This document shows, one piece after another, positions 1 through 10,837 of a stretch of DNA of 10,837 bases. Every line of letters begins with the position of its first letter. Positions within the stretch are counted from its first letter, which is position 1. Source of the stretch: a virus. The stretch lies in UHGV virus genome UHGV-0335500; one strand, given 5' to 3'. The notes beneath the pieces are model-generated. The model was not told where the DNA came from. It worked only from the letters and a program-made list of their open reading frames with translations, and made no database searches. Position numbers and translations under genes: made by a program.

Positions 1-58
1 CTGGCCTGTGAACCGGGTGGGTGCTCTGCTCCCGTGGCGGGTTACTCTGCCTGCCTGA

Positions 59-214
59 CCAGCTTCACTTCGTCAATACGGTTCTCACTGCACGCTTACG
101 GATAAATTTCCTTCAGCACAAATCATCATTGCTGCGGATAACGACCACAGCGAAGGAAGACAAAACACGGGGAGAATAGCAGCAGAAAAGGCAGCTTTAT
201 CTGTTTCTGGATGG
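59..214 (+). other. Upstream in-frame continuation of the primase reading frame (Toprim-like acidic motif), cut by a TGA at 56-58
   Basis: Manual translation of the frame of the 215 ORF upstream gives PASLRQYGSHCTLTDKFPSAQIIIAADNDHSEGRQNTGRIAAEKAALSVSGW, contiguous with the ORF. IIIAADNDHSEG resembles the Toprim DxD metal-binding motif. No ATG/GTG/TTG exists in this frame between the TGA at 56-58 and the GTG at 215. Confidence 0.5.
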
Positions 215-2080
215 GTGGCATTACCCCCGACAGATCACAAAGCAGACTGGAATGATTACCACCAAAAACACGGCATTAAATGCGCCACAGAAGCGTTCAA
301 TAAGTCAATGTACCAACCACAGGGTAATGGCGTGAAACAGGAGCCACAGACCATTGAGGGAAGCGATTTTAAGGTTATGGATACCGACCCACTGAAACCA
401 AGAATAGAAAGCCGCGAGGATGGTATTTATTGGGTATCTCCGAGAGCTGACAGCCAGAGTGGAGAAATCATCAATAACGAAAGCTGGTTATGTTCTCCGT
501 TAAGCGTTATCGGTACTGGCAGAGACGATAAAGACCAGTATCTCATTCTTCGCTGGCTGTCGTTTGGTTCTGAAACGCCGACAACCGCTGCCATTCCACT
601 GGCTGATATTGGTGAACGTGAAGGATGGCGCACACTTAAAGCTGGTGGGGTAAATGTCACGACCAAAAGCAGCCTCAGAGCAATACTGGCAGACTGGCTA
701 CAACGCAGTGGCTCTCGTGAATTGTGGCGTGTTGCTCATGCCACTGGCTGGCAATGCGGAGCGTACATCATGCCTGATGGGGAAATCATCGGAACACCTG
801 AAAATCCTGTGCTGTTCAGCGGGAGAAGCTCAGCCGCAGCCGGATATACCGTCTCAGGGAGCGCGAAAAGCTGGCGTGATAACGTGGCGCGTCTGGCCTT
901 TGGTAACTATTCAATGATGACCGGGATCGGCGCAGCACTGGCAGCGCCATTGATTGGGCTGGTGGGCGCTGACGGGTTCGGCATTCATTTCTATGAGCAG
1001 TCGAGCGCAGGTAAGACCACCACGGCAAACGTGGCGAGCAGCTTATACGGCAACCCTGATTTACTGCGGCTGACGTGGTACGGAACCGCGCTGGGGCTGG
1101 CAAATGAAGCCGCCGCCCACAATGACGGACTAATGCCGCTTGATGAAGTTGGTCAGGGCGCTGATCCTGTCAGTGTTTCACAGTCTGCCTATGCGTTATT
1201 TAACGGTGTAGGGAAACTGCAAGGCGCTAAAGATGGTGGAAACCGGGATCTAAAACGCTGGCGTACAGTGGCAATCAGCACCGGAGAAATGGATTTAGAA
1301 ACATTTATCGCTACTTCCGGGCGAAAAACCAAAGCCGGGCAACTGGTGCGACTGCTGAATATTCCGTTGAGTAAAGCAGTACGCTTTCACGATTACCAGA
1401 ACGGAAAACAGCACGCAGACGCACTGAAAGACGCTTACCAGCATCACCACGGCGCGTCCGGGCGTGAGTGGATTAAATGGCTGGCAGACCACCAGCAACA
1501 GGCTATTAAAACTGTTCGTGACTGCGAAAGCAGATGGAGAAGCCTGATCCCATCCGATTATGGTGAGCAGGTTCACCGTGTAGCCGCGCGATTTGCCATT
1601 CTGGAGGCCGCATTGTTGTTAGGCGAGGTTGTAACAGGCTGGGATGCTCAGACATGCCGTGATGCGATACAGCACAGCTATAACGCATGGTTGCGCGAGT
1701 TCGGCACAGGTAACAAAGAGCATCAGCAGATTATTGAACAAACGGAGGCATTTCTTAATGCCTATGGGCTTAGCCGTTTTGCACCATTTCCATACAGCCC
1801 GGCAGATTTGCCCATCAAAGATTTAGCCGGATACCGTCAGCGTGGAGAACATGACGAAAGCCCAATGATTTTCTACACATTCCCGGCCACATTTGAAAAG
1901 GAGATCGCATGTGGTTTCAACGCAAAACAGTTTGCTGAAGTGTTGAAAAAAGCCGGGATGCTAACCCCACCAAACAGCGGTCGTGGATACCAAAGAAAAT
2001 CACCACGTATTCAGGGACGACAAATAAACGTTTATGTACTCAATTACCAGCCAGGAGATTACAACTCATCTGAAGAATGA
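215..2080 (+). CDS. P4 alpha-like primase-helicase, C-terminal NTPase/helicase portion (D5_N / DUF927-type); gene looks 5'-disrupted or N-terminally truncated
   Basis: 621-aa ORF from GTG 215 to TGA 2078-2080. Walker A-like motif HFYEQSSAGKTTTANV sits at about 1007-1021. Overall architecture matches my recollection of P4 alpha-type primase-helicases, and the gene is followed immediately by iterons. Confidence 0.8.
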   Translation: MALPPTDHKADWNDYHQKHGIKCATEAFNKSMYQPQGNGVKQEPQTIEGSDFKVMDTDPLKPRIESREDGIYWVSPRADSQSGEIINNESWLCSPLSVIGTGRDDKDQYLILRWLSFGSETPTTAAIPLADIGEREGWRTLKAGGVNVTTKSSLRAILADWLQRSGSRELWRVAHATGWQCGAYIMPDGEIIGTPENPVLFSGRSSAAAGYTVSGSAKSWRDNVARLAFGNYSMMTGIGAALAAPLIGLVGADGFGIHFYEQSSAGKTTTANVASSLYGNPDLLRLTWYGTALGLANEAAAHNDGLMPLDEVGQGADPVSVSQSAYALFNGVGKLQGAKDGGNRDLKRWRTVAISTGEMDLETFIATSGRKTKAGQLVRLLNIPLSKAVRFHDYQNGKQHADALKDAYQHHHGASGREWIKWLADHQQQAIKTVRDCESRWRSLIPSDYGEQVHRVAARFAILEAALLLGEVVTGWDAQTCRDAIQHSYNAWLREFGTGNKEHQQIIEQTEAFLNAYGLSRFAPFPYSPADLPIKDLAGYRQRGEHDESPMIFYTFPATFEKEIACGFNAKQFAEVLKKAGMLTPPNSGRGYQRKSPRIQGRQINVYVLNYQPGDYNSSEE

Positions 2081-2096
2081 GCTTCTTCATGTGCGT

Positions 2097-2215
2097 AGAA
2101 AAGGTGTTGGTTCAGTTGGTTCAGTTGGTTCAATTTGTAAAGAGTATTGTTTTATAAGGATTTTATTCTTTTTATTGAACCAACACTGAACCAACAACAC
2201 GGCATTTTGAACCAA
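2097..2215. repeat. Iteron cluster A: 3 tight direct TTGGTTCA(G/A) repeats, AT-rich spacer, 3 inverted TGAACCAA repeats; ori/crr-like
   Basis: Direct 9-mers at 2107-2115, 2116-2124 and 2125-2133. AT-rich spacer 2134-2174. Inverted copies (C/T)TGAACCAA at 2175-2183, 2186-2194 and 2207-2215. Positions 2101-2144 are the exact reverse complement of 8601-8644. Lies 17 bp after the primase stop. Confidence 0.8.
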
Positions 2216-2315
2216 CACAACGTGACTGAATTGATGAGCACAACATCTGGCTGGCATTAGAGAGTGTTTTACGAAATCTGAACACCACATCACTGGTTTC
2301 AGTGGGAGATTGATG

Positions 2316-2771
2316 ATGAAGATAATCGCAAAGGCTTTTCATCATGTATTTGGCAAAGTATCCGATTTGCCATCTGTAATACCGATGAACAACAGAAGGG
2401 AGATGCTGCTTGATATGGTTGTGTTCCCATACATAGACCTTTCTGAACCAATGAAAGCAACTCTTTTCAGAAAGTATCTTGGCGACTTTAAACGCCGTTT
2501 TACAGGCGTTAACGGGATGGTTGATATCTGCTCCATCAGAGATATTGTTGAACTTGCAGGGATTAATTTGTGGGGAGAAGCGGCAGCAGCATACAAATGG
2601 CTTGAACGCCTGCACTGTGTTTCATTCAGTGACATGAGTGCTGATATCGCTTTAATGGTTCCTCACAAAATCAATATGGTCTTTGCTGGTGGCAATTACA
2701 CTTATCCATGGAACCAGGAACAAAGAGAGAACAGGAAAGCTCACGCCATGAAGAGTAATGCGACTCCATAA
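2316..2771 (+). CDS. Hypothetical protein (151 aa), stand-alone transcription unit
   Basis: ORF track 2310..2771. Shine-Dalgarno GGGAGA at 2304-2309 is best spaced for the ATG at 2316. An intrinsic terminator follows. No motif recognised. Confidence 0.6.
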   Translation: MKIIAKAFHHVFGKVSDLPSVIPMNNRREMLLDMVVFPYIDLSEPMKATLFRKYLGDFKRRFTGVNGMVDICSIRDIVELAGINLWGEAAAAYKWLERLHCVSFSDMSADIALMVPHKINMVFAGGNYTYPWNQEQRENRKAHAMKSNATP

Positions 2772-2823
2772 ATATAGTTTTTAGAGTCCATAAAAAAACT
2801 GTCAAAACCTGACATACAGAACG

Positions 2824-2856
2824 ATGCCACCAGCTACTGAACGGTGGCATTTTTTT
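2824..2856 (+). terminator. Rho-independent terminator after the 151-aa gene
   Basis: Stem ATGCCACC (2824-2831) pairs with GGTGGCAT (2843-2850), 11-nt loop, then a T run at 2851-2856. Just upstream, TGTCA-N5-TGACA (2801-2815) preceded by an A run could terminate on the opposite strand. Confidence 0.6.
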
Positions 2857-2887
2857 GTGCTATTTGTTTCATATTTTGCAATCACAA

Positions 2888-2918
2888 TGATGAATGTTGC
2901 GTTTTATGAAACTATAAT
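2888..2918 (+). promoter_or_regulatory. Putative sigma70 promoter for the 57-aa/489-aa/701-aa operon
   Basis: Perfect -10 TATAAT at 2913-2918. The -35 is weak (TGATGA/ATGAAT near 2888-2895). Located between the upstream terminator and the strong Shine-Dalgarno at 2941-2947. Confidence 0.35.
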
Positions 2919-2951
2919 GACTGTTGTTTTATACAGTTCTAAGGGGGCGTT

Positions 2952-3125
2952 ATGGCTATTTCAGTAAAGCCAGTATTGATAAGTGAGAAGCAAATGGAAG
3001 CGATAAAGAAAATTCAGGAGGAGCAGCGTAAAAAATCAGAGGTAGGAGTTGCGCCAACGATCCACGAAATTGCTCGGGGATTAATGGATAAGGCGCTGGC
3101 TTACACTTTAACTGGACGTGGGTAA
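2952..3125 (+). CDS. Small (57 aa) Lys/Glu-rich protein, possible ribbon-helix-helix DNA-binding protein; first gene of operon
   Basis: Not in the ORF track (under 60 aa). ATG 2952 is preceded by AAGGGGG at 2941-2947. Translation is MAISVKPVLISEKQMEAIKKIQEEQRKKSEVGVAPTIHEIARGLMDKALAYTLTGRG. The strand-helix-loop-helix pattern is by eye only. Stop TAA at 3123-3125 abuts the next start. Confidence 0.5.
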   Translation: MAISVKPVLISEKQMEAIKKIQEEQRKKSEVGVAPTIHEIARGLMDKALAYTLTGRG

Positions 3126-3129
3126 ATCA

Positions 3130-4596
3130 ATGGCTACGTGGCAACAGGGTATTAATTCTGGTGGTTTTCTGGCTGGCATCGGTACGCAAAATGAGAATGC
3201 GCCAAAGGCAAGCGACATTAACGCAACGCTTGGTCTGATCCGCGAAAACAATGAACTGGCTCGCTCAGGTGCAAATAACGTTGCTCTGACAGGTCTTCGT
3301 GGTCTGGCTGGCGTTGCTGATATTTATAAGCAGCAGCAACAGCAGGAGCGTAAAGCGGCATTCCAGAAAGGTTATGCAGATGCTTATGCGTCCGGTGACA
3401 GGGAGCAGATGCGTAATCTTATTACAGCATTCCCAGAAGAGTTTGAGGAAGTCCGTAAAGGGATGAGTTATGTCGATGATGCTCAAAGGGATGATTATGG
3501 CAATCTGGCGCTCAAAGCACAGGTAGCCTCATCGCTTGGTCAGGGCGCATTTGGCAGGTTCATGATGGATAATGAGCAGGAGATGCGTCGTTTAGGTATC
3601 CCTCCAGAAACTATTGCTGAAATGCAGGTTAATGACCCGCAGGGCTTCCAGCATTTCGCAGGTAATCTGGCGCTGTTTTCTCTCGGTCATGAGAAGTATT
3701 TCGATATCAAAGATCAAATGGAAGGTCGGGATATTGAGCGTGGCAAGTTGGCAGAGACAATCCGCAGCAATCAGGCTGGCGAAGCACTTCAGGCGAGAGG
3801 GCAGGATATTAGCCGAGCAAATGCGTTAACGTCAGCATATGCACCAACAGCAGCAATGCAGAATTACAATCAGTACGCTCAAATGTTAAAGGCGGATCCA
3901 GAGGGGGCGGCGGCATTTGCGGCAGCGGCTGGAATTAATACAAACGCCAAAAAATTAATGAGTGTTAGAGAAAACGATGATGGCACTGTCACAAAATACT
4001 ACACAGACGGAAGTGAAGAGCAGGGAAAACTAAACCAGCCAATATCTGGAGATGGGTTTCGTCCAATAGCTTTGCCAACAGCCCAAAAGATCATGGAAAA
4101 GTCGCCAGAAGGGGCTAAAAAAGCTGCTGGATTTGCATACAGGGTTAGGGATGCTCTTGATTCAATAGATACACTGAAAGACCAGCTTAGCCCACAGCGA
4201 GTGGCGATCATTAATAATGCTTTGGGTAATGGGACGCTGGCTAACTTAACGCTCAGCCCAACAGAACAGCAATACGTTGTTAATGCTAATGACGCAATAA
4301 TGGCAATACTCCGTCAGGAAACAGGGGCAGCCATCGTACCTGCTGAAATGTCAAAATATTATCAAATGTATTTCCCTCAGCCTGGCGACTCCACAAAAAC
4401 CATTGATACCAAGCGCCGGAAGATGGAAAACCAGTTCAATTCGCTGAAAGCTGCTTCTGGTCGAGCTTATGATGCTTTGCGGGTTATTTCAGCAGTTGAC
4501 AGAGGAACTTCTTCTTCGTCGCAGACATTGCCGCAATCTGAGCAGGTATCACAGCCAGCAGCCAGCAGTAACTTTTCTTCACTATGGGGTGATTAA
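3130..4596 (+). CDS. Hypothetical Ala/Gln-rich protein (about 489 aa), no recognisable catalytic motif
   Basis: Long ORF (track 3118..4596 from GTG; ATG 3130 preferred). Contains a poly-Gln run (KQQQQQERK) and is predicted to be largely helical and low-complexity. The stop overlaps the next start as TAATG at 4594-4598. Confidence 0.85.
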   Translation: MATWQQGINSGGFLAGIGTQNENAPKASDINATLGLIRENNELARSGANNVALTGLRGLAGVADIYKQQQQQERKAAFQKGYADAYASGDREQMRNLITAFPEEFEEVRKGMSYVDDAQRDDYGNLALKAQVASSLGQGAFGRFMMDNEQEMRRLGIPPETIAEMQVNDPQGFQHFAGNLALFSLGHEKYFDIKDQMEGRDIERGKLAETIRSNQAGEALQARGQDISRANALTSAYAPTAAMQNYNQYAQMLKADPEGAAAFAAAAGINTNAKKLMSVRENDDGTVTKYYTDGSEEQGKLNQPISGDGFRPIALPTAQKIMEKSPEGAKKAAGFAYRVRDALDSIDTLKDQLSPQRVAIINNALGNGTLANLTLSPTEQQYVVNANDAIMAILRQETGAAIVPAEMSKYYQMYFPQPGDSTKTIDTKRRKMENQFNSLKAASGRAYDALRVISAVDRGTSSSSQTLPQSEQVSQPAASSNFSSLWGD

Positions 4597-6701
4597 TGGC
4601 TAAAGCATGGAAAGATGTTATCGCCTCTCCACAGTATCAGGCGTTAGCACCAGAACAAAAAGCGCAGGCTCAGGAGCAATACTTCAATGAAGTCGTGGCC
4701 CCGCAAGCCGGAGAAAGTGTAGAGCAGGCTAAGCAGGCTTTTTATGCTGCCTATCCACTACCATCAACGAATGAAATAGACCGATCCCAATCAGCAACTC
4801 AAAATATTCAACATACATCATCTGATAATTCTCTTGCGTCAGGGTATGCAAAGTTAGCTACTCAGCAAAGAGAGGGGCTTGAGCGTTCAGCAGAACAGGG
4901 AGCCAGTCTTGGGGCTGCGATGCGCGATGCTATAACAGGCGAAAGCCGAATGACTCCAGAGATGGAGAGACTGCAAAATGTCGACCTTGCCCCAGAGTTA
5001 ACCTCACTCAGCATGGATGCTCTAAAAGCTCGATGGTCTCAACTTTTCGGCTCTGACGCATCTCAGGAAAAGATTCTTCAGAGCATGGGAGCGAAATTAA
5101 GGCAGGATGAGAAGGGTAACACTATCGTTTCCCTGCCATCCGGTGATTATGCTCTGAACAAGCCGGGTTTATCGCCGCAAGACGTGGCATCGTTTCTGGC
5201 TAATGCGCTGGCGTTTACACCAGCGGGCAGGGCTGGAACGGTGCTTGGTGCCATAGGAAAATCAGCAGCTACAGATTTAGCACTACAGGGAGCCACTAGC
5301 CTTGCTGGTGGAGAAGATATTGATCCGTTACAAACGGTAATTTCTGCTGGCATTGGTGGTATTGGTAAGGGGCTGGAAAATACAGCGAGTGCGGTTTCGA
5401 GGGCTGTTCGTGGTGATATGTCGCCTGAAGCAAAGGCTGCTGTCGACTTTGCATCGGAAAGAAATCTGCCGTTAATGACCAGTGACGTACTGAAAGATAA
5501 AAACACTGTGCAGAGTCTGGCCCAGAAAACAGGCGAAAAAATTCCTTTTTTTGGAACGGGTACGAACAGGCTGAATCAACAACAGGCTCGGGAAAATCTG
5601 GTCAGAACATATAACGATGGTCTGGGAGGCATTTCAGATAAACAGCTTTATGAGTCTGCTACTAAAGGGCAGCAAAAATTCATTGAGGCCGCAGGTAAGC
5701 GATATAACCGCATAATTGACGCTATGGGGGATACCCCTGTCGACCTATCAAACACGGTAAAAGCTATCGACAATCAGATTGCCGTGTTAAGCCGCCCGGG
5801 CAAATCTCAGGATAGAGCCGCGGTAAAAGTCTTGCAGCAATTTAAAGACGATATCACCAGCGGGCCAAATGACCTGCGTCTGGCGAGGGAAAACAGAACC
5901 GATCTTCGAAAGCGATTTATGGCGTCATCTGACACTGTTGATAAAGATACGCTCCAGAAAGCCAGCGATATTATCTACAAGGCATATACGGCGGATATGA
6001 AAAAAGCCGTAGCCAAAAATCTTGGAGCAGACGAAGCCATTAATATGGCAAGGGTTGATCGCTCATGGTCTAAATTCAATGACATGATGGGAAGAACGCG
6101 CGTTCAAAAGGCAATAGCCAGCGGCAAGGCCACGCCTGAGGATGTAACAAAACTCGTGTTTAGTCAAAGCCCATCAGAACGTTCTCAGCTTTACAGGCTT
6201 CTGGATGACAATGGTAGGCAAAACGCACGAGCAGCCATAGTTCAGAATGCTGTAGATAAGGCGACTGATCCGTCTGGAAATATCAGTGTTGAGAAGTTTA
6301 TTAATGCGTTACACCGGAACAGGAAGCAATCAGCAACTTTCTTTAAAGGCGTGCACGGAAAGGAACTGGACGGCATTATTAAATACCTCAACGATACCAG
6401 ACAGGCGGCAAAGGTTGACGGTCAGAAATTAAACAGCCAGAAACTTTATGGCCTGCTGGTTGGTGGAGGCGCTATAAATGCGGCAGTTCTGGCGGGGATG
6501 CTGAAAACGGCTGCGTTTGTTGTTCCTGCTGCTGGTGCTTTAGGCGGAGCAGCGAAGGCATACGAAAGCCCTGTTATACGAAATGCCTTATTACGTCTGG
6601 CAAATACGCCAAAAGGTAGCACAGCATATGACAGAGCGATCAGTACAGTCACACAATCACTGACCACAGCAGCACAAGCATCGCAAAAGGAAGCTCAATA
6701 A
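4596..6701 (+). CDS. Hypothetical large protein (701 aa) with glycine-zipper-like hydrophobic segments; possibly membrane-interacting
   Basis: ORF 4596..6701, translationally coupled to the upstream gene. Gly/Ala-rich hydrophobic stretches: TVLGAIGKSAATDLALQGATSLAGG, VISAGIGGIGKGL and C-terminal LYGLLVGGGAINAAVLAGMLKTAAFVVPAAGALGGAAKAY. No canonical Walker A or nuclease motif seen. Confidence 0.9.
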   Translation: MAKAWKDVIASPQYQALAPEQKAQAQEQYFNEVVAPQAGESVEQAKQAFYAAYPLPSTNEIDRSQSATQNIQHTSSDNSLASGYAKLATQQREGLERSAEQGASLGAAMRDAITGESRMTPEMERLQNVDLAPELTSLSMDALKARWSQLFGSDASQEKILQSMGAKLRQDEKGNTIVSLPSGDYALNKPGLSPQDVASFLANALAFTPAGRAGTVLGAIGKSAATDLALQGATSLAGGEDIDPLQTVISAGIGGIGKGLENTASAVSRAVRGDMSPEAKAAVDFASERNLPLMTSDVLKDKNTVQSLAQKTGEKIPFFGTGTNRLNQQQARENLVRTYNDGLGGISDKQLYESATKGQQKFIEAAGKRYNRIIDAMGDTPVDLSNTVKAIDNQIAVLSRPGKSQDRAAVKVLQQFKDDITSGPNDLRLARENRTDLRKRFMASSDTVDKDTLQKASDIIYKAYTADMKKAVAKNLGADEAINMARVDRSWSKFNDMMGRTRVQKAIASGKATPEDVTKLVFSQSPSERSQLYRLLDDNGRQNARAAIVQNAVDKATDPSGNISVEKFINALHRNRKQSATFFKGVHGKELDGIIKYLNDTRQAAKVDGQKLNSQKLYGLLVGGGAINAAVLAGMLKTAAFVVPAAGALGGAAKAYESPVIRNALLRLANTPKGSTAYDRAISTVTQSLTTAAQASQKEAQ

Positions 6702-6760
6702 CAGATGACCATGGATGGTTGGCTATAATAGTAATTAGTTTTTTCAAATAGTTATGAACA

Positions 6761-7159
6761 TTAACACTTGCCTTTAACATTGCCGACAAATGAGCCTGTA
6801 AATGAGCCTATATCAGATCGACTAATTGTTCGTGTATGGATCACTTTTCCGTCATTTGAGATTGCCCATGTGACAAGCGTCAGTTGACCATCTCGATAGC
6901 TTCTTCCCATCATGGCATTCGGAGATAGCGGGTAATAATCAATACCTCCACCTATACCATCTTTTGCCAAGATAAGATCCGCCTTCTCTTTACTTATTAC
7001 CAAATGAAAGGTATCTGGTATAGATGATAACTTATAGTTATACCCATCTGAACTTGAGGCTTCTTGTCCTTTCAGATCACCAATAATCCAGCATTCAGCG
7101 TTCGCTCCAAAAGAAGCAAATAATAAACCGGAGACAACCAATCGCTTCAATTGATTCAC
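6761..7159 (-). CDS. Small secreted (periplasmic) protein, about 132 aa with Sec signal peptide; unknown function
   Basis: Lies inside ORF-track 6761..7417 (minus). Preferred start is GTG at 7159-7157, preceded by a strong Shine-Dalgarno AAGGGAGGG. N-terminus MNQLKRLVVSGLLFASFGANA|ECW is a typical signal peptide with an AXA cleavage site. Mature part is about 111 aa with Cys near both ends. Convergent with the 701-aa gene. Confidence 0.65.
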   Translation of the reverse strand: MNQLKRLVVSGLLFASFGANAECWIIGDLKGQEASSSDGYNYKLSSIPDTFHLVISKEKADLILAKDGIGGGIDYYPLSPNAMMGRSYRDGQLTLVTWAISNDGKVIHTRTISRSDIGSFTGSFVGNVKGKC

Positions 7160-7239
7160 ACCAACCCTCCCTTTAGCGTTGTTTAGAATGGCAATCATCA
7201 TATATCCAAGACATGGCATTTGGTACATAGCTTGGGTCG

Positions 7240-7252
7240 GGATTTCAAATCC
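7240..7252. promoter_or_regulatory. 13-bp perfect palindrome GGATTTCAAATCC upstream of the secreted-protein gene; candidate operator
   Basis: Palindrome seen directly, about 80-95 bp upstream of the GTG at 7159 on the minus strand. Confidence 0.35.
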
Positions 7253-7343
7253 GCCCCCGTTGATGGGGTCGTTACAGTACGCGCATATCCGCTTTATGTG
7301 AAACAGGAAGATTTTTCTGATATCACTGCCACAGCAAAACACC

Positions 7344-7367
7344 AATTTCGTGACCAGTACGCGCGCG
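7344..7367. repeat. Dispersed 24-bp repeat, copy R2 (AATTTCGTGACCAGTACGCGCGCG)
   Basis: Shares AATTTC-N2-GA-N2-A-N-TACGCGCGCG with copies at 7631-7656 and 9240-9263. Shorter partial copies sit at 7275-7285 (ACAGTACGCGC) and 7405-7415 (GACCAGTACGC). Confidence 0.6.
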
Positions 7368-7630
7368 AGGGGTATCAGTTGCAAAAAATTTTGCAACTGC
7401 GTCCGACCAGTACGCACACGATGGCGGGGAGCACCATAAAACTGTTCTCTACATAAGACAGAGTGGTGGTGATGTGTTGATTATCGGCGTATATGCGCAC
7501 AGGACGCGCTATGACGATATTTTATGCGGGTACACCAATCACATGTATCTGGTGTGATCAATCGCGTTACATGACATCTCATGTTGTGCTGGTGATTATC
7601 ACGACGTTCTGAATCTGGCCTTTGCCTGAT

Positions 7631-7656
7631 ATTTTGCGACAAGTACGCGCGCGTAG
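7631..7656. repeat. Dispersed 24-bp repeat, copy R4, with perfect palindromic core GTACGCGCGCGTAC
   Basis: ATTTTGCGACAAGTACGCGCGCGTAG. The alternating CG core is self-complementary. Confidence 0.6.
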
Positions 7657-7681
7657 CATCGACAGCATACACATTGGATAT

Positions 7682-7882
7682 TCATTTTGTGACCAATGCG
7701 ATAAGTAGCGGGATAAGAATTGATAAAATCAACAGGACGATGATCCACTTTTGATTCTCGTCCATCTTATCTGCTAGGCGACGCTCCATTCCGTGCATAT
7801 CACCGCGAATGGCAATCATCTCATTGCGAACATCCGAGAAGTGGTTGGCTTGATGTTCAATGTGTGGCGTTCTGCCTTTCAT
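7682..7882 (-). CDS. Small tail-anchored membrane protein (66 aa); possibly XhlA/holin-like
   Basis: ATG at 7882-7880 preceded by Shine-Dalgarno GGTGAGGA. Translation MKGRTPHIEHQANHFSDVRNEMIAIRGDMHGMERRLADKMDENQKWIIVLLILSILIPLLIALVTK has a charged N-terminal part and one C-terminal transmembrane helix. Family assignment is from memory, low confidence. Confidence 0.55.
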   Translation of the reverse strand: MKGRTPHIEHQANHFSDVRNEMIAIRGDMHGMERRLADKMDENQKWIIVLLILSILIPLLIALVTK

Positions 7883-7961
7883 GTCTGATCCTCACCTATC
7901 GTCACCACCTGATGGTGTATAAAGGTATTAGCCCAAGCAGCTTTCCAATGGGCACTCATGT

Positions 7962-8417
7962 TTATACGCTGACCTTACAATCAATCACCGCTTTTAACTT
8001 TTCAGCATTGCTTCCCTGACGCTTCCACGCGCTGTAAATATCTTTATCCCACGCTTTACCAGCTTTTGTTTGATAGCCTGCTTCATTGATCCGTTCAGCT
8101 ATCACACGCCCATTATCAAATCCCTGTTGGATGGTATCGGCAATGATCTTTATAACTGCCGTTTCGTTATATGGTTTTGGTGGGATGTTCGGCTTTCCGG
8201 CAATAAGCGACGCAGCGGCTTTTTCCATGCGCTCCACCAGCCCAAGCATTCGTGAATCAATAGACTTTTCCGGCTGCCCCAGCTTCATGCGAATCGCATC
8301 AACAAGCCAAGAGGTTTTATCTCCTCCAGAAGCGAGAACAGACCGATTAAACTCATCCTGCAATTCAGATGGGATGCGGAACGCGATCAGATTAGATTTG
8401 CTCATTGCAAAGACCAT
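7962..8417 (-). CDS. Ribbon-helix-helix-like DNA-binding protein (147-151 aa)
   Basis: ORF track 7962..8417 (minus); alternative start ATG at 8405-8403 (MSKSNLIAFRIPSELQDEFNRSV...). N-terminus fits a beta-strand plus two helices. Co-directional with and 79 bp upstream of the 66-aa membrane protein gene, so probably one operon. Confidence 0.65.
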   Translation of the reverse strand: MVFAMSKSNLIAFRIPSELQDEFNRSVLASGGDKTSWLVDAIRMKLGQPEKSIDSRMLGLVERMEKAAASLIAGKPNIPPKPYNETAVIKIIADTIQQGFDNGRVIAERINEAGYQTKAGKAWDKDIYSAWKRQGSNAEKLKAVIDCKVSV

Positions 8418-8435
8418 ATCAGTGAGTAATATCCA

Positions 8436-8464
8436 TACAGTATACCACTGTATAACACTGTTAT
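8436..8464. promoter_or_regulatory. Adjacent palindromes TACAGT-N5-ACTGTA and ATAACA-C-TGTTAT upstream of the ribbon-helix-helix gene; candidate autoregulatory operator
   Basis: Inverted repeats read directly at 8436-8452 and 8452-8464, in the 5' region of the leftward gene. Confidence 0.4.
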
Positions 8465-8520
8465 ACGCTCAAATATCAGCCAGAAAATAACAGACCAATC
8501 ACAAATCTATCGCTGTGTTG

Positions 8521-8644
8521 TTGGTTCAGAGCTGGGCTGTGTTGGTTCAAAATGAGTTGATGTTGGTTCAATATTTTAGAAAAAACACAATAAAAACAAC
8601 GCTCTTTACAAATTGAACCAACTGAACCAACTGAACCAACACCT
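8521..8644. repeat. Iteron cluster B: inverted copy of cluster A (3 loose TTGGTTCA at 21-bp spacing, AT-rich spacer, 3 tight TGAACCAA); ori/crr-like
   Basis: TTGGTTCA(G/A) at 8521-8529, 8542-8550 and 8563-8571. AT-rich 8572-8612. (T/C)TGAACCAA at 8613-8621, 8622-8630 and 8631-8639. Positions 8601-8644 are the reverse complement of 2101-2144. Confidence 0.8.
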
Positions 8645-8676
8645 TTTTGCTTATCTATATAATCTGAGAGGCAGAA

Positions 8677-8964
8677 ATGATAAAGGACAGGAAAGCTGAA
8701 GAGCTGGAGTCAAAAGGGCTATACCGGAGAGCTGCCGCACGATGGGCAGAAGTCATGATGCTGGCAGATGGCGATAAAGAACGTGAACATGCAGTAAACA
8801 GACGCTCTGAATGTATCCGTAAGGCGGCACGCCCACCAGCAACTACAGACAGATTCGGAGATTTAAGACAGGCAGTTAAGCGGACTCATTCGGCTCTTGG
8901 TATGGATGAGGAAGCGAGAGGGTACTTCAGGCGTTATCGCGATAAAGATTGCCAGAGACAGTAA
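8677..8964 (+). CDS. PerC-family-like small transcriptional regulator (95 aa)
   Basis: ORF with Shine-Dalgarno GAGG 6 nt before the ATG. AEELESKGLYRRAAARWAEVMM resembles the conserved N-terminal signature of PerC/Pch-type regulators as I recall it. Confidence 0.6.
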   Translation: MIKDRKAEELESKGLYRRAAARWAEVMMLADGDKEREHAVNRRSECIRKAARPPATTDRFGDLRQAVKRTHSALGMDEEARGYFRRYRDKDCQRQ

Positions 8965-9070
8965 TGCTCTCTCTGTTTTGGCAAATTACCCCTCACTTTG
9001 AAGGGATCGGAGCTATAAAAATGGTGTTATCCGGAATCCTCAAATTGAGGATTGTGGAAGAATCAATGGG

Positions 9071-9084
9071 TTAGGTCATCGTGC
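9071..9084. other. Perfect 14-bp palindrome GTGCAAATTTGCAC in the junction region
   Basis: Read directly. Sits among other hairpin-capable repeats, for example AATCCTCA-N3-TGAGGATT around 9036-9054 (approximate) and GCCAACG-N8-CGTTGGC around 9090-9115. Confidence 0.4.
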
Positions 9085-9239
9085 AAATTTGCACTCTGCC
9101 AGCCAACGCAATTTCTCGTTGGCGGAAATATCAGGTATTTACTGAACGAACGGTCTACCAGTCTGTTCAGTTACCAGTTGCACATGGCTGTTTCATGTGA
9201 GAACGGAGGTTTTTTTCGGACATCGCTATTGGGTACAGC

Positions 9240-9263
9240 AATTTCACGAGCAATACGCGCGCG
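9240..9263. repeat. Dispersed 24-bp repeat, copy R5 (AATTTCACGAGCAATACGCGCGCG)
   Basis: Same motif as 7344-7367 and 7631-7656, about 1.6 kb away in the junction region. Confidence 0.55.
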
Positions 9264-9348
9264 CAGGACAACAAGCCTGAACATGGTTACACACCTCGAT
9301 CCTGAGGGATGTAGACAATGGCTTCTGACCAAAGCACCCGAAAAAACC

Positions 9349-9370
9349 GTGTACATAAGGGTGTACATAA
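9349..9370. repeat. Tandem direct repeat GTGTACATAA-GG-GTGTACATAA; possible recombinase arm-type or regulator binding sites
   Basis: Two identical 10-mers at 9349-9358 and 9361-9370. Confidence 0.45.
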
Positions 9371-9480
9371 TCAAAAATCGCATTAGCAAGAAACCAGCCA
9401 CAATGCGGCATTGAAGCCAACACTCTACAAACAGATTCAGAGTAACTCGTAACACTAATTCTTACTTTTCAGCCTTCACA

Positions 9481-9512
9481 AATGCCGCCCACTCAAACAG
9501 AGCGGCATTTTT
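9481..9512 (+). terminator. Rho-independent terminator-like hairpin upstream of dinD
   Basis: AATGCCGC (9481-9488) pairs with GCGGCATT (9502-9509), 13-nt loop, followed by a T run. Confidence 0.5.
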
Positions 9513-9604
9513 CTTCCCCGCAACTTCAATTCTGTTTTGCGTGCCTGCTCCAGATTTTGCGATGTTTTTTTGCCCAGCACACTGAGAACGTGAGATACTC
9601 ACAA

Positions 9605-9620
9605 CTGTATATAAATACAG
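9605..9620. promoter_or_regulatory. LexA (SOS) box in the dinD promoter
   Basis: CTGTATATAAATACAG matches the CTGT-N8-ACAG LexA consensus and sits 45 bp upstream of the dinD ATG. Confidence 0.8.
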
Positions 9621-9665
9621 TTACAGATTTACTTTCTTTGCAATCGATATCACATGGAGTGGGCA

Positions 9666-10490
9666 ATGAACGAACATCATCAACCTTTTGAAGAAATACG
9701 GCATTATGGCACTGAAGGGCAAGAATTTTGGTCAGCTAGAGAATTGGCACCGTTACTGGATTATCGGGACTGGCGCAATTTTCAAAAGGTACTGGCCCGC
9801 GCGACTCAAGCGTGCGAAGCCAGCAATCAAGCTGCATCTGACCATTTCGTTGAAACCACCAAAATGGTTGTATTAGGTTCAGGGGCTCAACGAGAACTTG
9901 AAGATGTTCATCTCTCCCGCTATGCCTGTTACCTGGTAGTACAAAACGGCGACCCTGCGAAACCGGTTATTGCGGCAGGGCAAACTTATTTTGCTATCCA
10001 GACCCGACGGCAGGAGCTGGCTGACGATGAAGCTTTCAGGCAACTTCGTGAAGACGAAAAGCGTCTTTTTCTGAGAAATGAATTGAAAGAACATAACAAA
10101 CAATTGGTTGAGGCAGCGCAGCAAGCTGGGGTAGCGACAGCTATCGATTTCGCCATATTTCAGAATCATGGTTACCGGGGGCTGTATGGTGGATTAGATC
10201 AGAAAGCCATCCATCAGCGGAAGGGGCTGAAAAAGAGTCAGAAGATCCTGGATCATATGGGTTCAACAGAACTGGCGGCTAATCTCTTTCGAGCTACCCA
10301 AACAGAAGAAAAACTCAAGCGGGATGGCGTGAATTCAAAACAGCAAGCAAACACCACACACTTTGACGTGGGTCGCAAGGTGAGGCAAACCATTCAGGAA
10401 CTTGGCGGAACCATGCCTGAGGAGTTGCCGACCTCGCAGGTCAGCATCAAGCAGTTGGAAAACAGTGTAAAAATTACAGAGAAGAAATAG
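9666..10490 (+). CDS. dinD: DNA damage-inducible protein D (DinD), 274 aa
   Basis: ORF track 9654..10490. ATG 9666 (MNEHHQPFEEIRHYGTEGQEFW...) is preferred because GGAGTGGG precedes it. Identity rests on recalled E. coli DinD and the LexA box upstream. Confidence 0.8.
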   Translation: MNEHHQPFEEIRHYGTEGQEFWSARELAPLLDYRDWRNFQKVLARATQACEASNQAASDHFVETTKMVVLGSGAQRELEDVHLSRYACYLVVQNGDPAKPVIAAGQTYFAIQTRRQELADDEAFRQLREDEKRLFLRNELKEHNKQLVEAAQQAGVATAIDFAIFQNHGYRGLYGGLDQKAIHQRKGLKKSQKILDHMGSTELAANLFRATQTEEKLKRDGVNSKQQANTTHFDVGRKVRQTIQELGGTMPEELPTSQVSIKQLENSVKITEKK

Positions 10491-10780
10491 CAGAAACTAA
10501 AAACTCTTTTTGTTGATTGAGATACCCGATGCGTAAGCCAAAGTCCAGGTGCGGTGAACACAATGGCTAACATTGCACCTTTCTTTTCCACCCCTCAGTT
10601 TTAACCTACTTTTTCTTATGTATTTTCTCAGACAAGAAGTCAGAAGAATGCATCTACGCTACAGAAAACAACGATTTCACATAACTAAAAATTATCAATT
10701 TCCTCTCACCTTAAAAAATCTCAATCGTGACAATGCGTACAAATCGCTACCCTGCCAGACAGATTTTTAGGGAGAGAACC

Positions 10781-10837
10781 ATGCTGTTACACATTTTGTA
10801 TTTGGTTGGCATTACTGCCGAAGCCATGACGGGGGCG
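10781..10837 (+). CDS. yicG: 5' end of inner-membrane protein YicG (UPF0126 family), runs off the window
   Basis: ATG 10781 preceded by GGGAGAG. MLLHILYLVGITAEAMTGA matches my recollection of the YicG N-terminus, and yicG follows dinD in E. coli K-12. Confidence 0.6.
   Translation, partial: MLLHILYLVGITAEAMTGA

What the first reader, a model, noticed from the sequence alone, without database searches (positions are those of the whole stretch)
1..2080. Primase-helicase reading frame is interrupted upstream
The frame of the 215 ORF continues upstream through a Toprim-like motif (IIIAADNDHSEGR) and then hits TGA at 56-58, with no start codon between 59 and 215. Neither other frame at the window start continues it convincingly. 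Either the gene is a frameshifted or nonsense pseudogene (a decaying satellite) or there is a sequence error. This bears on whether the island can still replicate from the iteron clusters.
Basis: seen in the sequence. Interest (0 to 1): 0.4.

Follow-up and report, generated by a model that had tools for sequence, protein, structure and literature searches.

The report
IS66 insertion splits island primase gene
The primase-helicase gene of this E. coli chromosomal island is not mutated or mis-sequenced: a 2.4-kb IS66-family insertion sequence has landed in it, and the "premature stop" is the transposase's own stop codon. This is an ordinary way for a gene to be broken.

Summary
The sequence facts hold. 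TGA is at 56-58, there is no ATG/GTG/TTG in frame from 59 to 214, and a genuine Toprim motif follows. Window 1-99 is the right end of an IS66-family element, 100% identical to complete 2,437-bp copies. It ends in the terminal repeat ...CGCTTAC at base 99. TGA 56-58 is the natural stop of its transposase gene tnpC. From base 100 the window is 100% identical to an intact 918-aa primase-helicase gene (Zn-ribbon, Toprim, DUF927). Codons 260-918 are present and unchanged.

I predicted the other junction: primase codons 1-261, then 17 codons read from the IS left end. That exact 278-aa protein exists, and four fetched contigs carry its DNA (one draft E. coli genome, three metagenomes). The 8-bp duplication GGATAAAT marks a simple transposition. 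The insertion splits the Toprim catalytic domain, with the Glu motif upstream and DxD downstream. All other genes in the window are full-length, so the event looks recent. The helicase/initiator part and the iteron origin are untouched. Whether they are still expressed is unknown. This is an ordinary IS-insertion pseudogene.

The parts
1..58 (+). 3' end of the IS66-family transposase gene tnpC: the last 18 codons (...WPVNRVGALLPWRVTLPA) plus its natural TGA stop at 56-58
   Evidence: 100% identical to complete IS copies. In L002 the annotated tnpC CDS ends at locus 4058, which is window 58. The C-terminus of the L002 tnpC translation is ...DWPVNRVGALLPWRVTLPA*. Pfam finds DDE_Tnp_IS66 and IS66_C on that tnpC.
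59..99 (+). Non-coding right end of the IS, including the terminal inverted repeat (about 78-99), ending ...CACGCTTAC (reverse complement of GTAAGCG)
   Evidence: Four independent IS copies are identical through base 99 and diverge from base 100. The inverted-repeat arms are CGTAAGCGTCGTCTGAGTACCGT / ACGGTTCTCACTGCACGCTTACG.
100..107 (.). GGATAAAT, the right-hand copy of the 8-bp target-site duplication
   Evidence: The same 8 bp directly precede the IS left end in L013-L016 (...CTGCGGGATAAAT|GTAAGCG...) and occur once in the intact gene. Reference IS copies carry 8-bp (two copies) or 9-bp (one copy) duplications.
101..2080 (+). 3' remnant of the fused primase-helicase (Pri-Rep) gene: codons 260-918 plus stop. 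It holds the second half of Toprim (DxD at residues 272-274), the DUF927 helicase (Walker A GKT at residue 563) and the C-terminal region.
   Evidence: 100.0% nucleotide identity to the intact gene over 100-2400. The translation is identical to residues 260-918 of WP_016238271.1. Pfam finds Toprim_3 (partial) and DUF927.
2104..2222 (.). Iteron-type replication origin just downstream of the gene. Three GTTGGTTCA repeats at 9-nt spacing (2106-2138), an AT-rich centre (about 2139-2174), and three TGAACCAAC repeats in the opposite orientation (2175-2222).
   Evidence: the repeat finder families D1-D3 and inverted pairs I2-I11. The layout matches the PICI/SaPI origin described in PMC6092414 and PMC9371898.

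Best explanation
An IS66-family insertion sequence (tnpA-tnpB-tnpC; 2,437 bp in complete reference copies) transposed into the fused primase-helicase (Pri-Rep) gene of an integrase-bearing island. The island lies between yicC and dinD on the E. coli chromosome. The IS landed after nucleotide 784 of the 2,757-nt gene, in the same orientation as the gene, and duplicated 8 bp (GGATAAAT). The window begins 99 bases before the right end of the IS. It therefore shows the end of tnpC (stop at 56-58), the IS terminal repeat, and then codons 260-918 of the broken gene. The insertion separates the Zn-ribbon and the Toprim glutamate motif (IAEG, residues 223-226) from the Toprim DxD motif (272-274). No polypeptide can now carry a complete primase active site. 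Shown: both junctions, the target duplication, and the identity of the remnant to the intact gene. Inferred: primase activity is lost; the Rep-like helicase/origin-binding part has lost its start codon and ribosome site, so island-autonomous replication from the adjacent iterons is probably abolished or greatly reduced; the event is recent.
For: Window 1-99 is 100% identical to the right end of IS66-family copies in unrelated loci, and similarity stops at exactly 99 in all of them. The last bases are CGCTTAC, the mirror of the left end GTAAGCG. Every one of the best E. coli matches to the gene starts at exactly base 100, the best at 100.0% identity, and the pairwise alignment shows a clean break. 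A simple insertion predicts a 278-aa chimeric ORF at the other junction. That exact sequence is in the protein collection. Its DNA reads ...CTGCGGGATAAAT|GTAAGCGTCGTC... with 53-126 nt of perfect IS left end in a draft E. coli genome (GCA_028654255.1) and three metagenome contigs. In the draft genome the junction is preceded by yicC, integrase, alpA and the rest of the island. An independent metagenome scaffold (L007) is 100% identical to window 46-7324, including the right junction. Intact relatives encode 918 aa with Zn_Ribbon_Prim 34-69, Toprim_3 221-318 and DUF927 365-643. The remnant equals residues 260-918. The other nine genes in the window are full-length and 98.9-100% identical to an island with an intact gene.
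Against: The two junctions were found in different assemblies, and no single assembly shows both. So I cannot show that the 5' fragment is present in the window's own genome. The interior of the IS is not assembled at this site, so its completeness is assumed from reference copies. Loss of function rests on domain logic, not on an assay. Deleting pri-rep in the related island EcCICFT073 reduced transfer about 100-fold but did not abolish it. No complete E. coli genome, GTDB species representative, JGI metagenome contig or IMG/VR contig holds the junction, so the allele is rare.
Confidence: 0.93

Rival explanations
1. A point nonsense or frameshift mutation within the primase gene created the TGA at 56-58.
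For: TGA is in the same frame as the downstream ORF, and no start codon follows until 215.
Against: Bases 1-99 have no similarity to the intact gene. The alignment to L001 collapses upstream of base 100. They are 100% identical to an IS66-family end, where the TGA is the annotated tnpC stop.
Confidence: 0.01
2. A sequencing or assembly artefact: a chimeric contig end joins an IS fragment to the gene.
For: The window holds only 99 nt of IS, a length typical of a contig that stops at a repeat after about one assembler k-mer. Contigs named k127 and k119 stop 126 and 119 nt into the same IS.
Against: The junction lies exactly at the IS terminus. The same right junction occurs in an independent metagenome scaffold. 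The complementary left junction, with a matching 8-bp duplication, occurs in four further contigs from different projects. A contig breaking inside a repeat is expected of a real multi-copy IS and does not suggest a chimera.
Confidence: 0.02
3. In the window's own genome the IS mediated a deletion or rearrangement, so the 5' third of the gene is gone and not merely displaced by 2.4 kb.
For: The window does not reach the other side of the IS, and the left junction was seen only in other assemblies. Another island allele has lost the 5' part by deletion (L027/L028).
Against: The left junction found elsewhere carries exactly the 8 bp that flank the window's right junction. It also sits in the same chromosomal context (yicC side) and the same IS orientation. 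One shared insertion allele is the simplest account.
Confidence: 0.04
4. The remnant is not dead. A Rep-only protein (helicase plus origin-binding part) is translated from an internal start (GTG 215, GTG 332 or ATG 377) and still fires the adjacent iteron origin with a host or helper-phage primase.
For: The remnant ORF is identical to the intact gene. In SaPIs, Pri and Rep are often separate proteins and Rep alone loads itself at the iterons. Other alleles encode a DUF927-only ORF: frameshift alleles give a 567-aa ORF from the ATG at window 377 (L008-L010), and a deletion allele gives a 582-aa ORF (L027/L028).
Against: The simple scan found no sigma-70-like promoter on the + strand in 1-2400. 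None of the internal starts has a well-spaced Shine-Dalgarno sequence (context, my reading). An identical remnant is equally expected of a very recent insertion. The other Pri-less alleles may simply be further pseudogenes.
Confidence: 0.12

Closest known systems
IS66-family insertion sequences (three-gene tnpA-tnpB-tnpC elements of Enterobacteria)
   Same: Window 1-99 is identical to the right end of complete 2,437-bp copies. Those copies carry tnpA, tnpB and a tnpC with the DDE_Tnp_IS66 and IS66_C domains. The ends read GTAAGCG...CGCTTAC, and there is an 8-bp target duplication.
   Different: Nothing differs in kind. Only the last 99 bases are in the window. I could not name the element, because no ISfinder look-up was available.
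Pri-Rep/ori replication module of Gram-negative phage-inducible chromosomal islands (e.g. EcCICFT073; Fillol-Salom et al. 2018, PMC6092414) and SaPI PriRep/Rep self-loading helicases (Qiao et al. 2022, PMC9371898)
   Same: The gene order is integrase, AlpA-type regulator, a rightward operon, a fused primase-initiator gene, and then two opposed iteron sets around an AT-rich centre. PerC is carried as an accessory gene. The only solved structure matched is a 'Pathogenicity island protein' (8tch, E=1.4e-11, over the helicase part). NCBIfam gives a distant hit to the SCCmec Cch helicase.
   Different: Here the Pri part is cut by an IS. The island also carries P22 gp20/gp16-like ejection-protein genes, which the PICI definition does not expect. 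Sequence identity to the EcCICFT073 Pri-Rep was not measured.
Satellite phage P4 alpha protein (primase-helicase-origin binding)
   Same: One polypeptide combines an N-terminal Zn-ribbon/Toprim primase, a central helicase and presumably a C-terminal origin-binding part (P4 domain order from my own knowledge).
   Different: The helicase part here is DUF927, not the DUF5906/D5-type module seen in a sister allele of the same island (L025). PMC6092414 states that E. coli PICI Pri-Rep proteins differ in sequence from P4 alpha. I made no direct comparison with P4 alpha.

Membership tests
IS66-family insertion sequence | Transposase TnpC with DDE_Tnp_IS66 and IS66 C-terminal domains | tested here: met
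   The tnpC of the identical reference copy (L002) hits PF03050 at 4e-103 and PF13817 at 3e-17. Window 1-58 equals its last 18 codons plus stop.
IS66-family insertion sequence | Terminal inverted repeats beginning GTAAGCG | tested here: met
   The left end is GTAAGCGTCGTC... and the right end is ...CACGCTTAC at window 99. The arms are 23 nt and 78% complementary.
IS66-family insertion sequence | 8-bp target-site duplication flanking the element | tested here: met
   GGATAAAT lies before the IS left end in L013-L016 and after the right end in the window and L007. The two sides come from different assemblies.
IS66-family insertion sequence | tnpA-tnpB-tnpC gene order within the inserted copy | not testable with these tools
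   The interior of the IS at this site is not assembled in any contig found. The order is present in the reference copies L002, L004 and L005.
Functional Toprim primase domain | Conserved Glu motif and DxD motif in one polypeptide | tested here: not met
   IAEG (residues 223-226) lies upstream of the insertion and DND (272-274) downstream. Pfam Toprim_3 covers 221-318 in the intact protein but only profile positions 38-94 in the remnant.
Gram-negative PICI (phage-inducible chromosomal island) | Integrase, AlpA regulator and rightward operon with a (fused) pri-rep followed by an iteron origin with an AT-rich centre | tested here: met
   Gene order in L003, L013 and L017; origin anatomy at 2104-2222; criteria from PMC6092414.
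Gram-negative PICI (phage-inducible chromosomal island) | Absence of phage structural genes | tested here: not met
   Window 3130-4596 matches Inj_translocase (P22 gp20-like, E=1.6e-83). Window 4596-6701 is tagged PF26808 Phage_P22_gp16.
Gram-negative PICI (phage-inducible chromosomal island) | Induction, replication and packaging by a helper phage | not testable with these tools
   This needs experiments.
P4 alpha-type primase-helicase | Sequence homology to P4 alpha across the primase and helicase parts | not tested
   I did not compare directly with P4 alpha. The helicase domain here is DUF927, while a sister allele (L025) carries DUF5906.

The most novel reading that the evidence does not exclude
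Loss of the primase half, with a perfectly preserved Rep-like helicase/initiator ORF and origin, recurs independently in this island family: by IS66 insertion here, by 1-2-nt deletions in the Toprim-DUF927 linker in L008-L010, and by a deletion in L027/L028. This could reflect selection for a Rep-only replicon that borrows a host or helper primase, with the remnant here translated from an internal start, and not mere decay.
Probability: 0.1. Interest if true: 0.35.

Novelty: already known. Interest (0 to 1): 0.1.

Why it matters
It matters mainly for annotation. The "interrupted frame" should be recorded as an IS66-family insertion in a pri-rep gene, not as a nonsense mutation or a sequencing error, and TGA 56-58 belongs to tnpC. 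For the island's biology, this copy has very probably lost its own primase. By analogy with the EcCICFT073 pri-rep deletion (about 100-fold lower transfer, PMC6092414), it is likely a poorly mobilisable or immobilised copy, while its cargo (P22-like ejection proteins, PerC) remains intact. The allele could also serve as a lineage marker, since the same junctions appear in several gut and other metagenomes.

Tried and rejected
- **Exact junction search.** I searched for the 34-nt right junction in GTDB species-representative genomes, JGI metagenome contigs and IMG/VR. There were no hits.
- **Complete E. coli genomes.** A megablast of window 60-160 and of the whole window against 5,426 genomes found no record spanning 99|100. 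The source genome is therefore not in those sets.
- **Similarity just beyond base 99.** Some IS hits extended to 105-123, so I checked whether bases beyond 99 belong to the IS. An alignment of four copies shows divergence from base 100. The extension comes from partial chance or target-site similarity, e.g. GGATAAAC in L002.
- **'DUF927 domain-containing protein' annotations.** I checked whether these (H12) mark naturally shorter genes. They do not; that gene is also 2,757 nt.
- **Finding the right-junction contig of GCA_028654255.1.** I looked up the 701-aa neighbour protein, but the ten places returned were all intact islands.
- **Promoter scan of 1-2400.** It found no + strand candidate that could drive the remnant.
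- **Literature.** Searches for IS66 end and duplication rules and for PDB entry 8TCH returned nothing usable. The family rules I cite rest on my own knowledge plus the direct measurements.

Full report
**1. The observation**

In the frame of the ORF that the ORF listing starts at GTG 215, translation from base 2 reads WPVNRVGALLPWRVTLPA*, with the stop at 56-58. It then continues PASLRQYGSHCTLTDKFPSAQIIIAADNDHSEGRQNTGR.... No ATG, GTG or TTG lies in frame between 59 and 214. The other two frames contain stops. Pfam confirms that IIIAADNDHSEGR belongs to a Toprim domain (Toprim_3, E=1.6e-7). Only profile positions 38-94 of 95 are matched, so the first third of the domain is absent. A DUF927 helicase domain follows (E=1.9e-47).

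**2. What lies upstream of the motif**

A megablast of window 1-2400 against 5,426 complete E. coli genomes gave 948 records. Every one of the 30 best matches begins at exactly base 100, and the best is 100.0% identical over 100-2400. The same holds for the whole window, with a best match of 100-10836 at 99.6%.

Bases 1-130 searched alone hit the 3' end of "tnpC: IS66 family transposase" in thousands of records. In L002 (strain ECCHD184) the annotated tnpA-tnpB-tnpC element has its tnpC CDS ending at the position that equals window 58. Its translated C-terminus is ...DWPVNRVGALLPWRVTLPA*. The TGA at 56-58 is therefore the transposase's own stop codon.

Four independent IS copies (window, L002, L004, L005) are identical through base 99 and unrelated from base 100 onward. 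The element ends ...CACGCTTAC, the mirror of its left end GTAAGCGTCGTC.... The reference copies are 2,437 bp and are flanked by 8-bp (two copies) or 9-bp (one copy) direct repeats.

The pairwise alignment with an intact gene (L001) shows perfect identity from base 100 and none upstream. The open stretch 59-99 is IS DNA that happens to lack stops in that frame.

**3. The intact gene and where it is cut**

In L001, L003 and L006, and in nine of ten further islands, the gene is an uninterrupted 2,757-nt CDS encoding 918 aa. One example is WP_016238271.1, annotated "TOPRIM and DUF927 domain-containing protein". Its domains are Zn_Ribbon_Prim at 34-69, Toprim_3 at 221-318 and DUF927 at 365-643.

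Window base 100 is nucleotide 777 of the CDS, the third base of codon 259. The translation of 101-2077 is identical to residues 260-918. The Toprim glutamate motif IAEG (223-226) lies upstream of the break. The DxD motif DND (272-274) and the Walker A motif GKT (563) lie downstream.

**4. Testing the simple-insertion model**

If the IS transposed in the usual way, the other junction should read primase...CTGCG GGATAAAT | GTAAGCGTCGTC.... It should also create a 278-aa ORF: residues 1-261, then CKRRLSTVWSRIQDPVT read from the IS left end.

An exact-sequence look-up found that very protein (P0001; NCBI and ENA). Its DNA was then fetched in a draft E. coli genome (GCA_028654255.1, contig JAPUSI010000027.1) and three metagenome contigs. 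All four have the predicted junction followed by 53-126 nt of perfect IS left end, after which the contig stops.

In the draft genome the junction is preceded by dut-slmA-pyrE-rph-yicC, then integrase, AlpA, AntA and the rest of the island. This is the same chromosomal site (yicC to dinD) as the intact island in L003, and it complements the window, which runs on to dinD and yicG.

An independent metagenome scaffold (L007) is 100% identical to window 46-7324 and carries the same right junction.

The matching 8-bp duplication, the consistent orientation and the recurrence in several projects exclude a sequencing error and make a simple insertion the clear best reading. Two caveats remain. No single assembly shows both junctions. 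The IS interior at this site is unassembled, because short-read contigs stop about one k-mer into the repeat: contigs named k127 and k119 stop after 126 and 119 nt. The window's 99 nt of IS suggest it also starts at such a contig end.

**5. State of the rest of the island**

All nine other genes in the window are full-length and 98.9-100% identical to their counterparts in an island with an intact gene. They are a 151-aa and a 57-aa ORF, P22 gp20-like and gp16-like ejection proteins, three small reverse-strand ORFs, PerC and the flanking dinD. The remnant itself has no further change. The insertion is the only visible lesion and is therefore probably recent. "Decaying" overstates the case.

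**6. Function and consequences**

The island has the architecture described for Gram-negative phage-inducible chromosomal islands: integrase, AlpA, a rightward operon, a fused pri-rep gene, and directly after it an origin with two opposed iteron sets around an AT-rich centre (PMC6092414). Here that origin consists of three GTTGGTTCA repeats at 2106-2138, AT-rich 2139-2174, and three TGAACCAAC repeats at 2175-2222.

The helicase part is distantly related to a solved "Pathogenicity island protein" (8tch, E=1.4e-11) and to the SCCmec Cch helicase model. SaPI Reps are self-loading helicases that recognise the iterons through a C-terminal winged-helix domain. Pri may be a separate protein or fused to Rep (PMC9371898).

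- **Shown:** the insertion splits the Toprim fold and removes the native start, ribosome site and Zn-ribbon from the Rep-containing part.
- **Inferred:** primase activity is lost, and Rep is no longer made at normal levels. No + strand promoter-like site was found in 1-2400, and the internal starts at 215, 308, 332 and 377 lack well-placed Shine-Dalgarno sequences (my reading of the contexts).
- **Benchmark from a related island:** in EcCICFT073 a pri-rep deletion lowered transfer from about 4-8 x 10^3 to 37-87 transductants per ml, and a rep mutant plasmid could not be maintained. A strong but perhaps incomplete loss of mobilisation is the expected phenotype.

**7. A less ordinary reading**

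Other alleles have also lost Pri while keeping the DUF927 ORF. L008-L010 carry 1-2-nt deletions in the linker, including GGG to GG at the equivalent of window 356-358. These split the gene into a 348-aa primase and a 567-aa ORF starting at the ATG equal to window 377. L027/L028 have a deletion running from antA into the gene, leaving a 582-aa ORF. This could be plain decay. It could also hint that a Rep-only replicon is viable. I give the second reading about 10%.

**8. Verdict**

The sequence facts are confirmed and the proposed mechanism is replaced. This is an IS66-family insertion pseudogene of a PICI-type pri-rep gene, which is a well-known kind of event. Interest is low.

Noticed in passing
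window 3130-6701: A PICI-like island with integrase, AlpA, pri-rep and an iteron origin carries two large genes for P22-type DNA ejection proteins. One is gp20-like (Inj_translocase, E=1.6e-83) and one is gp16-like (PF26808). A sister allele (L024) adds gp7-like and DUF2824 genes. Virion ejection proteins are not expected cargo under the PICI definition. They might let the island modify or replace the helper phage's ejection proteins.
   Followed up: partly
L008 3300-3400, L009 and L010 (equivalent to window ~335-372): Three Logan assemblies carry 1-2-nt deletions in the Toprim-DUF927 linker, including GGG to GG at window 356-358. These split the gene into a 348-aa primase ORF ending at TAA (window 370-372) and a 567-aa DUF927 ORF starting 4 nt later at the ATG equal to window 377. 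Two further contigs (L011, L012) begin 1-2 nt before that ATG. This suggests within-sample polymorphism at this spot.
   Followed up: partly
L027/L028 3379-5749: A shorter island at a different chromosomal site (next to an aldehyde dehydrogenase gene) has a deletion running from inside antA into pri-rep. It leaves a 582-aa DUF927-only ORF. This is a third independent way of losing the primase half.
   Followed up: no
window 100-107; L002 4100-4107: The target duplication here (GGATAAAT) matches 7 of 8 bases of the duplication of an identical IS copy inserted in a type I-E CRISPR repeat in strain ECCHD184 (GGATAAAC). In one search, 1,486 records had matches extending at least 5 nt past the IS end. 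This could reflect a target-site preference of this IS, or one widely inherited insertion.
   Followed up: no
window 1-99; L013-L016 and L007 contig ends: Every contig that holds either junction stops 53-126 nt into the IS, tracking the assembler k-mer (contigs named k127 stop at 126 nt and k119 at 119 nt). The window's 99 nt of IS suggests the window begins at the end of a short-read contig assembled with k of about 99.
   Followed up: partly
L013 7703-8323 (also L017, L019, L026 at 2431-3051): In the genome with the left junction, and in several islands with an intact pri-rep, no gene is called where other islands have the 342-aa ash-family gene. Only short ORFs follow. The ash gene may be disrupted or replaced in this sub-lineage.
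   Followed up: no
window 8677-8964 and 9654-10490: The island ends with a PerC-family regulator gene (95 aa) about 0.7 kb before the chromosomal dinD gene (Bro-N domain). The window's right end lies about 55 nt inside yicG. The island therefore occupies the yicC-dinD intergenic site.
   Followed up: partly
L025 4269-6620: One otherwise collinear island carries a different replication gene at the same position: 783 aa with Zn_Ribbon_Prim, Toprim_3 and DUF5906 instead of DUF927. This looks like modular exchange of the helicase/initiator part, and presumably of the origin, between islands.
   Followed up: no

What the first reader, a model, noticed from the sequence alone, without database searches (positions are those of the whole stretch)
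2097..8644. Two inverted iteron clusters bracket the 6.4-kb cargo
Cluster A (2097-2215) and cluster B (8521-8644) share the same internal design (three tight 9-bp repeats, about 40 bp of AT-rich DNA, three looser inverted repeats) and are inverted copies of each other. Their outer 44-48 bp are identical and their inner parts have diverged. Cluster A starts 17 bp after the primase stop. P4 is known to have two cis-acting replication regions (ori and crr), kilobases apart, built from octamer iterons bound by the alpha protein, and A/B are plausibly the analogues here. The perfect outer identity also allows the bracketed segment to invert or be exchanged by homologous recombination.
Basis: partly seen in the sequence, partly recalled or inferred. 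Interest (0 to 1): 0.6.

Follow-up and report, generated by a model that had tools for sequence, protein, structure and literature searches.

The report
Satellite replication origin split by cargo
The two inverted repeat clusters are the two mirror-image halves of the replication origin of an E. coli phage satellite (an EcCIMP1-like PICI); they normally sit side by side, but here 6.4 kb of phage-derived cargo genes lie between them.

Summary
TTGGTTCA occurs 13 times in the window (0.5 expected). Twelve copies form two mirror-image modules, A (2099-2217) and B (8519-8647). Each has three tandem iterons, a 43-bp AT-rich spacer and three phased inverted iterons. The outer 46 bp are identical.

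The element is an EcCIMP1-like PICI inserted between yicC and dinD. Module A is the canonical PICI/SaPI-type origin, directly 3' of pri-rep. The new point concerns B. In about two dozen relatives, with at least seven different iteron sequences, both modules lie adjacent in a 250-320 bp bipartite origin. In E. coli and five other genera they are separated by 2-10 kb of cargo.

Iteron columns stay 96-98% identical in both modules, while the spacers fall to about 61%. The iteron sequence co-varies with the C-terminal wing of the primase. B is therefore very probably a second Pri-Rep binding and melting module, functionally like P4 ori/crr. It is not a member of that system.

Inversion is not supported: 0 of 549 E. 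coli genomes carry the inverted junction, and no split island where primase and cargo are both visible has flipped cargo. In this copy an IS66 element truncates the primase. I rate it a new variant of a known kind, of moderate interest.

The parts
1..96 (.). Terminal inverted-repeat end of an IS66-family element that truncates the primase gene inside its TOPRIM domain
   Evidence: Bases 1-99 are 100% identical to the ends of IS66-family transposase regions on 344 plasmids. Homology to the intact primase of L001 starts at about position 97. No complete E. coli genome covers this junction.
97..2080 (+). 3' part (about residues 258-918) of the Pri-Rep gene: end of TOPRIM, DUF927 helicase domain and C-terminal iteron-specificity segment
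   Evidence: Pfam DUF927, E = 1.7e-47. The full-length homologue is 918 aa with Zn-ribbon, Toprim_3 and DUF927 domains. PDB 8tch 'Pathogenicity island protein', E = 1.4e-11. The last ~80 residues co-vary with the iteron sequence.
2099..2217 (+).
   Evidence: Conserved in all relatives directly 3' of the primase. Iteron columns are 98.5% identical against 60.8% for the rest of the module.
2444..2451 (-). Lone extra iteron copy inside a segment present only in some islands; significance unknown
   Evidence: It lies in the 2275-2701 segment that only L001 and L004 share with the window.
2898..2936 (+). Promoter-like TTGCGT-N-TATAAT followed by a LexA-box-like CTGTTGTTTTATACAG, just upstream of the cargo operon
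   Evidence: CTGT-N8-ACAG occurs twice in the window (0.12 expected). The other copy is the known SOS-gene dinD box position at 9605-9620. The segment 2702-3100 is conserved at about 90% in all E. coli islands compared.
2952..6701 (+). Cargo operon: small ORF (2952-3125), P22 gp20-like ejection protein (3118-4596) and P22 gp16-like DNA-transfer protein (4596-6701)
   Evidence: Pfam Inj_translocase, E = 1.6e-83. PHROG 917 'released from the phage upon host infection' and PHROG 770 'DNA transfer protein'.
6761..8417 (-). Minus-strand small cargo genes (6761-7159, 7682-7882, 7962-8405). The last one diverges from perC across module B
   Evidence: RefSeq annotation of the 99.6%-identical locus L001. 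PHROG hits are of unknown function. There are no PADLOC hits. The homologue of 7962-8417 sits next to module 2 in many relatives.
8519..8647 (-).
   Evidence: Present in every E. coli island fetched with an intact primase next to module A, and in split islands of five other genera. Iteron columns are 95.6% identical against 62.3% for the rest. In compact relatives the same module lies about 45 bp from module 1.
8677..8964 (+). perC-family regulator gene, starting 37 bp after the tight array of module 2
   Evidence: Pfam PerC, E = 5.5e-33. A gene start follows the module-2 tight array within about 40-75 bp in the compact and split relatives checked.
9431..9439 (+). attR core (ACAGATTCA), the right end of the island
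   Evidence: The junction of the circular excised form L093 reads attR-left joined to attL-right across this core. It matches the yicC-dinD PICI core listed in Table S1 of PMC6092414.

Best explanation
A and B are the two mirror-image modules of the bipartite, iteron-type replication origin of an EcCIMP1-like phage-inducible chromosomal island. The island's initiator is a fused primase-helicase (Zn-ribbon, TOPRIM and DUF927).

Each module has the design of a complete SaPI/PICI origin: a tight array of three 9-bp-spaced iterons on the outside, a 43-bp AT-rich unwinding element, and three iterons phased at one or two helical turns on the inside, pointing the other way. In most relatives the two modules are about 45 bp apart and form one quasi-palindromic origin of 250-320 bp between the primase stop and the next gene. 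In this lineage the island's late and accessory region (here 6.4 kb; 2-10 kb elsewhere) lies in the linker, so the cargo sits inside the origin.

Inferred mechanism:
- The C-terminal wing of Pri-Rep reads the iterons.
- Oligomers bound on both sides of each AT-rich spacer melt it and the helicase loads itself.
- Two modules give two loading sites. These either fire independently or cooperate by looping, as P4 alpha does between ori and crr.
- The outer array of B also abuts the start region of perC, so Rep occupancy may be coupled to perC transcription.

Shown here: the anatomy, its conservation, the compact-versus-split relationship, and the co-variation between protein and iteron. Inferred: binding, melting, and whether both modules are required.

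In this particular copy the primase is cut by an IS66 element, so the origin is probably idle unless Rep is supplied in trans.
For: 1. Anatomy and statistics.
2. The context is a PICI: int, an AlpA-like HTH gene, pri-rep, origin, perC, at the yicC-dinD att site. EcCIMP1, which has been shown experimentally to be induced and transferred by the P22-like phage Kapi1 (PMC11773190), has the same two modules 8.5 kb apart.
3. Published PICI and SaPI origins are iterons in opposite orientation flanking an AT-rich region directly 3' of rep (PMC6092414; PMC9371898). Each module fits that description.
4. Compact two-module origins occur in relatives with seven or more unrelated iteron sequences: L039, L034, L038, L082, L023, L036, L016-19. 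They also occur with the same TTGGTTCA iteron in L003, L092, L094, L028 and L051. Tally of 62 loci: 40 have four or more orientation blocks within about 600 bp, 5 are split, 8 show only the proximal module and 9 are unclear.
5. L051 (compact) and L020 (split) have 93%-identical primase regions and differ by a 5.9-kb indel lying exactly between the inner iterons of module 1 and the tight array of module 2.
6. Both modules are under the same constraint. Across eight islands from six genera, iteron columns are 98.5% (A) and 95.6% (B) identical, against 60.8% and 62.3% for the other columns.
7. Specificity co-variation: primases that are 97-100% identical in the core differ in the last ~80 residues (QRKSPRI versus QGRV-RE) exactly when the iterons of both modules switch from TTGGTTCA to TGTTGTCT.
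8. A 12,152-bp circular record, L093, is a precise attP excision product carrying A and B 1.9 kb apart.
Against: - No binding, melting or replication data exist for this family. The EcCIMP1 paper does not mention an origin.
- Some loci show only the proximal module: L021, L052 and L054, and L032 and L033 within the 10 kb available. One module might therefore suffice.
- In the compact TTGGTTCA forms the inner iterons of module 2 are partly degenerate or in mixed orientation, so the exact two-module symmetry is not universal.
- The single circular record could be an excised, non-replicating circle or an assembly product.
- The C-terminal domain model was of low confidence (pLDDT 49), so its winged-helix fold is not shown.
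- The primase in this window is disrupted.
Confidence: 0.68

Rival explanations
1. B is a redundant or relic copy of the origin with no present function. Module A alone is the working origin, as in the published one-module description of PICI origins.
For: Published PICI origins are described as a single iteron / AT-rich / iteron unit. A few relatives show only one module near the primase (L021, L052, L054). B persists in degenerate islands that have lost the primase (L002, L091).
Against: The iterons of B are 95.6% conserved while its spacers have fallen to 62% across six genera, the same pattern as in A. B accompanies every intact primase + A junction examined in E. coli. The two-module design recurs with unrelated iteron sequences, which a decaying duplicate would not do.
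Confidence: 0.14
2. B is mainly a transcriptional operator. Pri-Rep bound to the arrays regulates the divergent genes on either side (the 7962-8405 gene and perC), and replication needs only A.
For: The tight array of module 2 ends 37 bp before the perC start codon, with a perfect TATAAT at 8658-8663. A gene start follows module 2 within about 40-75 bp in the compact and split relatives checked. B lies in a divergent intergenic region.
Against: The consensus promoter scan finds nothing at B. B keeps an AT-rich spacer and phased inner iterons, which an operator would not need. The gene after module 2 is not always perC: in L020, L027 and L031 perC follows A instead. This reading is compatible with the main explanation rather than exclusive of it.
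Confidence: 0.12
3. The inverted arms are recombination substrates. The 6.4-kb segment inverts as a switch, or cassettes are swapped through the 46-bp identity.
For: The 46 bp of perfect inverted identity is around the minimum length for RecA-dependent recombination (my own knowledge). The cargo between the modules does differ among islands.
Against: No inverted junction was found in 549 matching complete E. coli genomes. Orientation is the same in every split island where primase and cargo are both visible: 7 fetched E. coli loci, 5 other genera and about 11 IMG/VR contigs. No invertase gene is present in the window. Mosaic breakpoints are not at the arms. Single-base variants in the A and B arms are not shared within an island, so there is no sign of ongoing conversion.
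Confidence: 0.04

Closest known systems
SaPI and Gram-negative PICI replication origins (Ubeda et al.; Fillol-Salom et al. 2018, PMC6092414; Qiao et al. 2022, PMC9371898)
   Same: The origin lies immediately 3' of the pri-rep gene. Short iterons in opposite orientation flank an AT-rich region, with 6-12 iterons in all. The initiator is a self-loading helicase; the DUF927 part matches PDB 8tch 'Pathogenicity island protein'. The island architecture is int-alpA-pri-ori-perC.
   Different: The published description is one iteron / AT-rich / iteron unit. This family has two such units in mirror orientation, and here they are 6.4 kb apart with the accessory genes between them.
Satellite phage P4 ori and crr, bound by the alpha primase-helicase
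   Same: Two iteron-bearing cis regions lie kilobases apart on a satellite of about 12-17 kb. One cluster lies directly 3' of the primase gene, with tandem 9-bp-spaced iterons, an AT-rich stretch and inverted iterons. The primase half is homologous (33% identity, E = 2e-41).
   Different: The helicase and origin-binding part is not homologous (DUF927 versus D5_N/DUF5906/Pox_D5). The iteron is TTGGTTCA, not TGTTCACC. P4 crr is a direct 120-bp duplication rather than a mirror partner. psu, delta, sid and cos are absent from the window and from the annotated relatives. The requirement for both sites is shown for P4 (my own knowledge) but not here.
EcCIMP1, the PICI of E. coli MP1 mobilised by the P22-like phage Kapi1 (Pick et al. 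2025, PMC11773190)
   Same: It is the same island family: the same primase, the same P22-like ejection-protein cassette, perC, and the same two iteron modules.
   Different: It uses a different att site (tRNA-Thr versus yicC-dinD), different perC and cargo alleles, and an 8.5-kb interval. The paper does not describe the origin. The window's copy has an IS66-disrupted primase.
Plasmid R6K origins alpha, beta and gamma, activated by pi-protein looping (my own knowledge, not tested here)
   Same: Iteron-binding initiator sites several kilobases apart cooperate in cis.
   Different: The initiator is unrelated, there is no mirror symmetry of modules, and the element is a plasmid rather than a satellite.

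Membership tests
Gram-negative PICI (Fillol-Salom 2018 criteria) | Tyrosine integrase at one end with a specific att site | tested here: met
   The integrase lies next to yicC in L001 and L004. The attR core is at window 9431-9439, and attP is reconstituted in the circular form L093. The yicC-dinD site is listed for PICIs. The integrase itself lies outside the window.
Gram-negative PICI (Fillol-Salom 2018 criteria) | AlpA-type regulator and pri-rep gene transcribed in the same direction | tested here: met
   An HTH/AlpA-family gene and the primase are on the same strand in all annotated relatives. Only the 3' part of the primase lies in the window.
Gram-negative PICI (Fillol-Salom 2018 criteria) | [quoted passage not shown] | tested here: met
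   Module A at 2099-2217 starts 19 bp after the stop codon and has an 84% AT spacer.
Gram-negative PICI (Fillol-Salom 2018 criteria) | Induction, excision, replication and packaging by a helper phage | not testable with these tools
   This is shown for the family member EcCIMP1 with phage Kapi1 (PMC11773190). An excised circle exists as the record NZ_CP148430.1. This copy has a disrupted primase.
P4-like satellites | Alpha-type primase-helicase (Zn-ribbon, TOPRIM, D5_N, Pox_D5) | tested here: not met
   Only the Zn-ribbon/TOPRIM half is homologous. The remainder is DUF927, not D5_N/Pox_D5.
P4-like satellites | psu, delta, sid and epsilon genes, and a helper cos site | tested here: not met
   No such genes appear in the window or in the annotated full islands.
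P4-like satellites | Type I iterons TGTTCACC at ori and crr | tested here: not met
   The iteron here is (TG)TTGGTTCA. TGTTCACC is used by P4 and by a different PICI at the same att site, EcCIRM13514.
Site-specific invertible segments (Hin/Gin/Cin type, shufflons) | A recombinase gene next to the inverted repeats, and both orientations found in populations | tested here: not met
   No invertase is present in the window. No inverted junction was found in 549 genomes, and orientation is uniform in all the split islands examined.
Bipartite mirror origin of the Zn-ribbon/TOPRIM/DUF927 Pri-Rep family (defined here) | Module 1 (tight array, AT-rich spacer, phased inverted iterons) plus module 2 (its mirror image), bounded by convergent tight arrays, with the same iteron in both | tested here: met
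   The window's A and B match the design seen in compact form in L034, L036, L038, L039, L082, L092 and L094. They differ only in the 6.3-kb linker.

The most novel reading that the evidence does not exclude
The two origin halves work only together, communicating by Pri-Rep-mediated looping across 2-10 kb, so that the satellite's accessory region is physically embedded in a functional split origin. The centre of the quasi-palindromic origin would then be the recurrent entry point for cargo: perC lies inside the interval in some genera and outside it in others, and the split form is polyphyletic on the primase tree. P4's long-puzzling ori/crr arrangement could have arisen by the same splitting of an ancestral bipartite origin.
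Probability: 0.2. Interest if true: 0.7.

Novelty: new variant of a known kind. Interest (0 to 1): 0.5.

Why it matters
PICI and SaPI origins are treated as single compact units next to rep. This family has a two-module mirror origin that tolerates kilobases of cargo between its halves, which gives a natural experiment on how self-loading primase-helicases use their binding sites. Three things become testable: whether one module loads one helicase, whether the modules must touch, and whether distance matters.

It also matters for annotation and engineering. Anyone who delimits the 'replication module' of these satellites as pri plus the adjacent repeats would miss half of the origin. The cargo region (ejection proteins, Abi, and the gop-beta-type defence gene seen in a relative) lies between origin halves rather than downstream of the replicon.

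Finally, it gives a concrete and testable evolutionary route to the two-site (ori/crr) arrangement of P4.

Tried and rejected
- **Inversion.** I built the junction expected after inversion (pri - arm - reverse complement of the sequence inside B) and searched 5,426 complete E. coli genomes. The best coverage was 58% and none spanned the junction.
- **Arms as exchange points.** Pairwise BLAST of the window against six E. coli islands puts the mosaic breakpoints away from the arms.
- **B as the origin of a second, nested element.** There is no primase remnant beside B. Module 2 is also followed directly by perC, or another gene, in the compact relatives.
- **C-terminal domain fold.** An AlphaFold model of residues 740-918 reached only pLDDT 49, so I ran no fold search. 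A profile search of the PDB found no P4 alpha origin-binding domain hit.
- **Promoter and terminator scans** around A and B gave nothing above shuffled expectation.
- **Rfam**, at gathering threshold on the whole window, gave no hit.
- **PADLOC** on the cargo ORFs gave no defence-system hit.
- **The published att core GAGCAGATTCAA** is not found in the window at up to one mismatch. The shorter core ACAGATTCA was then identified from the excised circle.
- **Literature.** The tight-array sequence occurs in no paper of the library.
- **EcCIRM13514**, the published PICI at the same att site, turned out to have a different primase and P4-type iterons, so it is not a direct comparator.
- **How the split arose.** I could not derive the E. 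coli arrangement from the compact one by a single inversion, deletion or homologous exchange. This is left open.
Full report
**1. The observation**

The window holds 13 copies of TTGGTTCA, against 0.5 expected (maximum 3 in 200 shuffles). Twelve of them form two clusters.

- **Cluster A.** Three tandem GTTGGTTCA at 2106-2132 (9-bp period), a 43-bp spacer at 2133-2175 (84% AT) and three TGAACCAACA at 2176, 2187 and 2208.
- **Cluster B, the mirror image.** Three TGTTGGTTCA at 8519, 8540 and 8561 (21-bp spacing), a 43-bp spacer at 8571-8613 (79% AT) and three tandem TGAACCAAC at 8614-8640.

The arms 2099-2153 and 8593-8647 are 96% complementary over 55 nt. The exact stretch is 46 bp, 2099-2144 against 8602-8647. 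The inner halves have diverged. The primase stop codon is at 2078-2080.

**2. Context**

The window is 99.6% identical to a region of E. coli ISHS7. There an island of about 16.5 kb lies between yicC and dinD. Its gene order is:

- integrase, an AlpA-like HTH gene, antirepressor and ash genes;
- a 918-aa primase with Zn-ribbon, TOPRIM and DUF927 domains;
- cluster A;
- a P22 gp20-like and a gp16-like ejection protein, then three small minus-strand genes;
- cluster B, then perC and attR.

The attR core ACAGATTCA is at 9431-9439. PICIs at this att site are listed in Table S1 of Fillol-Salom et al. 2018. The experimentally studied PICI EcCIMP1 of E. coli MP1, which is induced and transferred by the P22-like phage Kapi1 (PMC11773190), is the same kind of island. 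It has the same two clusters, 8.5 kb apart. That paper does not discuss an origin.

**3. What one cluster is**

PICI and SaPI origins are described as lying immediately 3' of rep. They consist of 6-12 short iterons, half on each side of an AT-rich region and pointing in opposite directions. The rep-encoded self-loading helicase binds there through a C-terminal winged-helix domain (PMC6092414; PMC9371898). Cluster A fits this description exactly.

The DUF927 part of the primase matches the PDB chain 8tch, 'Pathogenicity island protein' (E = 1.4e-11), and more weakly 5dgk. The N-terminal Zn-ribbon/TOPRIM half is 33% identical to P4 alpha (E = 2e-41). The rest of alpha (D5_N, DUF5906, Pox_D5) is not shared.

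**4. Why there are two: the comparative result**

I collected 80 loci encoding relatives of the primase, one genome per species, and looked for iterons just after the primase stop.

In about two dozen loci the origin is a compact array of 250-320 bp with a constant plan:

- module 1: two or three tight tandem iterons, an AT-rich spacer, then three or four inverted iterons at 11/21-bp spacing;
- a linker of about 45 bp;
- module 2: three iterons at 21-bp spacing, a spacer, then three tight tandem iterons pointing inward.

This plan recurs with entirely different iteron sequences:

| Iteron | Locus |
|---|---|
| AGTGTGTC | Morganella L039 |
| TTGTACCA | Pseudomonas L034 |
| TTGTCTCA | Lelliottia L038 |
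| AGTGGGTA | Beggiatoa L082 (module 2 duplicated) |
| ACGGGTTA | L023 |
| TGTTGTCT | L016-19, L025 |
| TCGGTTCA | L026 |

These are shown. The plan also recurs with the window's own TTGGTTCA in E. coli L003 and L092, in the Klebsiella capsid-forming PICI circle L094, and in L028 and L051.

The window's A and B are module 1 and module 2 of this plan. What is unusual is that 6.3 kb, rather than about 45 bp, lies between them.

The same split occurs in:

- every E. coli island fetched with an intact primase next to module A, at three att sites, with intervals of 6.4-9.3 kb;
- Lonsdalea, Chimaeribacter, Pantoea, Leclercia and Cedecea;
- further IMG/VR contigs, with intervals up to 10.4 kb.

Tally of 62 loci with a full-length primase: 40 have four or more orientation blocks within about 600 bp of the primase stop, 5 are split, 8 show only the proximal module (two of these at contig ends) and 9 have no clear iterons.

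Two Lonsdalea loci with 93%-identical primase regions differ by a 5.9-kb indel. It lies exactly between the inner iterons of module 1 and the tight array of module 2, and what follows module 2 is homologous in both.

The split form is not monophyletic on a primase tree. In addition, perC lies after module 2 in E. coli and in compact islands, but inside the interval, right after module 1, in L020, L027, L031 and L032. Either the linker has been opened more than once, or modules have been exchanged between islands. I could not reconstruct the event.

**5. Are both modules functional sites?**

Across eight islands from six genera the iteron columns are 98.5% (A) and 95.6% (B) identical in pairwise comparison. 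The remaining columns of the same modules are 60.8% and 62.3% identical. Within E. coli, B occurs with three different spacer versions but the same iterons. The phasing at 9, 11 and 21 bp is kept even where a 10-bp insertion has occurred (L009).

Primases that are 97-100% identical through the helicase core diverge to about 47% in the last 80 residues exactly when the iterons change. The motif RGYQRKSPRI goes with TTGGTTCA and RGYQGRV-RE goes with TGTTGTCT, and the iterons of both modules change together.

This is the pattern expected if one C-terminal DNA-reading element of Pri-Rep binds all the iterons of both modules. An AlphaFold model of that region was too poor to name its fold (pLDDT 49).

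All 25 evenly sampled E. coli records with a full pri-A match have two places. Records with a single cluster were either degenerate islands that had lost the primase and A (L002, L091) or compact origins (L003, L092).

One complete circular record of 12,152 bp, NZ_CP148430.1, is a precise attP excision product of such an island. Its A and B are 1.9 kb apart. This suggests, but does not prove, that a split origin can sustain an episome.

**6. The recombination idea**

The 46-bp identity could in principle support rare RecA-dependent inversion (my own knowledge of minimal homology lengths). The evidence is against it as a feature:

- A query made of the expected inverted junction found no spanning match in 5,426 complete E. 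coli genomes. Of these, 549 matched parts of the query, and the best coverage was 58%.
- In 7 fetched E. coli loci, 5 loci of other genera and about 11 further IMG/VR contigs, the small ORF and ejection genes always run with the primase, and the 7962-8405 homologue always runs against it.
- Point differences in the arms are not shared between A and B of the same island, so there is no sign of ongoing conversion.

Cargo does vary. Some islands have gp14/gp7-like genes and others do not; the gp20/gp16 alleles differ; an SLT-domain protein or a tape-measure protein appears in Chimaeribacter; a P4-like Beta protein appears in Cedecea; Abi, ImmA/IrrE and HTH genes occur near B. The breakpoints between E. 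coli islands, however, lie at 2274, 2702, about 3100/3310, 6718, 7154-7662 and about 7995, not at the arms.

**7. Mechanism proposed**

- Shown: the anatomy, conservation, co-variation and split-versus-compact relationship described above.
- Inferred from the SaPI and P4 precedents: Pri-Rep oligomers bind the outer tight array and the inner phased iterons of each module, melt the AT-rich spacer and load the helicase. The mirror arrangement provides two loading sites facing opposite ways. Separating them by kilobases on a circle of 12-19 kb need not abolish function, because each module has the full design of a SaPI-type origin. Alternatively they may cooperate by looping, as P4 alpha does between ori and crr.
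- A secondary role is possible. The tight array of module 2 ends 37 bp before perC, with a TATAAT at 8658-8663. A gene start follows module 2 in the relatives checked, although the consensus promoter scan is negative.

**8. Comparison with known systems, and novelty**

Module A is an ordinary PICI origin, and the island is a member of a described PICI group. It works like P4 ori/crr but fails the P4 membership tests for the helicase and origin-binding domain, the iteron, and psu/delta/sid.

I found no description of two things: the two-module mirror design of this family's origin, and its natural splitting by the accessory region. The iteron array occurs in no paper of the library, and neither PMC6092414 nor PMC11773190 mentions a second cluster. 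I therefore rate it a new variant of a known kind.

**9. Caveat specific to this window**

Bases 1-96 are the end of an IS66-family element. The primase reading frame resumes at about residue 258, inside TOPRIM, and no complete E. coli genome has this junction. This copy is therefore probably replication-defective unless Pri-Rep is supplied in trans. Its cis elements are intact.

Noticed in passing
window 1-96: The window starts with the terminal inverted repeat of an IS66-family element (GTAAGCG... on the minus strand). It interrupts the primase inside its TOPRIM domain. No complete E. coli genome in the collection has this junction, so this copy of the island probably cannot replicate on its own.
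   Followed up: partly
window 2898-2936: A promoter-like TTGCGT...TATAAT is followed immediately by a LexA-box-like CTGTTGTTTTATACAG, just upstream of the small-ORF / gp20-like / gp16-like operon. The only other CTGT-N8-ACAG in the window is at dinD (9605-9620). This recalls the LexA control of SaPI operon I (my own knowledge) and suggests that the cargo operon is SOS-induced.
   Followed up: partly
window 2952-6701; L005, L006-L009, L096: The islands carry a cassette of P22-type ejection-protein homologues: DUF2824/gp14-like, gp7-like, gp20-like, and gp16-like or SLT-domain. Relatives in other genera carry a tape-measure protein instead (L027). This fits a P22-like helper (Kapi1 for EcCIMP1), but why a satellite should supply its own ejection proteins is unexplained.
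   Followed up: partly
L093 (NZ_CP148430.1, 12,152 bp, circular): A record deposited as a non-mobilizable 'plasmid' is a precise attP excision circle of a related island. Its gp20-like gene is cut short and its origin modules are 1.9 kb apart. It is either a replicating episome or an excised circle caught by assembly.
   Followed up: partly
L095 8556-8800 (EcCIRM13514, E. coli RM13514): The published PICI at the same yicC-dinD site has a different primase (607 aa). Its origin of about 230 bp is built from TGTTCACC, the same octamer as the P4 type I iteron, in several alternating blocks.
   Followed up: no
L082 6700-7270 (Beggiatoa MAG): In a very distant relative the origin has three modules. 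Module 2, with its flank, is tandemly duplicated about 250 bp downstream.
   Followed up: no
L045 13614-14729 (Cedecea davisae): In this split island the cargo between the origin halves includes a Beta-protein homologue (PF14350, E = 5e-53), the family of the beta gene in P4's gop-beta-cII defence locus.
   Followed up: no
L002 (E. coli O111 110512) 10194-14215: In this degraded tRNA-Thr island the whole block of a small gene, module B, perC and pRiA4b-ORF3 is inverted relative to the integrase, and the primase is lost next to an IS1203 copy. This looks like an IS-associated rearrangement, not an inversion between A and B.
   Followed up: partly
window 8430-8462: The stretch ACAGTATACCACTGTATAACACTGTTATAC, made of repeated ACAGT/ACTGT motifs, lies between the start of the minus-strand gene 7962-8405 and module B. 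It may be an operator for that gene's product, whose N-terminus looked to me like a ribbon-helix-helix motif; Pfam gave no hit for it, only a weak PHROG hit of unknown function.
   Followed up: no

What the first reader, a model, noticed from the sequence alone, without database searches (positions are those of the whole stretch)
2952..6701. Coupled three-gene operon of uncharacterised proteins in the island cargo: candidate novel accessory system
A 57-aa ribbon-helix-helix-like protein and two large proteins (489 and 701 aa) are tightly coupled: TAA 3123-3125 sits just before ATG 3130, and TAATG overlaps at 4594-4598. They follow a TATAAT -10 and a strong Shine-Dalgarno. I recognise no ATPase, nuclease, methyltransferase or other catalytic motif in either large protein. 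The module sits where P4-like satellites are known to carry variable defence or interference cargo. The Ala/Gln-rich, helical composition could equally fit a structural or capsid-redirecting role against a helper phage.
Basis: partly seen in the sequence, partly recalled or inferred. Interest (0 to 1): 0.8.

Follow-up and report, generated by a model that had tools for sequence, protein, structure and literature searches.

The report
Satellite-borne phage DNA-ejection protein operon
The three genes are not an unknown system: they are a small leader gene plus a matched pair of phage P22-type "ejection" proteins (the proteins a short-tailed phage shoots into a cell to build its DNA-entry channel), carried by a phage-parasitising island of E. 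coli, probably so that the island can fit its helper phage's particles with an entry channel of its own.

Summary
The operon is real: 57-aa ORF 2952-3125, 488-aa ORF 3130-4596 and 701-aa ORF 4596-6701, tightly coupled. The claim that the large proteins are unrecognisable is wrong. ORF2 is a P22 gp20 homologue (Pfam PF16928, E 1.6e-83) and ORF3 a gp16 homologue (PHROG 770, E 2.6e-155); RefSeq already names them ejection/injection proteins.

The host element is not a classical P4. It belongs to the EcCIMP1 family of PICI satellites, whose type member is mobilised by the P22-like phage Kapi1 (primase 99.7% identical, leader ORF 87%).

Phage-derived DNA spans exactly 3120-6718, genes 20 and 16 only. 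Published P22 hybrids show these two genes must be exchanged together. All three genes are under purifying selection (dN/dS 0.11-0.32).

New here: the leader ORF is absent from 50,697 phage records. Its promoter carries an SOS-box core (2921-2936). In other Enterobacterales the same slot carries other genome-delivery proteins (T7-gp14-type internal virion proteins, tape-measure proteins); one sampled cargo class was not a virion protein.

Best reading, inferred and untested: an SOS-derepressed module that loads satellite-encoded conduit proteins into helper capsids. This copy's primase gene is interrupted by IS66.

The parts
2826..2856 (+). Hairpin (GCCACC...GGTGGC) followed by a run of seven T: terminator-like element that separates the cassette from the upstream primase/ori region
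   Evidence: Terminator scan (stem 2833-2848 plus T-run) and the sequence. Conserved in EcCIMP1 (alignment A1). A hairpin plus T-run is visible at the equivalent place in several other genera in alignment A4.
2913..2918 (+). -10 hexamer TATAAT of the cassette promoter; the -35 is poor (ATGAAT 2890-2895)
   Evidence: Sequence. TATAAT is conserved upstream of the leader ORF in 9 of the 10 lineages aligned. Not called by the consensus promoter scan.
2919..2938 (.). Putative LexA (SOS) box GACTGTTGTTTTATACAGTT, core CTGT-N8-ACAG at 2921-2936, between the -10 and the Shine-Dalgarno
   Evidence: the core occurs only twice in the window (0.12 expected by chance). The other copy is the dinD SOS box at 9605-9620, which serves as an internal positive control; the box is present at the same position in all 10 E. 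coli loci, in Serratia (17/20 to consensus), in Erwinia, and as a CCAG variant in L025/26. It is degenerate or one base short in the Klebsiella/Raoultella-type lineages; it is the only such core inside each island. LexA binding was not tested.
2941..2947 (+). Shine-Dalgarno AAGGGGG for the leader ORF
2952..3125 (+). Leader ORF (57 aa), a satellite-specific small protein of unknown function; possibly a two-helix DNA-binding regulator
   Evidence: 87% identical to the 53-aa first gene of the EcCIMP1 module. 45 homologues, all Enterobacterales, all 'hypothetical', none with a genuine Pfam domain (one partial Salmonella entry, P0024, carries a precomputed PF00871). No tblastn match in 50,697 phage records at E<=1. 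dN/dS 0.13. AF2 model: extended residues 1-11, helices 12-28 and 37-53. Its last ~7 codons differ between islands because the cargo junction lies at ~3100.
3130..4596 (+). P22 gp20-type ejection protein (488 aa), the periplasmic conduit protein
   Evidence: PF16928 Inj_translocase E 1.6e-83, residues 12-228. PHROG 917 full length E 1e-142. 55% identical to P22 gp20 over residues 1-238. No hydrophobic segment.
3120..3784 (+). Mosaic block 1: gp20 N-terminal ~218 residues, the same type as in genuine P22-like prophages
   Evidence: 94.6% nucleotide identity to the P22-like prophage of strain AH19K002. 92-100% amino-acid identity per 25-residue window up to residue ~200. In P22 the N-terminal 314 residues of gp20 carry the procapsid-binding determinant (PMC8402733).
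3785..4823 (+). Mosaic block 2: gp20 C-terminal ~270 residues plus the first ~76 residues of gp16, exchanged as one piece
   Evidence: Unlike the prophage allele (8-32% identity) but 96-100% identical per 25-residue window to the satellite of strain 98207. Closest phage versions: about 52% (APSE, residues 50-455) and HK620 gp16 residues 1-54 at 74%.
4596..6701 (+). P22 gp16-type ejection protein (701 aa), the membrane-associated part of the conduit
   Evidence: PHROG 770 'DNA transfer protein' E 2.6e-155 over residues 19-700. 67% identical to phage N7 ORF13 and 29.7% to P22 gp16 (E 3e-42). 90% identical over residues 69-701 to the AH19K002 prophage protein.
6444..6545 (+). Hydrophobic Gly/Ala-rich segment of the gp16-like protein (residues 617-650), a candidate membrane-insertion segment
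   Evidence: Kyte-Doolittle 19-residue mean up to 1.71; the only such segment in either large protein.

Best explanation
Window 2826-6701 is the genome-delivery ('ejectosome') module of an EcCIMP1-family phage satellite (PICI) integrated between yicC and dinD. It encodes a co-adapted pair of P22-type ejection proteins, a gp20-like periplasmic tube protein and a gp16-like membrane protein. A satellite-specific 57-aa ORF leads the operon, which is driven by a promoter whose -10 is followed directly by a LexA-box core. Proposed mechanism: (1) In the resting cell LexA keeps the operon off (inferred). (2) DNA damage that induces a resident P22-like helper prophage also derepresses the operon (inferred). 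(3) The satellite gp20 and gp16 are recruited into helper procapsids through the conserved gp20 N-terminal region, alongside or in place of the helper's own copies; gp7 and gp14 come from the helper, because this cassette lacks them (inferred from P22 genetics). (4) On the next cell they are ejected and form the periplasmic and inner-membrane part of the DNA conduit (the family function, shown for P22). The likely benefit is that particles carrying the island have a conduit type of the satellite's choosing. That would make entry independent of the helper's alleles, and could allow entry into cells that block the helper's conduit, such as SieA-type exclusion in P22-like lysogens. Shown here: gene identity, cassette structure, purifying selection, mosaic exchange with prophages, and the slot's preference for genome-delivery proteins. 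Inferred: SOS control, incorporation into virions, and the benefit.
For: Identity: gp20 and gp16 homology; RefSeq names. Element: (backbone as EcCIMP1; primase 99.7% and leader ORF 87% identical). EcCIMP1 is excised and transduced only with the P22-like phage Kapi1 (PMC11773190).

Unit of exchange: phage-like DNA runs exactly 3120-6718. [quoted passage not shown] The window's gp20 N-terminal ~200 residues are 92-100% identical to a natural P22-like prophage allele.

Maintained function: dN/dS 0.11-0.32. The cassette is present at >=80% coverage in 300 of 5426 complete E. coli genomes and the leader in 499. The same leader plus gp20 plus gp16 sits behind a different replicase in strain STW0522-31.

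Dedicated slot: after leader-ORF homologues lie gp20+gp16 (E. coli, Serratia), gp14+gp7+gp20+gp16 (EcCIMP1 type), T7_gp14/SLT-type internal virion proteins (Leclercia, L023), tape-measure proteins (Erwinia, L021, Klebsiella, L030), and a TMP/'tail injection transglycosylase'-like protein (Raoultella). All are proteins that leave the virion to cross the envelope. The leader is absent from phages.

Regulation: (SOS-box core at the promoter, with dinD as internal control).

Logic (inference): E-proteins enter procapsids before DNA is packaged, so a pure poison would also cripple the satellite's own particles.
Against: No experiment shows that satellite E-proteins enter virions. EcCIMP1 is transduced only at low frequency and does not change Kapi1 titre (PMC11773190). 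Heterotypic gp16/gp20 pairs do not work together, so mixed loading could be harmful rather than useful. P22 and HS1 SieA excluded hybrids carrying the E-protein sets of three of four foreign phages (Sf6, L, CUS-3); only the HK620 set gave partial escape, so allele diversity alone is not an easy route past exclusion. One slot variant in E. coli (L027-29) carries a 223-aa HEXXH protein and no virion protein. The LexA box matches the consensus at only 14/20 here and is degenerate in several lineages. Pick et al. found alpA induction to depend on the helper, not on mitomycin C alone. In this particular copy the primase gene is cut by IS66, so this island may no longer be mobile. I could not check whether strains carrying the island also carry a P22-like prophage.
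Confidence: 0.5

Rival explanations
1. Interference or exclusion role. The satellite's gp20/gp16 act as dominant-negative subunits. They co-assemble with, or titrate, the E-proteins of the helper or of a superinfecting P22-like phage. The result is non-infectious helper progeny or a blocked incoming conduit, and so protection of the host population.
For: Heterotypic gp16/gp20 combinations give assembled but non-infectious P22 particles (PMC10461980), so mixed loading is a ready-made poison. EcCIMP1 adds to superinfection immunity against Kapi1 in lysogens (PMC11773190). EcCIMP1's gp20-like protein is at most ~28% identical to any phage gp20 in the collection, i.e. strongly heterotypic. Satellites commonly interfere with helper assembly (Tai and Tab systems: PMC11364771; PMC10884400, listed).
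Against: EcCIMP1 does not lower the Kapi1 titre after induction. E-proteins are loaded before DNA is packaged, so a poison would hit satellite particles equally (inference). Neither protein has a signal peptide, so cytoplasmic copies could hardly reach an incoming periplasmic conduit; the single hydrophobic segment in gp16 is C-terminal. A predicted LexA-repressed promoter argues against constitutive exclusion. The four-gene forms carry a full gp14-gp7-gp20-gp16 set, which looks like a working kit rather than a decoy. No PADLOC hit.
Confidence: 0.2
2. Packaging or head-morphogenesis role, as tentatively suggested for the EcCIMP1 homologues. The proteins would help redirect helper capsid assembly or DNA packaging towards the island.
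For: They occupy the post-primase position where other Gram-negative PICIs carry packaging genes, and Pick et al. propose this (PMC11773190). One PHROG hit for ORF3 (phrog_29117) is labelled 'head morphogenesis'. [quoted passage not shown]
Against: In P22, gp16 and gp20 are dispensable for assembly of DNA-filled particles and act at injection. No terminase, capsid or scaffold homology was found in this cassette. The alternative cargos in the same slot are tape-measure and internal virion proteins, not packaging proteins.
Confidence: 0.08
3. Functionless passenger. A fragment of a P22-like helper captured by recombination and merely carried along.
For: The alleles are mosaics shared with P22-like prophages. 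One copy is interrupted by IS66 (strain 214-4). This window's island has an IS66-disrupted primase gene.
Against: dN/dS is 0.11-0.32 with intact reading frames at dS up to 0.39. The captured DNA is trimmed to exactly two genes and placed behind a conserved satellite promoter and leader ORF. The cassette is in 300 of 5426 genomes. Unrelated genome-delivery proteins sit independently in the same slot in other genera.
Confidence: 0.07
4. One reading: a novel accessory or anti-phage defence system made of uncharacterised proteins in a P4-like cargo hotspot.
For: The slot is variable between related islands. One variant carries a non-virion HEXXH protein that could be a defence gene.
Against: Both large proteins belong to known virion protein families. 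No PADLOC match. No catalytic domain in this window's proteins. The element lacks annotated P4 sid/psu/delta genes.
Confidence: 0.03

Closest known systems
EcCIMP1, a PICI of E. coli MP1 mobilised by the P22-like phage Kapi1 (Pick, Stadel & Raivio, ISME J 2025, PMC11773190)
   Same: Same backbone and gene order (integrase, AlpA-like HTH, AntA/B antirepressor, DUF4222, Ash, TOPRIM/DUF927 primase, PerC). Primase C-terminal 621 residues 99.7% identical. Same iteron array, terminator, promoter and SOS-box core. Leader ORF 87% identical. P22-type 'DNA transfer' genes follow it.
   Different: Different integration site (yicC/dinD rather than tRNA-Thr at proA/yagU). Two cargo genes rather than four (no DUF2824/gp14 and no gp7). 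The gp20-like proteins are only 26% identical, and the large protein is a different allele (no SLT domain, no BLAST match). The authors mention the genes only as possible packaging or morphogenesis candidates and did not test them.
Ejection proteins gp20 and gp16 of phage P22 and other Lederbergvirus (Sf6, HK620, CUS-3, L, N7)
   Same: Sequence homology, gene order 20 then 16 with overlapping stop/start, mosaic block structure, and a hydrophobic segment only in gp16.
   Different: Not part of a virion gene cluster: no capsid, portal, tail, gp7 or gp14 genes nearby. Preceded instead by a satellite-specific ORF and a promoter of its own with an SOS-box core. Best sequenced-phage identity is only 57% (gp20 N-terminus) and 67% (gp16).
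Satellite piracy through homologues of helper virion proteins (for example the SaPIbov5 Ccm capsid-protein homologue, PMC8569155; capsid-forming PICIs)
   Same: A satellite encodes its own version of a helper structural protein, which enters helper-built particles.
   Different: The known cases act on capsid size or shape, or on packaging specificity. Here the proteins belong to the DNA-delivery step in the next cell. Incorporation is inferred, not shown.
Satellite phage P4 and P4-like elements
   Same: Alpha-type primase (DUF927), integrase, a variable cargo region, and two iteron clusters reminiscent of P4 ori and crr (the P4 comparison is from memory).
   Different: No sid, psu, delta or eps genes annotated. 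The experimentally defined helper of the family is a P22-like podophage, not P2.
Conduit-directed superinfection exclusion (P22 SieA; HK97 gp15 against the tape-measure protein; TP-J34 Ltp)
   Same: The targets of these systems (gp16/gp20 and tape-measure proteins) are the protein classes found in the satellite slot (PMC10461980).
   Different: Those are membrane proteins that block injection. The window encodes the targets, not the blockers, and any link to evasion is hypothesis.

Membership tests
P22 gp20 family (Pfam PF16928 Inj_translocase) | N-terminal Inj_translocase domain scoring above Pfam's gathering threshold | tested here: met
   280.1 bits against a cut-off of 29.7, covering profile positions 1-217 of 218. 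PHROG 917 full length, E 1e-142.
P22 gp20 family (Pfam PF16928 Inj_translocase) | Encoded directly upstream of, and coupled to, a gp16-type gene | tested here: met
   TAATG overlap at 4594-4598. Same order in phage N7 and in the AH19K002 prophage.
P22 gp20 family (Pfam PF16928 Inj_translocase) | Lies in a virion assembly cluster downstream of gp14 and gp7 | tested here: not met
   preceded by the 57-aa satellite ORF. No gp7 or gp14 homologue in the window. Related satellites do carry them.
P22 gp20 family (Pfam PF16928 Inj_translocase) | Packaged in the virion and released before the DNA | not testable with these tools
   Needs particle proteomics.
P22 gp16 family (DNA transfer / injection protein) | Full-length homology to gp16-type proteins of P22-like phages | tested here: met
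   PHROG 770, E 2.6e-155, residues 19-700; 67% identity to phage N7 over 90% of the length; P22 gene 16, 29.7% identity, E 3e-42. No Pfam model matched at E<=0.1. PF26808 Phage_P22_gp16 appears only as weak or faint hits on related satellite proteins.
P22 gp16 family (DNA transfer / injection protein) | Membrane association | tested here: inconclusive
   one hydrophobic Gly/Ala-rich segment, residues 617-650 (KD 1.7). This is compatible with membrane association but is not a test of it.
EcCIMP1-like PICI (Gram-negative phage-inducible chromosomal island) | Integrase, AlpA-type regulator, antirepressor, Ash, DUF927 primase and PerC in the family's order, with no capsid, tail or lysis genes | tested here: met
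   (annotation of the 99.6%-identical island in strain ISHS7). (collinear with EcCIMP1; 93-99% nucleotide identity over the regulatory and primase region).
EcCIMP1-like PICI (Gram-negative phage-inducible chromosomal island) | Helper-dependent excision, circularisation and transduction | not testable with these tools
   Shown only for EcCIMP1 with Kapi1. In this window the primase gene is interrupted by IS66, so this copy may be defective.
P4-like satellite (sensu Moura de Sousa & Rocha) | Core genes sid, psu, delta, eps and alpA together with the alpha primase | tested here: not met
   the primase and an AlpA-like HTH are present, but no sid, psu or delta is annotated. This rests on RefSeq annotation only; I did not run profile searches on every small island ORF.
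Known anti-phage defence systems (PADLOC-DB v2) | Match of any cassette protein to a defence-system model | tested here: not met
   no family for ORF2 or ORF3. ORF1 has only a chance-level hit (E 0.017).
Ribbon-helix-helix DNA-binding proteins (for the 57-aa ORF) | Sequence or structure match to RHH families; N-terminal strand plus two helices forming a dimer | tested here: inconclusive
   The topology is compatible. There is no Pfam hit, no Foldseek PDB hit and no RHH hit with the family profile. Dimer modelling was not possible.
LexA regulon (SOS-controlled promoter) | CTGT-N8-ACAG operator overlapping the promoter | tested here: met
   core at 2921-2936, directly after the -10. 14/20 to the 20-nt consensus. 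Conserved in E. coli, Serratia and Erwinia lineages. The dinD box in the same window is the positive control (17/20).
LexA regulon (SOS-controlled promoter) | LexA binding and SOS inducibility | not testable with these tools
   Needs EMSA or reporter assays.

The most novel reading that the evidence does not exclude
A widespread family of Enterobacterales phage satellites keeps a dedicated slot for genome-delivery proteins, often under SOS control. The slot has a satellite-only leader gene and a LexA-box promoter, followed by whichever proteins form the helper type's DNA conduit: P22 gp20/gp16, T7-gp14-type internal virion proteins, or tape-measure proteins. The satellites use it to re-equip helper-built virions with a conduit of their own. 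This would be an 'entry-stage' form of molecular piracy that sets which cells the particles can inject, including cells protected by conduit-directed superinfection exclusion.
Probability: 0.35. Interest if true: 0.8.

Novelty: new member of a known kind. Interest (0 to 1): 0.5.

Why it matters
Described satellite piracy acts on helper induction, capsid size, packaging specificity or tail assembly. If satellites also supply the proteins that build the DNA-entry channel, that adds a new control point, namely which recipient cells a transducing particle can enter. This bears on the spread of islands carrying virulence regulators such as PerC. It would also give a natural library of interchangeable gp20/gp16 and tape-measure alleles for studying how these poorly understood conduits work and how exclusion proteins such as SieA recognise them. 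At the practical level, the result corrects a 'novel system' call: these genes are ordinary, already annotated phage ejection proteins in an unusual host element.

Tried and rejected
- **Solved structures:** phmmer of ORF2 and ORF3 against PDB sequences found nothing, so no structural comparison was possible.
- **RHH test for ORF1:** Foldseek against PDB returned 0 hits, and the family profile against PDB sequences returned only noise. The RHH label stays unproven.
- **Genome-wide survey:** the genome-contig scan with the leader-ORF alignment returned only 2 loci. I replaced it with exact-sequence look-ups of 9 homologues.
- **gp14 idea:** I considered that the 153-aa ORF 2310-2771 might be a diverged gp14 (DUF2824 proteins are also ~153 aa). 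It has no BLAST, Pfam or PHROG similarity and is an indel relative to EcCIMP1, so I rejected this.
- **sieA idea:** I considered that the convergent downstream gene might be a sieA homologue. It is phrog_2651, not SieA-like.
- **Terminator after ORF3:** no convincing one was found.
- **Rfam:** no hits in the window.
- **Literature:** six full-text searches found no paper describing ejection or tape-measure proteins as a satellite module, apart from the brief remark in PMC11773190. The 2026 preprint on the P22 channel could not be opened.
- **Not achieved:** finding out whether strain ISHS7 or other carriers hold a P22-like prophage, and a census of cargo types across all 499 leader-positive genomes. 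The tools list only one place per record.

Full report
**Observation.** The three ORFs exist as described: 2952-3125 (57 aa), 3130-4596 (488 aa from the ATG; an upstream GTG at 3118 is unlikely, because MATWQQ matches phage gp20 N-termini) and 4596-6701 (701 aa). TAA 3123-3125 lies 4 nt before ATG 3130, and TAA 4594-4596 overlaps ATG 4596-4598. TATAAT is at 2913-2918 and the Shine-Dalgarno AAGGGGG at 2941-2947. The consensus scan did not call a sigma-70 promoter, because the -35 is poor. It did find a hairpin plus T-run just upstream (2826-2856) that separates the operon from the primase region.

**What the proteins are.**
- ORF2 matches Pfam PF16928, 'DNA/protein translocase of phage P22 injectosome' (gp20), at 280 bits against a cut-off of 29.7. 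It also matches PHROG 917 over its full length.
- ORF3 matches PHROG 770 'DNA transfer protein' over residues 19-700 (E 2.6e-155). It is 67% identical to ORF13 of the Lederbergvirus N7 and 29.7% identical to P22 gp16 (E 3e-42).
- The gp20-like N-terminal 238 residues are 55% identical to P22 gp20.
- There are no PADLOC or NCBIfam hits and no solved relatives in the PDB.
- Only the gp16-like protein has a hydrophobic segment (residues 617-650). That fits the P22 model of a periplasmic gp20 tube and a membrane-bound gp16 (PMC10461980).
- RefSeq already calls the two genes 'phage DNA ejection protein' and 'injection protein'.

**Where it sits.** The window is E. coli chromosome, 99.6% identical to strain ISHS7. 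It holds the right half of an island inserted between yicC and dinD. The island's gene order is integrase, AlpA-like HTH, AntA/B antirepressor, DUF4222, Ash, TOPRIM/DUF927 primase, the cassette, three minus-strand genes, and PerC. No sid, psu or delta genes are annotated, so it is not a P4-type element in the strict sense. This is the backbone of EcCIMP1, a PICI of E. coli MP1 that excises and is transduced only in the presence of the P22-like phage Kapi1 (PMC11773190). I fetched EcCIMP1. The primase C-terminal 621 residues are 99.7% identical and the leader ORF is 87% identical. The ejection-protein genes, however, are quite different alleles: the gp20-like proteins are 26% identical, and the large proteins show no BLAST match. 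Pick et al. mention their homologues only as 'similar to DNA transfer proteins' and as possible packaging candidates, and did not test them.

**Anatomy of the junctions.** DNA alignment with EcCIMP1 is nearly identical through the primase 3' end, an iteron array, the terminator, the promoter and about 50 codons of the leader ORF. Similarity stops at about 3100. Homology to a genuine P22-like prophage (strain AH19K002, at tRNA-Arg/yfdC, with gp14-gp7-gp20-gp16...Arc...tailspike order) runs over 3120-3784 (94.6%) and 4824-6718 (88.9%). The phage-derived DNA is therefore trimmed to exactly genes 20 and 16. Inside it, the block 3785-4823 is of another type: it covers the gp20 C-terminal ~270 residues plus the first ~76 residues of gp16. 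This block is 96-100% identical (per 25-residue window) to the satellite of strain 98207 and 8-32% identical to the prophage allele.

**Why two genes.** Leavitt et al. built P22 hybrids. Sf6 gene 7 alone substitutes for P22 gene 7. Sf6 gene 16 alone or gene 20 alone gives non-infectious particles, while 16 and 20 together work. Foreign E-proteins are incorporated into P22 virions (PMC10461980). [quoted passage not shown] The window's gp20 N-terminal ~200 residues are 92-100% identical to the prophage allele. That is what one would expect if the protein must still dock into a P22-like helper's procapsid.

**Is it maintained?** The leader region occurs in 499 of 5426 complete E. coli genomes, and this gp20/gp16 pair occurs at >=80% coverage in 300. 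Sampled contexts:
- the two-gene form here and in STW0522-31, where it follows a different replicase (DUF5906);
- a four-gene form (leader, DUF2824/gp14, gp7-like, gp20, gp16) in strains 98207 and MS20658;
- ETEC6, with the same gp20 N-terminus, another C-terminus and another large protein;
- one copy cut by IS66.

Pairwise Nei-Gojobori dN/dS is 0.13 for the leader, 0.11-0.32 for gp20 and 0.155-0.20 for gp16, at dS up to 0.39. These are selected genes, not debris.

**The slot in other genera.** Leader-ORF homologues are confined to Enterobacterales and are all annotated 'hypothetical'. None has a genuine Pfam domain (one partial Salmonella entry, P0024, carries a precomputed PF00871), and none occurs in 50,697 phage records even at E<=1. 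On the same satellite backbone, what follows them is:
- Serratia: Inj_translocase plus an SLT/P22_gp16 protein;
- L025/26: DUF2824, P22_gp7, Inj_translocase and SLT/P22_gp16;
- Leclercia and L023/24: a T7_gp14-like 'internal virion protein', an 888-aa SLT protein, and 562-565-aa and 848-849-aa virion proteins related to those of Pseudomonas phage Ab31 and Pelagibacter podophages;
- Erwinia and L021: a 108-aa protein plus a 1050-1166-aa tape-measure protein;
- Klebsiella and L030: a 671-aa tape-measure/SLT protein plus a Dit-like protein;
- Raoultella: a 605-aa protein with tape-measure and 'tail injection transglycosylase' similarity;
- one E. coli variant (L027-29): a 223-aa HEAGHAV metalloprotease-like protein and no virion protein.

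So eight of the nine cargo classes are proteins that leave the virion to build or open the DNA path through the envelope. They are a small subset of phage structural genes, and they are the known targets of injection-blocking exclusion proteins (discussion in PMC10461980).

**Regulation.** Across genera the region upstream of the leader is conserved. It contains TTGCAAT/ATTGCA motifs, TATAAT, and directly after it ACTGT-N8-ACAGT. The LexA-box core CTGT-N8-ACAG occurs exactly twice in the window against 0.12 expected by chance: at 2921-2936 and at the dinD promoter (9605-9620), a classical SOS gene that serves as an internal control. The box is present at the same position in all ten E. coli loci, in Serratia (17/20 to consensus, with a different spacer), in Erwinia, and as a CCAG variant in L025/26. 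It is degenerate or one base short in the Klebsiella/Raoultella-type lineages. It is the only such core within each island. I infer LexA repression and SOS derepression, which would coincide with induction of a helper prophage. This is not shown. The leader ORF's role is unknown. Because it is conserved in front of unrelated cargos, it more likely interacts with something belonging to the satellite, such as promoter DNA, than with the cargo proteins (inference). Its model has an extended N-terminus and two helices, but nothing confirms an RHH fold.

**Mechanism and rivals.** My best-supported reading (confidence 0.5) is that the module supplies functional conduit proteins that are loaded into helper procapsids and used when the particle injects.
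- The interference reading (0.2) draws on the non-functionality of heterotypic 16/20 pairs and on EcCIMP1's contribution to superinfection immunity. Against it: the Kapi1 titre is unaffected, and because E-proteins are loaded before DNA is packaged, a poison would also hit satellite particles.
- A packaging role (0.08) is unlikely, because gp16 and gp20 act at injection.
- A functionless passenger (0.07) is contradicted by the selection analysis and by the trimmed, promoter-fitted structure.
- The exclusion-evasion benefit is only one possibility. SieA excluded hybrids carrying the E-protein sets of three of four foreign phages, and only the HK620 set escaped partially.
- EcCIMP1's gp20-like protein is at most about 28% identical to any phage gp20 in the collection, so satellite alleles can be strongly heterotypic.

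**Caveat for this copy.** Window 1-99 is the end of an IS66-family element, and every E. coli match to the primase gene starts at position 100. The primase gene of this island is therefore interrupted near codon 297, and this copy may be immobile even though the cassette is intact.

**Verdict.** The gene families and the satellite family are known, and the genes are already annotated, so this is a new member of a known kind. The comparative picture has some interest. It consists of a satellite-only leader, an SOS-box promoter, and a slot that collects genome-delivery proteins of different phage types. I did not find it described in the searched literature.

Noticed in passing
window 1-99 (and the primase ORF 215-2080): The first ~99 bases are the terminal part of an IS66-family element (92-100% identical to tnpC 3' ends and terminal repeats). 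All E. coli matches to the primase gene start at window position 100. The satellite's TOPRIM/DUF927 primase gene is therefore interrupted near codon 297 in this copy, which may be replication-defective.
   Followed up: partly
window 2106-2216 and 8520-8640: The same iteron array occurs twice: GTTGGTTCA x3 followed by the inverted TGAACCAAC x3. One copy is just after the primase stop codon and the other just upstream of PerC, so together they bracket the whole cargo region. This recalls the ori and crr iteron clusters of satellite P4 (comparison from memory). The first array is conserved in EcCIMP1.
   Followed up: partly
window 6761-7159 (-): The convergent gene directly after the gp16-like gene encodes a ~132-aa protein with a signal-peptide-like N-terminus (phrog_2651, E 5e-22). 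Homologues lie next to the repressor in Sf6 (gene 38), HK446, HK633 and phage 434, and just after gene 16 in Salmonella phages Emek and ST-35. These are typical positions for lysogeny-expressed 'moron' genes, so it is a candidate exclusion factor that could underlie satellite-linked superinfection immunity.
   Followed up: partly
window 7682-7882 (-) and 7962-8405 (-): Two more minus-strand cargo genes. One encodes a 66-aa protein with a C-terminal transmembrane segment (phrog_6324; weak holin-family hit). The other encodes a ~148-aa protein whose N-terminus looks like a ribbon-helix-helix motif (phrog_30270, E 4e-4). Functions unknown.
   Followed up: no
window 2310-2771 (+): A 153-aa ORF between the iteron array and the cassette has no Pfam, PHROG, NCBIfam or PADLOC match. 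It is an insertion/deletion difference from EcCIMP1. It is annotated as a hypothetical protein in strains ISHS7 and ETEC6. The region has low G+C (~0.40).
   Followed up: partly
window 8677-8964 (+): A PerC-family regulator (PF06069, E 5.5e-33), 53% identical to the EcCIMP1 PerC-like protein, which Pick et al. found to repress rather than activate LEE1 expression in Citrobacter rodentium.
   Followed up: no
window 9603-9622 and 9654-10490: dinD, the core chromosomal gene at the island's right border, with its SOS box AACTGTATATAAATACAGTT. The protein also matches the PADLOC candidate family PDC-S13 (E 1.4e-124) and the N-terminal part of a 'type I specificity subunit' model.
   Followed up: no
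L027-L029 (E. coli, pao locus), 9001-10600: An exception to the slot pattern. A leader-ORF variant (58 aa, different C-terminal tail) is followed by a 223-aa protein with an HEAGHAV zinc-protease motif and two ~115-aa proteins, one of which has a signal peptide. There is no virion protein. This could be a defence or toxin cargo.
   Followed up: partly
L008 (E. coli strain 214-4), 10287-14932: In this strain the gp16-like gene of the four-gene cassette is split by IS66-family insertions, showing that individual copies do decay.
   Followed up: no
L023/L024, 16938-17315: The T7-gp14-type cassette in this lineage ends with a Rap1a-family protein (PF18602; phrog_3870). In other contexts that family comprises immunity proteins against peptidoglycan-degrading effectors, so it might protect the producer cell from the SLT-domain cargo protein.
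   Followed up: no

What the first reader, a model, noticed from the sequence alone, without database searches (positions are those of the whole stretch)
4596..6701. 701-aa protein carries glycine-zipper-like hydrophobic segments, suggesting a membrane-active component
Three Gly/Ala-rich hydrophobic stretches (about residues 200-270 and the C-terminal 40 residues) look like GxxxG-type packing helices in an otherwise hydrophilic, Ala/Gln/Lys-rich protein. This pattern is typical of proteins that insert into or perturb membranes, such as phage ejection proteins, pore-forming effectors and some abortive-infection effectors. If this is a defence module it may act by membrane depolarisation.
Basis: inference. 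Interest (0 to 1): 0.55.

Follow-up and report, generated by a model that had tools for sequence, protein, structure and literature searches.

The report
Satellite-borne P22 gp16 ejection protein
The 701-residue protein is a homologue of phage P22's gp16, the ejection protein that builds the inner-membrane end of the DNA-injection channel; what is unusual is that the gene sits in a small phage-parasitic island (an EcCIMP1-like PICI), not in a phage.

Summary
The ORF at 4596-6701 is real and intact. It is a full-length member of the P22 gp16 "DNA transfer/ejection protein" family (phrog_770 E=2.6e-155; PF26808 on the identical database protein). It is translationally coupled to a gp20 homologue at 3130-4596 (Pfam Inj_translocase, 1.6e-83).

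The Gly/Ala-rich, charge-poor segments exist at residues ~190-270 and ~615-656. The second is not the last 40 residues. In this sequence alone they barely exceed chance. They are, however, the most hydrophobic and G/A-rich positions across 120 divergent homologues. AlphaFold leaves them unmodelled (pLDDT <50) outside a confident helical core. P22's SieA-escape residues G532 and P546 align to G623 and K637, inside the C-proximal segment. "Membrane-active ejection protein" is therefore supported. "Defence effector that depolarises the membrane" is not: there are no PADLOC hits.

The gene lies in a ~16.4 kb island between yicC and dinD with no capsid, tail or lysis genes. The island's core proteins are 97-99.6% identical to EcCIMP1, a published PICI mobilised by the P22-like phage Kapi1. 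The cassette leader occurs in 498 of 5426 complete E. coli genomes. The gp16 copies are under purifying selection (dN/dS 0.06-0.16).

Most likely role: ejection proteins made by the satellite and loaded into helper capsids. That role is inferred and has not been tested.

The parts
1..2080 (+). C-terminal two thirds of the island's primase-helicase (Zn-ribbon + TOPRIM + DUF927). The gene starts upstream of the window.
   Evidence: Pfam DUF927 1.7e-47. The full 918-aa protein in L001 has Zn_Ribbon_Prim, Toprim_3 and DUF927. It is 99.6% identical to the EcCIMP1 primase.
2105..2218 (.). Candidate replication origin: three direct GGTTCA(GT) repeats, an AT-rich spacer, then three inverted TGAACCAAC repeats, directly after the primase stop codon.
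   Evidence: Read from the alignment of the window with two other island copies, where the stretch is invariant. Its function as an origin is inferred from position and repeat structure only.
2310..2771 (+). 153-aa ORF of low G+C (~39-40%). It is an insertion relative to other copies of the island. Function unknown.
   Evidence: Absent from L004 and L005 in the alignment. No hit in Pfam, PHROGs, PADLOC or NCBIfam. G+C profile.
2833..2855 (+). Intrinsic-terminator-like hairpin with a T-run, separating the replication module from the ejection-protein cassette.
   Evidence: Found in the scan and conserved in three island copies.
2952..3125 (+). 57-aa leader ORF that heads the cassette in every island copy examined. 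It is preceded by a TATAAT with no recognisable -35 element. A possible small DNA-binding protein (my guess, untested).
   Evidence: Annotated as a CDS in RefSeq copies. 92-100% identical between islands. The 2780-3125 stretch is present in 498 of 5426 complete E. coli genomes. No Pfam hit.
3130..4596 (+). P22 gp20-family ejection protein (488 aa from the ATG at 3130; the mechanical ORF starts at GTG 3118). This is the '489-aa partner'.
   Evidence: Pfam Inj_translocase 1.6e-83 and phrog_917 1.1e-142. N-terminal 236 aa are 53% identical to ST104 gp20, and the first ~66 aa are nearly identical. dN/dS 0.15-0.32 among island copies.
4596..6701 (+). P22 gp16-family ejection ('DNA transfer') protein, 701 aa: the protein in the finding. 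Its ATG overlaps the gp20 stop codon by one base (TAATG), as in P22 and ST104.
   Evidence: phrog_770 2.6e-155 over residues 19-700. The identical database protein carries PF26808 Phage_P22_gp16. 31% identical to ST104 gp16 over the full length, 30% to P22 gp16, 67% to phage N7 ORF13. Start/stop overlap read. dN/dS 0.06-0.16.
4596..4775 (+). N-terminal module of the gp16 homologue (residues 1-60), nearly identical to that of otherwise 31%-identical phage alleles. Modelled as a confident long helix.
   Evidence: BLASTP against ST104 gp16. DNA 86-92% identical to P22-like phages over 3120-4758 in pieces. AlphaFold pLDDT 79-88 for residues 1-50.
5163..5405 (+). Gly/Ala-rich, charge-poor, moderately hydrophobic region (residues 190-270).
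   Evidence: AlphaFold pLDDT <50 for residues 192-274.
5418..6416 (+). All-helical core (residues ~275-607), the best-conserved and best-modelled part of the protein.
   Evidence: AlphaFold pLDDT mostly 70-90. Alignment occupancy ~1.0 across 120 homologues. No significant match to any solved structure.
6438..6563 (+). C-proximal hydrophobic Gly/Ala-rich pair of segments (residues 615-656; halves 617-636 and 638-653 separated by K637). Candidate membrane-inserting hairpin.
   Evidence: KD19 maximum 1.71. Conserved as the most hydrophobic stretch of the family. P22 gp16 G532 and P546 (SieA-escape positions, PMC10461980) align to G623 and K637. AlphaFold pLDDT <50 for residues 608-659.
6761..8405 (-). 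Variable accessory region of the island: three reverse-strand ORFs (132 aa at 6761-7159, 66 aa at 7682-7882, 147 aa at 7962-8405). Functions unknown. Other island copies carry an Abi-family gene here.
   Evidence: RefSeq annotation. phrog_2651 and phrog_6324, both of unknown function. No PADLOC hits.
8677..8964 (+). PerC-family regulator, a typical gene of Gram-negative PICIs.
   Evidence: Pfam PerC 5.5e-33. 53% identical to EcCIMP1_025, which represses LEE1 expression experimentally (PMC11773190).
9348..9372 (.). Right-hand att-like repeat (CGTGTACATAAGGGTGTACATAATC). It matches repeats just upstream of the integrase gene and probably marks the island's end.
   Evidence: Exact 10-12 nt matches between L001 7839-7862 and 24249-24272. 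Sequence read. No excision evidence.

Best explanation
The 701-aa protein is a P22 gp16-family ejection (E-) protein. In P22-like podoviruses, gp7, gp20 and gp16 are packed inside the capsid and expelled through the tail before the DNA. They then assemble a conduit across the envelope, and gp16 forms the inner-membrane end.

By homology, this protein's conserved, charge-poor, Gly/Ala-rich segments (residues ~190-270 and 615-656) are the parts that refold and enter the inner membrane, while the helical core (residues 275-607) oligomerises.

The gene is not in a phage. It is part of a leader-gp20-gp16 cassette placed directly after the primase and origin of an EcCIMP1-like phage-inducible chromosomal island integrated between yicC and dinD.

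The most likely role is as follows. When a P22-like helper phage induces the island, the island's own gp20 and gp16 alleles are made and loaded into helper-built capsids, using the helper's gp14 and gp7. Particles carrying the island then inject with the satellite's version of the two most variable, exclusion-sensitive conduit proteins.

What is shown: family membership, synteny, the island context, purifying selection, and conservation of the segments. What is inferred: loading into helper capsids, membrane insertion through these particular segments, and any benefit to the satellite.
For: Identity:
- phrog_770 E=2.6e-155 over the full length.
- PF26808 Phage_P22_gp16 on the identical protein P0001 and on all close homologues.
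- Full-length 31% identity to ST104 gp16 and 30% to P22 gp16.
- Homologues at 68-89% identity sit in canonical portal-scaffold-coat-gp4-gp10-gp26-gp14-gp7-gp20-gp16 clusters.
- The gp20 stop and gp16 start overlap by one base, as in P22 and ST104.

Segments:
- They are conserved across the family as the hydrophobic, G/A-rich, charge-poor positions.
- AlphaFold does not bury them.
- The SieA-escape positions of P22 gp16 map into the C-proximal segment (with PMC10461980).
- gp16 membrane and liposome association and its inner-membrane location are reported in the literature summarised in PMC10461980 and PMC8954989.

Island:
- It has an integrase, AlpA, AntA, Ash, a primase and PerC, but no structural or lysis genes.
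- Its core proteins are 97-99.6% identical to EcCIMP1, which is excised only with helper Kapi1 and transduced by it (PMC11773190).

The cassette is a standard, functional part of these islands:
- It holds the same position in islands at two attachment sites and with two primase types.
- The leader is present in 498 of 5426 genomes, and this gp20-gp16 allele in 302.
- All five copies examined are intact, with dN/dS 0.06-0.16, the same range as between phage copies.

The satellite supplies different alleles from its helper. EcCIMP1 against Kapi1: gp14 83%, gp7 57%, gp20 26%, gp16 slot 23.5% identity.
Against: - No experiment shows that island-encoded gp20 or gp16 enters virions. [quoted passage not shown]
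- This island lacks gp14 and gp7, which other copies carry, so its gp20 and gp16 must work with foreign partners if they work at all.
- The hydrophobicity is marginal. KD19 of 1.71 is within what shuffles of the sequence give (p=0.16). A simple sum of approximate Hessa scale values, recalled from memory, gives +3.3 kcal/mol for the best window.
- The GenBank record of Kapi1 notes a DeepTMHMM result of 'outside 1-723', that is no transmembrane helix, for its gp16-slot protein. That protein belongs to a different PHROG.
- According to PMC10461980, Perez et al. found that P22 gp16 residues 476-609 are dispensable for membrane association in vitro. The C-proximal segment therefore cannot be the only membrane determinant.
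- The AlphaFold model has a mean pLDDT of only 62.9. Low confidence in the two segments is absence of evidence, not proof of refolding.
Confidence: 0.62

Rival explanations
1. Interference or exclusion role. The island's gp20 and gp16 act as dominant-negative subunits. Either they are co-assembled into helper progeny and lower its infectivity, or they sit in the inner membrane of the island-bearing cell and block conduit assembly by incoming P22-like phages, giving SieA-like superinfection exclusion.
For: EcCIMP1 adds to superinfection immunity against Kapi1 in lysogens, by an unknown mechanism (PMC11773190, read). The satellite's gp20 and gp16 alleles are very different from the helper's, which would favour mismatched assemblies. 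The inner-membrane protein SieA acts on exactly these two proteins (PMC10461980). Many satellites do interfere with helper morphogenesis (general knowledge of PICIs and P4).
Against: Kapi1 titres from induced lysogens are unchanged by EcCIMP1 (PMC11773190), which argues against strong sabotage of the helper. The immunity effect was not mapped to the cassette. Full-length, strongly constrained genes with phage-like dN/dS and conserved translational coupling suggest the complete original function is retained rather than a decoy. There are no PADLOC hits.
Confidence: 0.2
2. Inert remnant. The cassette is a fragment of a P22-like prophage captured by recombination and simply carried along, with no present function.
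For: The neighbouring gp14 and gp7 genes are missing in this copy. E-protein genes are highly mosaic and recombine often (PMC10461980; DNA patches 86-92% identical to phages).
Against: All five copies compared are intact at 701 aa. dN/dS is 0.06-0.16 with dS up to 0.23. The cassette holds the same position, behind the same leader ORF, in islands with different integrases, attachment sites and primases. The leader occurs in 498 genomes and is split by identity into about 223 and about 278 genomes, which I read as the forms without and with gp14-gp7. EcCIMP1 carries another full set of alleles in the same place.
Confidence: 0.06
3. The pair is an abortive-infection module whose 701-aa effector depolarises the host membrane on phage infection.
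For: The protein has conserved hydrophobic segments and belongs to a membrane-associating family. It lies next to the island's variable region, where sister islands carry an Abi-family gene.
Against: No window protein matches any PADLOC model. Both proteins are full-length orthologues of virion proteins whose close relatives are ordinary phage structural genes. No sensor or toxin-type domain was found.
Confidence: 0.05

Closest known systems
Phage P22 gp16 and its homologues (ST104/L gp16, Sf6 gp13, phage N7 ORF13); Pfam PF26808 Phage_P22_gp16, phrog_770
   Same: Full-length sequence homology. The same one-base stop/start overlap with the upstream gp20 gene. The same two Gly/Ala-rich, charge-poor regions flanking a helical core. 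An N-terminal 60-residue module nearly identical to ST104 gp16.
   Different: It is encoded by a satellite island with no capsid, portal, tail or lysis genes, instead of in a virion assembly operon. In this copy gp14 and gp7 are absent. At 701 aa it is longer than P22 gp16 (609 aa), and it is only ~30% identical to the experimentally studied protein.
EcCIMP1, the PICI of E. coli MP1 mobilised by the P22-like phage vB_EcoP_Kapi1 (Pick, Stadel and Raivio, ISME J 2025, PMC11773190)
   Same: The replication and regulation core is nearly identical (primase 99.6%, AntA 97%, the small ORFs 93-100%). The order is the same: primase, origin, leader ORF, E-protein cassette, variable region, PerC.
   Different: The integrase (29% identity) and attachment site differ (yicC/dinD against tRNA-Thr near proA). 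AlpA differs. EcCIMP1 has gp14, gp7, a 26%-identical gp20 and a 906-aa gp16 with an N-terminal lytic transglycosylase domain. Mobilisation of the island in this window has not been tested.
Phage T7 gp16 (internal core / ejectosome protein)
   Same: Functional analogue. It is carried in the virion, ejected before the DNA, is soluble yet binds liposomes, has hydrophobic regions that are folded before ejection and are proposed to cross the inner membrane afterwards, and occupies the syntenic last position among the ejection genes (PMC8954989).
   Different: There is little recognisable sequence similarity. T7 gp16 is 1318 aa and has an N-terminal transglycosylase domain, which is absent here but present in the EcCIMP1 allele.
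P4-like satellites and classical E. coli PICIs (EcCICFT073, EcCIEDL933)
   Same: P4-type integrase with an Arm DNA-binding domain, an AlpA regulator, an Ash-family protein, a large primase followed by an origin, PerC, and a size of 10-20 kb (PMC11773190).
   Different: None of psu, sid or delta was annotated or detected. The accessible literature describes no ejection-protein cassette in those elements. The helper class of the related EcCIMP1 is a P22-like podovirus.

Membership tests
P22 gp16 ejection-protein family (PF26808 / phrog_770) | Significant full-length match to the family profile | tested here: met
   phrog_770 E=2.6e-155, residues 19-700 against profile positions 3-667 of 668. PF26808 is precomputed on the identical protein P0001. 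The local Pfam copy lacks this model, so the direct Pfam scan found nothing.
P22 gp16 ejection-protein family (PF26808 / phrog_770) | Lies immediately downstream of, and is translationally coupled to, a gp20 (Inj_translocase) gene | tested here: met
   gp20 homologue at 3130-4596 (Pfam 1.6e-83). TAATG overlap at 4594-4598. The same shared coordinate is seen in ST104 and P22.
P22 gp16 ejection-protein family (PF26808 / phrog_770) | Encoded in the virion-assembly gene cluster of a P22-like phage (portal ... gp14-gp7-gp20-gp16) | tested here: not met
   The island has no portal, coat, terminase, tail or lysis genes. In this copy gp14 and gp7 are also absent.
P22 gp16 ejection-protein family (PF26808 / phrog_770) | Conserved hydrophobic, Gly/Ala-rich regions credited with membrane association | tested here: met
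   The columns aligned to residues 190-270 and 611-655 are the most hydrophobic, most G/A-rich and least charged across 120 homologues. [quoted passage not shown]
P22 gp16 ejection-protein family (PF26808 / phrog_770) | Packaged in virions, ejected before the DNA, and associated with the inner membrane | not testable with these tools
   This needs virion proteomics, ejection assays and cell fractionation.
EcCIMP1-like PICI (phage-inducible chromosomal island) | Gene set and order: integrase, AlpA, primase plus origin, no structural or lysis genes, size ~10-20 kb, flanked by direct repeats | tested here: met
   Annotation of L001. Domains. Iteron-like repeats after the primase gene. ~16.4 kb between att-like repeats. 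Core proteins 97-99.6% identical to EcCIMP1.
EcCIMP1-like PICI (phage-inducible chromosomal island) | Excision, replication and high-frequency transfer that depend on a helper phage | not testable with these tools
   This was shown for EcCIMP1 with Kapi1 (PMC11773190), not for the island in this window.
Known anti-phage defence systems (PADLOC-DB models), including Abi-type membrane effectors | Match to a defence-system protein model | tested here: not met
   No hit for any of nine window proteins at E<=0.01.
Transmembrane glycine zipper ((G,A,S)xxxGxxxG / GxxxGxxx(G,S,T), Kim et al. 2005, recalled from memory) | The motif lies inside a membrane-spanning hydrophobic helix and is enriched beyond what the composition predicts | tested here: inconclusive
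   Motifs occur at residues 98, 210, 251 and 255, and none is in the 617-653 hydrophobic pair. Small-xxx-small-xxx-small count is 23 against 18+/-4.4 in shuffles (p=0.17). No transmembrane predictor was available.

The most novel reading that the evidence does not exclude
EcCIMP1-like satellites carry their own, deliberately different gp20 and gp16 alleles in order to re-equip helper-built P22-like capsids with a satellite-specific injection channel. gp20 and gp16 are the targets of the prophage inner-membrane exclusion protein SieA. Such a swap would let satellite particles inject into cells already lysogenic for a helper, which are the recipients a satellite most needs and which exclude the helper's own virions. 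This would be the first case of a satellite pirating the DNA-delivery step rather than capsid size, packaging or tails.
Probability: 0.3. Interest if true: 0.7.

Novelty: new member of a known kind. Interest (0 to 1): 0.35.

Why it matters
The protein itself is ordinary: a well-known class of phage ejection protein whose membrane association is already documented. The value of the finding lies in its context.

A whole family of E. coli phage satellites keeps an intact, selected gp20-gp16 cassette, with or without gp14 and gp7. The cassette leader is present in about 9% of complete genomes. The one paper on this satellite family mentions these genes only as hypothetical "DNA transfer-like" proteins.

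If satellites supply their own injection channel, host range and superinfection exclusion of transducing particles would be set by the satellite and not by the helper. That affects how virulence and defence islands spread. It also gives a natural set of gp16 and gp20 alleles for working out how SieA-type exclusion operates.

Tried and rejected
- **Solved structures.** Sequence searches of the PDB with gp16L and gp20L found nothing below E=0.1. Foldseek of the AlphaFold model against the PDB gave no match below E=0.4.
- **Unreadable papers.** A 2026 preprint on the in situ P22 channel appeared in a search but could not be opened. Perez et al. 2009 was also not held, so its results are cited second-hand.
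- **The 153-aa ORF as gp14.** I tested whether the ORF at 2310-2771 is a gp14 homologue, since it is the same size. BLASTP found no similarity and no family matched.
- **Defence reading.** Rejected after no PADLOC or NCBIfam hits.
- **Glycine zipper as a statistical feature.** Rejected by shuffling.
- **Island contexts in other genera.** I checked whether close homologues elsewhere are also in islands. The Salmonella, Yersinia, Klebsiella and metagenomic examples I looked at were all ordinary P22-like prophages.
- **Literature on satellites with ejection proteins.** Searches found only the EcCIMP1 paper and a general review.
- **Not attempted.** I did not check whether genomes carrying the island also carry a P22-like prophage or a sieA gene.

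Full report
**What is at the coordinates**

The ORF at 4596-6701 (+) is real. It encodes 701 aa from an ATG, with no internal stop. The ATG overlaps the stop codon of the upstream 488/492-aa ORF by one base (TAATG at 4594-4598) and is preceded by a GGGGTGA ribosome-binding site.

The upstream protein matches Pfam Inj_translocase, described as the "DNA/protein translocase of phage P22 injectosome", meaning gp20 (E=1.6e-83). It also matches phrog_917 (1.1e-142).

The 701-aa protein matches phrog_770, "DNA transfer protein", over its whole length (E=2.6e-155). The local Pfam copy has no model for it. The identical sequence in the large protein collection (P0001, a cluster with 2417 member sequences) carries PF26808 Phage_P22_gp16, as do all its homologues.

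Pairwise comparisons:
- 31% identity over the full length to phage ST104 gp16 (4e-89).
- 30% to P22 gp16 over residues 210-683.
- 67% to ORF13 of Escherichia phage N7.
- 86-89% to an E. coli prophage allele.

Homologues at 51-89% identity from Salmonella, Yersinia, Klebsiella, E. coli and a metagenome all lie in ordinary P22-like prophages. Where the contig extends far enough, the order is the canonical portal-scaffold-coat-gp4-gp10-gp26-gp14-gp7-gp20-gp16. An exhaustive search found 1381 cluster representatives at 50% identity with E<=0.001. The protein is therefore a member of a large, known family of podovirus ejection proteins, and its "489-aa partner" is gp20.

**The observation**

Residues ~195-265 are Gly/Ala-rich (26 of 71; p=0.003) and charge-poor, but only moderately hydrophobic (best 19-residue Kyte-Doolittle window 0.95).

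The second region is at residues 615-656 (LYGLLVGGGAINAAVLAGML-K-TAAFVVPAAGALGGAA; 20 G/A in 42 residues; KD19 maximum 1.71). It is not the last 40 residues, which are hydrophilic.

Judged on this sequence alone, the signal is weak. Against 5000 shuffles, only the G/A clustering is unusual (p~0.01). The hydropathy peak (p=0.16), the longest uncharged run (p=0.57) and the small-xxx-small-xxx-small count (23 against 18+/-4.4) are not unusual. Strict glycine-zipper motifs occur at residues 98, 210 and 251, and not in the most hydrophobic segment.

Conservation makes the segments real. In an alignment of 120 homologues from clusters at <=50% identity, the columns aligned to residues 190-270 and 611-655 are the family's most hydrophobic, most G/A-rich (0.4-0.5) and least charged (0.03-0.13) positions. 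No member has a window above KD 1.2 anywhere in the 300-600 core.

**Structure**

AlphaFold2 was run on a 41-sequence alignment and gave a mean pLDDT of 62.9.
- Residues 1-50 form a confident N-terminal helix (pLDDT 79-88).
- Residues 115-190 form a small alpha/beta unit.
- Residues ~275-607 form an all-helical core (pLDDT mostly 70-90).
- Both Gly/Ala-rich regions (192-274 and 608-659) fall below pLDDT 50.

Low confidence is still not positive evidence of membrane insertion. Nothing in the PDB resembles the protein by sequence or by fold.

**Link to known function**

The following comes from the literature I could read.
- P22 virions carry gp7, gp16 and gp20. These are released before the DNA and assemble a conduit across the periplasm.
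- The conduit still mostly forms without gp16, which is placed at the inner membrane.
- gp16 binds membrane preparations and helps DNA enter liposomes.
- The prophage inner-membrane protein SieA blocks injection, and escape mutations map to gp20 and to gp16 G532W and P546S (PMC10461980, read).
- A review states that putative transmembrane helices were identified in all the gp16-like homologues it examined, and that T7 gp16 refolds to cross the inner membrane (PMC8954989).

In my alignment, P22 G532 and P546 correspond to G623 and K637 here, at the start and at the central break of the C-proximal hydrophobic pair. That ties this segment to events at the inner membrane.

One caution applies. PMC10461980 reports that P22 residues 476-609 are dispensable for membrane binding in vitro. 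The N-proximal Gly/Ala region, which aligns to P22 residues ~128-185, is therefore at least as good a candidate for membrane binding.

**Context**

The window matches a chromosomal island in E. coli. The best match is strain ISHS7, at 99.6% identity over 99% of the window.

The island lies between yicC and dinD and spans ~16.4 kb between GTGTACATAA-type repeats. Its gene order is:
- a P4-type integrase;
- an AlpA-family regulator;
- AntA, DUF4222 and Ash proteins, followed by several small ORFs;
- a 918-aa Zn-ribbon/TOPRIM/DUF927 primase;
- the cassette;
- three reverse-strand ORFs of unknown function;
- PerC.

There are no capsid, terminase, tail or lysis genes. Directly after the primase stop codon are three GGTTCA repeats and three inverted TGAACCAAC repeats, which look like an origin. 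Then come a terminator, a TATAAT, a conserved 57-aa leader ORF, gp20 and gp16.

A literature search found EcCIMP1, a PICI of E. coli MP1. It excises only when the P22-like phage Kapi1 is present and is transduced by that phage. [quoted passage not shown]

The core proteins of the island in this window are 97-99.6% identical to EcCIMP1's. The integrase (29% identity) and the attachment site differ.

EcCIMP1 has the same layout with a full gp14-gp7-gp20-gp16 set. Its gp16 is a 906-aa phrog_770 protein with an N-terminal lytic transglycosylase domain.

Sister islands occur at yicC/dinD or at tRNA-Thr, with a DUF927 or a DUF5906 primase. They carry this same gp16 allele either with gp14 and gp7 (L004, L014) or without them (this window, L005, L015).

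**Is the cassette functional?**

- The leader stretch occurs in 498 of 5426 complete E. coli genomes. About 223 of these match at >=95% identity. About 278 match at 90-95%, and the listed hits in that band stop near query position 321 of the 346-base leader query. I read the first group as the 57-aa leader form followed by gp20-gp16 only, and the second as the 53-aa leader form followed by gp14-gp7-gp20-gp16.
- This gp20-gp16 allele occurs in 302 genomes.
- The primase/origin type occurs in 363 genomes.
- Five island copies of gp16 are all intact at 701 aa, with dN/dS 0.06-0.16 at dS up to 0.23. That is the same range as between bona fide phage copies (0.11-0.17). gp20 gives 0.15-0.32.
- The first ~60 residues of gp16 and ~66 residues of gp20 are nearly identical to those of otherwise ~31-36%-identical phage proteins. 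The corresponding DNA is 86-92% identical to P22-like phages. This is the mosaic exchange typical of these genes, and it suggests continued compatibility with phage partners.
- In the one validated satellite-helper pair, the satellite's alleles differ sharply from the helper's: gp14 83%, gp7 57%, gp20 26%, gp16 slot 23.5% identity.

**Interpretation**

Identity as a gp16-family ejection protein is essentially certain.

The best-supported role is that the satellite makes its own gp20 and gp16, which are loaded into helper-built capsids and form the periplasmic and inner-membrane parts of the injection channel for satellite DNA. That role is inferred.

Rivals:
- A dominant-negative or exclusion role. 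EcCIMP1 does add superinfection immunity, but Kapi1 titres are unchanged and the effect was not mapped to the cassette.
- An inert remnant. Selection, prevalence and conserved placement argue against this.
There are no PADLOC hits, and both proteins are full-length orthologues of virion proteins.

**Novelty**

The protein family and the satellite family are both published, so this is a new member of a known kind.

The accessible literature does not recognise that these satellites systematically carry a complete or partial P22 ejection-protein cassette under selection. Nor does it test what that cassette does.

The most novel reading not excluded is that the satellite swaps the helper's injection channel for its own to escape SieA-type exclusion in helper lysogens.

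Noticed in passing
window 2105-2218: Three direct GGTTCA(GT) repeats and three inverted TGAACCAAC repeats flank an AT-rich stretch immediately after the primase stop codon. The stretch is invariant in three island copies. It looks like an iteron-type origin of the satellite.
   Followed up: partly
window 2310-2771 (+): A 153-aa ORF with ~39-40% G+C is inserted here relative to sister islands L004 and L005. It has no match in Pfam, PHROGs, PADLOC or NCBIfam and no similarity to gp14, despite being the same size. It may be an accessory gene acquired next to the origin.
   Followed up: partly
window 2833-3125 (+): A terminator, then a TATAAT without a -35 element, then a conserved 57-aa ORF (MAISVKPVLISEKQMEAIKKIQEE...) head the ejection-protein cassette in every island copy. 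The strand-helix-helix look suggests a ribbon-helix-helix regulator, but no family matched. A 53-aa variant precedes cassettes that include gp14 and gp7.
   Followed up: partly
window 6761-8405 (-): Three reverse-strand ORFs of unknown function (phrog_2651, phrog_6324 and one weak hit) occupy the island's variable slot. Sister islands carry an Abi-family gene there (L005, L014, L015), so this is probably the satellite's accessory or defence hotspot.
   Followed up: no
window 8677-8964 (+): PerC-family regulator, with a weak ANR-family hit. It is 53% identical to EcCIMP1_025, which was shown to repress LEE1 expression in Citrobacter rodentium rather than activate it.
   Followed up: no
window 9348-9372 and L001 7839-7862: GTGTACATAA(T) repeats flank the island: several copies upstream of the integrase gene and two copies upstream of dinD. 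They are probably att core or arm-type sites and define a ~16.4 kb element.
   Followed up: partly
L011 6481-9201 (EcCIMP1) and L019 30414-32582 (Kapi1): EcCIMP1's gp16-slot protein is a 906-aa fusion of a lytic transglycosylase domain with a phrog_770 body, the architecture of T7 gp16. Its helper's gp16-slot protein belongs to a different PHROG (6704). The satellite and its helper therefore use different gp16 types.
   Followed up: partly
L005 13210-15312: RefSeq marks this gp16 copy as 'incomplete; missing C-terminus', yet the 701 codons I extracted translate without any stop and are 97.9% identical to the window protein. This may be an annotation artefact.
   Followed up: no

What the first reader, a model, noticed from the sequence alone, without database searches (positions are those of the whole stretch)
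6761..7260. Convergent secreted small protein with its own palindromic operator
A small protein with a clear Sec signal peptide and a strong Shine-Dalgarno is encoded tail-to-tail with the 701-aa gene, with a perfect 13-bp palindrome upstream. Small periplasmic proteins on prophages and satellites are often superinfection-exclusion factors or lysozyme inhibitors. Its position suggests it belongs to the same cargo, though it is transcribed separately.
Basis: inference. Interest (0 to 1): 0.4.

Follow-up and report, generated by a model that had tools for sequence, protein, structure and literature searches.

The report
Secreted Hex-family phage-exclusion gene candidate
This is a real gene for a small exported protein related to phage 434's Hex exclusion protein, and it sits in the slot where P22-type phages keep their superinfection-exclusion gene, so it most likely helps a phage-parasitic island keep rival phages out.

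Summary
The ORF is real. It runs 6761-7159 (-), has a GTG start and a GGAGG Shine-Dalgarno, and encodes 132 aa. It lies tail-to-tail with the P22 gp16-type 701-aa ejection-protein gene. It encodes a Sec-type signal peptide (cleavage ANA|ECW) and a confidently modelled all-beta barrel (pLDDT 92) with conserved first and last cysteines.

It belongs to the phage 434 Hex / Sf6 gp38 family (PHROG 2651, which has no Pfam, NCBIfam or PADLOC model). Hex was defined genetically as the function by which imm434 lysogens exclude P22.

Family members occur in two places: directly after 434-type cI, or in the sieA slot of P22-like phages (mnt side, convergent on gene 16). The window has the second arrangement, inside an EcCIMP1-like PICI.

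In E. coli genomes the same upstream 509-nt block, SD and GTG drive three interchangeable ORFs. These are this Hex-like gene (126 genomes), a 116-aa membrane protein (229) and a true SieA homologue (103).

The best reading is a periplasmic superinfection-exclusion factor against P22-like phages (confidence about 0.5). The lysozyme-inhibitor idea is not supported.

The "13-bp palindromic operator" is really an inverted repeat with 11-nt arms at 7376-7399. It lies outside the stated coordinates, 217 nt upstream, and its role is unproven.

The parts
6761..7159 (-). Hex-family CDS, 132 codons plus TAA stop, GTG start
   Evidence: ORF and translation. The same CDS is annotated by PGAP in strain ISHS7. 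PHROG 2651 matches at E 1.3e-22. tblastn to 434 Hex, Sf6 gp38 and Emek orf129 gives E 1e-11 to 5e-15.
7097..7159 (-). Signal peptide, codons 1-21 (MNQLKRLVVSGLLFASFGANA); predicted SPase I cut before E22
   Evidence: Read from the sequence. The family alignment shows an invariant A(-1)/x-C-W junction. 124 of 125 representatives have a hydrophobic N-terminus plus AxA. There is no lipobox, because position -1 to the Cys is E/D/N/Q.
6764..7096 (-). Mature domain, 111 aa: nine-strand all-beta barrel with Cys at mature positions 2 and 111
7165..7174 (-). Shine-Dalgarno AAAGGGAGGG; the GGAGG core ends 6 nt before the GTG
   Evidence: Sequence. It is conserved together with the GTG in islands that carry other ORFs.
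6719..7153 (-). Swappable cassette: the hex-like ORF from codon 3 plus 42 nt of 3' flank
   Evidence: Strain EC14 aligns with the window at 4225-6718 (95%) and 7154-8955 (98%), but not in between. This cassette is present in 126 of 5,426 complete E. coli genomes.
7154..7662 (-). Conserved non-coding upstream block shared by all cassette types; presumed promoter/leader region
   Evidence: About 96-99% identical in 545 E. coli genomes. Two 1-nt indels against the O111 copy break every ORF in it. RNA fold z-score is -0.86. No Rfam hit.
7376..7399 (.).
   Evidence: Chance of arms of 11 nt or more in such a window is about 3.5%. No T-run follows on either strand, so it is not an intrinsic terminator. 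The half-site occurs nowhere else in the window.
7272..7650 (-). Four to five direct copies of GCGCGTACTGGTC (7272, 7352, 7405, 7497?, 7638); two of them flank the palindrome
   Evidence: Seven matches in the window against 1.5 expected; 0 of 200 shuffles reach this number. A 29-nt version recurs at 9235-9263.
6702..6760 (.). 59-nt convergent intergenic spacer with no predicted intrinsic terminator
4596..6701 (+). P22 gp16-type ejection protein (701 aa), the convergent neighbour
   Evidence: PHROG 770 'DNA transfer protein' at E 2.6e-155. 67% identical to the phage N7 protein (ORF13) that follows gp20 in the gene-16 position.
3118..4596 (+). P22 gp20-type ejection protein (492 aa)
   Evidence: Pfam Inj_translocase at E 1.6e-83.

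Best explanation
The gene encodes a Sec-exported, disulfide-closed periplasmic beta-barrel of about 12 kDa. It belongs to the phage 434 Hex / Sf6 gp38 family. It occupies the superinfection-exclusion ('sieA') slot of a P22-type ejection-protein module carried by an EcCIMP1-like phage-inducible chromosomal island, integrated between yicC and dinD.

The most likely function is this. The resident island expresses the protein, and in the periplasm it blocks DNA delivery by incoming P22-like phages. [quoted passage not shown] It would be a soluble periplasmic counterpart of the inner-membrane protein SieA.

Shown here: the gene and its start, family membership, family-wide signal peptide and Cys pair, the barrel fold (predicted), and allelism with a SieA homologue.

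Inferred: export, the disulfide, exclusion activity, and the stage and target of the block.
For: 1. Homology to Hex.
- PHROG 2651 matches at E 1.3e-22.
- The protein is 30-34% identical over its full length to 434 Hex, Sf6 gp38 and Emek orf129.
- Hex is the function by which imm434 lysogens of Salmonella exclude P22 (PMC3564112).

2. Export is a family-wide trait.
- 124 of 125 distant representatives have a hydrophobic N-terminus plus an AxA site directly before x-C-[WYF].
- 118 of 125 have a C-terminal Cys.
- The reported N-terminus of the stable Hex fragment 'sHex' (E43 of the 158-aa ORF) is exactly the first residue after the predicted cleavage site ANS|ECW.

3. Position.
- In phage Emek and IMG/VR contigs L037 and L039 the homologue lies convergent on gene 16. 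In Emek and L039 an mnt gene lies upstream on the same strand.
- That is where P22 keeps sieA (PMC10883804).

4. Allelic replacement.
- With identical flanks, SD and GTG, E. coli islands carry one of three ORFs: this one (126 genomes), a 116-aa polytopic membrane protein (229) or a 204-aa protein (103).
- The 204-aa protein is a SieA homologue: BLASTP against P22 SieA gives E 8e-8 and ends at the RYPGEA motif, and PHROG 7745 'SieA-like' matches at E 3.5e-4.

5. Island biology.
- The primase region is 98.7% identical to EcCIMP1.
- EcCIMP1 is mobilised by the phage Kapi1 and adds to superinfection immunity. PADLOC and DefenseFinder found no known defence system in it (PMC11773190).

6. SieA-escape mutations map to gp16 and gp20. 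This shows that the conduit is a target of exclusion factors encoded at this slot.
Against: - No experiment exists on this protein, and identity to Hex is only about 30%.
- The stage at which Hex excludes P22 is not known from the sources I could read. It could act after DNA entry, as SieB does.
- The only biochemical paper on Hex assigns it a cytoplasmic role, blocking RecA-stimulated cleavage of the 434 and P22 repressors.
- EcCIMP1 itself lacks this cassette. It has a truncated upstream block and a lipoprotein gene instead, so its immunity phenotype cannot be credited to a Hex-like gene.
- Two clusters of substitutions in the neighbouring gp16-like gene are not strictly linked to the hex cassette. 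About 71 genomes carry the window-type patch, against 126 with the cassette. There is therefore no co-variation signal for a direct gp16 interaction.
- No promoter was identified, and expression in the resident state is assumed.
- The signal peptide was judged from sequence rules, not by SignalP.
Confidence: 0.5

Rival explanations
1. Another prophage- or island-expressed periplasmic function unrelated to phage exclusion. Examples would be a lipocalin-like ligand binder or an envelope/host-interaction factor carried as a 'moron'.
For: The fold search returns only generic small barrels: NHBA C-domain, PknI sensor, Cap15 barrel, lipocalins, FABPs, avidins. An Aeromonas homologue sits at the edge of an integrase/restriction island, not next to phage entry genes.
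Against: - The founding member of the family has an exclusion phenotype.
- Every enterobacterial phage or island context examined is a classic exclusion locus: cI-adjacent like rexAB, or the sieA slot.
- The gene is allelic with a SieA homologue.
Confidence: 0.2
2. A periplasmic inhibitor of a peptidoglycan hydrolase (PliC/MliC-like). It would protect the cell from lysozymes, or neutralise a virion-borne murein hydrolase of incoming phage. The second case would itself be an exclusion mechanism, as with T4 Spackle.
For: - It is a small Sec-exported beta-barrel, which is the general shape of PliC/MliC.
- gp16-type neighbours are sometimes annotated 'lytic transglycosylase domain'.
Against: - There is no Pfam MliC or Ivy hit even at E up to 1.
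- PhiA ranks 59th, below many unrelated barrels.
- A profile search against all PDB sequences finds nothing.
Confidence: 0.1
3. A Hex-like 'repressor protection' function: a cytoplasmic protein that prevents RecA-stimulated autocleavage of a cI-type repressor and so stabilises lysogeny.
For: - PMC3564112: hex deletion raises spontaneous induction of imm434 30-fold in a recA-dependent way. A 61-residue fragment inhibits cleavage of the 434 and P22 repressors in vitro.
- 25 of 27 IMG/VR homologues sit directly after a 434-type cI.
Against: - A signal peptide and a terminal Cys pair are conserved across the whole family, including 434 Hex itself. This argues for a periplasmic location, separated from RecA and repressors.
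- The active 'sHex' is half of a predicted barrel, refolded from guanidine.
- The annotated genes of this island include no S24/LexA-type repressor.
- The sieA-slot and Aeromonas copies are not next to cI.
Confidence: 0.07
4. A decaying hitch-hiker ORF with no function, retained only by linkage to the ejection-protein genes.
For: A few truncated or hybrid copies exist (P0004, P0006; H41/H100).
Against: - The ORF is intact in about 125 genomes at 95-100% identity.
- It has a strong SD.
- The deep family has about 200 clusters at 50% identity, with conserved motifs and a confident fold.
Confidence: 0.03

Closest known systems
Phage 434 Hex (also Sf6 gene 38 protein, HK446 gp39; PHROG 2651)
   Same: Homologous over the full length (30-34% identity). 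Same size, same signal peptide / x-C-W junction, the same FVGxVxGxC C-terminus, and encoded at a locus that is prophage-expressed in the phage relatives. Hex is the genetic determinant of P22 exclusion by imm434 lysogens.
   Different: Only about 30% identical. It is not coupled to a cI gene; it lies convergent on a gp16-type gene in a PICI. Hex's published biochemical role (blocking RecA-mediated repressor cleavage) has no obvious substrate here.
Phage P22 SieA
   Same: Same genomic slot: immediately after gene 16, convergent on it, and separated from the upstream genes on its own strand. Here it is literally allelic with a SieA homologue under the same SD and start codon. SieA blocks DNA injection by P22-like phages, and escape mutations fall in gp16 and gp20.
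   Different: There is no sequence or fold relationship. SieA is a polytopic inner-membrane protein with an FxRYPxEAxxFNK motif. This protein is a soluble secreted beta-barrel.
Phage T4 Spackle (Sp)
   Same: A small Sec-exported periplasmic protein that excludes superinfecting phage at the envelope-penetration step. This is the closest functional analogue for a soluble periplasmic exclusion factor (from general knowledge, not tested here).
   Different: Spackle is helical and inhibits the gp5 tail lysozyme. There is no homology, and no evidence that this protein inhibits a hydrolase.
PliC/MliC periplasmic lysozyme inhibitors
   Same: Small exported eight-stranded beta-barrels.
EcCIMP1 (E. coli PICI mobilised by the phage Kapi1)
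   Same: Same island family: int, AlpA-type HTH, AntA/B, DUF4222, Ash, TOPRIM-DUF927 primase (98.7% identity), gp20/gp16-type genes and PerC. EcCIMP1 contributes to superinfection immunity with no known defence system detected.
   Different: EcCIMP1 has a truncated upstream block and no convergent cassette. A 232-aa lipoprotein gene follows its gp16-like gene.

Membership tests
Hex / Sf6 gp38 family (PHROG 2651) | Significant full-length sequence similarity to family members | tested here: met
   PHROG 2651 matches at E 1.3e-22, covering residues 17-132 against profile positions 1-116 of 117. tblastn gives E 5e-15 to 1e-11 with 95-98% coverage. The protein is recovered in the profile searches.
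Hex / Sf6 gp38 family (PHROG 2651) | N-terminal Sec signal peptide ending A-x-A, followed by x-C-W | tested here: met
   ANA|ECW in this protein. A(-1), C and W are invariant in A1. 124 of 125 representatives show the layout. SignalP was not available.
Hex / Sf6 gp38 family (PHROG 2651) | C-terminal FVG-x-V-x-G-x-C with a Cys that pairs with the N-terminal Cys | tested here: met
   SFVGNVKGKC in this protein. C2 and C111 are invariant in A2. The first and last strands of the model are E2-14 and E97-110. The disulfide itself was not measured.
Hex / Sf6 gp38 family (PHROG 2651) | Encoded at a locus expressed from the prophage (after cI, or in the immI/sieA slot) | tested here: met
   The gene is convergent on the gp16-type gene, as in Emek, L037 and L039. 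Expression itself was not tested.
Hex / Sf6 gp38 family (PHROG 2651) | Excludes P22-like phage | not testable with these tools
   This is a phenotype known only for 434 Hex (PMC3564112, which cites Susskind & Botstein 1980).
SieA | Polytopic inner-membrane protein with the FxRYPxEAxxFNK motif | tested here: not met
   There is no hydrophobic segment beyond the signal peptide. The model is all-beta and soluble. The motif is absent. The SieA-like PHROG 7745 did not match this protein.
SieA | Gene located next to and convergent on gene 16 of a P22-type module | tested here: met
   The slot is shared with a SieA homologue in strain A34.
PliC/MliC lysozyme inhibitors | Match to Pfam MliC, or close structural similarity to PliC/MliC | tested here: not met
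Ivy lysozyme inhibitors | Match to the Ivy Pfam domain | tested here: not met
   No Pfam hit at E up to 1. The model is entirely beta.
Lipoprotein exclusion factors (Cor, Llp, Ltp type) | Lipobox [LVI][ASTVI][GAS]C at the end of the signal peptide | tested here: not met
   The residue before the Cys is E here, and E/D/N/Q/S/K across the family. The predicted cut is SPase I, after A-x-A.

The most novel reading that the evidence does not exclude
Hex-family proteins are a previously unrecognised class of soluble periplasmic superinfection-exclusion factors. They would stop P22-type phages by interfering with the ejection-protein conduit in the periplasm, and are interchangeable with the membrane protein SieA at one expression platform in PICIs and P22-like phages. 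The published cytoplasmic RecA/repressor role of 434 Hex would then be secondary or an artefact of a refolded half-barrel. The reported sHex N-terminus is simply the signal-peptidase cleavage site.
Probability: 0.35. Interest if true: 0.65.

Novelty: new member of a known kind. Interest (0 to 1): 0.5.

Why it matters
- It gives a testable identity to a gene that is annotated 'hypothetical' in 126 of the 5,426 complete E. coli genomes searched.
- It points to a concrete candidate locus for the unexplained superinfection immunity conferred by EcCIMP1-type PICIs.
- It shows a tidy natural experiment. One promoter/SD/start platform carries a SieA homologue, an unknown membrane protein or a Hex-family secreted protein. 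This suggests three non-homologous solutions to the same exclusion problem.
- It exposes a conflict in the literature. Every Hex-family member, including 434 Hex, carries a signal peptide and a terminal Cys pair. That is hard to reconcile with the only published mechanism, which is cytoplasmic inhibition of RecA-mediated repressor cleavage.

Tried and rejected
- **Rfam.** An E-value scan of the whole window found nothing real in the 7160-7680 gap.
- **RNA fold of the upstream block.** The z-score is -0.86, so there is no evidence for a structured RNA.
- **Promoters and terminators.** The scan found no sigma-70-like site on the minus strand upstream of the gene and no terminator in the convergent spacer. 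By eye, the best -10 is TATGAT at 7202-7197, with a poor -35.
- **Palindrome across species.** A scan of 185,579 species genomes gave only 5 hits, none in Enterobacteriaceae and all in unrelated taxa. Cross-species conservation of the palindrome could therefore not be tested.
- **Palindromes upstream of phage hex-like genes.** Nothing similar was found in Emek, L037 or L039.
- **Coding potential of the upstream block.** A plus-strand 78-aa ORF (7220-7456) and a minus-strand extension to 218 aa were both rejected. Two 1-nt indels against the O111 copy break them, and there are no family hits.
- **Co-variation between the hex cassette and gp16.** Window-specific substitution patches at aa 298-340 and 594-649 are not strictly linked to the cassette.
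- **Reading the 151-aa upstream gene as Mnt/Arc-like RHH.** This was an impression by eye. BLASTP, Pfam and the PDB search do not support it.
- **Other libraries.** PADLOC and NCBIfam gave no hits. BFVD gave no informative structural match. The afdb50 library was unavailable.

Full report
**1. What is in the sequence**

The minus strand carries an ORF that ends with TAA at 6761-6763. The longest reading starts at GTG 7417 (218 aa), but the functional start is GTG 7159-7157.
- It is preceded by AAAGGGAGGG (7174-7165), whose GGAGG core ends 6 nt before the start.
- PGAP calls exactly this 399-nt CDS in E. coli ISHS7, which matches the window at 99.6-99.9% (WP_001426179.1, 'hypothetical protein').
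- Every homologue begins 18-22 residues before the conserved Cys.
- In other E. coli islands the same SD+GTG is fused to two unrelated ORFs. In one of them the upstream in-frame ATG is out of frame.

The product is MNQLKRLVVSGLLFASFGANA|ECWIIGDLKG...SFVGNVKGKC. It has two basic residues, an 11-residue hydrophobic core and an A-N-A site. There is no lipobox.

The gene is convergent on the 701-aa gene (stop at 6701), with 59 nt between the stops and no predicted terminator.

- The only strong inverted repeat is CAGTTGCAAAA-AA-TTTTGCAACTG at 7376-7399, with 11-nt arms. It lies 217 nt upstream of the start.
- It is the longest inverted repeat in the window, but 3.5% of Markov-simulated windows do as well.

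**2. Family**

Pfam, NCBIfam and PADLOC have no model for the protein. PHROG 2651 ('unknown function') matches at E 1.3e-22.

tblastn against 50,697 phage records finds 16 records at about 30-33% identity and 95-98% coverage.
- Phage 434 and lambda imm434: 'repressor protection protein', which is Hex.
- Sf6 gene 38, HK446, HK633, Sf101, Huey and Chlobot.
- The P22-like Salmonella phages Emek (orf129) and ST-35.

A profile search of 5.8 billion proteins gives 101 clusters, from Escherichia, Salmonella, Citrobacter, Enterobacter, Klebsiella, Yersinia and Aeromonas. An exhaustive HMM search of 1.84 billion representatives gives 200 clusters at E up to 1e-3, almost all 120-140 aa.

Among 125 full-length representatives:
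- 124 have a hydrophobic N-terminus.
- Position -1 of the predicted cleavage site is Ala in 87. Position -3 is A/S/V/T in 99.
- The conserved Cys follows one residue after the cut.
- 118 have a Cys in the last 12 residues.

An AlphaFold2 model of the mature domain, built from 57 sequences, is confident (pLDDT 92.4, pTM 0.83). It is a nine-strand all-beta meander whose first and last strands carry the two invariant cysteines.

**3. What is known about the founding member**

PMC3564112 states the following.
- hex is co-transcribed with 434 cI from PRM.
- Susskind and Botstein defined Hex ('heterologous exclusion') as the function by which imm434 lysogens of Salmonella exclude P22.
- A hex deletion raises spontaneous induction 30-fold in recA+ cells.
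- A 61-residue fragment, 'sHex' (E43-N103 of a 158-aa ORF), inhibits RecA-stimulated cleavage of the 434 and P22 repressors in vitro.
- Full-length Hex is toxic when over-expressed.

The paper never mentions a signal peptide, membrane or periplasm.

Translating the 158-aa ORF shows that E43 is the first residue after the predicted cleavage site ANS|ECW of the 134-aa protein. The reported N-terminus of sHex therefore coincides with the predicted mature N-terminus. sHex is also only about half of the predicted barrel. I take this as indirect support for processing, and as a reason for caution about the cytoplasmic mechanism. It is an inference, not a demonstration.

**4. Genomic contexts**

Of 27 IMG/VR viral loci that encode a family member:
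- 25 have it directly after a 434-type cI (77-100% identical).
- 2 (L037, L039) have it in a P22-type module, convergent on gene 16.

In L039 the order is arc, mnt, a second small secreted ORF, hex-like, then gene 16 in the opposite direction. Emek has the same arrangement.

In P22 that position is occupied by sieA, which is convergent on gene 16 and has its own annotated promoter. PMC10883804 shows the following.
- Escape mutations lie in the C-terminal regions of gp16 and gp20.
- sieA always lies between genes 16 and 9.
- Only 22 of 66 P22-like phages carry it.

The window has this layout: gp20-type (Pfam Inj_translocase, E 1.6e-83) and gp16-type (PHROG 770, E 2.6e-155; 67% identical to the phage N7 protein in the gene-16 position) on the plus strand, then the hex-like gene convergent on them. 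An Aeromonas homologue lies at the edge of an integrase/restriction island. The family is therefore not tied to cI.

**5. The island**

In ISHS7 the element lies between yicC and dinD. Its genes, in order, are: a tyrosine integrase, a small HTH protein, AntA/AntB, DUF4222, Ash, a TOPRIM-DUF927 primase, the two ejection-protein genes, the hex-like gene, two small minus-strand genes and PerC.

Its primase region is 98.7% identical to EcCIMP1 of E. coli MP1. PMC11773190 reports that EcCIMP1 is a PICI mobilised by the phage Kapi1. It contributes to superinfection immunity against Kapi1, and PADLOC and DefenseFinder found no known defence system in it.

EcCIMP1 itself does not carry the hex-like cassette. 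It has a truncated upstream block, and a 232-aa lipoprotein gene follows its gp16-like gene.

**6. Cassette swapping**

The 509 nt upstream of the gene (7154-7662) occur at about 96-99% identity in 545 of 5,426 complete E. coli genomes.

Strain EC14 aligns with the window at 4225-6718 (95%) and 7154-8955 (98%). Only 6719-7153 is replaced, which is the ORF from codon 3 plus 42 nt.

Three alternative ORFs use the same SD and GTG:

| Cassette | Genomes |
|---|---|
| Hex-like gene (this one) | 126 |
| 116-aa polytopic membrane protein (WP_000560496.1) | 229 |
| 204-aa membrane protein, SieA homologue | 103 |

The 204-aa protein is a SieA homologue on two counts. BLASTP against P22 SieA gives E 8e-8, with 29% identity over 108 residues, ending at the shared RYPGEA motif. 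PHROG 7745 'SieA-like' matches at E 3.5e-4.

Just beyond the block, other islands carry an Abi-family gene or an ImmA/IrrE gene in place of the 66-aa gene.

This is the pattern of an exclusion/defence hotspot. It is the strongest contextual argument that the hex-like gene is an exclusion determinant.

**7. The upstream block and the palindrome**

The block looks non-coding.
- Two 1-nt indels against the O111 copy break every ORF in it.
- No family hits were found.
- There is no Rfam match and no unusual RNA stability.

The block contains the 24-bp inverted repeat and four to five direct copies of GCGCGTACTGGTC, two of which flank the repeat (0 of 200 shuffles reach this count).

The inverted repeat is not followed by a T-run on either strand. 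Its half-site is unique in the window. It is not found upstream of hex-like genes in phages, and no related (enterobacterial) copy turned up in the species-representative genomes.

It may be a protein-binding site, but nothing ties it to this gene specifically, because islands with other cassettes have it too. 'Own operator' is therefore unproven. I put it at roughly 0.2.

**8. Mechanism and rivals**

The best-supported reading (about 0.5) is a soluble periplasmic exclusion factor against P22-like phages that acts at DNA delivery. It would be a functional counterpart of SieA, reached by a different protein architecture.

Rivals:
- Another periplasmic moron function (about 0.2).
- A hydrolase inhibitor (about 0.1). 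This would overlap with exclusion if the target were virion-borne.
- The published repressor-protection role (about 0.07). It is disfavoured by the family-wide export signals and by the absence of an annotated S24 repressor in this island.
- A functionless ORF (about 0.03).

A test for co-adaptation with the neighbouring gp16 gene was negative. The window's gp16 differs from the EC14 and A34 alleles in two patches (aa 298-340 and 594-649). The second patch is in the same relative region as the SieA-escape sites of P22 gp16. However, only about 71 genomes carry that patch against 126 with the cassette, and two hex-carrying genomes checked individually have the other allele.

**9. Verdict**

The palindrome detail is wrong in size and place.

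The interpretation as an exclusion factor is supported by homology and by allelism with SieA. The lysozyme-inhibitor and private-operator ideas are not supported.

The gene is a new, divergent member of a known but poorly understood family. The wider point, that the Hex family is exported and may be a periplasmic exclusion class, deserves an experiment.

Noticed in passing
window 2099-2219 and 8538-8647: Two inverted-repeat segments made of GTTGGTTCA-type iterons (55 nt at 96% and 38 nt at 84% complementary). They flank the 6.3-kb module that holds the ejection-protein genes, the hex-like gene and the two small minus-strand genes. One copy lies just after the primase gene and the other just before PerC. 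This recalls the two iteron clusters (ori and crr) of satellite P4, though that comparison is from memory.
   Followed up: partly
window 7272-7650 (-) and 9235-9263: A direct repeat GCGCGTACTGGTC occurs 4-5 times in the conserved upstream block, and two copies bracket the palindrome. A 29-nt version recurs downstream of PerC. None of 200 shuffles reaches this count. Its function is unknown.
   Followed up: partly
L011 10656-11045; L007 8656-9045 (replaces window 6719-7153): The commonest cassette at this slot (229 E. coli genomes) encodes a 116-aa polytopic membrane protein (WP_000560496.1). It has no hit in Pfam, PHROGs, PADLOC or NCBIfam and no similarity to SieA. It is an uncharacterised candidate exclusion protein.
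   Followed up: partly
L045 3958-4821; L047 3876-4838 (equivalent to window ~7663-7950): Immediately beyond the conserved block, other islands carry an ImmA/IrrE metallopeptidase plus a hypothetical gene, or an Abi-family gene, in place of the 66-aa gene. This is a second variable, defence-like spot.
   Followed up: no
window 4596-6701 (aa 298-340 and 594-649 of the 701-aa protein): The gp16-type protein differs from the alleles in EC14 and A34 in two tight patches. The second patch is at the same relative position as the SieA-escape sites of P22 gp16. About 71 genomes have the window-type patch and about 343 have the other. The patch is not strictly linked to the hex cassette.
   Followed up: partly
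L050 12632-13330 (EcCIMP1, E. coli MP1): In EcCIMP1 the gp16-like gene is followed, on the same strand, by a 232-aa protein with a lipobox (LLAGC), and the upstream block is truncated to the equivalent of 7234-7662. This lipoprotein is a candidate for the unexplained EcCIMP1 superinfection immunity.
   Followed up: no
L002 2938-3414 (phage 434): The published N-terminus of the Hex fragment sHex (E43 of the 158-aa ORF) is the residue right after the predicted signal-peptidase site ANS|ECW. The published work does not consider export.
   Followed up: yes
L039 4577-4930: In a P22-like viral contig a second small protein with a signal peptide (117 aa, Gly/Asn/Thr/Gln-rich) sits between mnt and the hex-like gene.
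   Followed up: no
window 7682-7882 (-): A 66-aa protein with a C-terminal transmembrane segment (PHROG 6324, unknown function; weak holin-family hit at E 0.024) lies upstream of the conserved block on the same strand as the hex-like gene.
   Followed up: no
window 2310-3125 versus L050 17517-18827: The window's island encodes gp20- and gp16-type proteins but has no gp7-sized ORF. Only 153-aa and 57-aa ORFs with no family hits precede gp20. EcCIMP1 has a DUF2824 gene and a 225-aa gene in that place.
   Followed up: no

What the first reader, a model, noticed from the sequence alone, without database searches (positions are those of the whole stretch)
7270..9266. Dispersed 24-bp repeat family with an alternating CG palindromic core
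At least three good copies (7344-7367, 7631-7656, 9240-9263) and two partial copies (7275-7285, 7405-7415) share AATTTC-N2-GA-N2-A-N-TACGCGCGCG. Copy R4 contains the perfect palindrome GTACGCGCGCGTAC. All lie in non-coding DNA: four between the membrane-protein gene and the secreted-protein gene, one near the island-backbone junction. Spacing is irregular, so this is not a CRISPR array, and it does not match REP/BIME or ERIC consensus as I recall them. Candidates are binding sites for an island regulator, remnants of recombination sites, or a small mobile repeat.
Basis: seen in the sequence. Interest (0 to 1): 0.5.

Follow-up and report, generated by a model that had tools for sequence, protein, structure and literature searches.

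The report
Phage packaging-site mimics in a satellite
The repeated 24-bp motif is a set of short non-coding copies of one piece of the small-terminase gene of P22/Sf6-like phages, carried by a phage-parasitic island of E. coli, most likely so that the helper phage's packaging enzyme recognises the island's DNA and packs it into virus particles.

Summary
The repeat is real: three full and two partial copies, all on the + strand. Four matches to the 16-nt core were found where 0.04 are expected by chance. It is not a genome-wide repeat. It occurs in about 10% of complete E. coli genomes, always inside EcCIMP1-type phage-inducible chromosomal islands (PICIs). The window is one such island, lying between yicC and dinD.

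Read in frame, the motif spells F-x-[D/E]-[Q/K]-Y-A-R, and its variable bases fall mostly on wobble positions. [quoted passage not shown]

Kapi1 is the experimentally proven helper of EcCIMP1. Its terS gene holds the only exact match to the 18-nt degenerate core in its 39-kb genome. EcCIMP1 itself carries three copies. The copies are not translated, and each matches a different terS allele of E. coli P22-like prophages: R2 18/18, R4 17/18, R5 20/20.

Non-coding copies also lie beside DUF927 helicase genes in Neisseria, Pasteurellaceae and other bacteria.

Best reading (confidence about 0.6): these are pac-site mimics that recruit the helper's terminase. This is a new member of a known kind (P4 and SaPIbov5 cos sites, PLE pac site).

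The parts
7334..7367 (+). R2: full copy. The core TTTCGTGACCAGTACGCG (7346-7363) is followed by a CGCG tail. Similarity to terS extends upstream to GCAAAAC (compare GCAAAGCAT in terS).
   Evidence: locate the copy. The alignment to Kapi1 terS covers 33 nt. The core is 18/18 identical to the L167-type terS allele of E. coli prophages.
7405..7420 (+). R3: partial copy GACCAGTACGCACACG. It lacks the TTT-NNN part.
   Evidence: The copy is conserved in related islands.
7272..7285 (+). R1: weak partial copy ACAGTACGCGCATA. It may be a chance match or a decayed copy.
   Evidence: The alignment to terS is not above shuffles.
7624..7656 (+). R4: full copy. The core TTTTGCGACAAGTACGCG (7632-7649) is followed by CGCGTAG and contains the 12-bp palindrome TACGCGCGCGTA. 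The variable cargo slot begins 8-9 bp after the CG run.
   Evidence: The core is 17/18 identical to the Kapi1/Sf6/HK620 terS segment, and the alignment covers 28 nt.
9230..9264 (+). R5: full copy. The core TTTCACGAGCAATACGCGCG (9242-9261) is preceded by a TGG that corresponds to the Trp codon of terS. It lies about 90 bp before attR.
   Evidence: The core is 20/20 identical to the L231-type terS allele, which belongs to a P22-like E. coli prophage.
215..2080 (+). C-terminal 621 codons of the island's TOPRIM/DUF927 primase-helicase gene. This is context: the replication module of the satellite, on the same strand as all repeat copies.
   Evidence: Pfam DUF927, E 1.7e-47. The full gene is annotated in L001/L002.
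9349..9371 (+). attR core GTGTACATAAGGGTGTACATAAT. This is context: the right end of the island.
   Evidence: The same sequence lies next to the integrase gene at the yicC end (attL).

Best explanation
The copies are mimics of the helper phage's pac (packaging recognition) site. The window is the right part of an EcCIMP1-type PICI. This is a satellite with an integrase, AlpA and a TOPRIM/DUF927 replicase, and it has no terminase genes. Each copy is a 20-45-bp non-coding replica of the stretch of an Sf6-type terS gene that encodes ...R-W-L-x(4-6)-F-x-D-[Q/K]-Y-A... in the DNA-binding domain of TerS.

What is shown: the copies exist; they are specific to these islands; they are not translated; they match the terS genes of P22-like E. 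coli phages, including the proven helper Kapi1; and different copies match different terS alleles.

What is inferred: in these phages the pac site lies in this part of terS, as it does within gene 3 of P22 and, from my memory of Leavitt et al. 2013, within the DNA-binding-domain part of Sf6 gene 1. After helper induction the island excises and replicates. The helper's TerS ring then binds the copies and TerL cuts nearby. Headful packaging proceeds in the + direction and fills helper capsids with island concatemers. Having several copies, of different allele types, would raise the chance of initiation and may widen the range of usable helpers.
For: 1. Codon-like variation. The copies read FRDQYAR, FCDKYAR, FHEQYAR and FRDKYAR, with the variable bases mostly at wobble positions.
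2. Match to real terS genes. The same DNA pattern lies inside ORFs of 140-220 aa in about 50 phage or prophage loci. These ORFs are Pfam PF20901 Sf6_terminase, E 1e-42 to 1e-45.
3. Match to the proven helper. Kapi1, the experimentally shown helper of EcCIMP1 (PMC11773190), has an Sf6-identical TerS. The core TTTNNNGANMARTACGCG hits its 39.4-kb genome exactly once, inside terS. Only 1 of 200 shuffles gives such a hit.
4. Presence in EcCIMP1. EcCIMP1 carries three co-oriented copies, all of the Kapi1 type GACAAGTACGCG. One has an in-frame TGA.
5. Extended homology. The alignment reaches 44 nt for EcCIMP1's R5, scoring 38 against a shuffle maximum of 34.
6. Allele matching. R2 is 18/18 identical to an allele found in 151 E. 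coli genomes, R4 is 17/18 identical to Kapi1/Sf6/HK620, and R5 is 20/20 identical to a third allele in a P22-like prophage.
7. Synonymous bias in terS. In 20 non-redundant terS genes the motif codons are TTT 18/20, GAC 14/14, TAC 20/20 and GCG 17/20, against 25% GCG overall. The Ala column is the most biased in the gene.
8. Other taxa. Non-coding copies lie on the same strand as a DUF927 gene, and in 19 of 20 cases downstream of it, in Neisseria, Pasteurellaceae, Halomonas, Dyella and Xanthobacteraceae.
9. No terminase. The island has no TerS or TerL gene, and the EcCIMP1 paper states that its packaging mechanism is unknown.
10. Precedent. Satellites are known to mimic helper packaging signals.
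Against: No functional test was possible. I could not read the exact position of the Sf6-type pac site: Leavitt et al. 2013 is not held, so that point rests on my memory of its abstract. Identity with the E. coli helper alleles stops at TACGCG. All satellite copies continue CGCG(CG), whereas the helpers continue AAGG or CGAG. The excess of synonymous conservation at the motif is narrow at the level of 6-codon windows, 100.6 against 99.2, and the genes compared are related to each other. [quoted passage not shown] EcCIMP1 transduction by Kapi1 is reported to be very low despite its three copies. Gene conversion among copies could explain part of their similarity.
Confidence: 0.6

Rival explanations
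1. The copies are neutral scars. They are leftover fragments of terS genes acquired through past recombination with P22-like phages, which also gave the island its ejection-protein genes and a roi fragment. On this view they have no present function.
For: The island is a mosaic containing phage DNA. It has gp20- and gp16-like genes and a 60-nt roi fragment. The copies match three different phage alleles, as independent captures would. One contig, L134, joins Kapi1-like genes to this region.
Against: The same 20-45-bp piece of a 430-bp gene has been retained three to five times, always in one orientation, and nothing else of terS remains. The copies are conserved across islands at two att sites and in EcCIMP1. 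The same piece recurs as non-coding copies beside DUF927 genes in distant taxa. Random scars would sample random parts of phage genomes.
Confidence: 0.13
2. The copies are decoys rather than packaging signals. They bind the helper's TerS and draw terminase away from phage DNA. This would be interference or superinfection immunity, and would not serve the island's own transfer.
For: The sequence evidence is the same as for the main explanation. EcCIMP1 contributes to immunity against Kapi1, and its transduction frequency is very low (abstract).
Against: EcCIMP1 is specifically transduced by Kapi1, while a chromosomal marker is not. Any site that recruits terminase to a replicating concatemer would also start packaging there, so the two roles are hard to separate.
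Confidence: 0.1
3. The copies are operators for an island-encoded regulator (PerC-like, the 147-aa protein, or AlpA) that controls the accessory genes.
For: The copies sit in intergenic DNA around the perC module. R4 contains a 12-bp palindrome. In some islands + strand cargo genes lie downstream of R4 or R5.
Against: The match to helper terS genes, and the allele-specific variants, have no explanation under this idea. Only R4 is palindromic. No copy lies in the alpA or int promoter region. No promoter-like sites accompany the copies. Copies also occur in Neisseria islands, directly after the DUF927 gene.
Confidence: 0.05
4. The copies are boundary sequences that promote exchange of cargo modules by recombination between islands.
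For: Homology between the window and L003 breaks 8-9 bp after R4, where an Abi cassette replaces the 66-aa gene. L005 lacks the 286-bp R2-R4 interval, and the junction lies inside the repeat. R2 is polymorphic between GACCAG and GACAAG, which is consistent with gene conversion.
Against: The other homology breakpoints do not coincide with copies. No dedicated recombinase is associated with them. This idea does not explain the identity to terS. Deletions between 16-21-bp direct repeats are expected as a by-product.
Confidence: 0.07

Closest known systems
pac-site mimicry by the Vibrio cholerae satellite PLE (helper ICP1)
   Same: A non-coding stretch in a satellite shares a short exact match with the helper's pac region: 14 bp within an 89-bp similar region in PLE, and 17-20 bp within 28-44 bp here. 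In PLE the stretch is needed for transduction (bioRxiv 10.1101/2024.04.22.590561).
   Different: PLE has one copy, which mimics an intergenic pac region, and it also encodes the packaging proteins Gpi and GpsA/B. Here there are three to five dispersed copies that mimic the inside of the terS coding sequence and come in different allele types. Function has not been tested here.
cos-site carriage by P4, SaPIbov5 and E. coli PICIs such as EcCICFT073
   Same: The satellite carries the helper's packaging recognition sequence, so that the helper's terminase packages it (summarised; PMC9026076 is listed).
   Different: Those are cos sites of cos-type phages, present as a single copy and with defined ends. 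EcCICFT073 additionally uses the Rpp protein to retarget TerS. The present helpers are headful (pac) packagers of the P22/Sf6 type.
pac sites located inside terS genes: the P22 22-bp pac site in gene 3, and the Sf6 pac site in gene 1
   Same: In the phage, the recognition site lies within the small-terminase gene itself (P22: PMC9611059 and PMC7672466). The satellite copies correspond to part of the DNA-binding-domain coding region of Sf6-type terS.
   Different: I could not check the exact Sf6 pac coordinates. The satellite copies are outside any gene and end in a (CG)4-5 run that is absent from the E. coli helper alleles.
SaPI-type satellites that encode their own TerS
   Same: Both strategies target the small-terminase recognition step of a pac-type helper.
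   Different: This island encodes no TerS protein and has no PF20901 hit. It holds only short DNA fragments of the gene.
REP/BIME and ERIC intergenic repeats
   Same: They are short, GC-rich and intergenic.
   Different: REP and ERIC elements number in the hundreds per genome in all strains. This motif is confined to one island locus in about 10% of genomes.

Membership tests
Satellite mimicry of the helper's packaging signal | The element is a helper-dependent satellite without its own terminase. | tested here: met
   The island has int, an AlpA-like gene, TOPRIM/DUF927 and ori iterons. No TerS, TerL or portal gene was found. Its relative EcCIMP1 is excised and transduced only in the presence of Kapi1 (PMC11773190).
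Satellite mimicry of the helper's packaging signal | The satellite holds a non-coding sequence that matches a sequence in the helper genome. | tested here: met
   The core hits Kapi1 once, in terS, and 1 of 200 shuffles does the same. EcCIMP1 holds three copies. The copies are 17-20 nt identical to three E. coli terS alleles.
Satellite mimicry of the helper's packaging signal | The matched helper sequence is the helper's pac site. | tested here: inconclusive
   There is synonymous-codon bias at the motif in terS genes, and P22 provides a precedent. The Sf6 pac mapping paper is not held.
Satellite mimicry of the helper's packaging signal | The sequence is required for, or sufficient for, helper-mediated transduction. 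| not testable with these tools
   This needs deletion and plasmid-transduction experiments.
Sf6_terminase (PF20901) gene or pseudogene | An ORF, or a recognisable decayed ORF, covers the TerS domain. | tested here: not met
   The ORFs over the copies have no Pfam hit. tblastn with TerS finds only the 12-residue motif. The frames are broken in different ways in different islands.
REP/BIME/ERIC-type genome-wide repeats | There are many copies dispersed over the chromosome in most strains. | tested here: not met
   The motif occurs in 552-559 of 5426 genomes, with a median of one place per genome, and all contexts examined are PICIs.
CRISPR array | Repeats are regularly spaced, with spacers of similar length. 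| tested here: not met
   The spacings are 53, 233 and 1610 bp.
Integrase arm-type or att sites | The motif is tied to one integrase and is present in the att arms. | tested here: not met
   The same copies occur in islands at yicC-dinD and at thrW, which have different integrases. None is present in the attL arm. In thrW islands R5 lies 1.7 kb from the island end.
Structured RNA element | There is a stable or conserved secondary structure, or a match to an Rfam family. | tested here: not met
   Rfam gives no hit in the region. Fold z-scores range from -0.4 to +1.5 on both strands.

The most novel reading that the evidence does not exclude
The island carries an array of allele-specific pac mimics. 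R2, R4 and R5 would each be tuned to a different Sf6-family TerS variant circulating in E. coli P22-like prophages, so that one satellite could be packaged by several helper lineages. The R2 polymorphism (GACCAG versus GACAAG) would track the local helper. More broadly, the segment TTT-NNN-GAN-MAR-TAC-GCG would be the conserved pac recognition core of the whole Sf6_terminase family. TOPRIM/DUF927 satellites across Proteobacteria (Enterobacteriaceae, Neisseria, Pasteurellaceae, Halomonas and others) would have converged on carrying, or inherited, a non-coding copy of it that ends in a (CG)n run, possibly a stronger site than the phage's own coding-constrained one.
Probability: 0.3. Interest if true: 0.78.

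Novelty: new member of a known kind. Interest (0 to 1): 0.6.

Why it matters
EcCIMP1-type islands are found in about 10% of complete E. coli genomes. They belong to the large class of PICIs that lack any recognisable packaging module, and the only experimental paper on them states that the packaging mechanism is unknown. A short, mutable cis-acting candidate turns that question into a few simple experiments. The finding also points to a precise candidate for the pac recognition core of the widespread Sf6-type small terminases, whose DNA recognition has resisted study in vitro. Finally, it gives a sequence signature for finding satellites that depend on these phages in Neisseria, Pasteurellaceae and other bacteria. 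These islands carry defence genes such as Abi and virulence regulators such as PerC, so knowing which phages can move them bears on how such cargo spreads.

Tried and rejected
- Rfam scan of the window: nothing in the region.
- tRNA search: none found.
- Promoter and terminator scan: fewer sites than in shuffles, and none at the copies.
- RNA folding of the copies on both strands: no stable structure.
- att-arm site idea: rejected. The attL arm lacks the motif, and islands with a different integrase keep it.
- Genome-wide repeat idea: rejected.
- Direct DNA similarity of the spacer to sequenced phages: none at BLAST sensitivity. The 17-20-nt matches are too short to be reported.
- Phage N7, whose ejection-protein genes are the closest match among phage records, as a source of the motif: it has no match and carries a different TerS type.
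- ORFs over the copies (89-123 aa) and a 33-aa ORF: no Pfam or PHROG family, and the frames are not conserved.
- An apparent TerS-like stretch at 1911-2018: out of frame and not significant at the DNA level.
- Leavitt et al. 2013 and Zhao et al. 2012: not held.
- Nine further non-coding genome hits (Pseudomonas, Halomonas, Haemophilus, Rodentibacter, Alkanindiges and one alphaproteobacterium) could not be classified from 8-kb windows.
Full report
**Observation.** The region holds a family of direct repeats, all on the + strand. R2 is at 7344-7367, R3 (partial) at 7405-7420, R4 at 7631-7653 and R5 at 9240-9263. A weak R1 lies near 7272-7285. The 16-nt pattern GANCARTACGCGCGCG with up to 2 mismatches gives 4 matches against 0.04 expected, and none of 200 shuffles reaches 4. 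One detail in the finding is wrong: the palindrome in R4 is TACGCGCGCGTA (12 bp), not a 14-mer, because the last base is G.

**Context.** The window is 99.6% identical to a stretch of E. coli strain ISHS7. That stretch is an integrative island inserted between yicC and dinD. Its gene order is integrase, AlpA-like HTH, AntA/B, DUF4222, Ash, TOPRIM/DUF927 primase-helicase, P22-type ejection-protein genes, a small membrane-protein gene, the repeat-bearing spacer, two small genes, perC and attR. This is the architecture of EcCIMP1. EcCIMP1 is a phage-inducible chromosomal island shown experimentally to be excised and transduced only with the P22/Sf6-like helper phage Kapi1. Its authors state that it has no recognisable terminase or capsid-redirection genes and that its packaging mechanism is unknown (PMC11773190).

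**Distribution.** The repeat-bearing spacer occurs in 552-559 of 5426 complete E. coli genomes, usually once and never on plasmids. Every context I examined is an island of this type, either at yicC-dinD or at thrW. Islands at the two sites have different integrases and att sites but keep the same copies. The attL arm has none. That excludes a genome-wide repeat and att-arm sites. Rfam, tRNA, promoter/terminator and RNA-folding checks were all negative.

**The turning point.** A scan of public collections with ATTTYNNGANMARTACGCGCGCG returned 86 genome stretches and 59 viral stretches from very diverse bacteria. Read in the frame A|TTT|YNN|GAN|MAR|TAC|GCG|CGC|G, the pattern encodes F-x-[D/E]-[Q/K]-Y-A-R. 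In about 50 loci it sits in an ORF of 140-220 aa with the consensus ...GRPS.Y..ELA..IC..LA.G.SLR.IC....MP..STV.RWL..N.EF..QYARARE.QAD..., often followed by TerL and portal genes. These ORFs, like the Kapi1 TerS, are Pfam PF20901 (Sf6_terminase) with E values of 1e-42 to 1e-45. The island copies read FRDQYAR, FCDKYAR, FHEQYAR and FRDKYAR. The repeat is therefore a fragment or replica of a terS coding segment.

**Link to the helper.** Kapi1 (MT813197) encodes a TerS identical to Sf6 gp1. Its terS gene contains GAG GAT TTT CGC GAC AAG TAC GCG AAG GCA. The 18-nt degenerate core shared by all full island copies (TTTNNNGANMARTACGCG) hits the 39.4-kb Kapi1 genome exactly once, at this place. Only 1 of 200 shuffled genomes has any exact hit. 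Phage N7 has a different TerS type and no match. EcCIMP1 itself carries three co-oriented copies, all with the Kapi1-type GACAAGTACGCG. One of them has TGA at the x codon, so the copies are conserved as DNA, not as protein. Local alignments extend the homology to 28-44 nt. EcCIMP1's R5 aligns from the codons for F-R-W-L through Y-A, scoring 38 against a shuffle maximum of 34. All alignments end at TACGCG.

**Allele matching.** An unbiased set of 80 terS loci, retrieved by protein similarity, contains 22 DNA variants of the motif.
- R2 (TTTCGTGACCAGTACGCG) is 18/18 identical to the variant of an allele present at 99% identity or more in 151 E. coli genomes.
- R4, the thrW-type R5 and the EcCIMP1 copies match the Kapi1/Sf6/HK620 variant at 17/18.
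- The window's R5 (TTTCACGAGCAATACGCGCG) is 20/20 identical to a third allele. That allele sits next to terL, portal, scaffold and P22-type coat genes in an E. coli prophage.

R2 is polymorphic among islands (GACCAG or GACAAG) at exactly the codon that distinguishes two helper alleles. Full-length Sf6-type terS occurs in 229 of 5426 E. coli genomes.

**Is the segment a cis-acting site in the phage?** In 20 non-redundant terS genes the motif codons show strong synonymous bias: Phe TTT 18/20, Asp GAC 14/14, Tyr TAC 20/20 and Ala GCG 17/20. GCG makes up 25% of Ala codons in these genes overall. The Ala column is the most biased in the gene, and the 6-codon window over the motif ranks first, though only narrowly. 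This is suggestive rather than decisive. P22's pac site is a 22-bp sequence inside its terS gene (PMC9611059, PMC7672466). From my memory of the abstract of Leavitt et al. 2013, the Sf6 pac site lies in the part of gene 1 that encodes the DNA-binding domain. I could not obtain that paper.

**Generality.** Many hits in the genome collection are non-coding, with a stop codon directly before the motif. At least 17 genome loci and several viral loci have a DUF927 helicase gene on the same strand, and in 19 of 20 cases it lies upstream of the motif. The distance is about 320 bp in Neisseria and 0.9-5.5 kb in Pasteurellaceae, Halomonas, Dyella and Xanthobacteraceae. In Neisseria polysaccharea the neighbouring genes are a Zn-ribbon/Toprim primase and DUF927. 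Sf6-type terS genes occur in Neisseriaceae phages as well. Nine other hits could not be classified from 8-kb windows.

**Interpretation.** The best-supported explanation is packaging-signal mimicry. The satellite has no terminase. It carries several replicas of the helper's TerS recognition segment, so that the helper's terminase starts headful packaging on island concatemers. The anatomy, the distribution, the identity to terS genes and the allele matching are shown. The role of the segment as pac, and the role of the copies in transduction, are inferred. The mechanism has precedents in P4, SaPIbov5, EfCIV583 and PLE, whose mimic is a 14-bp exact match required for transduction.

**Points against.**
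- All satellite copies end in CGCG(CG), whereas the E. coli helper alleles continue AAGG or CGAG.
- Pac-phage TerS proteins bind pac DNA poorly in vitro.
- EcCIMP1 transduction is reported to be very low.
- One metagenomic contig joins Kapi1-like genes to this region. It could be a recombinant or an assembly chimera.

**Rivals.**
- Neutral terS scars. This is unlikely because the same small piece is kept three to five times, co-oriented and conserved across island lineages and taxa.
- TerS decoys for interference. This is compatible with the sequence data and hard to separate from the main explanation.
- Operators for PerC or another island regulator. This idea gives no account of the terS identity.
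- Recombination boundaries. Homology between islands does break 8-9 bp after R4, where an Abi cassette replaces the 66-aa gene, and one island has lost the R2-R4 interval with the junction inside the repeat. These look like by-products of having direct repeats.

**Verdict.** The likely partner, however, is the helper phage's small terminase. I rate this a new member of a known kind, with moderate to high interest. It offers a concrete, testable answer to how this abundant class of satellites without a recognisable packaging module is packaged, and a candidate pac core for a large terminase family.

Noticed in passing
window 2099-2219 and 8512-8647: An ori-like iteron block occurs twice, in inverted orientation. 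It consists of three GTTGGTTCA repeats, an AT-rich spacer and three TGAACCAAC repeats. One copy lies just after the DUF927 gene, and the other lies between the divergent 147-aa gene and perC (55 nt at 96% and 38 nt at 84% complementarity). The second copy is partly deleted in L003. This could be a second origin, a regulatory site for the replicase, or a substrate for inversion of the 6.3-kb segment in between.
   Followed up: partly
window 7657-7985; L003 9338-10690; L005 7030-8400: A variable cargo slot begins 8-9 bp after the CG run of R4. The window and L004 have a 66-aa gene there, L003 and L005 have an Abi-family gene, and EcCIMP1 has alpA_1. Homology resumes at the 3' end of the 147-aa gene.
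   Followed up: partly
L005 6990-7035: One island has a single hybrid copy, with the left flank of R2 and the right flank of R4. The 286-bp R2-R4 interval is absent, which indicates a deletion or insertion with its junction inside the repeat.
   Followed up: yes
window 9016-9075: A 60-nt fragment is 95-98% identical to the roi/KilA antirepressor gene of Stx and lambdoid phages. It lies in non-coding DNA between perC and R5 and is a recombination remnant.
   Followed up: no
window 9349-9371; L002 about 19285-19310: The att core of the island, GTGTACATA-N3-GTGTACATAAT, is present at both ends. Further TGTACA words lie in the arm next to the integrase gene. The integration site is the yicC-dinD intergenic region.
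   Followed up: partly
window 3118-6701: The satellite carries full-length homologues of the P22 ejection proteins gp20 and gp16. Its closest relative among phage records is phage N7, at about 72% identity. The EcCIMP1 authors also noted these genes. Their role in a satellite is unknown.
   Followed up: no
L014 (Neisseria polysaccharea) about 7469 in motif orientation; also L037, L054, L058, L074, L085, L102, L104: Neisseria islands with Zn-ribbon/Toprim primase, DUF927 and integrase genes carry one non-coding copy of the same motif about 320 bp after the DUF927 gene. Similar arrangements occur in Pasteurellaceae, Conchiformibius, Halomonas, Dyella and Xanthobacteraceae.
   Followed up: partly
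R5 of thrW-type islands (L003 11611, L004 10684, L155): The alternating CG run varies in length between islands, (CG)4 versus (CG)5. All satellite copies share this tail, although the E. coli helper terS alleles lack it.
   Followed up: no
L134 (IMG/VR metagenome contig) 1-14004: A single contig joins Kapi1-like terL-to-tail genes (90% identity) to the island's gp16-like gene, the R2-R4 spacer and EcCIMP1-like DNA. It is either a phage-satellite recombinant or an assembly chimera.
   Followed up: partly
L125 and L131 (IMG/VR): These are enterobacterial islands whose integrase closely resembles that of the window's island (tblastn E 1.5e-179). They have a single copy of the motif between the integrase and DUF927 genes rather than downstream of DUF927.
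   Followed up: no
window 7511-7612: There is a possible 33-aa ORF with a Shine-Dalgarno sequence and a hydrophobic C-terminus (MTIFYAGTPITCIWCDQSRYMTSHVVLVIITTF) inside the R3-R4 interval. It has no family match. Substitutions in L003 are mostly conservative or synonymous.
   Followed up: partly
L006 7004-7026 and 7210-7290: A different P4-like or PICI-like island near ygeQ, with Icd, DUF4222, primase, ProQ/FinO and PerC genes, has one R4-type copy after its last gene. Several GTACGC-containing words lie about 200 bp further on.
   Followed up: no

What the first reader, a model, noticed from the sequence alone, without database searches (positions are those of the whole stretch)
7682..8464. 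Ribbon-helix-helix regulator plus 66-aa tail-anchored membrane protein, with palindromic operator
A leftward two-gene unit pairs a small DNA-binding protein with a tiny protein that is a charged N-terminal region plus one C-terminal transmembrane helix, the shape of holin-like or toxic membrane peptides. Stacked palindromes at 8436-8464 sit in its 5' region. This could be a toxin-antitoxin-like, abortive-infection or superinfection-exclusion module separate from the large operon.
Basis: inference. Interest (0 to 1): 0.5.

Follow-up and report, generated by a model that had tools for sequence, protein, structure and literature searches.

The report
Self-regulated repressor plus small membrane-protein cargo
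In a phage-parasitic island of E. coli, a DNA-binding repressor that very probably shuts off its own promoter is followed by a swappable gene for a tiny membrane-anchored, XhlA-like protein; the pair is real, but it is an ordinary regulator plus a defence-slot cargo gene, not a toxin-antitoxin pair.

Summary
Two leftward genes and two overlapping palindromes are present, and both genes are under purifying selection.

The window is the right arm of an EcCIMP1-like phage-inducible chromosomal island (PICI), inserted between yicC and dinD.

**Gene 1 (7962-8405, 147 aa; the start is 8405, not 8417)**
- It has an Arc/Mnt-like ribbon-helix-helix N-terminus and a recombinase-like helix-turn-helix C-terminal domain.
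- Its promoter (extended -10, TGgTATACT) is covered by 10-bp-phased repeats.
- In 26 intact loci (about 14 genera) the repeats come in two types.
- The two types co-vary without exception with residues 5, 6 and 8 of the predicted DNA-reading strand. This argues strongly for autoregulation.

**Gene 2 (7682-7882, 66 aa)**
- It is predicted as one long helix with a C-terminal membrane anchor.
- It is a short member of an XhlA-like family (phrog_6324).
- Longer relatives sit in the mnt/sieA-position moron region of P22-like prophages.

**The pair is not an obligate unit**
- The regulator occurs in 361 E. coli genomes and the small gene in 176.
- In other islands the same slot holds AbiD or a CapP-like protease. 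In other genera the regulator stands alone.

The toxin-antitoxin reading is therefore not supported. A defence or exclusion cargo reading is plausible but untested.

The parts
7962..8405 (-). Gene for a 147-aa regulator. Layout: Arc/Mnt-like ribbon-helix-helix domain (residues ~4-41), linker helix (49-68), recombinase-like HTH domain (~75-145).
   Evidence: Start and conservation. AlphaFold2 pattern of extended 5-11, H13-26, H30-41, and a C-terminal domain with pLDDT above 90. In-register match to P22 Mnt residues 10-46. hhalign with a prophage Mnt. 25 of 30 family members give sub-threshold HTH_62 hits. dN/dS 0.06-0.19.
7682..7882 (-). Gene for a 66-aa tail-anchored, single-helix, XhlA-like membrane protein. 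This is a cargo gene.
   Evidence: phrog_6324 at E 3e-15. Homologues at 53-57% identity carry PF10779 and the name 'hemolysin XhlA family protein'. Hydropathy. AlphaFold2 single helix. dN/dS 0.21-0.25.
8450..8466 (.). Operator core. It is the inverted pair GTATAAC-N3-GTTATAC, which are repeats 1 and 2 of a 10-bp-phased series.
   Evidence: It is the only copy in the whole island.
8435..8453 (.). Second palindrome, ATACAGT-N5-ACTGTAT. It contains the third phased repeat (GGTATAC on the gene strand) and the -10 element.
   Evidence: and the sequence.
8439..8447 (-). Predicted extended -10 promoter element TGgTATACT. No good -35 is present. The transcription start is expected near 8432.
   Evidence: Read from the sequence. 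TGnTA(T/A)A(C/A)T is at a fixed distance from the repeats in nearly all loci. The consensus scan that requires a -35 found nothing here, so this element is inferred.
7883..7961 (-). 79-bp spacer between the two genes, carrying the Shine-Dalgarno sequence GGTGAGGA (7889-7896). No terminator or consensus promoter was detected, so co-transcription is likely but not shown.
   Evidence: The 79-80 bp spacing is the same in six E. coli genomes where both genes were located and in the diverged variant L012.
7663..7994 (.). Exchangeable cargo segment. It comprises the 66-aa gene, the spacer and the last ~11 codons of the regulator gene. Other islands have 1.3-1.4 kb of defence genes here.
   Evidence: Pairwise breakpoints. 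Content of the alternatives.

Best explanation
The window is the right arm of an EcCIMP1-like phage-inducible chromosomal island, a satellite of P22-like phages.

A leftward transcription unit starts at an extended -10 promoter near 8439-8447. Its first product is a 147-aa protein. Its Arc/Mnt-type ribbon-helix-helix N-terminus binds the 10-bp-phased repeats GTATAAC / GTTATAC / GGTATAC, probably as a dimer of dimers. These repeats cover the promoter from about -40 to -10, so the protein represses its own synthesis.

The 66-aa gene lies 79 bp downstream and has its own strong ribosome-binding site. It is most probably read from the same promoter, which would keep it at a low, buffered level in the resting island.

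That gene is not a partner of the regulator. It is one of several alternative cargo genes in a defence hotspot. It encodes an XhlA-like protein: a cytoplasmic amphipathic helix continuous with one C-terminal transmembrane helix in the inner membrane. I infer that it acts at the membrane against phage, either by blocking entry (as P22 SieA does from the equivalent map position) or by damaging the membrane after infection.

Shown here: gene structure, family relationships, operator conservation and co-variation, and the slot exchange. Inferred: repression, co-transcription, topology and the anti-phage role.
For: **Island identity**
- The island carries int, AlpA-like HTH, AntA/B, TOPRIM-DUF927 primase, P22 gp20/gp16-like genes and PerC, between yicC and dinD.
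- It shares primase, iterons, a conserved block and PerC with EcCIMP1. EcCIMP1 is mobilised by the P22-like phage Kapi1 (PMC11773190).

**Ribbon-helix-helix (RHH) assignment**
- The AlphaFold2 secondary-structure pattern fits.
- FRIPSELQDEF...GGDKTSWL aligns in register with P22 Mnt FRMPMEVREKL...NGRSMNSEL.
- One database source names a homologue 'Arc-like DNA binding domain protein'.

**Operator**
- The repeats are conserved at a fixed distance from the -10 element in 26 intact loci covering about 14 genera.
- They fall into two classes: GTATAAC-N3-GTTATAC, and TGTCTTAC-N2-TGTCTTAC.
- The classes match the strand sequences S[N/T]L[V/I]AFR and S[L/I]SVTFR without exception.
- The only residues fixed-different between the classes in the whole protein are 5, 6, 8, 16 and 24. 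Positions 6 and 8 align with the Arc base-contact positions Q9 and N11.
- A tree of the C-terminal part intermixes the classes.
- The operator occurs only once in the island.

**Cargo status of the small gene**
-.

**XhlA-like nature of the small protein**
-.

**Map position**
- The order gp20, gp16, then leftward genes headed by an RHH gene mirrors P22's 20-16-sieA-orf59a-mnt.
- It also mirrors the Mnt-121aa-111aa-107aa operon of P22-like prophages, where the 111-aa protein is the homologue.
Against: - No experiment or transcript data were available. Repression and co-transcription are inferred.
- The regulator gives no hit to any Pfam RHH model, and Foldseek matches to RHH structures are not significant.
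- The consensus promoter scan found no promoter on this strand.
- The two operator classes may reflect few independent switches, so the perfect co-variation counts events less strongly than loci.
- The 66-aa protein has no PADLOC hit and no similarity to SieA.
- The alternative cargo genes lie convergent to the regulator gene, so they do not use its promoter. This weakens any functional link between regulator and cargo.
- EcCIMP1, the one tested island that adds superinfection immunity, lacks both genes.
- Frameshifted copies of the small gene exist in some strains (P0134, P0136).
Confidence: 0.55

Rival explanations
1. Type II toxin-antitoxin or addiction module. The RHH protein would be the antitoxin and autorepressor, and the 66-aa membrane peptide the toxin.
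For: - The gene order is regulator first, small membrane protein second.
- The promoter is overlapped by repeats, as in many RHH-antitoxin operons.
- Weak structural matches include RHH antitoxins VapB and AtaR.
Against: - The regulator occurs without the small gene in about half of E. coli islands, and no small same-strand membrane ORF was seen downstream in the loci of other genera I could read.
- Relatives of the small protein occur in phages without this regulator.
- The gap is 79 bp, not an overlap.
- The regulator's conserved C-terminal domain looks like an HTH domain, not a toxin-binding tail.
- There is no PADLOC or toxin-antitoxin family hit.
Confidence: 0.06
2. Lysis accessory. Like XhlA of Bacillus prophage PBSX, which acts together with the holin XhlB, the 66-aa protein would modulate the holin of the helper phage. 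The island would thereby shift lysis timing in its own favour.
For: - Family resemblance to XhlA (PF10779) and to PHROGs annotated as holin or haemolysin.
- XhlA is described as a membrane protein working with the holin, and is required for lysis together with XhlB and XlyA (PMC5589764).
Against: - No holin or endolysin gene is adjacent, in the island or in the phage relatives. There it sits in moron regions next to immI-type regulators or among tail genes.
- It is transcribed opposite to the operon that follows the island's AlpA-like gene, and from an autorepressed promoter.
- The 66-aa protein itself does not reach any Pfam XhlA score.
Confidence: 0.15
3. The small gene is a passenger. It would be a leftover of a P22-like immI-region segment acquired together with the ejection-protein genes, with no present function. 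Only the regulator would matter.
For: - There is 81% nucleotide identity to the 3' part of the 111-aa prophage gene.
- The N-terminal 40-residue extension is lacking.
- Frameshifted alleles exist.
Against: - dN/dS is 0.21-0.25.
- The ribosome-binding site is strong.
- Short forms of 66-77 aa occur independently in Leclercia, Klebsiella and Serratia and in a Klebsiella phage.
- The gene is kept in about 169 E. coli genomes in two diverged alleles.
Confidence: 0.1
4. The regulator is the island's counterpart of Mnt. It would control something other than itself, for example the island's or the helper's antirepressor, or replication at the neighbouring iterons through its second DNA-binding domain. 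The small gene would be incidental.
For: - The map position equals that of mnt in P22.
- The island carries an AntA/AntB gene.
- The C-terminal domain is the most conserved part and is HTH-like.
- The gene often lies next to the conserved TGAACCAAC iterons.
Against: - The operator sequence is found only at its own promoter within the island, allowing up to 3 mismatches.
- Iterons are absent within 400 bp in 12 of the 27 operator-bearing loci in the table.
- No helper phage sequence was available to test.
Confidence: 0.12

Closest known systems
Mnt and Arc repressors of phage P22 (immI region)
   Same: - N-terminal ribbon-helix-helix with the h-R-h-P-x-E signature and the G-x-S/T turn.
- Binding sites overlap a promoter.
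- The gene sits at the head of leftward genes convergent with ejection-protein gene 16.
   Different: - No Pfam Arc hit.
- 147 aa with an extra recombinase-like HTH domain instead of Mnt's tetramerisation helix.
- The operator is different.
- No ant gene lies next to it.
XhlA (PF10779), membrane protein of the PBSX lysis cassette
   Same: - Short protein made of an N-terminal helix and one C-terminal transmembrane helix.
- Homologues at 53-57% identity score as XhlA.
   Different: - The 66-aa protein itself is below every Pfam threshold.
- It is not next to a holin or endolysin.
- The host is Gram-negative and the gene is in a satellite cargo slot.
P22 SieA superinfection exclusion protein
   Same: - Inner-membrane protein expressed from a resident element.
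- Encoded just beyond ejection-protein gene 16, on the opposite strand.
- SieA blocks DNA delivery through gp16/gp20 (PMC10883804).
   Different: - No sequence similarity.
- SieA is 164 aa; its sequence shows several hydrophobic stretches.
- Function here is untested.
EcCIMP1, a PICI of E. coli MP1 (Pick et al. 2025)
   Same: - Same island family: primase, iterons, PerC, P22-like ejection-protein genes, and a conserved non-coding block.
   Different: - EcCIMP1 carries alpA_1 (Xis-like) where this island has the regulator and the 66-aa gene.
- The integration site is different.
Defence hotspots of phage satellites (P4-like, PICI)
   Same: - Fixed flanks with interchangeable anti-phage genes. 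Here these are AbiD, or CapP-like ImmA/IrrE plus a membrane protein.
   Different: - The 66-aa gene is not a recognised defence gene.
- It is the only alternative found here that lies on the regulator's strand.

Membership tests
Ribbon-helix-helix (Arc/MetJ) DNA-binding superfamily | N-terminal strand-helix-helix fold | tested here: inconclusive
Ribbon-helix-helix (Arc/MetJ) DNA-binding superfamily | Significant match to a curated RHH family profile | tested here: not met
   No Pfam or NCBIfam RHH hit for the protein or for 30 relatives. Only phrog_30270 at E 4e-4, and in-register pairwise matches to Mnt.
Ribbon-helix-helix (Arc/MetJ) DNA-binding superfamily | Strand residues read repeated DNA sites | tested here: met
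   Two operator classes co-vary without exception with residues 5, 6 and 8 across 26 intact loci. All fixed differences lie in the RHH domain. This is comparative evidence, not biochemical.
Type II toxin-antitoxin module | The two genes are inherited together | tested here: not met
   361 against 176 E. coli genomes. The regulator is found without the small gene in L006, L010 and L011, and no small same-strand membrane ORF was seen downstream in the other-genus loci I could read. Relatives of the small protein occur in phages without the regulator.
Type II toxin-antitoxin module | The second product is toxic and is neutralised by the first | not testable with these tools
   Needs expression experiments.
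XhlA family (PF10779) | Score at or above the Pfam gathering threshold | tested here: not met
   No hit for the 66-aa protein at E up to 0.1. The 100-aa SPN3UB relative scores 26.4 bits against a cut-off of 34.7. Relatives at 53-57% identity carry a precomputed PF10779 hit and the NCBI name.
XhlA family (PF10779) | Short protein with an N-terminal helix and a single C-terminal transmembrane helix | tested here: met
XhlA family (PF10779) | Encoded with a holin and an endolysin | tested here: not met
   No lysis genes are adjacent in the island or in phage relatives.
Known anti-phage defence systems (PADLOC) | Match to a defence protein model | tested here: not met
   No hit for either protein. 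The slot alternatives do hit: AbiD at 7e-58 and CapP at 8e-25.
EcCIMP1-like PICI | Integrase, AlpA-type regulator, TOPRIM-DUF927 primase and PerC; no capsid or lysis genes; DNA homology to EcCIMP1 | tested here: met
   Helper-dependent mobilisation of this particular island was not tested.

The most novel reading that the evidence does not exclude
The XhlA-like, tail-anchored 66-aa protein would be a new single-gene, membrane-level anti-phage factor carried by satellites and prophages at the sieA-equivalent position. It would either block ejection-protein-mediated DNA delivery of P22-like phages or collapse the membrane on infection. Its level would be set by an RHH regulator whose recombinase-like second domain senses a phage signal.
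Probability: 0.15. Interest if true: 0.6.

Novelty: new member of a known kind. Interest (0 to 1): 0.3.

Why it matters
- It assigns a likely role and binding site to an uncharacterised regulator family that has no Pfam model. The family is found in islands of E. coli, Salmonella, Klebsiella, Serratia, Pantoea, Erwinia and others.
- It offers a natural specificity swap for testing how ribbon-helix-helix strands read DNA. Three strand residues change together with the repeat sequence.
- It maps an exchangeable defence slot in EcCIMP1-like islands.
- It nominates an XhlA-like small membrane protein as an untested candidate for phage exclusion.

None of this is surprising in kind.

Tried and rejected
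**Searches that gave nothing usable**
- Pfam, NCBIfam and PADLOC gave no significant hit for either protein.
- A sequence search of PDB chains found nothing.
- The afdb50 library was not available.
- The regulator has no relative in 50,697 phage records, by DNA or by protein.
- Rfam and tRNA scans of the window were empty.
- The consensus promoter/terminator scan found nothing on the gene strand. The promoter call therefore rests on the conserved extended -10.

**Ideas rejected**
- A LexA box at the palindromes: the sequence lacks CTGT-N8-ACAG.
- The 66-aa ORF as a truncated pseudogene of the 111-aa form: short forms starting at the same Met are widespread, and selection is purifying.
- The island's P22-like layout implying homology of the 66-aa or 132-aa proteins to orf59a or SieA: no similarity.
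- EcCIMP1's reported superinfection immunity being due to this gene: EcCIMP1 lacks it.

Full report
**1. What is in the sequence**

The region holds two leftward ORFs.

The regulator:
- The longer ORF is listed as 7962-8417. All 29 aligned homologues begin MSKS or MNKS, and RefSeq starts the gene at ATG 8405. The product is therefore 147 aa.

The small ORF (7682-7882, 66 aa):
- It has a strong ribosome-binding site, GGTGAGGA at 7889-7896.
- Its N-terminal part is charged, and residues 47-65 are hydrophobic (Kyte-Doolittle mean 3.19).
- AlphaFold2 models it as one continuous helix over residues 4-65, with pLDDT 83.

The palindromes:
- ATACAGT-N5-ACTGTAT lies at 8435-8453 and GTATAACA-C-TGTTATAC at 8450-8466.
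- As many perfect inverted repeats occur in 0.08% of shuffles of that stretch, and in 1% of windows of this sequence.

Selection:
- Both genes are under purifying selection. dN/dS is 0.21-0.25 for the small gene and 0.06-0.19 for the regulator.

**2. Where it lies**

The window is 100% identical to E. coli ISHS7 over the 1.1-kb stretch compared.

The island sits between yicC and dinD. In order, it carries:
- integrase, an AlpA-like HTH protein, AntA/AntB and Ash;
- a TOPRIM-DUF927 primase;
- P22 gp20- and gp16-like ejection-protein genes;
- three leftward genes of 132, 66 and 147 aa;
- a rightward PerC gene.

Comparison with EcCIMP1:
- EcCIMP1 of E. coli MP1 shares the primase, the iterons, a conserved non-coding block and PerC with this island.
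- EcCIMP1 is a phage-inducible chromosomal island mobilised by the P22-like phage Kapi1. It adds to superinfection immunity through an unidentified gene (PMC11773190).
- EcCIMP1 has a different gene, alpA_1, in place of the two genes studied here.

Comparison with P22:
- The order gp20, gp16, then leftward genes headed by an RHH gene is the order 20-16-sieA-orf59a-mnt of P22.
- Only the RHH domain shows any sequence similarity.

**3. The regulator**

Distribution:
- The family is compact and restricted to Enterobacterales. There are 365 hits, but only 63 representatives at 50% identity.
- It has no curated family and no relative in phage records.

Evidence for an N-terminal RHH domain:
- AlphaFold2 (pLDDT 75) gives an extended segment at 5-11 followed by helices 13-26 and 30-41. 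This is the ribbon-helix-helix pattern. A low-confidence helix follows at 49-68, and then a compact domain at 75-145 with pLDDT above 90.
- FRIPSELQDEF...GGDKTSWL aligns in register with Mnt FRMPMEVREKL...NGRSMNSEL.
- Foldseek matches to RHH proteins are not significant.

Evidence on the C-terminal domain:
- 25 of 30 family members give sub-threshold hits to the recombinase-like HTH model PF20552.
- I call it HTH-like by resemblance only.

**4. The operator**

On the gene strand the sequence reads GTATAAC-AGT-GTTATAC-AGT-GGTATAC-TGTAT.
- These are three copies with a 10-bp period.
- The first two copies form the inverted repeat.
- The third copy overlaps an extended -10 element, TGgTATACT.

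I compared the window with Salmonella and with loci fetched from one genome per species.
- The same layout recurs at a fixed distance from the start codon.
- The repeats are of two kinds: GTATAAC-N3-GTTATAC, or the direct repeat TGTCTTAC-N2-TGTCTTAC.
- Each kind is followed by AGTGG and a -10 element.
- Of the 29 loci in the table, 27 carry one of the two repeat types. L042 (truncated ORF) keeps class A repeats and L044 (truncated) has none.
- Among the 26 intact genes compared in the next step, every one with S[N/T]L[V/I]AFR has the first kind and every one with S[L/I]SVTFR has the second, with no exception.

Over the whole protein, the only positions fixed-different between the two classes are 5, 6, 8, 16 and 24.
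- Positions 6, 8 and 10 align with Arc Q9, N11 and R13, the base-contacting residues. That assignment is established knowledge of Arc; the alignment to it is mine.
- A tree of residues 45-130 intermixes the classes. For example, Buttiauxella izardii and B. noackiae are neighbours but belong to different classes.
- Identity between classes (76%) equals identity within them.

This is good comparative evidence that the strand reads these repeats. Because the repeats cover the promoter, the expected effect is autorepression. The operator occurs nowhere else in the island.

**5. The small protein**

Family:
- It belongs to phrog_6324, which has no known function.
- Longer relatives of 100-111 aa give sub-threshold hits to XhlA (PF10779), to a PHROG annotated as holin and to one annotated as haemolysin.
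- A profile search finds Klebsiella, Serratia, Pluralibacter and Cedecea relatives at 53-57% identity. These carry PF10779 and the NCBI name 'hemolysin XhlA family protein'.
- XhlA of Bacillus PBSX is a membrane protein that works with the holin XhlB (PMC5589764).

Genomic context of the relatives:
- The 111-aa relatives sit in P22-like prophages, in an operon Mnt / 121 aa (phrog_4293, zinc-ribbon-like) / 111 aa / 107 aa (coiled coil). This operon is convergent with gene 16.
- Similar three-gene cassettes occur in Salmonella phage SPN3UB and in a Klebsiella phage.

The 66-aa form:
- It starts at a Met that is internal in the long forms.
- Short forms are widespread, so it is not a truncation artefact.

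**6. Are the two genes a module?**

No, for three reasons.

*Unequal distribution.* The regulator gene is in 361 of 5426 complete E. coli genomes. The small gene is in 176, about 7 of which match only part of the gene, as the long form in P22-like prophages does.

*An exchangeable slot.* Breakpoint mapping shows that window 7663-7994 can be replaced. This segment holds the small gene, the spacer and the last ~11 codons of the regulator.

| Island | Content of the slot | Orientation to the regulator |
|---|---|---|
| Window, L012 | 66-aa or 73-aa small gene | same strand |
| L011 | 1.4 kb with AbiD (PADLOC 7e-58) | convergent |
| L010 | 1.3 kb with a CapP-like ImmA/IrrE protease plus a 125-aa membrane protein | convergent |

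From the evenly spaced ranking, the three types make up about 47%, 20% and 30% of islands respectively.

*Other genera.* In several of the loci whose output I could read (L006, L016, L018, L021, L035, L036, L038), the regulator is followed by a convergent, conserved gene of about 62 aa, and none of the loci I could read shows a small membrane ORF on its strand. The output was partly cut, so some loci went unread.

Where the small gene is present, it is always 79-80 bp downstream. This holds in six genomes with both coordinates and in a diverged allele with a 21-bp indel. No terminator or consensus promoter lies between the genes. Co-transcription is therefore likely but unproven.

**7. Interpretation**

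The best reading has two parts:
- an autorepressed regulator that is a conserved island gene;
- an XhlA-like, tail-anchored inner-membrane protein that is one of several cargo options in a defence hotspot.

An anti-phage role for the cargo is suggested by three observations:
- its slot-mates are AbiD and a CapP-like protease;
- it occupies the sieA-equivalent map position;
- its relatives lie in prophage moron regions.

Against that role:
- it has no defence-family match and no similarity to SieA;
- frameshifted alleles exist;
- EcCIMP1's immunity phenotype cannot be due to it.

The toxin-antitoxin reading fails the co-inheritance test. A lysis-accessory role and a passenger role remain possible.

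**8. Novelty and score**

The finding is ordinary in kind: an RHH autoregulator and a small membrane-protein cargo gene in a known island family.

What is new is modest:
- a family-level operator assignment with a clean strand/operator specificity swap;
- the mapping of a cargo slot;
- a candidate exclusion factor.

Interest: 0.3.

Noticed in passing
window 2105-2217 and 8519-8641: There are two clusters of the iteron TGTTGGTTCA, each with three direct and three inverted copies. One lies just after the primase gene and one between the regulator and PerC genes. There are 14 matches in L001 against 2.6 expected. The core TGAACCAAC is conserved next to the regulator gene in many genera. The arrangement recalls P4 ori/crr and may be the island's origin.
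   Followed up: partly
window 3118-6701: The island carries full-length homologues of P22 ejection proteins gp20 and gp16. The first ~220 bp are 94% identical to a P22-like prophage. EcCIMP1 also has gp7- and gp14-like genes. The source paper suggests a packaging role. A role in adapting DNA delivery, or in escaping SieA-type exclusion, seems worth testing.
   Followed up: partly
window 7156-7662: This ~500-bp block has no annotated gene and is 96-97% identical in all island variants examined, including EcCIMP1. It separates two variable cargo slots. It holds copies of GCGCGTACTGGTC: 6 matches in L001 against 0.6 expected, 3 of them inside the block. It also holds the 12-bp palindrome TACGCGCGCGTA at 7644-7655. 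There is no Rfam hit. It may be a shared promoter or regulatory region, or a packaging site.
   Followed up: partly
window 6761-7159 (- strand): A 132-aa protein with a signal-peptide-like N-terminus (phrog_2651, unknown function) occupies a second cargo slot next to gene 16. This is the position of sieA in P22. Other islands have a 131-aa protein with a weak Bax1-I match, a 204-aa protein, or a 232-aa protein there.
   Followed up: partly
L006 8480-8671; also L016, L018, L021, L035, L036, L038: A conserved gene of about 62 aa (MLDRQ..LE..L.IAR..GE.LDRHTLY.VRNG...AL.AKERHRQRM.AP.YQWKKP) lies convergent to the regulator gene in islands of Salmonella, Klebsiella, Serratia, Tatumella, Pantoea, Cedecea and Erwinia. 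It has no Pfam hit.
   Followed up: no
L002 7643-8681; L014 4535-5610; L013 4565-5623: A three-gene cassette recurs in temperate phages. It consists of a ~120-aa zinc-ribbon-like protein (phrog_4293), the XhlA-like protein (phrog_6324) and a ~110-aa coiled-coil protein. It lies next to Arc/Mnt/Ant regions or within tail gene clusters. Its function is unknown. The island keeps only the middle gene.
   Followed up: partly
window 8677-8964: This PerC/ANR-family gene is 53% identical to EcCIMP1_025. In the source paper that protein repressed LEE1 expression in Citrobacter rodentium rather than activating it.
   Followed up: no
window ~9210: Homology to an island integrated at a different chromosomal site (L011, next to pao genes) stops at 9210. 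The island's right end and attR probably lie there. The rest of the window, including dinD at 9654-10490, is chromosomal.
   Followed up: no

What the first reader, a model, noticed from the sequence alone, without database searches (positions are those of the whole stretch)
8965..9620. Island-backbone junction directly upstream of dinD
The region between the PerC-like gene and the dinD LexA box has no convincing ORF but is dense in hairpins, a tandem GTGTACATAA repeat (9349-9370), a copy of the 24-bp repeat and a terminator-like hairpin. In E. coli K-12, as I recall, yicC lies immediately upstream of dinD, and no YicC-like coding sequence is present here. So the island either sits between yicC and dinD or has displaced yicC, a site with no tRNA gene that I know of, which is unusual for P4-type integrases. 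The tandem 10-mers may be arm-type recombinase sites marking the attachment site.
Basis: partly seen in the sequence, partly recalled or inferred. Interest (0 to 1): 0.4.

Follow-up and report, generated by a model that had tools for sequence, protein, structure and literature searches.

The report
Right attachment site of a yicC-integrated satellite island
The stretch is the right-hand attachment site (attR) where a phage-satellite-type island has integrated into the last codons of the E. coli gene yicC, which is an ordinary and already recorded integration site, but its crossover core has lost 7 bases as part of a deletion series seen across strains.

Summary
Island DNA runs to window 9431. 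Positions 9432-9445 (CAGATTCAGAGTAA) are a shortened copy of the last 21 bp of yicC. From 9446 the sequence is the native yicC-dinD spacer, with the yicC terminator and the dinD LexA box.

In related genomes yicC is intact about 16.6 kb away, directly followed by a tyrosine integrase that has an arm-binding domain. The island carries its own copy of the last yicC codons and a replacement terminator.

The GTGTACATAA pair (9349-9370) recurs in the same 12-bp register beside the integrase gene. All six TGTACA in the 16.6-kb island lie in these two clusters. Four metagenome contigs carry the predicted joined form (attP). The 10-mers are therefore very probably arm-type integrase sites.

The island is an EcCIMP1-like PICI with a different integration module, and yicC's 3' end is a published target. 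About 23% of complete E. coli genomes are interrupted there.

The less ordinary result is that 19 of 20 distinct attR sequences carry deletions of 2-16 nt. All start right after CAGAT(T/C)CA and recur on different backbone alleles. This probably marks the integrase cleavage point and may lock the islands in place. Positions 8965-9340 are conserved, palindrome-rich DNA of unknown role.

The parts
8677..8964 (+). PerC-family regulator gene, the last gene of the island (context)
   Evidence: Pfam PF06069 PerC, E = 5.5e-33. Annotated as a PerC family regulator in relatives.
9035..9053 (+). Hairpin downstream of the PerC gene, terminator-like in relatives. It is the only hairpin with covariation support.
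   Evidence: CCTCA-AAT-TGAGG in the window becomes CCTGC-ATT-GCAGG or CCCCC-AAT-GGGGG in relatives. Three pairs show both-side changes. It is followed by TTTT in most relatives but by ATTGTGG in the window.
9081..9171 (.). Three invariant palindromes or hairpins of unknown role: GTGCAAATTTGCAC at 9081-9094, GCCAACG/CGTTGGC at 9102-9123, and ACTGAAC/GTTCAGT at 9141-9171
   Evidence: Read from the sequence. Predicted in both strand folds. They are invariant in 14 homologues, so there is no covariation test.
9235..9267 (+). Fourth copy of a direct repeat with a (CG)4 core (ACAGCAATTTCACGAGCAATACGCGCGCGCAGG), function unknown
   Evidence: Repeat families D1 and D4. Invariant in 14 homologues. The other three copies lie in the unannotated block 7234-7662, which is 95.6% conserved in EcCIMP1.
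9341..9431 (+). P arm of the attachment site, the island-derived side of attR
   Evidence: In islands with different cargo (L007, L008) similarity to the window begins only at the A run before the first 10-mer. The segment is nearly invariant across 29 attR/attP sequences.
9349..9358 (+). Arm-type site P1 (GTGTACATAA), a putative integrase N-terminal-domain binding site
9361..9370 (+). Arm-type site P2 (GTGTACATAA)
9432..9445 (+). Shortened attR core, CAGATTCA|GAGTAA. It is the last 21 bp of yicC (CAGATTCAGAATATTGAGTAA in the matching native allele) minus 7 nt (GAATATT).
   Evidence: Comparison with attB alleles and with attL. Programmatic single-deletion fit. Alignment.
9446..9665 (+). Native yicC-dinD intergenic spacer (B' side), untouched by the insertion
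   Evidence: Megablast identity to island-free genomes starts at window 9440-9443. Matches K-12 sequence L001 2507-2726.
9481..9516 (+). Native yicC intrinsic terminator, now separated from yicC by the island
   Evidence: The same hairpin and T run follow the yicC stop codon in K-12.
9605..9620 (+). dinD LexA box, CTGT-N8-ACAG (backbone)
   Evidence: Read from the sequence. Identical in K-12.
9666..10490 (+). dinD (context)
   Evidence: RefSeq annotation of matching loci.

Best explanation
Window 9341-9445 is attR, the right attachment site of a roughly 16.6-kb EcCIMP1-like phage-inducible chromosomal island. A P4-type tyrosine integrase inserted it into the last 21 bp of yicC.

The island's attP carries its own copy of the last seven yicC codons and stop (CAGATTCAGAATATCGAATAA), followed by a replacement terminator. 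After integration yicC therefore stays intact at the left junction (attL). The displaced native yicC end, its terminator and the dinD control region lie at the right junction, which is this window.

The two GTGTACATAA 10-mers, 83 bp left of the core, are arm-type sites bound by the integrase's N-terminal arm-binding domain. Four further TGTACA sites lie on the other arm, 30-80 bp upstream of the integrase start codon. From there they could also let the integrase regulate its own gene. This is an inference by analogy with IntS of the KplE1 prophage, recalled from the literature and not looked up here.

Strand exchange most likely takes place within core positions 1-11. Positions 2-8 (AGATTCA) are the best fit.

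In this window the backbone-derived half of the core has lost 7 nt. Identity with attL is reduced from 21 bp to CAGATTCAGA plus TAA, which probably impairs excision.

Shown: the junction position, the empty site, the shared core, the motif distribution, the existence of attP junctions, and the deletion series. Inferred: integrase binding to the 10-mers, the exact overlap region, and loss of excision competence.
For: Junction and empty site:
- Island-free genomes match the window only from 9440-9443 onward.
- A 201-nt K-12 probe centred on the yicC stop is continuous in 4192 of 5426 complete genomes. In the sampled genomes where the probe is not continuous, the match ends exactly at the yicC stop (probe position 101) or resumes at probe position 81-84, the left edge of the core.

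Far end of the island:
- In strains ISHS7, OkiPb01689, E8, SFE8 and 99-3165, yicC is intact and a tyrosine integrase gene starts 189 bp after its stop codon.
- attL is invariant in these five: CAGATTCAGAATATCGAATAA|GCTATCAG, followed by a terminator and four TGTACA motifs.
- That core allele occurs in an unoccupied site in only 1 of 5426 genomes, so it is island-borne.
- The attR cores carry the local native allele.

Integrase: Pfam Arm-DNA-bind_3, Phage_int_M and Phage_integrase.

Arm motifs:
- All six TGTACA in the 16.6-kb island fall in the two clusters flanking the core, against about 4 expected anywhere in the island.
- Diverged relatives from other hosts keep all four left-arm motifs at the same spacing while the intervening bases change. 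The replacement terminator shows compensatory changes.

attP:
- Contigs L033, L041, L045 and L054 join the right arm, one core and the left arm.
- In the three contigs that carry both arm pairs (L033, L041, L054) the pairs are 211-212 bp apart, against 212 predicted. L033 and L041 cross the junction with more than 12 kb of permuted island.

Overlap region:
- Core position 6 (T or C) segregates both ways in attL/attR pairs from single contigs: OJXM01000087 has C in attL and T in attR, and OQNI01000071 the reverse.
- Positions -1 and 12 never segregate in this way.

Family: the primase region is 98.7% identical to EcCIMP1 and several protein accessions are shared (PMC11773190).
Against: - The window itself contains neither attL nor the integrase gene, so its own island is assumed to resemble its relatives. 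These are ISHS7, 99.6% identical over window 100-10836, and SFE8, which has the same attR allele.
- No binding or cleavage data exist.
- TGTACA is a palindrome and could be the operator of another protein.
- No exact or gapped attP junction was found in the viral contig collection.
- The attP junctions in metagenome contigs could come from tandem arrays rather than free circles. L054's contig, at 24.5 kb, is longer than one island.
- One attP (L054) differs at core positions 3-5, which does not fit an overlap region of positions 2-8 unless that copy is defective.
- No IHF consensus was seen in the 61-bp spacer on visual inspection.
Confidence: 0.85

Rival explanations
1. The junction in this particular window is a dead scar. 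The 7-nt loss in the core has made attR non-recombinogenic, so the island is a locked, vertically inherited remnant and not a mobile element. This concerns the state of the site, not its origin.
For: Identity with attL falls from 21 bp to 10 bp plus TAA. 19 of 20 distinct attR sequences are truncated in the same place. One truncated island, 99-3165 with an 11-nt loss, has also lost its PerC gene and most of its primase gene, consistent with decay after locking.
Against: SFE8, which has the same attR allele as the window, keeps an intact 417-aa integrase gene and a full island. If the overlap region is positions 2-8, it and the left core half are still present in attR. The nearly identical island in ISHS7 sits on a different backbone allele with a full-length core, so the lineage was mobile recently.
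Confidence: 0.5
2. The GTGTACATAA repeats are not integrase arm sites. They would instead be operators for another island protein, such as the AlpA-type excisionase/activator or the antirepressor system, that controls integrase expression and excision directionality.
For: The motif core TGTACA is palindromic, as is typical of dimeric HTH operators. Four copies lie just upstream of the integrase start codon, where a promoter is expected. An AlpA-family gene lies about 2.3 kb from attL.
Against: The motifs lie on both arms at distances typical of arm-type sites: 83 bp left and 108 bp right of the core. Three of the six copies are exact GTGTACATAA in direct orientation and a fourth differs by one base. 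Only one, P'4, is an exact inverted copy. The integrase carries a dedicated arm-binding domain that needs such sites.
Confidence: 0.12
3. The attR deletion series comes from ordinary neutral decay or replication slippage at a now non-coding duplicate of the yicC end. It would be unrelated to integrase action and would carry no information about the cleavage site.
For: The attR copy of the yicC end is non-coding and unconstrained. Several deletions have 1-2 nt of microhomology at their ends, for example GA...GA for the window's 7-nt loss.
Against: Every deletion has its left end at core position 8-11, and none extends left. Between alignment columns 55 and 293 only two other columns contain gaps, and both are native backbone polymorphisms. 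The same 2-nt and 11-nt losses recur on different backbone alleles. Neutral decay should also give substitutions and scattered indels.
Confidence: 0.25
4. The whole interval 8965-9660 is native backbone present in island-free strains.
For: None. Positions 9446-9660 are native.
Against: K-12 and 4192 other genomes run directly from the yicC stop codon into the sequence equivalent to 9446 onward. Only 182 genomes cover at least 80% of window 8600-10837, the stretch from the PerC gene through dinD.
Confidence: 0

Closest known systems
EcCIMP1, a PICI of E. coli MP1 mobilised by the P22-like phage Kapi1 (PMC11773190)
   Same: Same island family. The primase region is 98.7% identical over 2.2 kb. 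The 430-bp repeat-bearing block is 95.6% identical and the PerC upstream region 87.7%. Gene order is the same: int, AlpA-type HTH, antirepressor, DUF4222, Ash, primase, ejection-protein genes, PerC. Several protein accessions are identical.
   Different: EcCIMP1 integrates at tRNA-Thr with a different integrase and a 10-bp core, TCCTATTATC (PMC11773190). The window's 8761-9433, the integrase and the att module have no counterpart in EcCIMP1. The integration module has been swapped.
Reference PICIs integrated in yicC, and prophage-like elements recorded at yicC/dinD in E. coli O157:H7
   Same: Same target locus. The preprint 10.1101/2022.07.18.500453 states that reference PICIs integrate into yicC and that their identity blocks 'drift'. 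PMC9997748 lists the yicC_dinD intergenic region as a prophage site in clade 8. PMC7609406 lists a 15.4-kb element P19 at yicC.
   Different: In the passages I read, those papers do not describe the arm-type sites, the 21-bp core or the anchored deletion series. I did not compare sequences with their elements.
yicC-specific integrative mobilisable elements: MGIVflInd1, MGIVmi1, and SGI1-like IEs such as IEEcoMOD1 (PMC8409611)
   Same: They integrate at the 3' end of yicC by a tyrosine integrase while preserving the gene.
   Different: They are mobilised by conjugative plasmids or ICEs and carry mpsA/traG/traN-type genes. None of these is annotated in this island. Integrase homology to Int_yicC was not tested.
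Lambda/P4/KplE1-type attachment sites: core flanked by arms with arm-type integrase sites
   Same: A core identity block, arm-type repeats on both arms unrelated to the core, the integrase gene next to one arm with sites overlapping its upstream region, and reconstitution of the 3' end of the target gene.
   Different: The target is a protein-coding gene end and not a tRNA. The arm motif (GTGTACATAA) is specific to this family. Binding and the accessory factors (IHF, excisionase) are untested.
Locking of the Aux3 island in pandemic Vibrio cholerae by loss of site-specific recombination (PMC7721734)
   Same: A precedent for a host lineage retaining a useful island by disabling its excision.
   Different: I read only that paper's title and the start of its abstract, so how Aux3 recombination was shut down was not checked. 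Here the integrase gene is kept and the change is a short deletion in the attR core.

Membership tests
Tyrosine-recombinase attachment site (attR of an integrated element) | An uninterrupted empty site (attB) exists in genomes lacking the element | tested here: met
   4192 of 5426 complete E. coli genomes have a continuous yicC stop-to-spacer sequence. K-12 sequence.
Tyrosine-recombinase attachment site (attR of an integrated element) | Direct repeat (identity block) at both ends of the element that matches attB | tested here: met
   A 21-bp block, 19/21 identical between attL and attR in ISHS7. In the window and in SFE8 only CAGATTCAGA plus TAA remain. The window's own attL lies outside the window.
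Tyrosine-recombinase attachment site (attR of an integrated element) | Tyrosine integrase gene adjacent to one end | tested here: met
   A 417-422-aa integrase gene starts 189 bp after the yicC stop in five relatives. Pfam Phage_integrase, E = 6.9e-17. Not in the window itself.
Tyrosine-recombinase attachment site (attR of an integrated element) | Arm-type repeats on both arms, distinct from the core, together with an integrase that has an arm-binding domain | tested here: met
   Two TGTACA motifs on one arm and four on the other. None elsewhere in the 16.6-kb island. Conserved in diverged relatives. Pfam Arm-DNA-bind_3, E = 7.3e-20.
Tyrosine-recombinase attachment site (attR of an integrated element) | The joined form (attP) occurs in nature | tested here: met
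   L033, L041, L045 and L054 carry right arm, one core and left arm. A free circle cannot be distinguished from a tandem array.
Tyrosine-recombinase attachment site (attR of an integrated element) | Integrase binds the sites and cleaves at defined positions in the core | not testable with these tools
   Only indirect evidence: segregation of core position 6 and the anchored deletions.
Phage-inducible chromosomal island (PICI), EcCIMP1-like | Size of 10-20 kb with an int, AlpA-type regulator and primase/replicase gene order | tested here: met
   16.6 kb in ISHS7. The order is int, HTH (Pfam Phage_AlpA, E = 6e-06), antirepressor, Ash, TOPRIM/DUF927 primase.
Phage-inducible chromosomal island (PICI), EcCIMP1-like | Sequence homology to an experimentally mobilised PICI | tested here: met
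   98.7% identity over the primase region and further blocks shared with EcCIMP1.
Phage-inducible chromosomal island (PICI), EcCIMP1-like | No phage structural or lysis genes | tested here: inconclusive
   No capsid, tail or lysis genes are annotated, but two or three P22-type DNA-ejection protein genes are (window 3118-6701). EcCIMP1 has the same genes.
Phage-inducible chromosomal island (PICI), EcCIMP1-like | Induced, excised and packaged by a helper phage | not testable with these tools
   Shown for EcCIMP1 with phage Kapi1 (PMC11773190), not for this island.
P4-type integrase element | Integrase with the domains Arm-DNA-bind_3, Phage_int_M and Phage_integrase | tested here: met
   The closest phage-record integrases are at most 34% identical.
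P4-type integrase element | Integration into the 3' end of a tRNA gene. This is typical of the family, not obligatory. | tested here: not met
   No tRNA gene in the window. The target is the 3' end of the protein-coding gene yicC.
yicC-specific integrative mobilisable elements (MGIVflInd1 / SGI1-like IEs) | Integration at the 3' end of yicC | tested here: met
   PMC8409611.
yicC-specific integrative mobilisable elements (MGIVflInd1 / SGI1-like IEs) | Conjugative-mobilisation genes (mpsA, traG, traN, sgaC or oriT mimic) | tested here: not met
   None is annotated in five related islands. The gene content is that of a PICI.
yicC-specific integrative mobilisable elements (MGIVflInd1 / SGI1-like IEs) | Integrase in the Int_yicC clade | not tested
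   Sequences of those integrases were not retrieved.

The most novel reading that the evidence does not exclude
The attR core of yicC-integrated PICIs is a recurrent, polar deletion hot spot created by the integrase itself. Abortive cleavage at the boundary between core positions 8 and 9 would be repaired with loss of 2-16 nt on the backbone side. The deletion series would then map the cleavage site from genome data alone. It would also show stepwise, integrase-driven self-immobilisation of satellites across E. coli, to which survivor selection for non-excising islands could add.
Probability: 0.35. Interest if true: 0.55.

Novelty: already known. Interest (0 to 1): 0.28.

Why it matters
As a junction it is ordinary. 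It tells an annotator where the island ends (9431/9432) and that yicC, its terminator and the dinD SOS control region are all intact. It also shows that the island is an EcCIMP1-type satellite with a swapped integration module.

The comparative work adds a usable map of the attachment site: a 21-bp core, six arm motifs and a replacement terminator. It also adds a candidate strand-exchange region.

The deletion series could matter more widely. If the integrase causes it, public genomes already hold a natural footprint of its cleavage position. They would also record how often satellites become fixed in their hosts. That bears on how long PICI-borne traits such as PerC-type regulators and phage interference stay in a lineage.

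Tried and rejected
- Rfam at a permissive threshold found nothing in the region. The only hits were two chance miRNA matches at the iteron cluster near 2100.
- The consensus promoter/terminator scan of 8400-9700 found no sigma-70-like site and one weak minus-strand terminator-like site at 9409-9397. It missed the yicC terminator because of its 13-nt loop.
- Translating the mechanical ORFs in 8949-9455 gave nothing protein-like. The repeat copies do not share a reading frame that makes sense.
- Exact and gapped searches for the attP junction in the viral contig collection found nothing. The arm-pair pattern there hit only two prophage predictions that are attR copies.
- The same pattern found nothing in the one-genome-per-species collection.
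- tblastn of the integrase against phage records gave no close relative, at most 34% identity, so no deposited phage attP could be used.
- RNAalifold on 14 homologues of 8965-9348 gave covariation for one hairpin only. The rest is too conserved to test.
- I considered a 2-nt-shorter attP as the source of the common GA loss. I rejected it because every complete attP observed (L033, L041, L045, L054) has CAGAATATCG.
- I considered spread of one deleted ancestor by homologous recombination. I rejected it as the sole cause, because the first backbone polymorphism lies 2 nt from the deletion on three different alleles.
Full report
**What is in the interval.** I read 8400-10837 and listed ORFs, repeats and tRNAs.
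- The PerC-family gene ends at 8964 (Pfam PerC, E = 5.5e-33).
- dinD starts at 9666, behind a canonical LexA box at 9605-9620.
- Between them lie two exact GTGTACATAA copies (9349-9358 and 9361-9370). They contain the only two TGTACA hexamers in the whole window.
- Positions 9235-9267 are one copy of a 29-nt direct repeat with a (CG)4 core. The other copies start at 7339, 7405 and 7625.
- There are several palindromes, and a hairpin plus T run at 9481-9516.
- Positions 8965-9433 fold better than every one of 100 shuffles on both strands (z = -3.4 and -3.9).
- There is no tRNA gene and no Rfam family in the region.
- RefSeq annotation of four relatives places no gene between the PerC gene and dinD. 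The fifth, the decayed island of 99-3165, has only a 46-aa hypothetical called in the backbone spacer.

**Where the island ends.** Against 5426 complete E. coli genomes, window 8600-10837 is fully covered in 182. Island-free genomes match only from window 9440-9443 onward, and the match begins at the end of their yicC annotation. In K-12 the order is yicC, a 220-bp spacer, then dinD. The sequence after the yicC stop codon equals window 9446 onward, including the hairpin at 9481-9516, which is thus the native yicC terminator. A 201-nt K-12 probe centred on the yicC stop is continuous in 4192 genomes. In the sampled genomes where it is not continuous, the match ends exactly at the stop codon or resumes 21 bp before it. 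About 23% of complete genomes therefore carry something at this point.

**The far end and the shared core.** The best match to the whole window is strain ISHS7, at 99.6% over window 100-10836. There, and in OkiPb01689, E8, SFE8 and 99-3165, yicC is intact and a tyrosine integrase gene begins 189 bp after its stop codon. The window starts inside the island's primase gene, about 7.2 kb beyond that yicC.

In ISHS7 the last 21 bp of yicC are present at both ends:
- attL: CAGATTCAGAATATCGAATAA
- attR: CAGATTCAGAACATTGAATAA

The two cores are separated by 16,601 bp.

attL is identical in all five genomes. It is followed by island sequence carrying a strong terminator and four TGTACA motifs. Unoccupied sites carry other synonymous alleles: AACATCGAATAA, AACATTGAATAA, AATATTGAATAA and AATATTGAGTAA. 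The attL allele AATATCGAATAA occurs in an unoccupied site in only one genome. The right-hand 10 nt of the attL core (TATCGAATAA) therefore come from the island. The island brings its own yicC end and terminator, and the attR core carries the native allele of each host lineage. The window's core, CAGATTCAGAGTAA (9432-9445), equals the AATATTGAGTAA-type native site minus GAATATT. Strain SFE8 has the same allele.

**Arm-type sites.** The integrase has Pfam Arm-DNA-bind_3, Phage_int_M and Phage_integrase domains.
- The window's pair CCGTGTACATAAGGGTGTACATAATC, 83 bp left of the core, recurs as GCGTGTACATAGAGGTGTACATAATG 108 bp right of the attL core.
- The attL pair is followed by ATGTACATTG and by TTATGTACAC. 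The latter is the exact reverse complement of the 10-mer. These sites end about 30 bp before the integrase ATG.
- In the 16.6-kb ISHS7 island all six TGTACA lie in these two clusters, with about four expected anywhere in the island.
- In diverged relatives, whose yicC sequences show they come from other hosts, all four left-arm motifs keep their spacing while the bases between them change. The replacement terminator changes by compensatory substitutions.
- In islands with unrelated cargo, similarity to the window starts only at about 9341, just before the first 10-mer.

The attachment module is therefore 9341-9445, and 8965-9340 belongs to this island's cargo. The reading of the 10-mers as arm-type integrase sites is well supported comparatively but is untested biochemically.

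**The joined form exists.** A scan of metagenome contigs with the arm-pair pattern gave 44 loci. Three contain both arm pairs on one strand 211-212 bp apart, against 212 predicted. A fourth, a short contig that holds only the left arm pair, shows the same junction. All four read right arm, one core (CAG ATY CAG AAT ATC GAA TAA, or a variant), then left arm and the integrase gene. Two of them continue for more than 12 kb as a circularly permuted island. These are attP junctions, from free circles or from tandem arrays. Searches for this junction in the viral collection found nothing.

**Where strands exchange.**
- Core position -1 is always host-type in attL and island-type in attR.
- Position 12 is always island-type in attL and host-type in attR.
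- Position 6 (T in E. coli attB, C in two attP copies) appears in both configurations in attL/attR pairs from single contigs.

This is the behaviour expected of a base inside the overlap region. It places the exchange within positions 1-11.

**The deletion series.** I found 29 attR copies. These comprise the window, five genome loci, two prophage predictions from the viral collection and 21 metagenome loci. They contain 16 alleles, and only two are full length. In an alignment of 20 distinct 290-nt attR segments, 19 have a gap that begins immediately after CAGAT(T/C)CA and extends 2-16 nt to the right. Elsewhere between columns 55 and 293 only two columns contain gaps, and both are native polymorphisms. 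The 2-nt loss (GA) occurs on three different native alleles and the 11-nt loss in four contexts. Four alleles need two steps. All 24 attL cores are full length, as expected because they encode the YicC C-terminus.

In a sample of complete genomes whose arm sequence matches the window exactly, roughly a quarter of rows still read CAGATTCAGAA. The rest stop at position 8, 9 or 10.

A polar, recurrent, anchored series is not what neutral decay predicts. The simplest mechanistic reading has three parts:
- The overlap region is positions 2-8 (AGATTCA).
- The right-hand cleavage falls at 8|9.
- Failed cleavage events are trimmed on the backbone side.

Survivor bias for islands that can no longer excise may add to this. 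One attP copy (L054) differs at positions 3-5 and does not fit unless it is defective. None of this can be tested here. A 2022 preprint already remarks on 'attB drift' of identity blocks for PICIs in yicC (10.1101/2022.07.18.500453), which is probably the same phenomenon seen through an automated pipeline.

**The rest of the interval.** Fourteen homologues of 8965-9348 (83-100% identical) were aligned. The hairpin at 9035-9053 shows three covarying pairs and is followed by TTTT in most relatives. It is probably the PerC terminator, weakened in the window. Two relatives carry a 43-54-nt duplication of this unit. From 9075 to 9340 the sequence is almost invariant, so its palindromes and the repeat copy cannot be tested for structure. 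Their role is unknown: protein binding sites, packaging or replication signals are all possible. This segment is absent from EcCIMP1. The block 7234-7662, which holds the other three repeat copies, is 95.6% conserved in EcCIMP1 and is unannotated in both.

**What kind of element this is.** Gene order and content in the relatives are int, AlpA-type HTH, antirepressor, DUF4222, Ash, TOPRIM/DUF927 primase, P22-type ejection-protein genes, and PerC. This matches EcCIMP1, a PICI mobilised by the P22-like phage Kapi1 (PMC11773190). There is 98.7% identity over the primase region. EcCIMP1 uses a different integrase and tRNA-Thr, so the integration module has been exchanged. That fits the paper's remark that integrase, AlpA and PerC are the variable parts.

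The 3' end of yicC is a documented target for PICIs (10.1101/2022.07.18.500453), for prophage-like elements in O157:H7 (PMC9997748, PMC7609406) and for conjugatively mobilised islands (PMC8409611). The last group has different gene content, and their integrases were not compared.

**Verdict.** The finding is a correct identification of an ordinary feature: the attR junction of a known kind of island at a known site. The claim that a non-tRNA target is unusual does not. dinD regulation should be unaffected, because the whole native spacer is retained. The only part with some specialist interest is the anchored deletion series at the attR core, of which this window is one member.

Noticed in passing
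window 2099-2219 and 8512-8647: There are two clusters of the 9-mer GTTGGTTCA/TGAACCAAC, each cluster internally inverted. One sits just after the primase stop codon and the other just upstream of the PerC gene. They include a 55-nt inverted repeat that is 96% complementary, and together they bracket the 6.4-kb ejection-protein cargo. They resemble replication iterons or shared operators. Both clusters also match EcCIMP1.
   Followed up: partly
window 3118-4596 and 4596-6701: The island encodes P22-type DNA-ejection (injection) proteins, and some relatives also encode a DUF2824 protein and a lytic transglycosylase. Virion internal proteins are unexpected cargo for a satellite. They fit a P22-like helper such as Kapi1 (PMC11773190).
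   Followed up: no
window 7234-7662: This is an unannotated 430-bp block holding three copies of the 29-nt (CG)4-core repeat. It is 95.6% conserved in EcCIMP1 and unannotated there as well. Function unknown.
   Followed up: partly
L020 8418-8843 and L039 7708-8144 (homologues of window 9030-9075): Two metagenome relatives carry a 43-54-nt tandem duplication of the unit 'hairpin plus AATGGGTTAGG' downstream of the PerC gene. The two copies have different, internally compensated stems.
   Followed up: no
NZ_CP148426.1 721718-721751 (strain Z1323CEC0014): This is the only one of 5426 genomes with the island-type core allele (AATATCGAATAA) in an apparently unoccupied yicC-spacer context. It could be a natural polymorphism or a trace of a past integration and excision cycle.
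   Followed up: no
yicC stop codon in E. coli genomes generally (L001 2486-2506): About 1230 of 5426 complete genomes are interrupted at this site, but only 412 carry this window's arm sequence. Other element families must therefore share the same 21-bp target.
   Followed up: no
L026, L028, L037 (metagenome attR copies): In these loci the attR core is followed by GCGACATATCTCCGTAGGCC... and not by the yicC-dinD spacer. Some complete genomes match the window only over yicG (H27-H29). In strain 19KM1831 (H26) BRO and DnaD genes are annotated under the match in place of dinD. The backbone downstream of yicC is itself variable.
   Followed up: no
L046 near 7893-7915 and L030 near 5112-5134: A diverged lineage has the core CAGATTCAAAATGTGGAGTAA, matching another host's yicC end. 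L046 appears to be its attP, because non-yicC sequence lies left of the core. The island-borne copy of the yicC end therefore tracks the host's yicC sequence.
   Followed up: no
L006 (strain 99-3165) 9728-20030: The island with the 11-nt attR loss has also lost its PerC gene, most of its primase gene and part of an ejection-protein gene. This is consistent with decay of an immobilised island.
   Followed up: no
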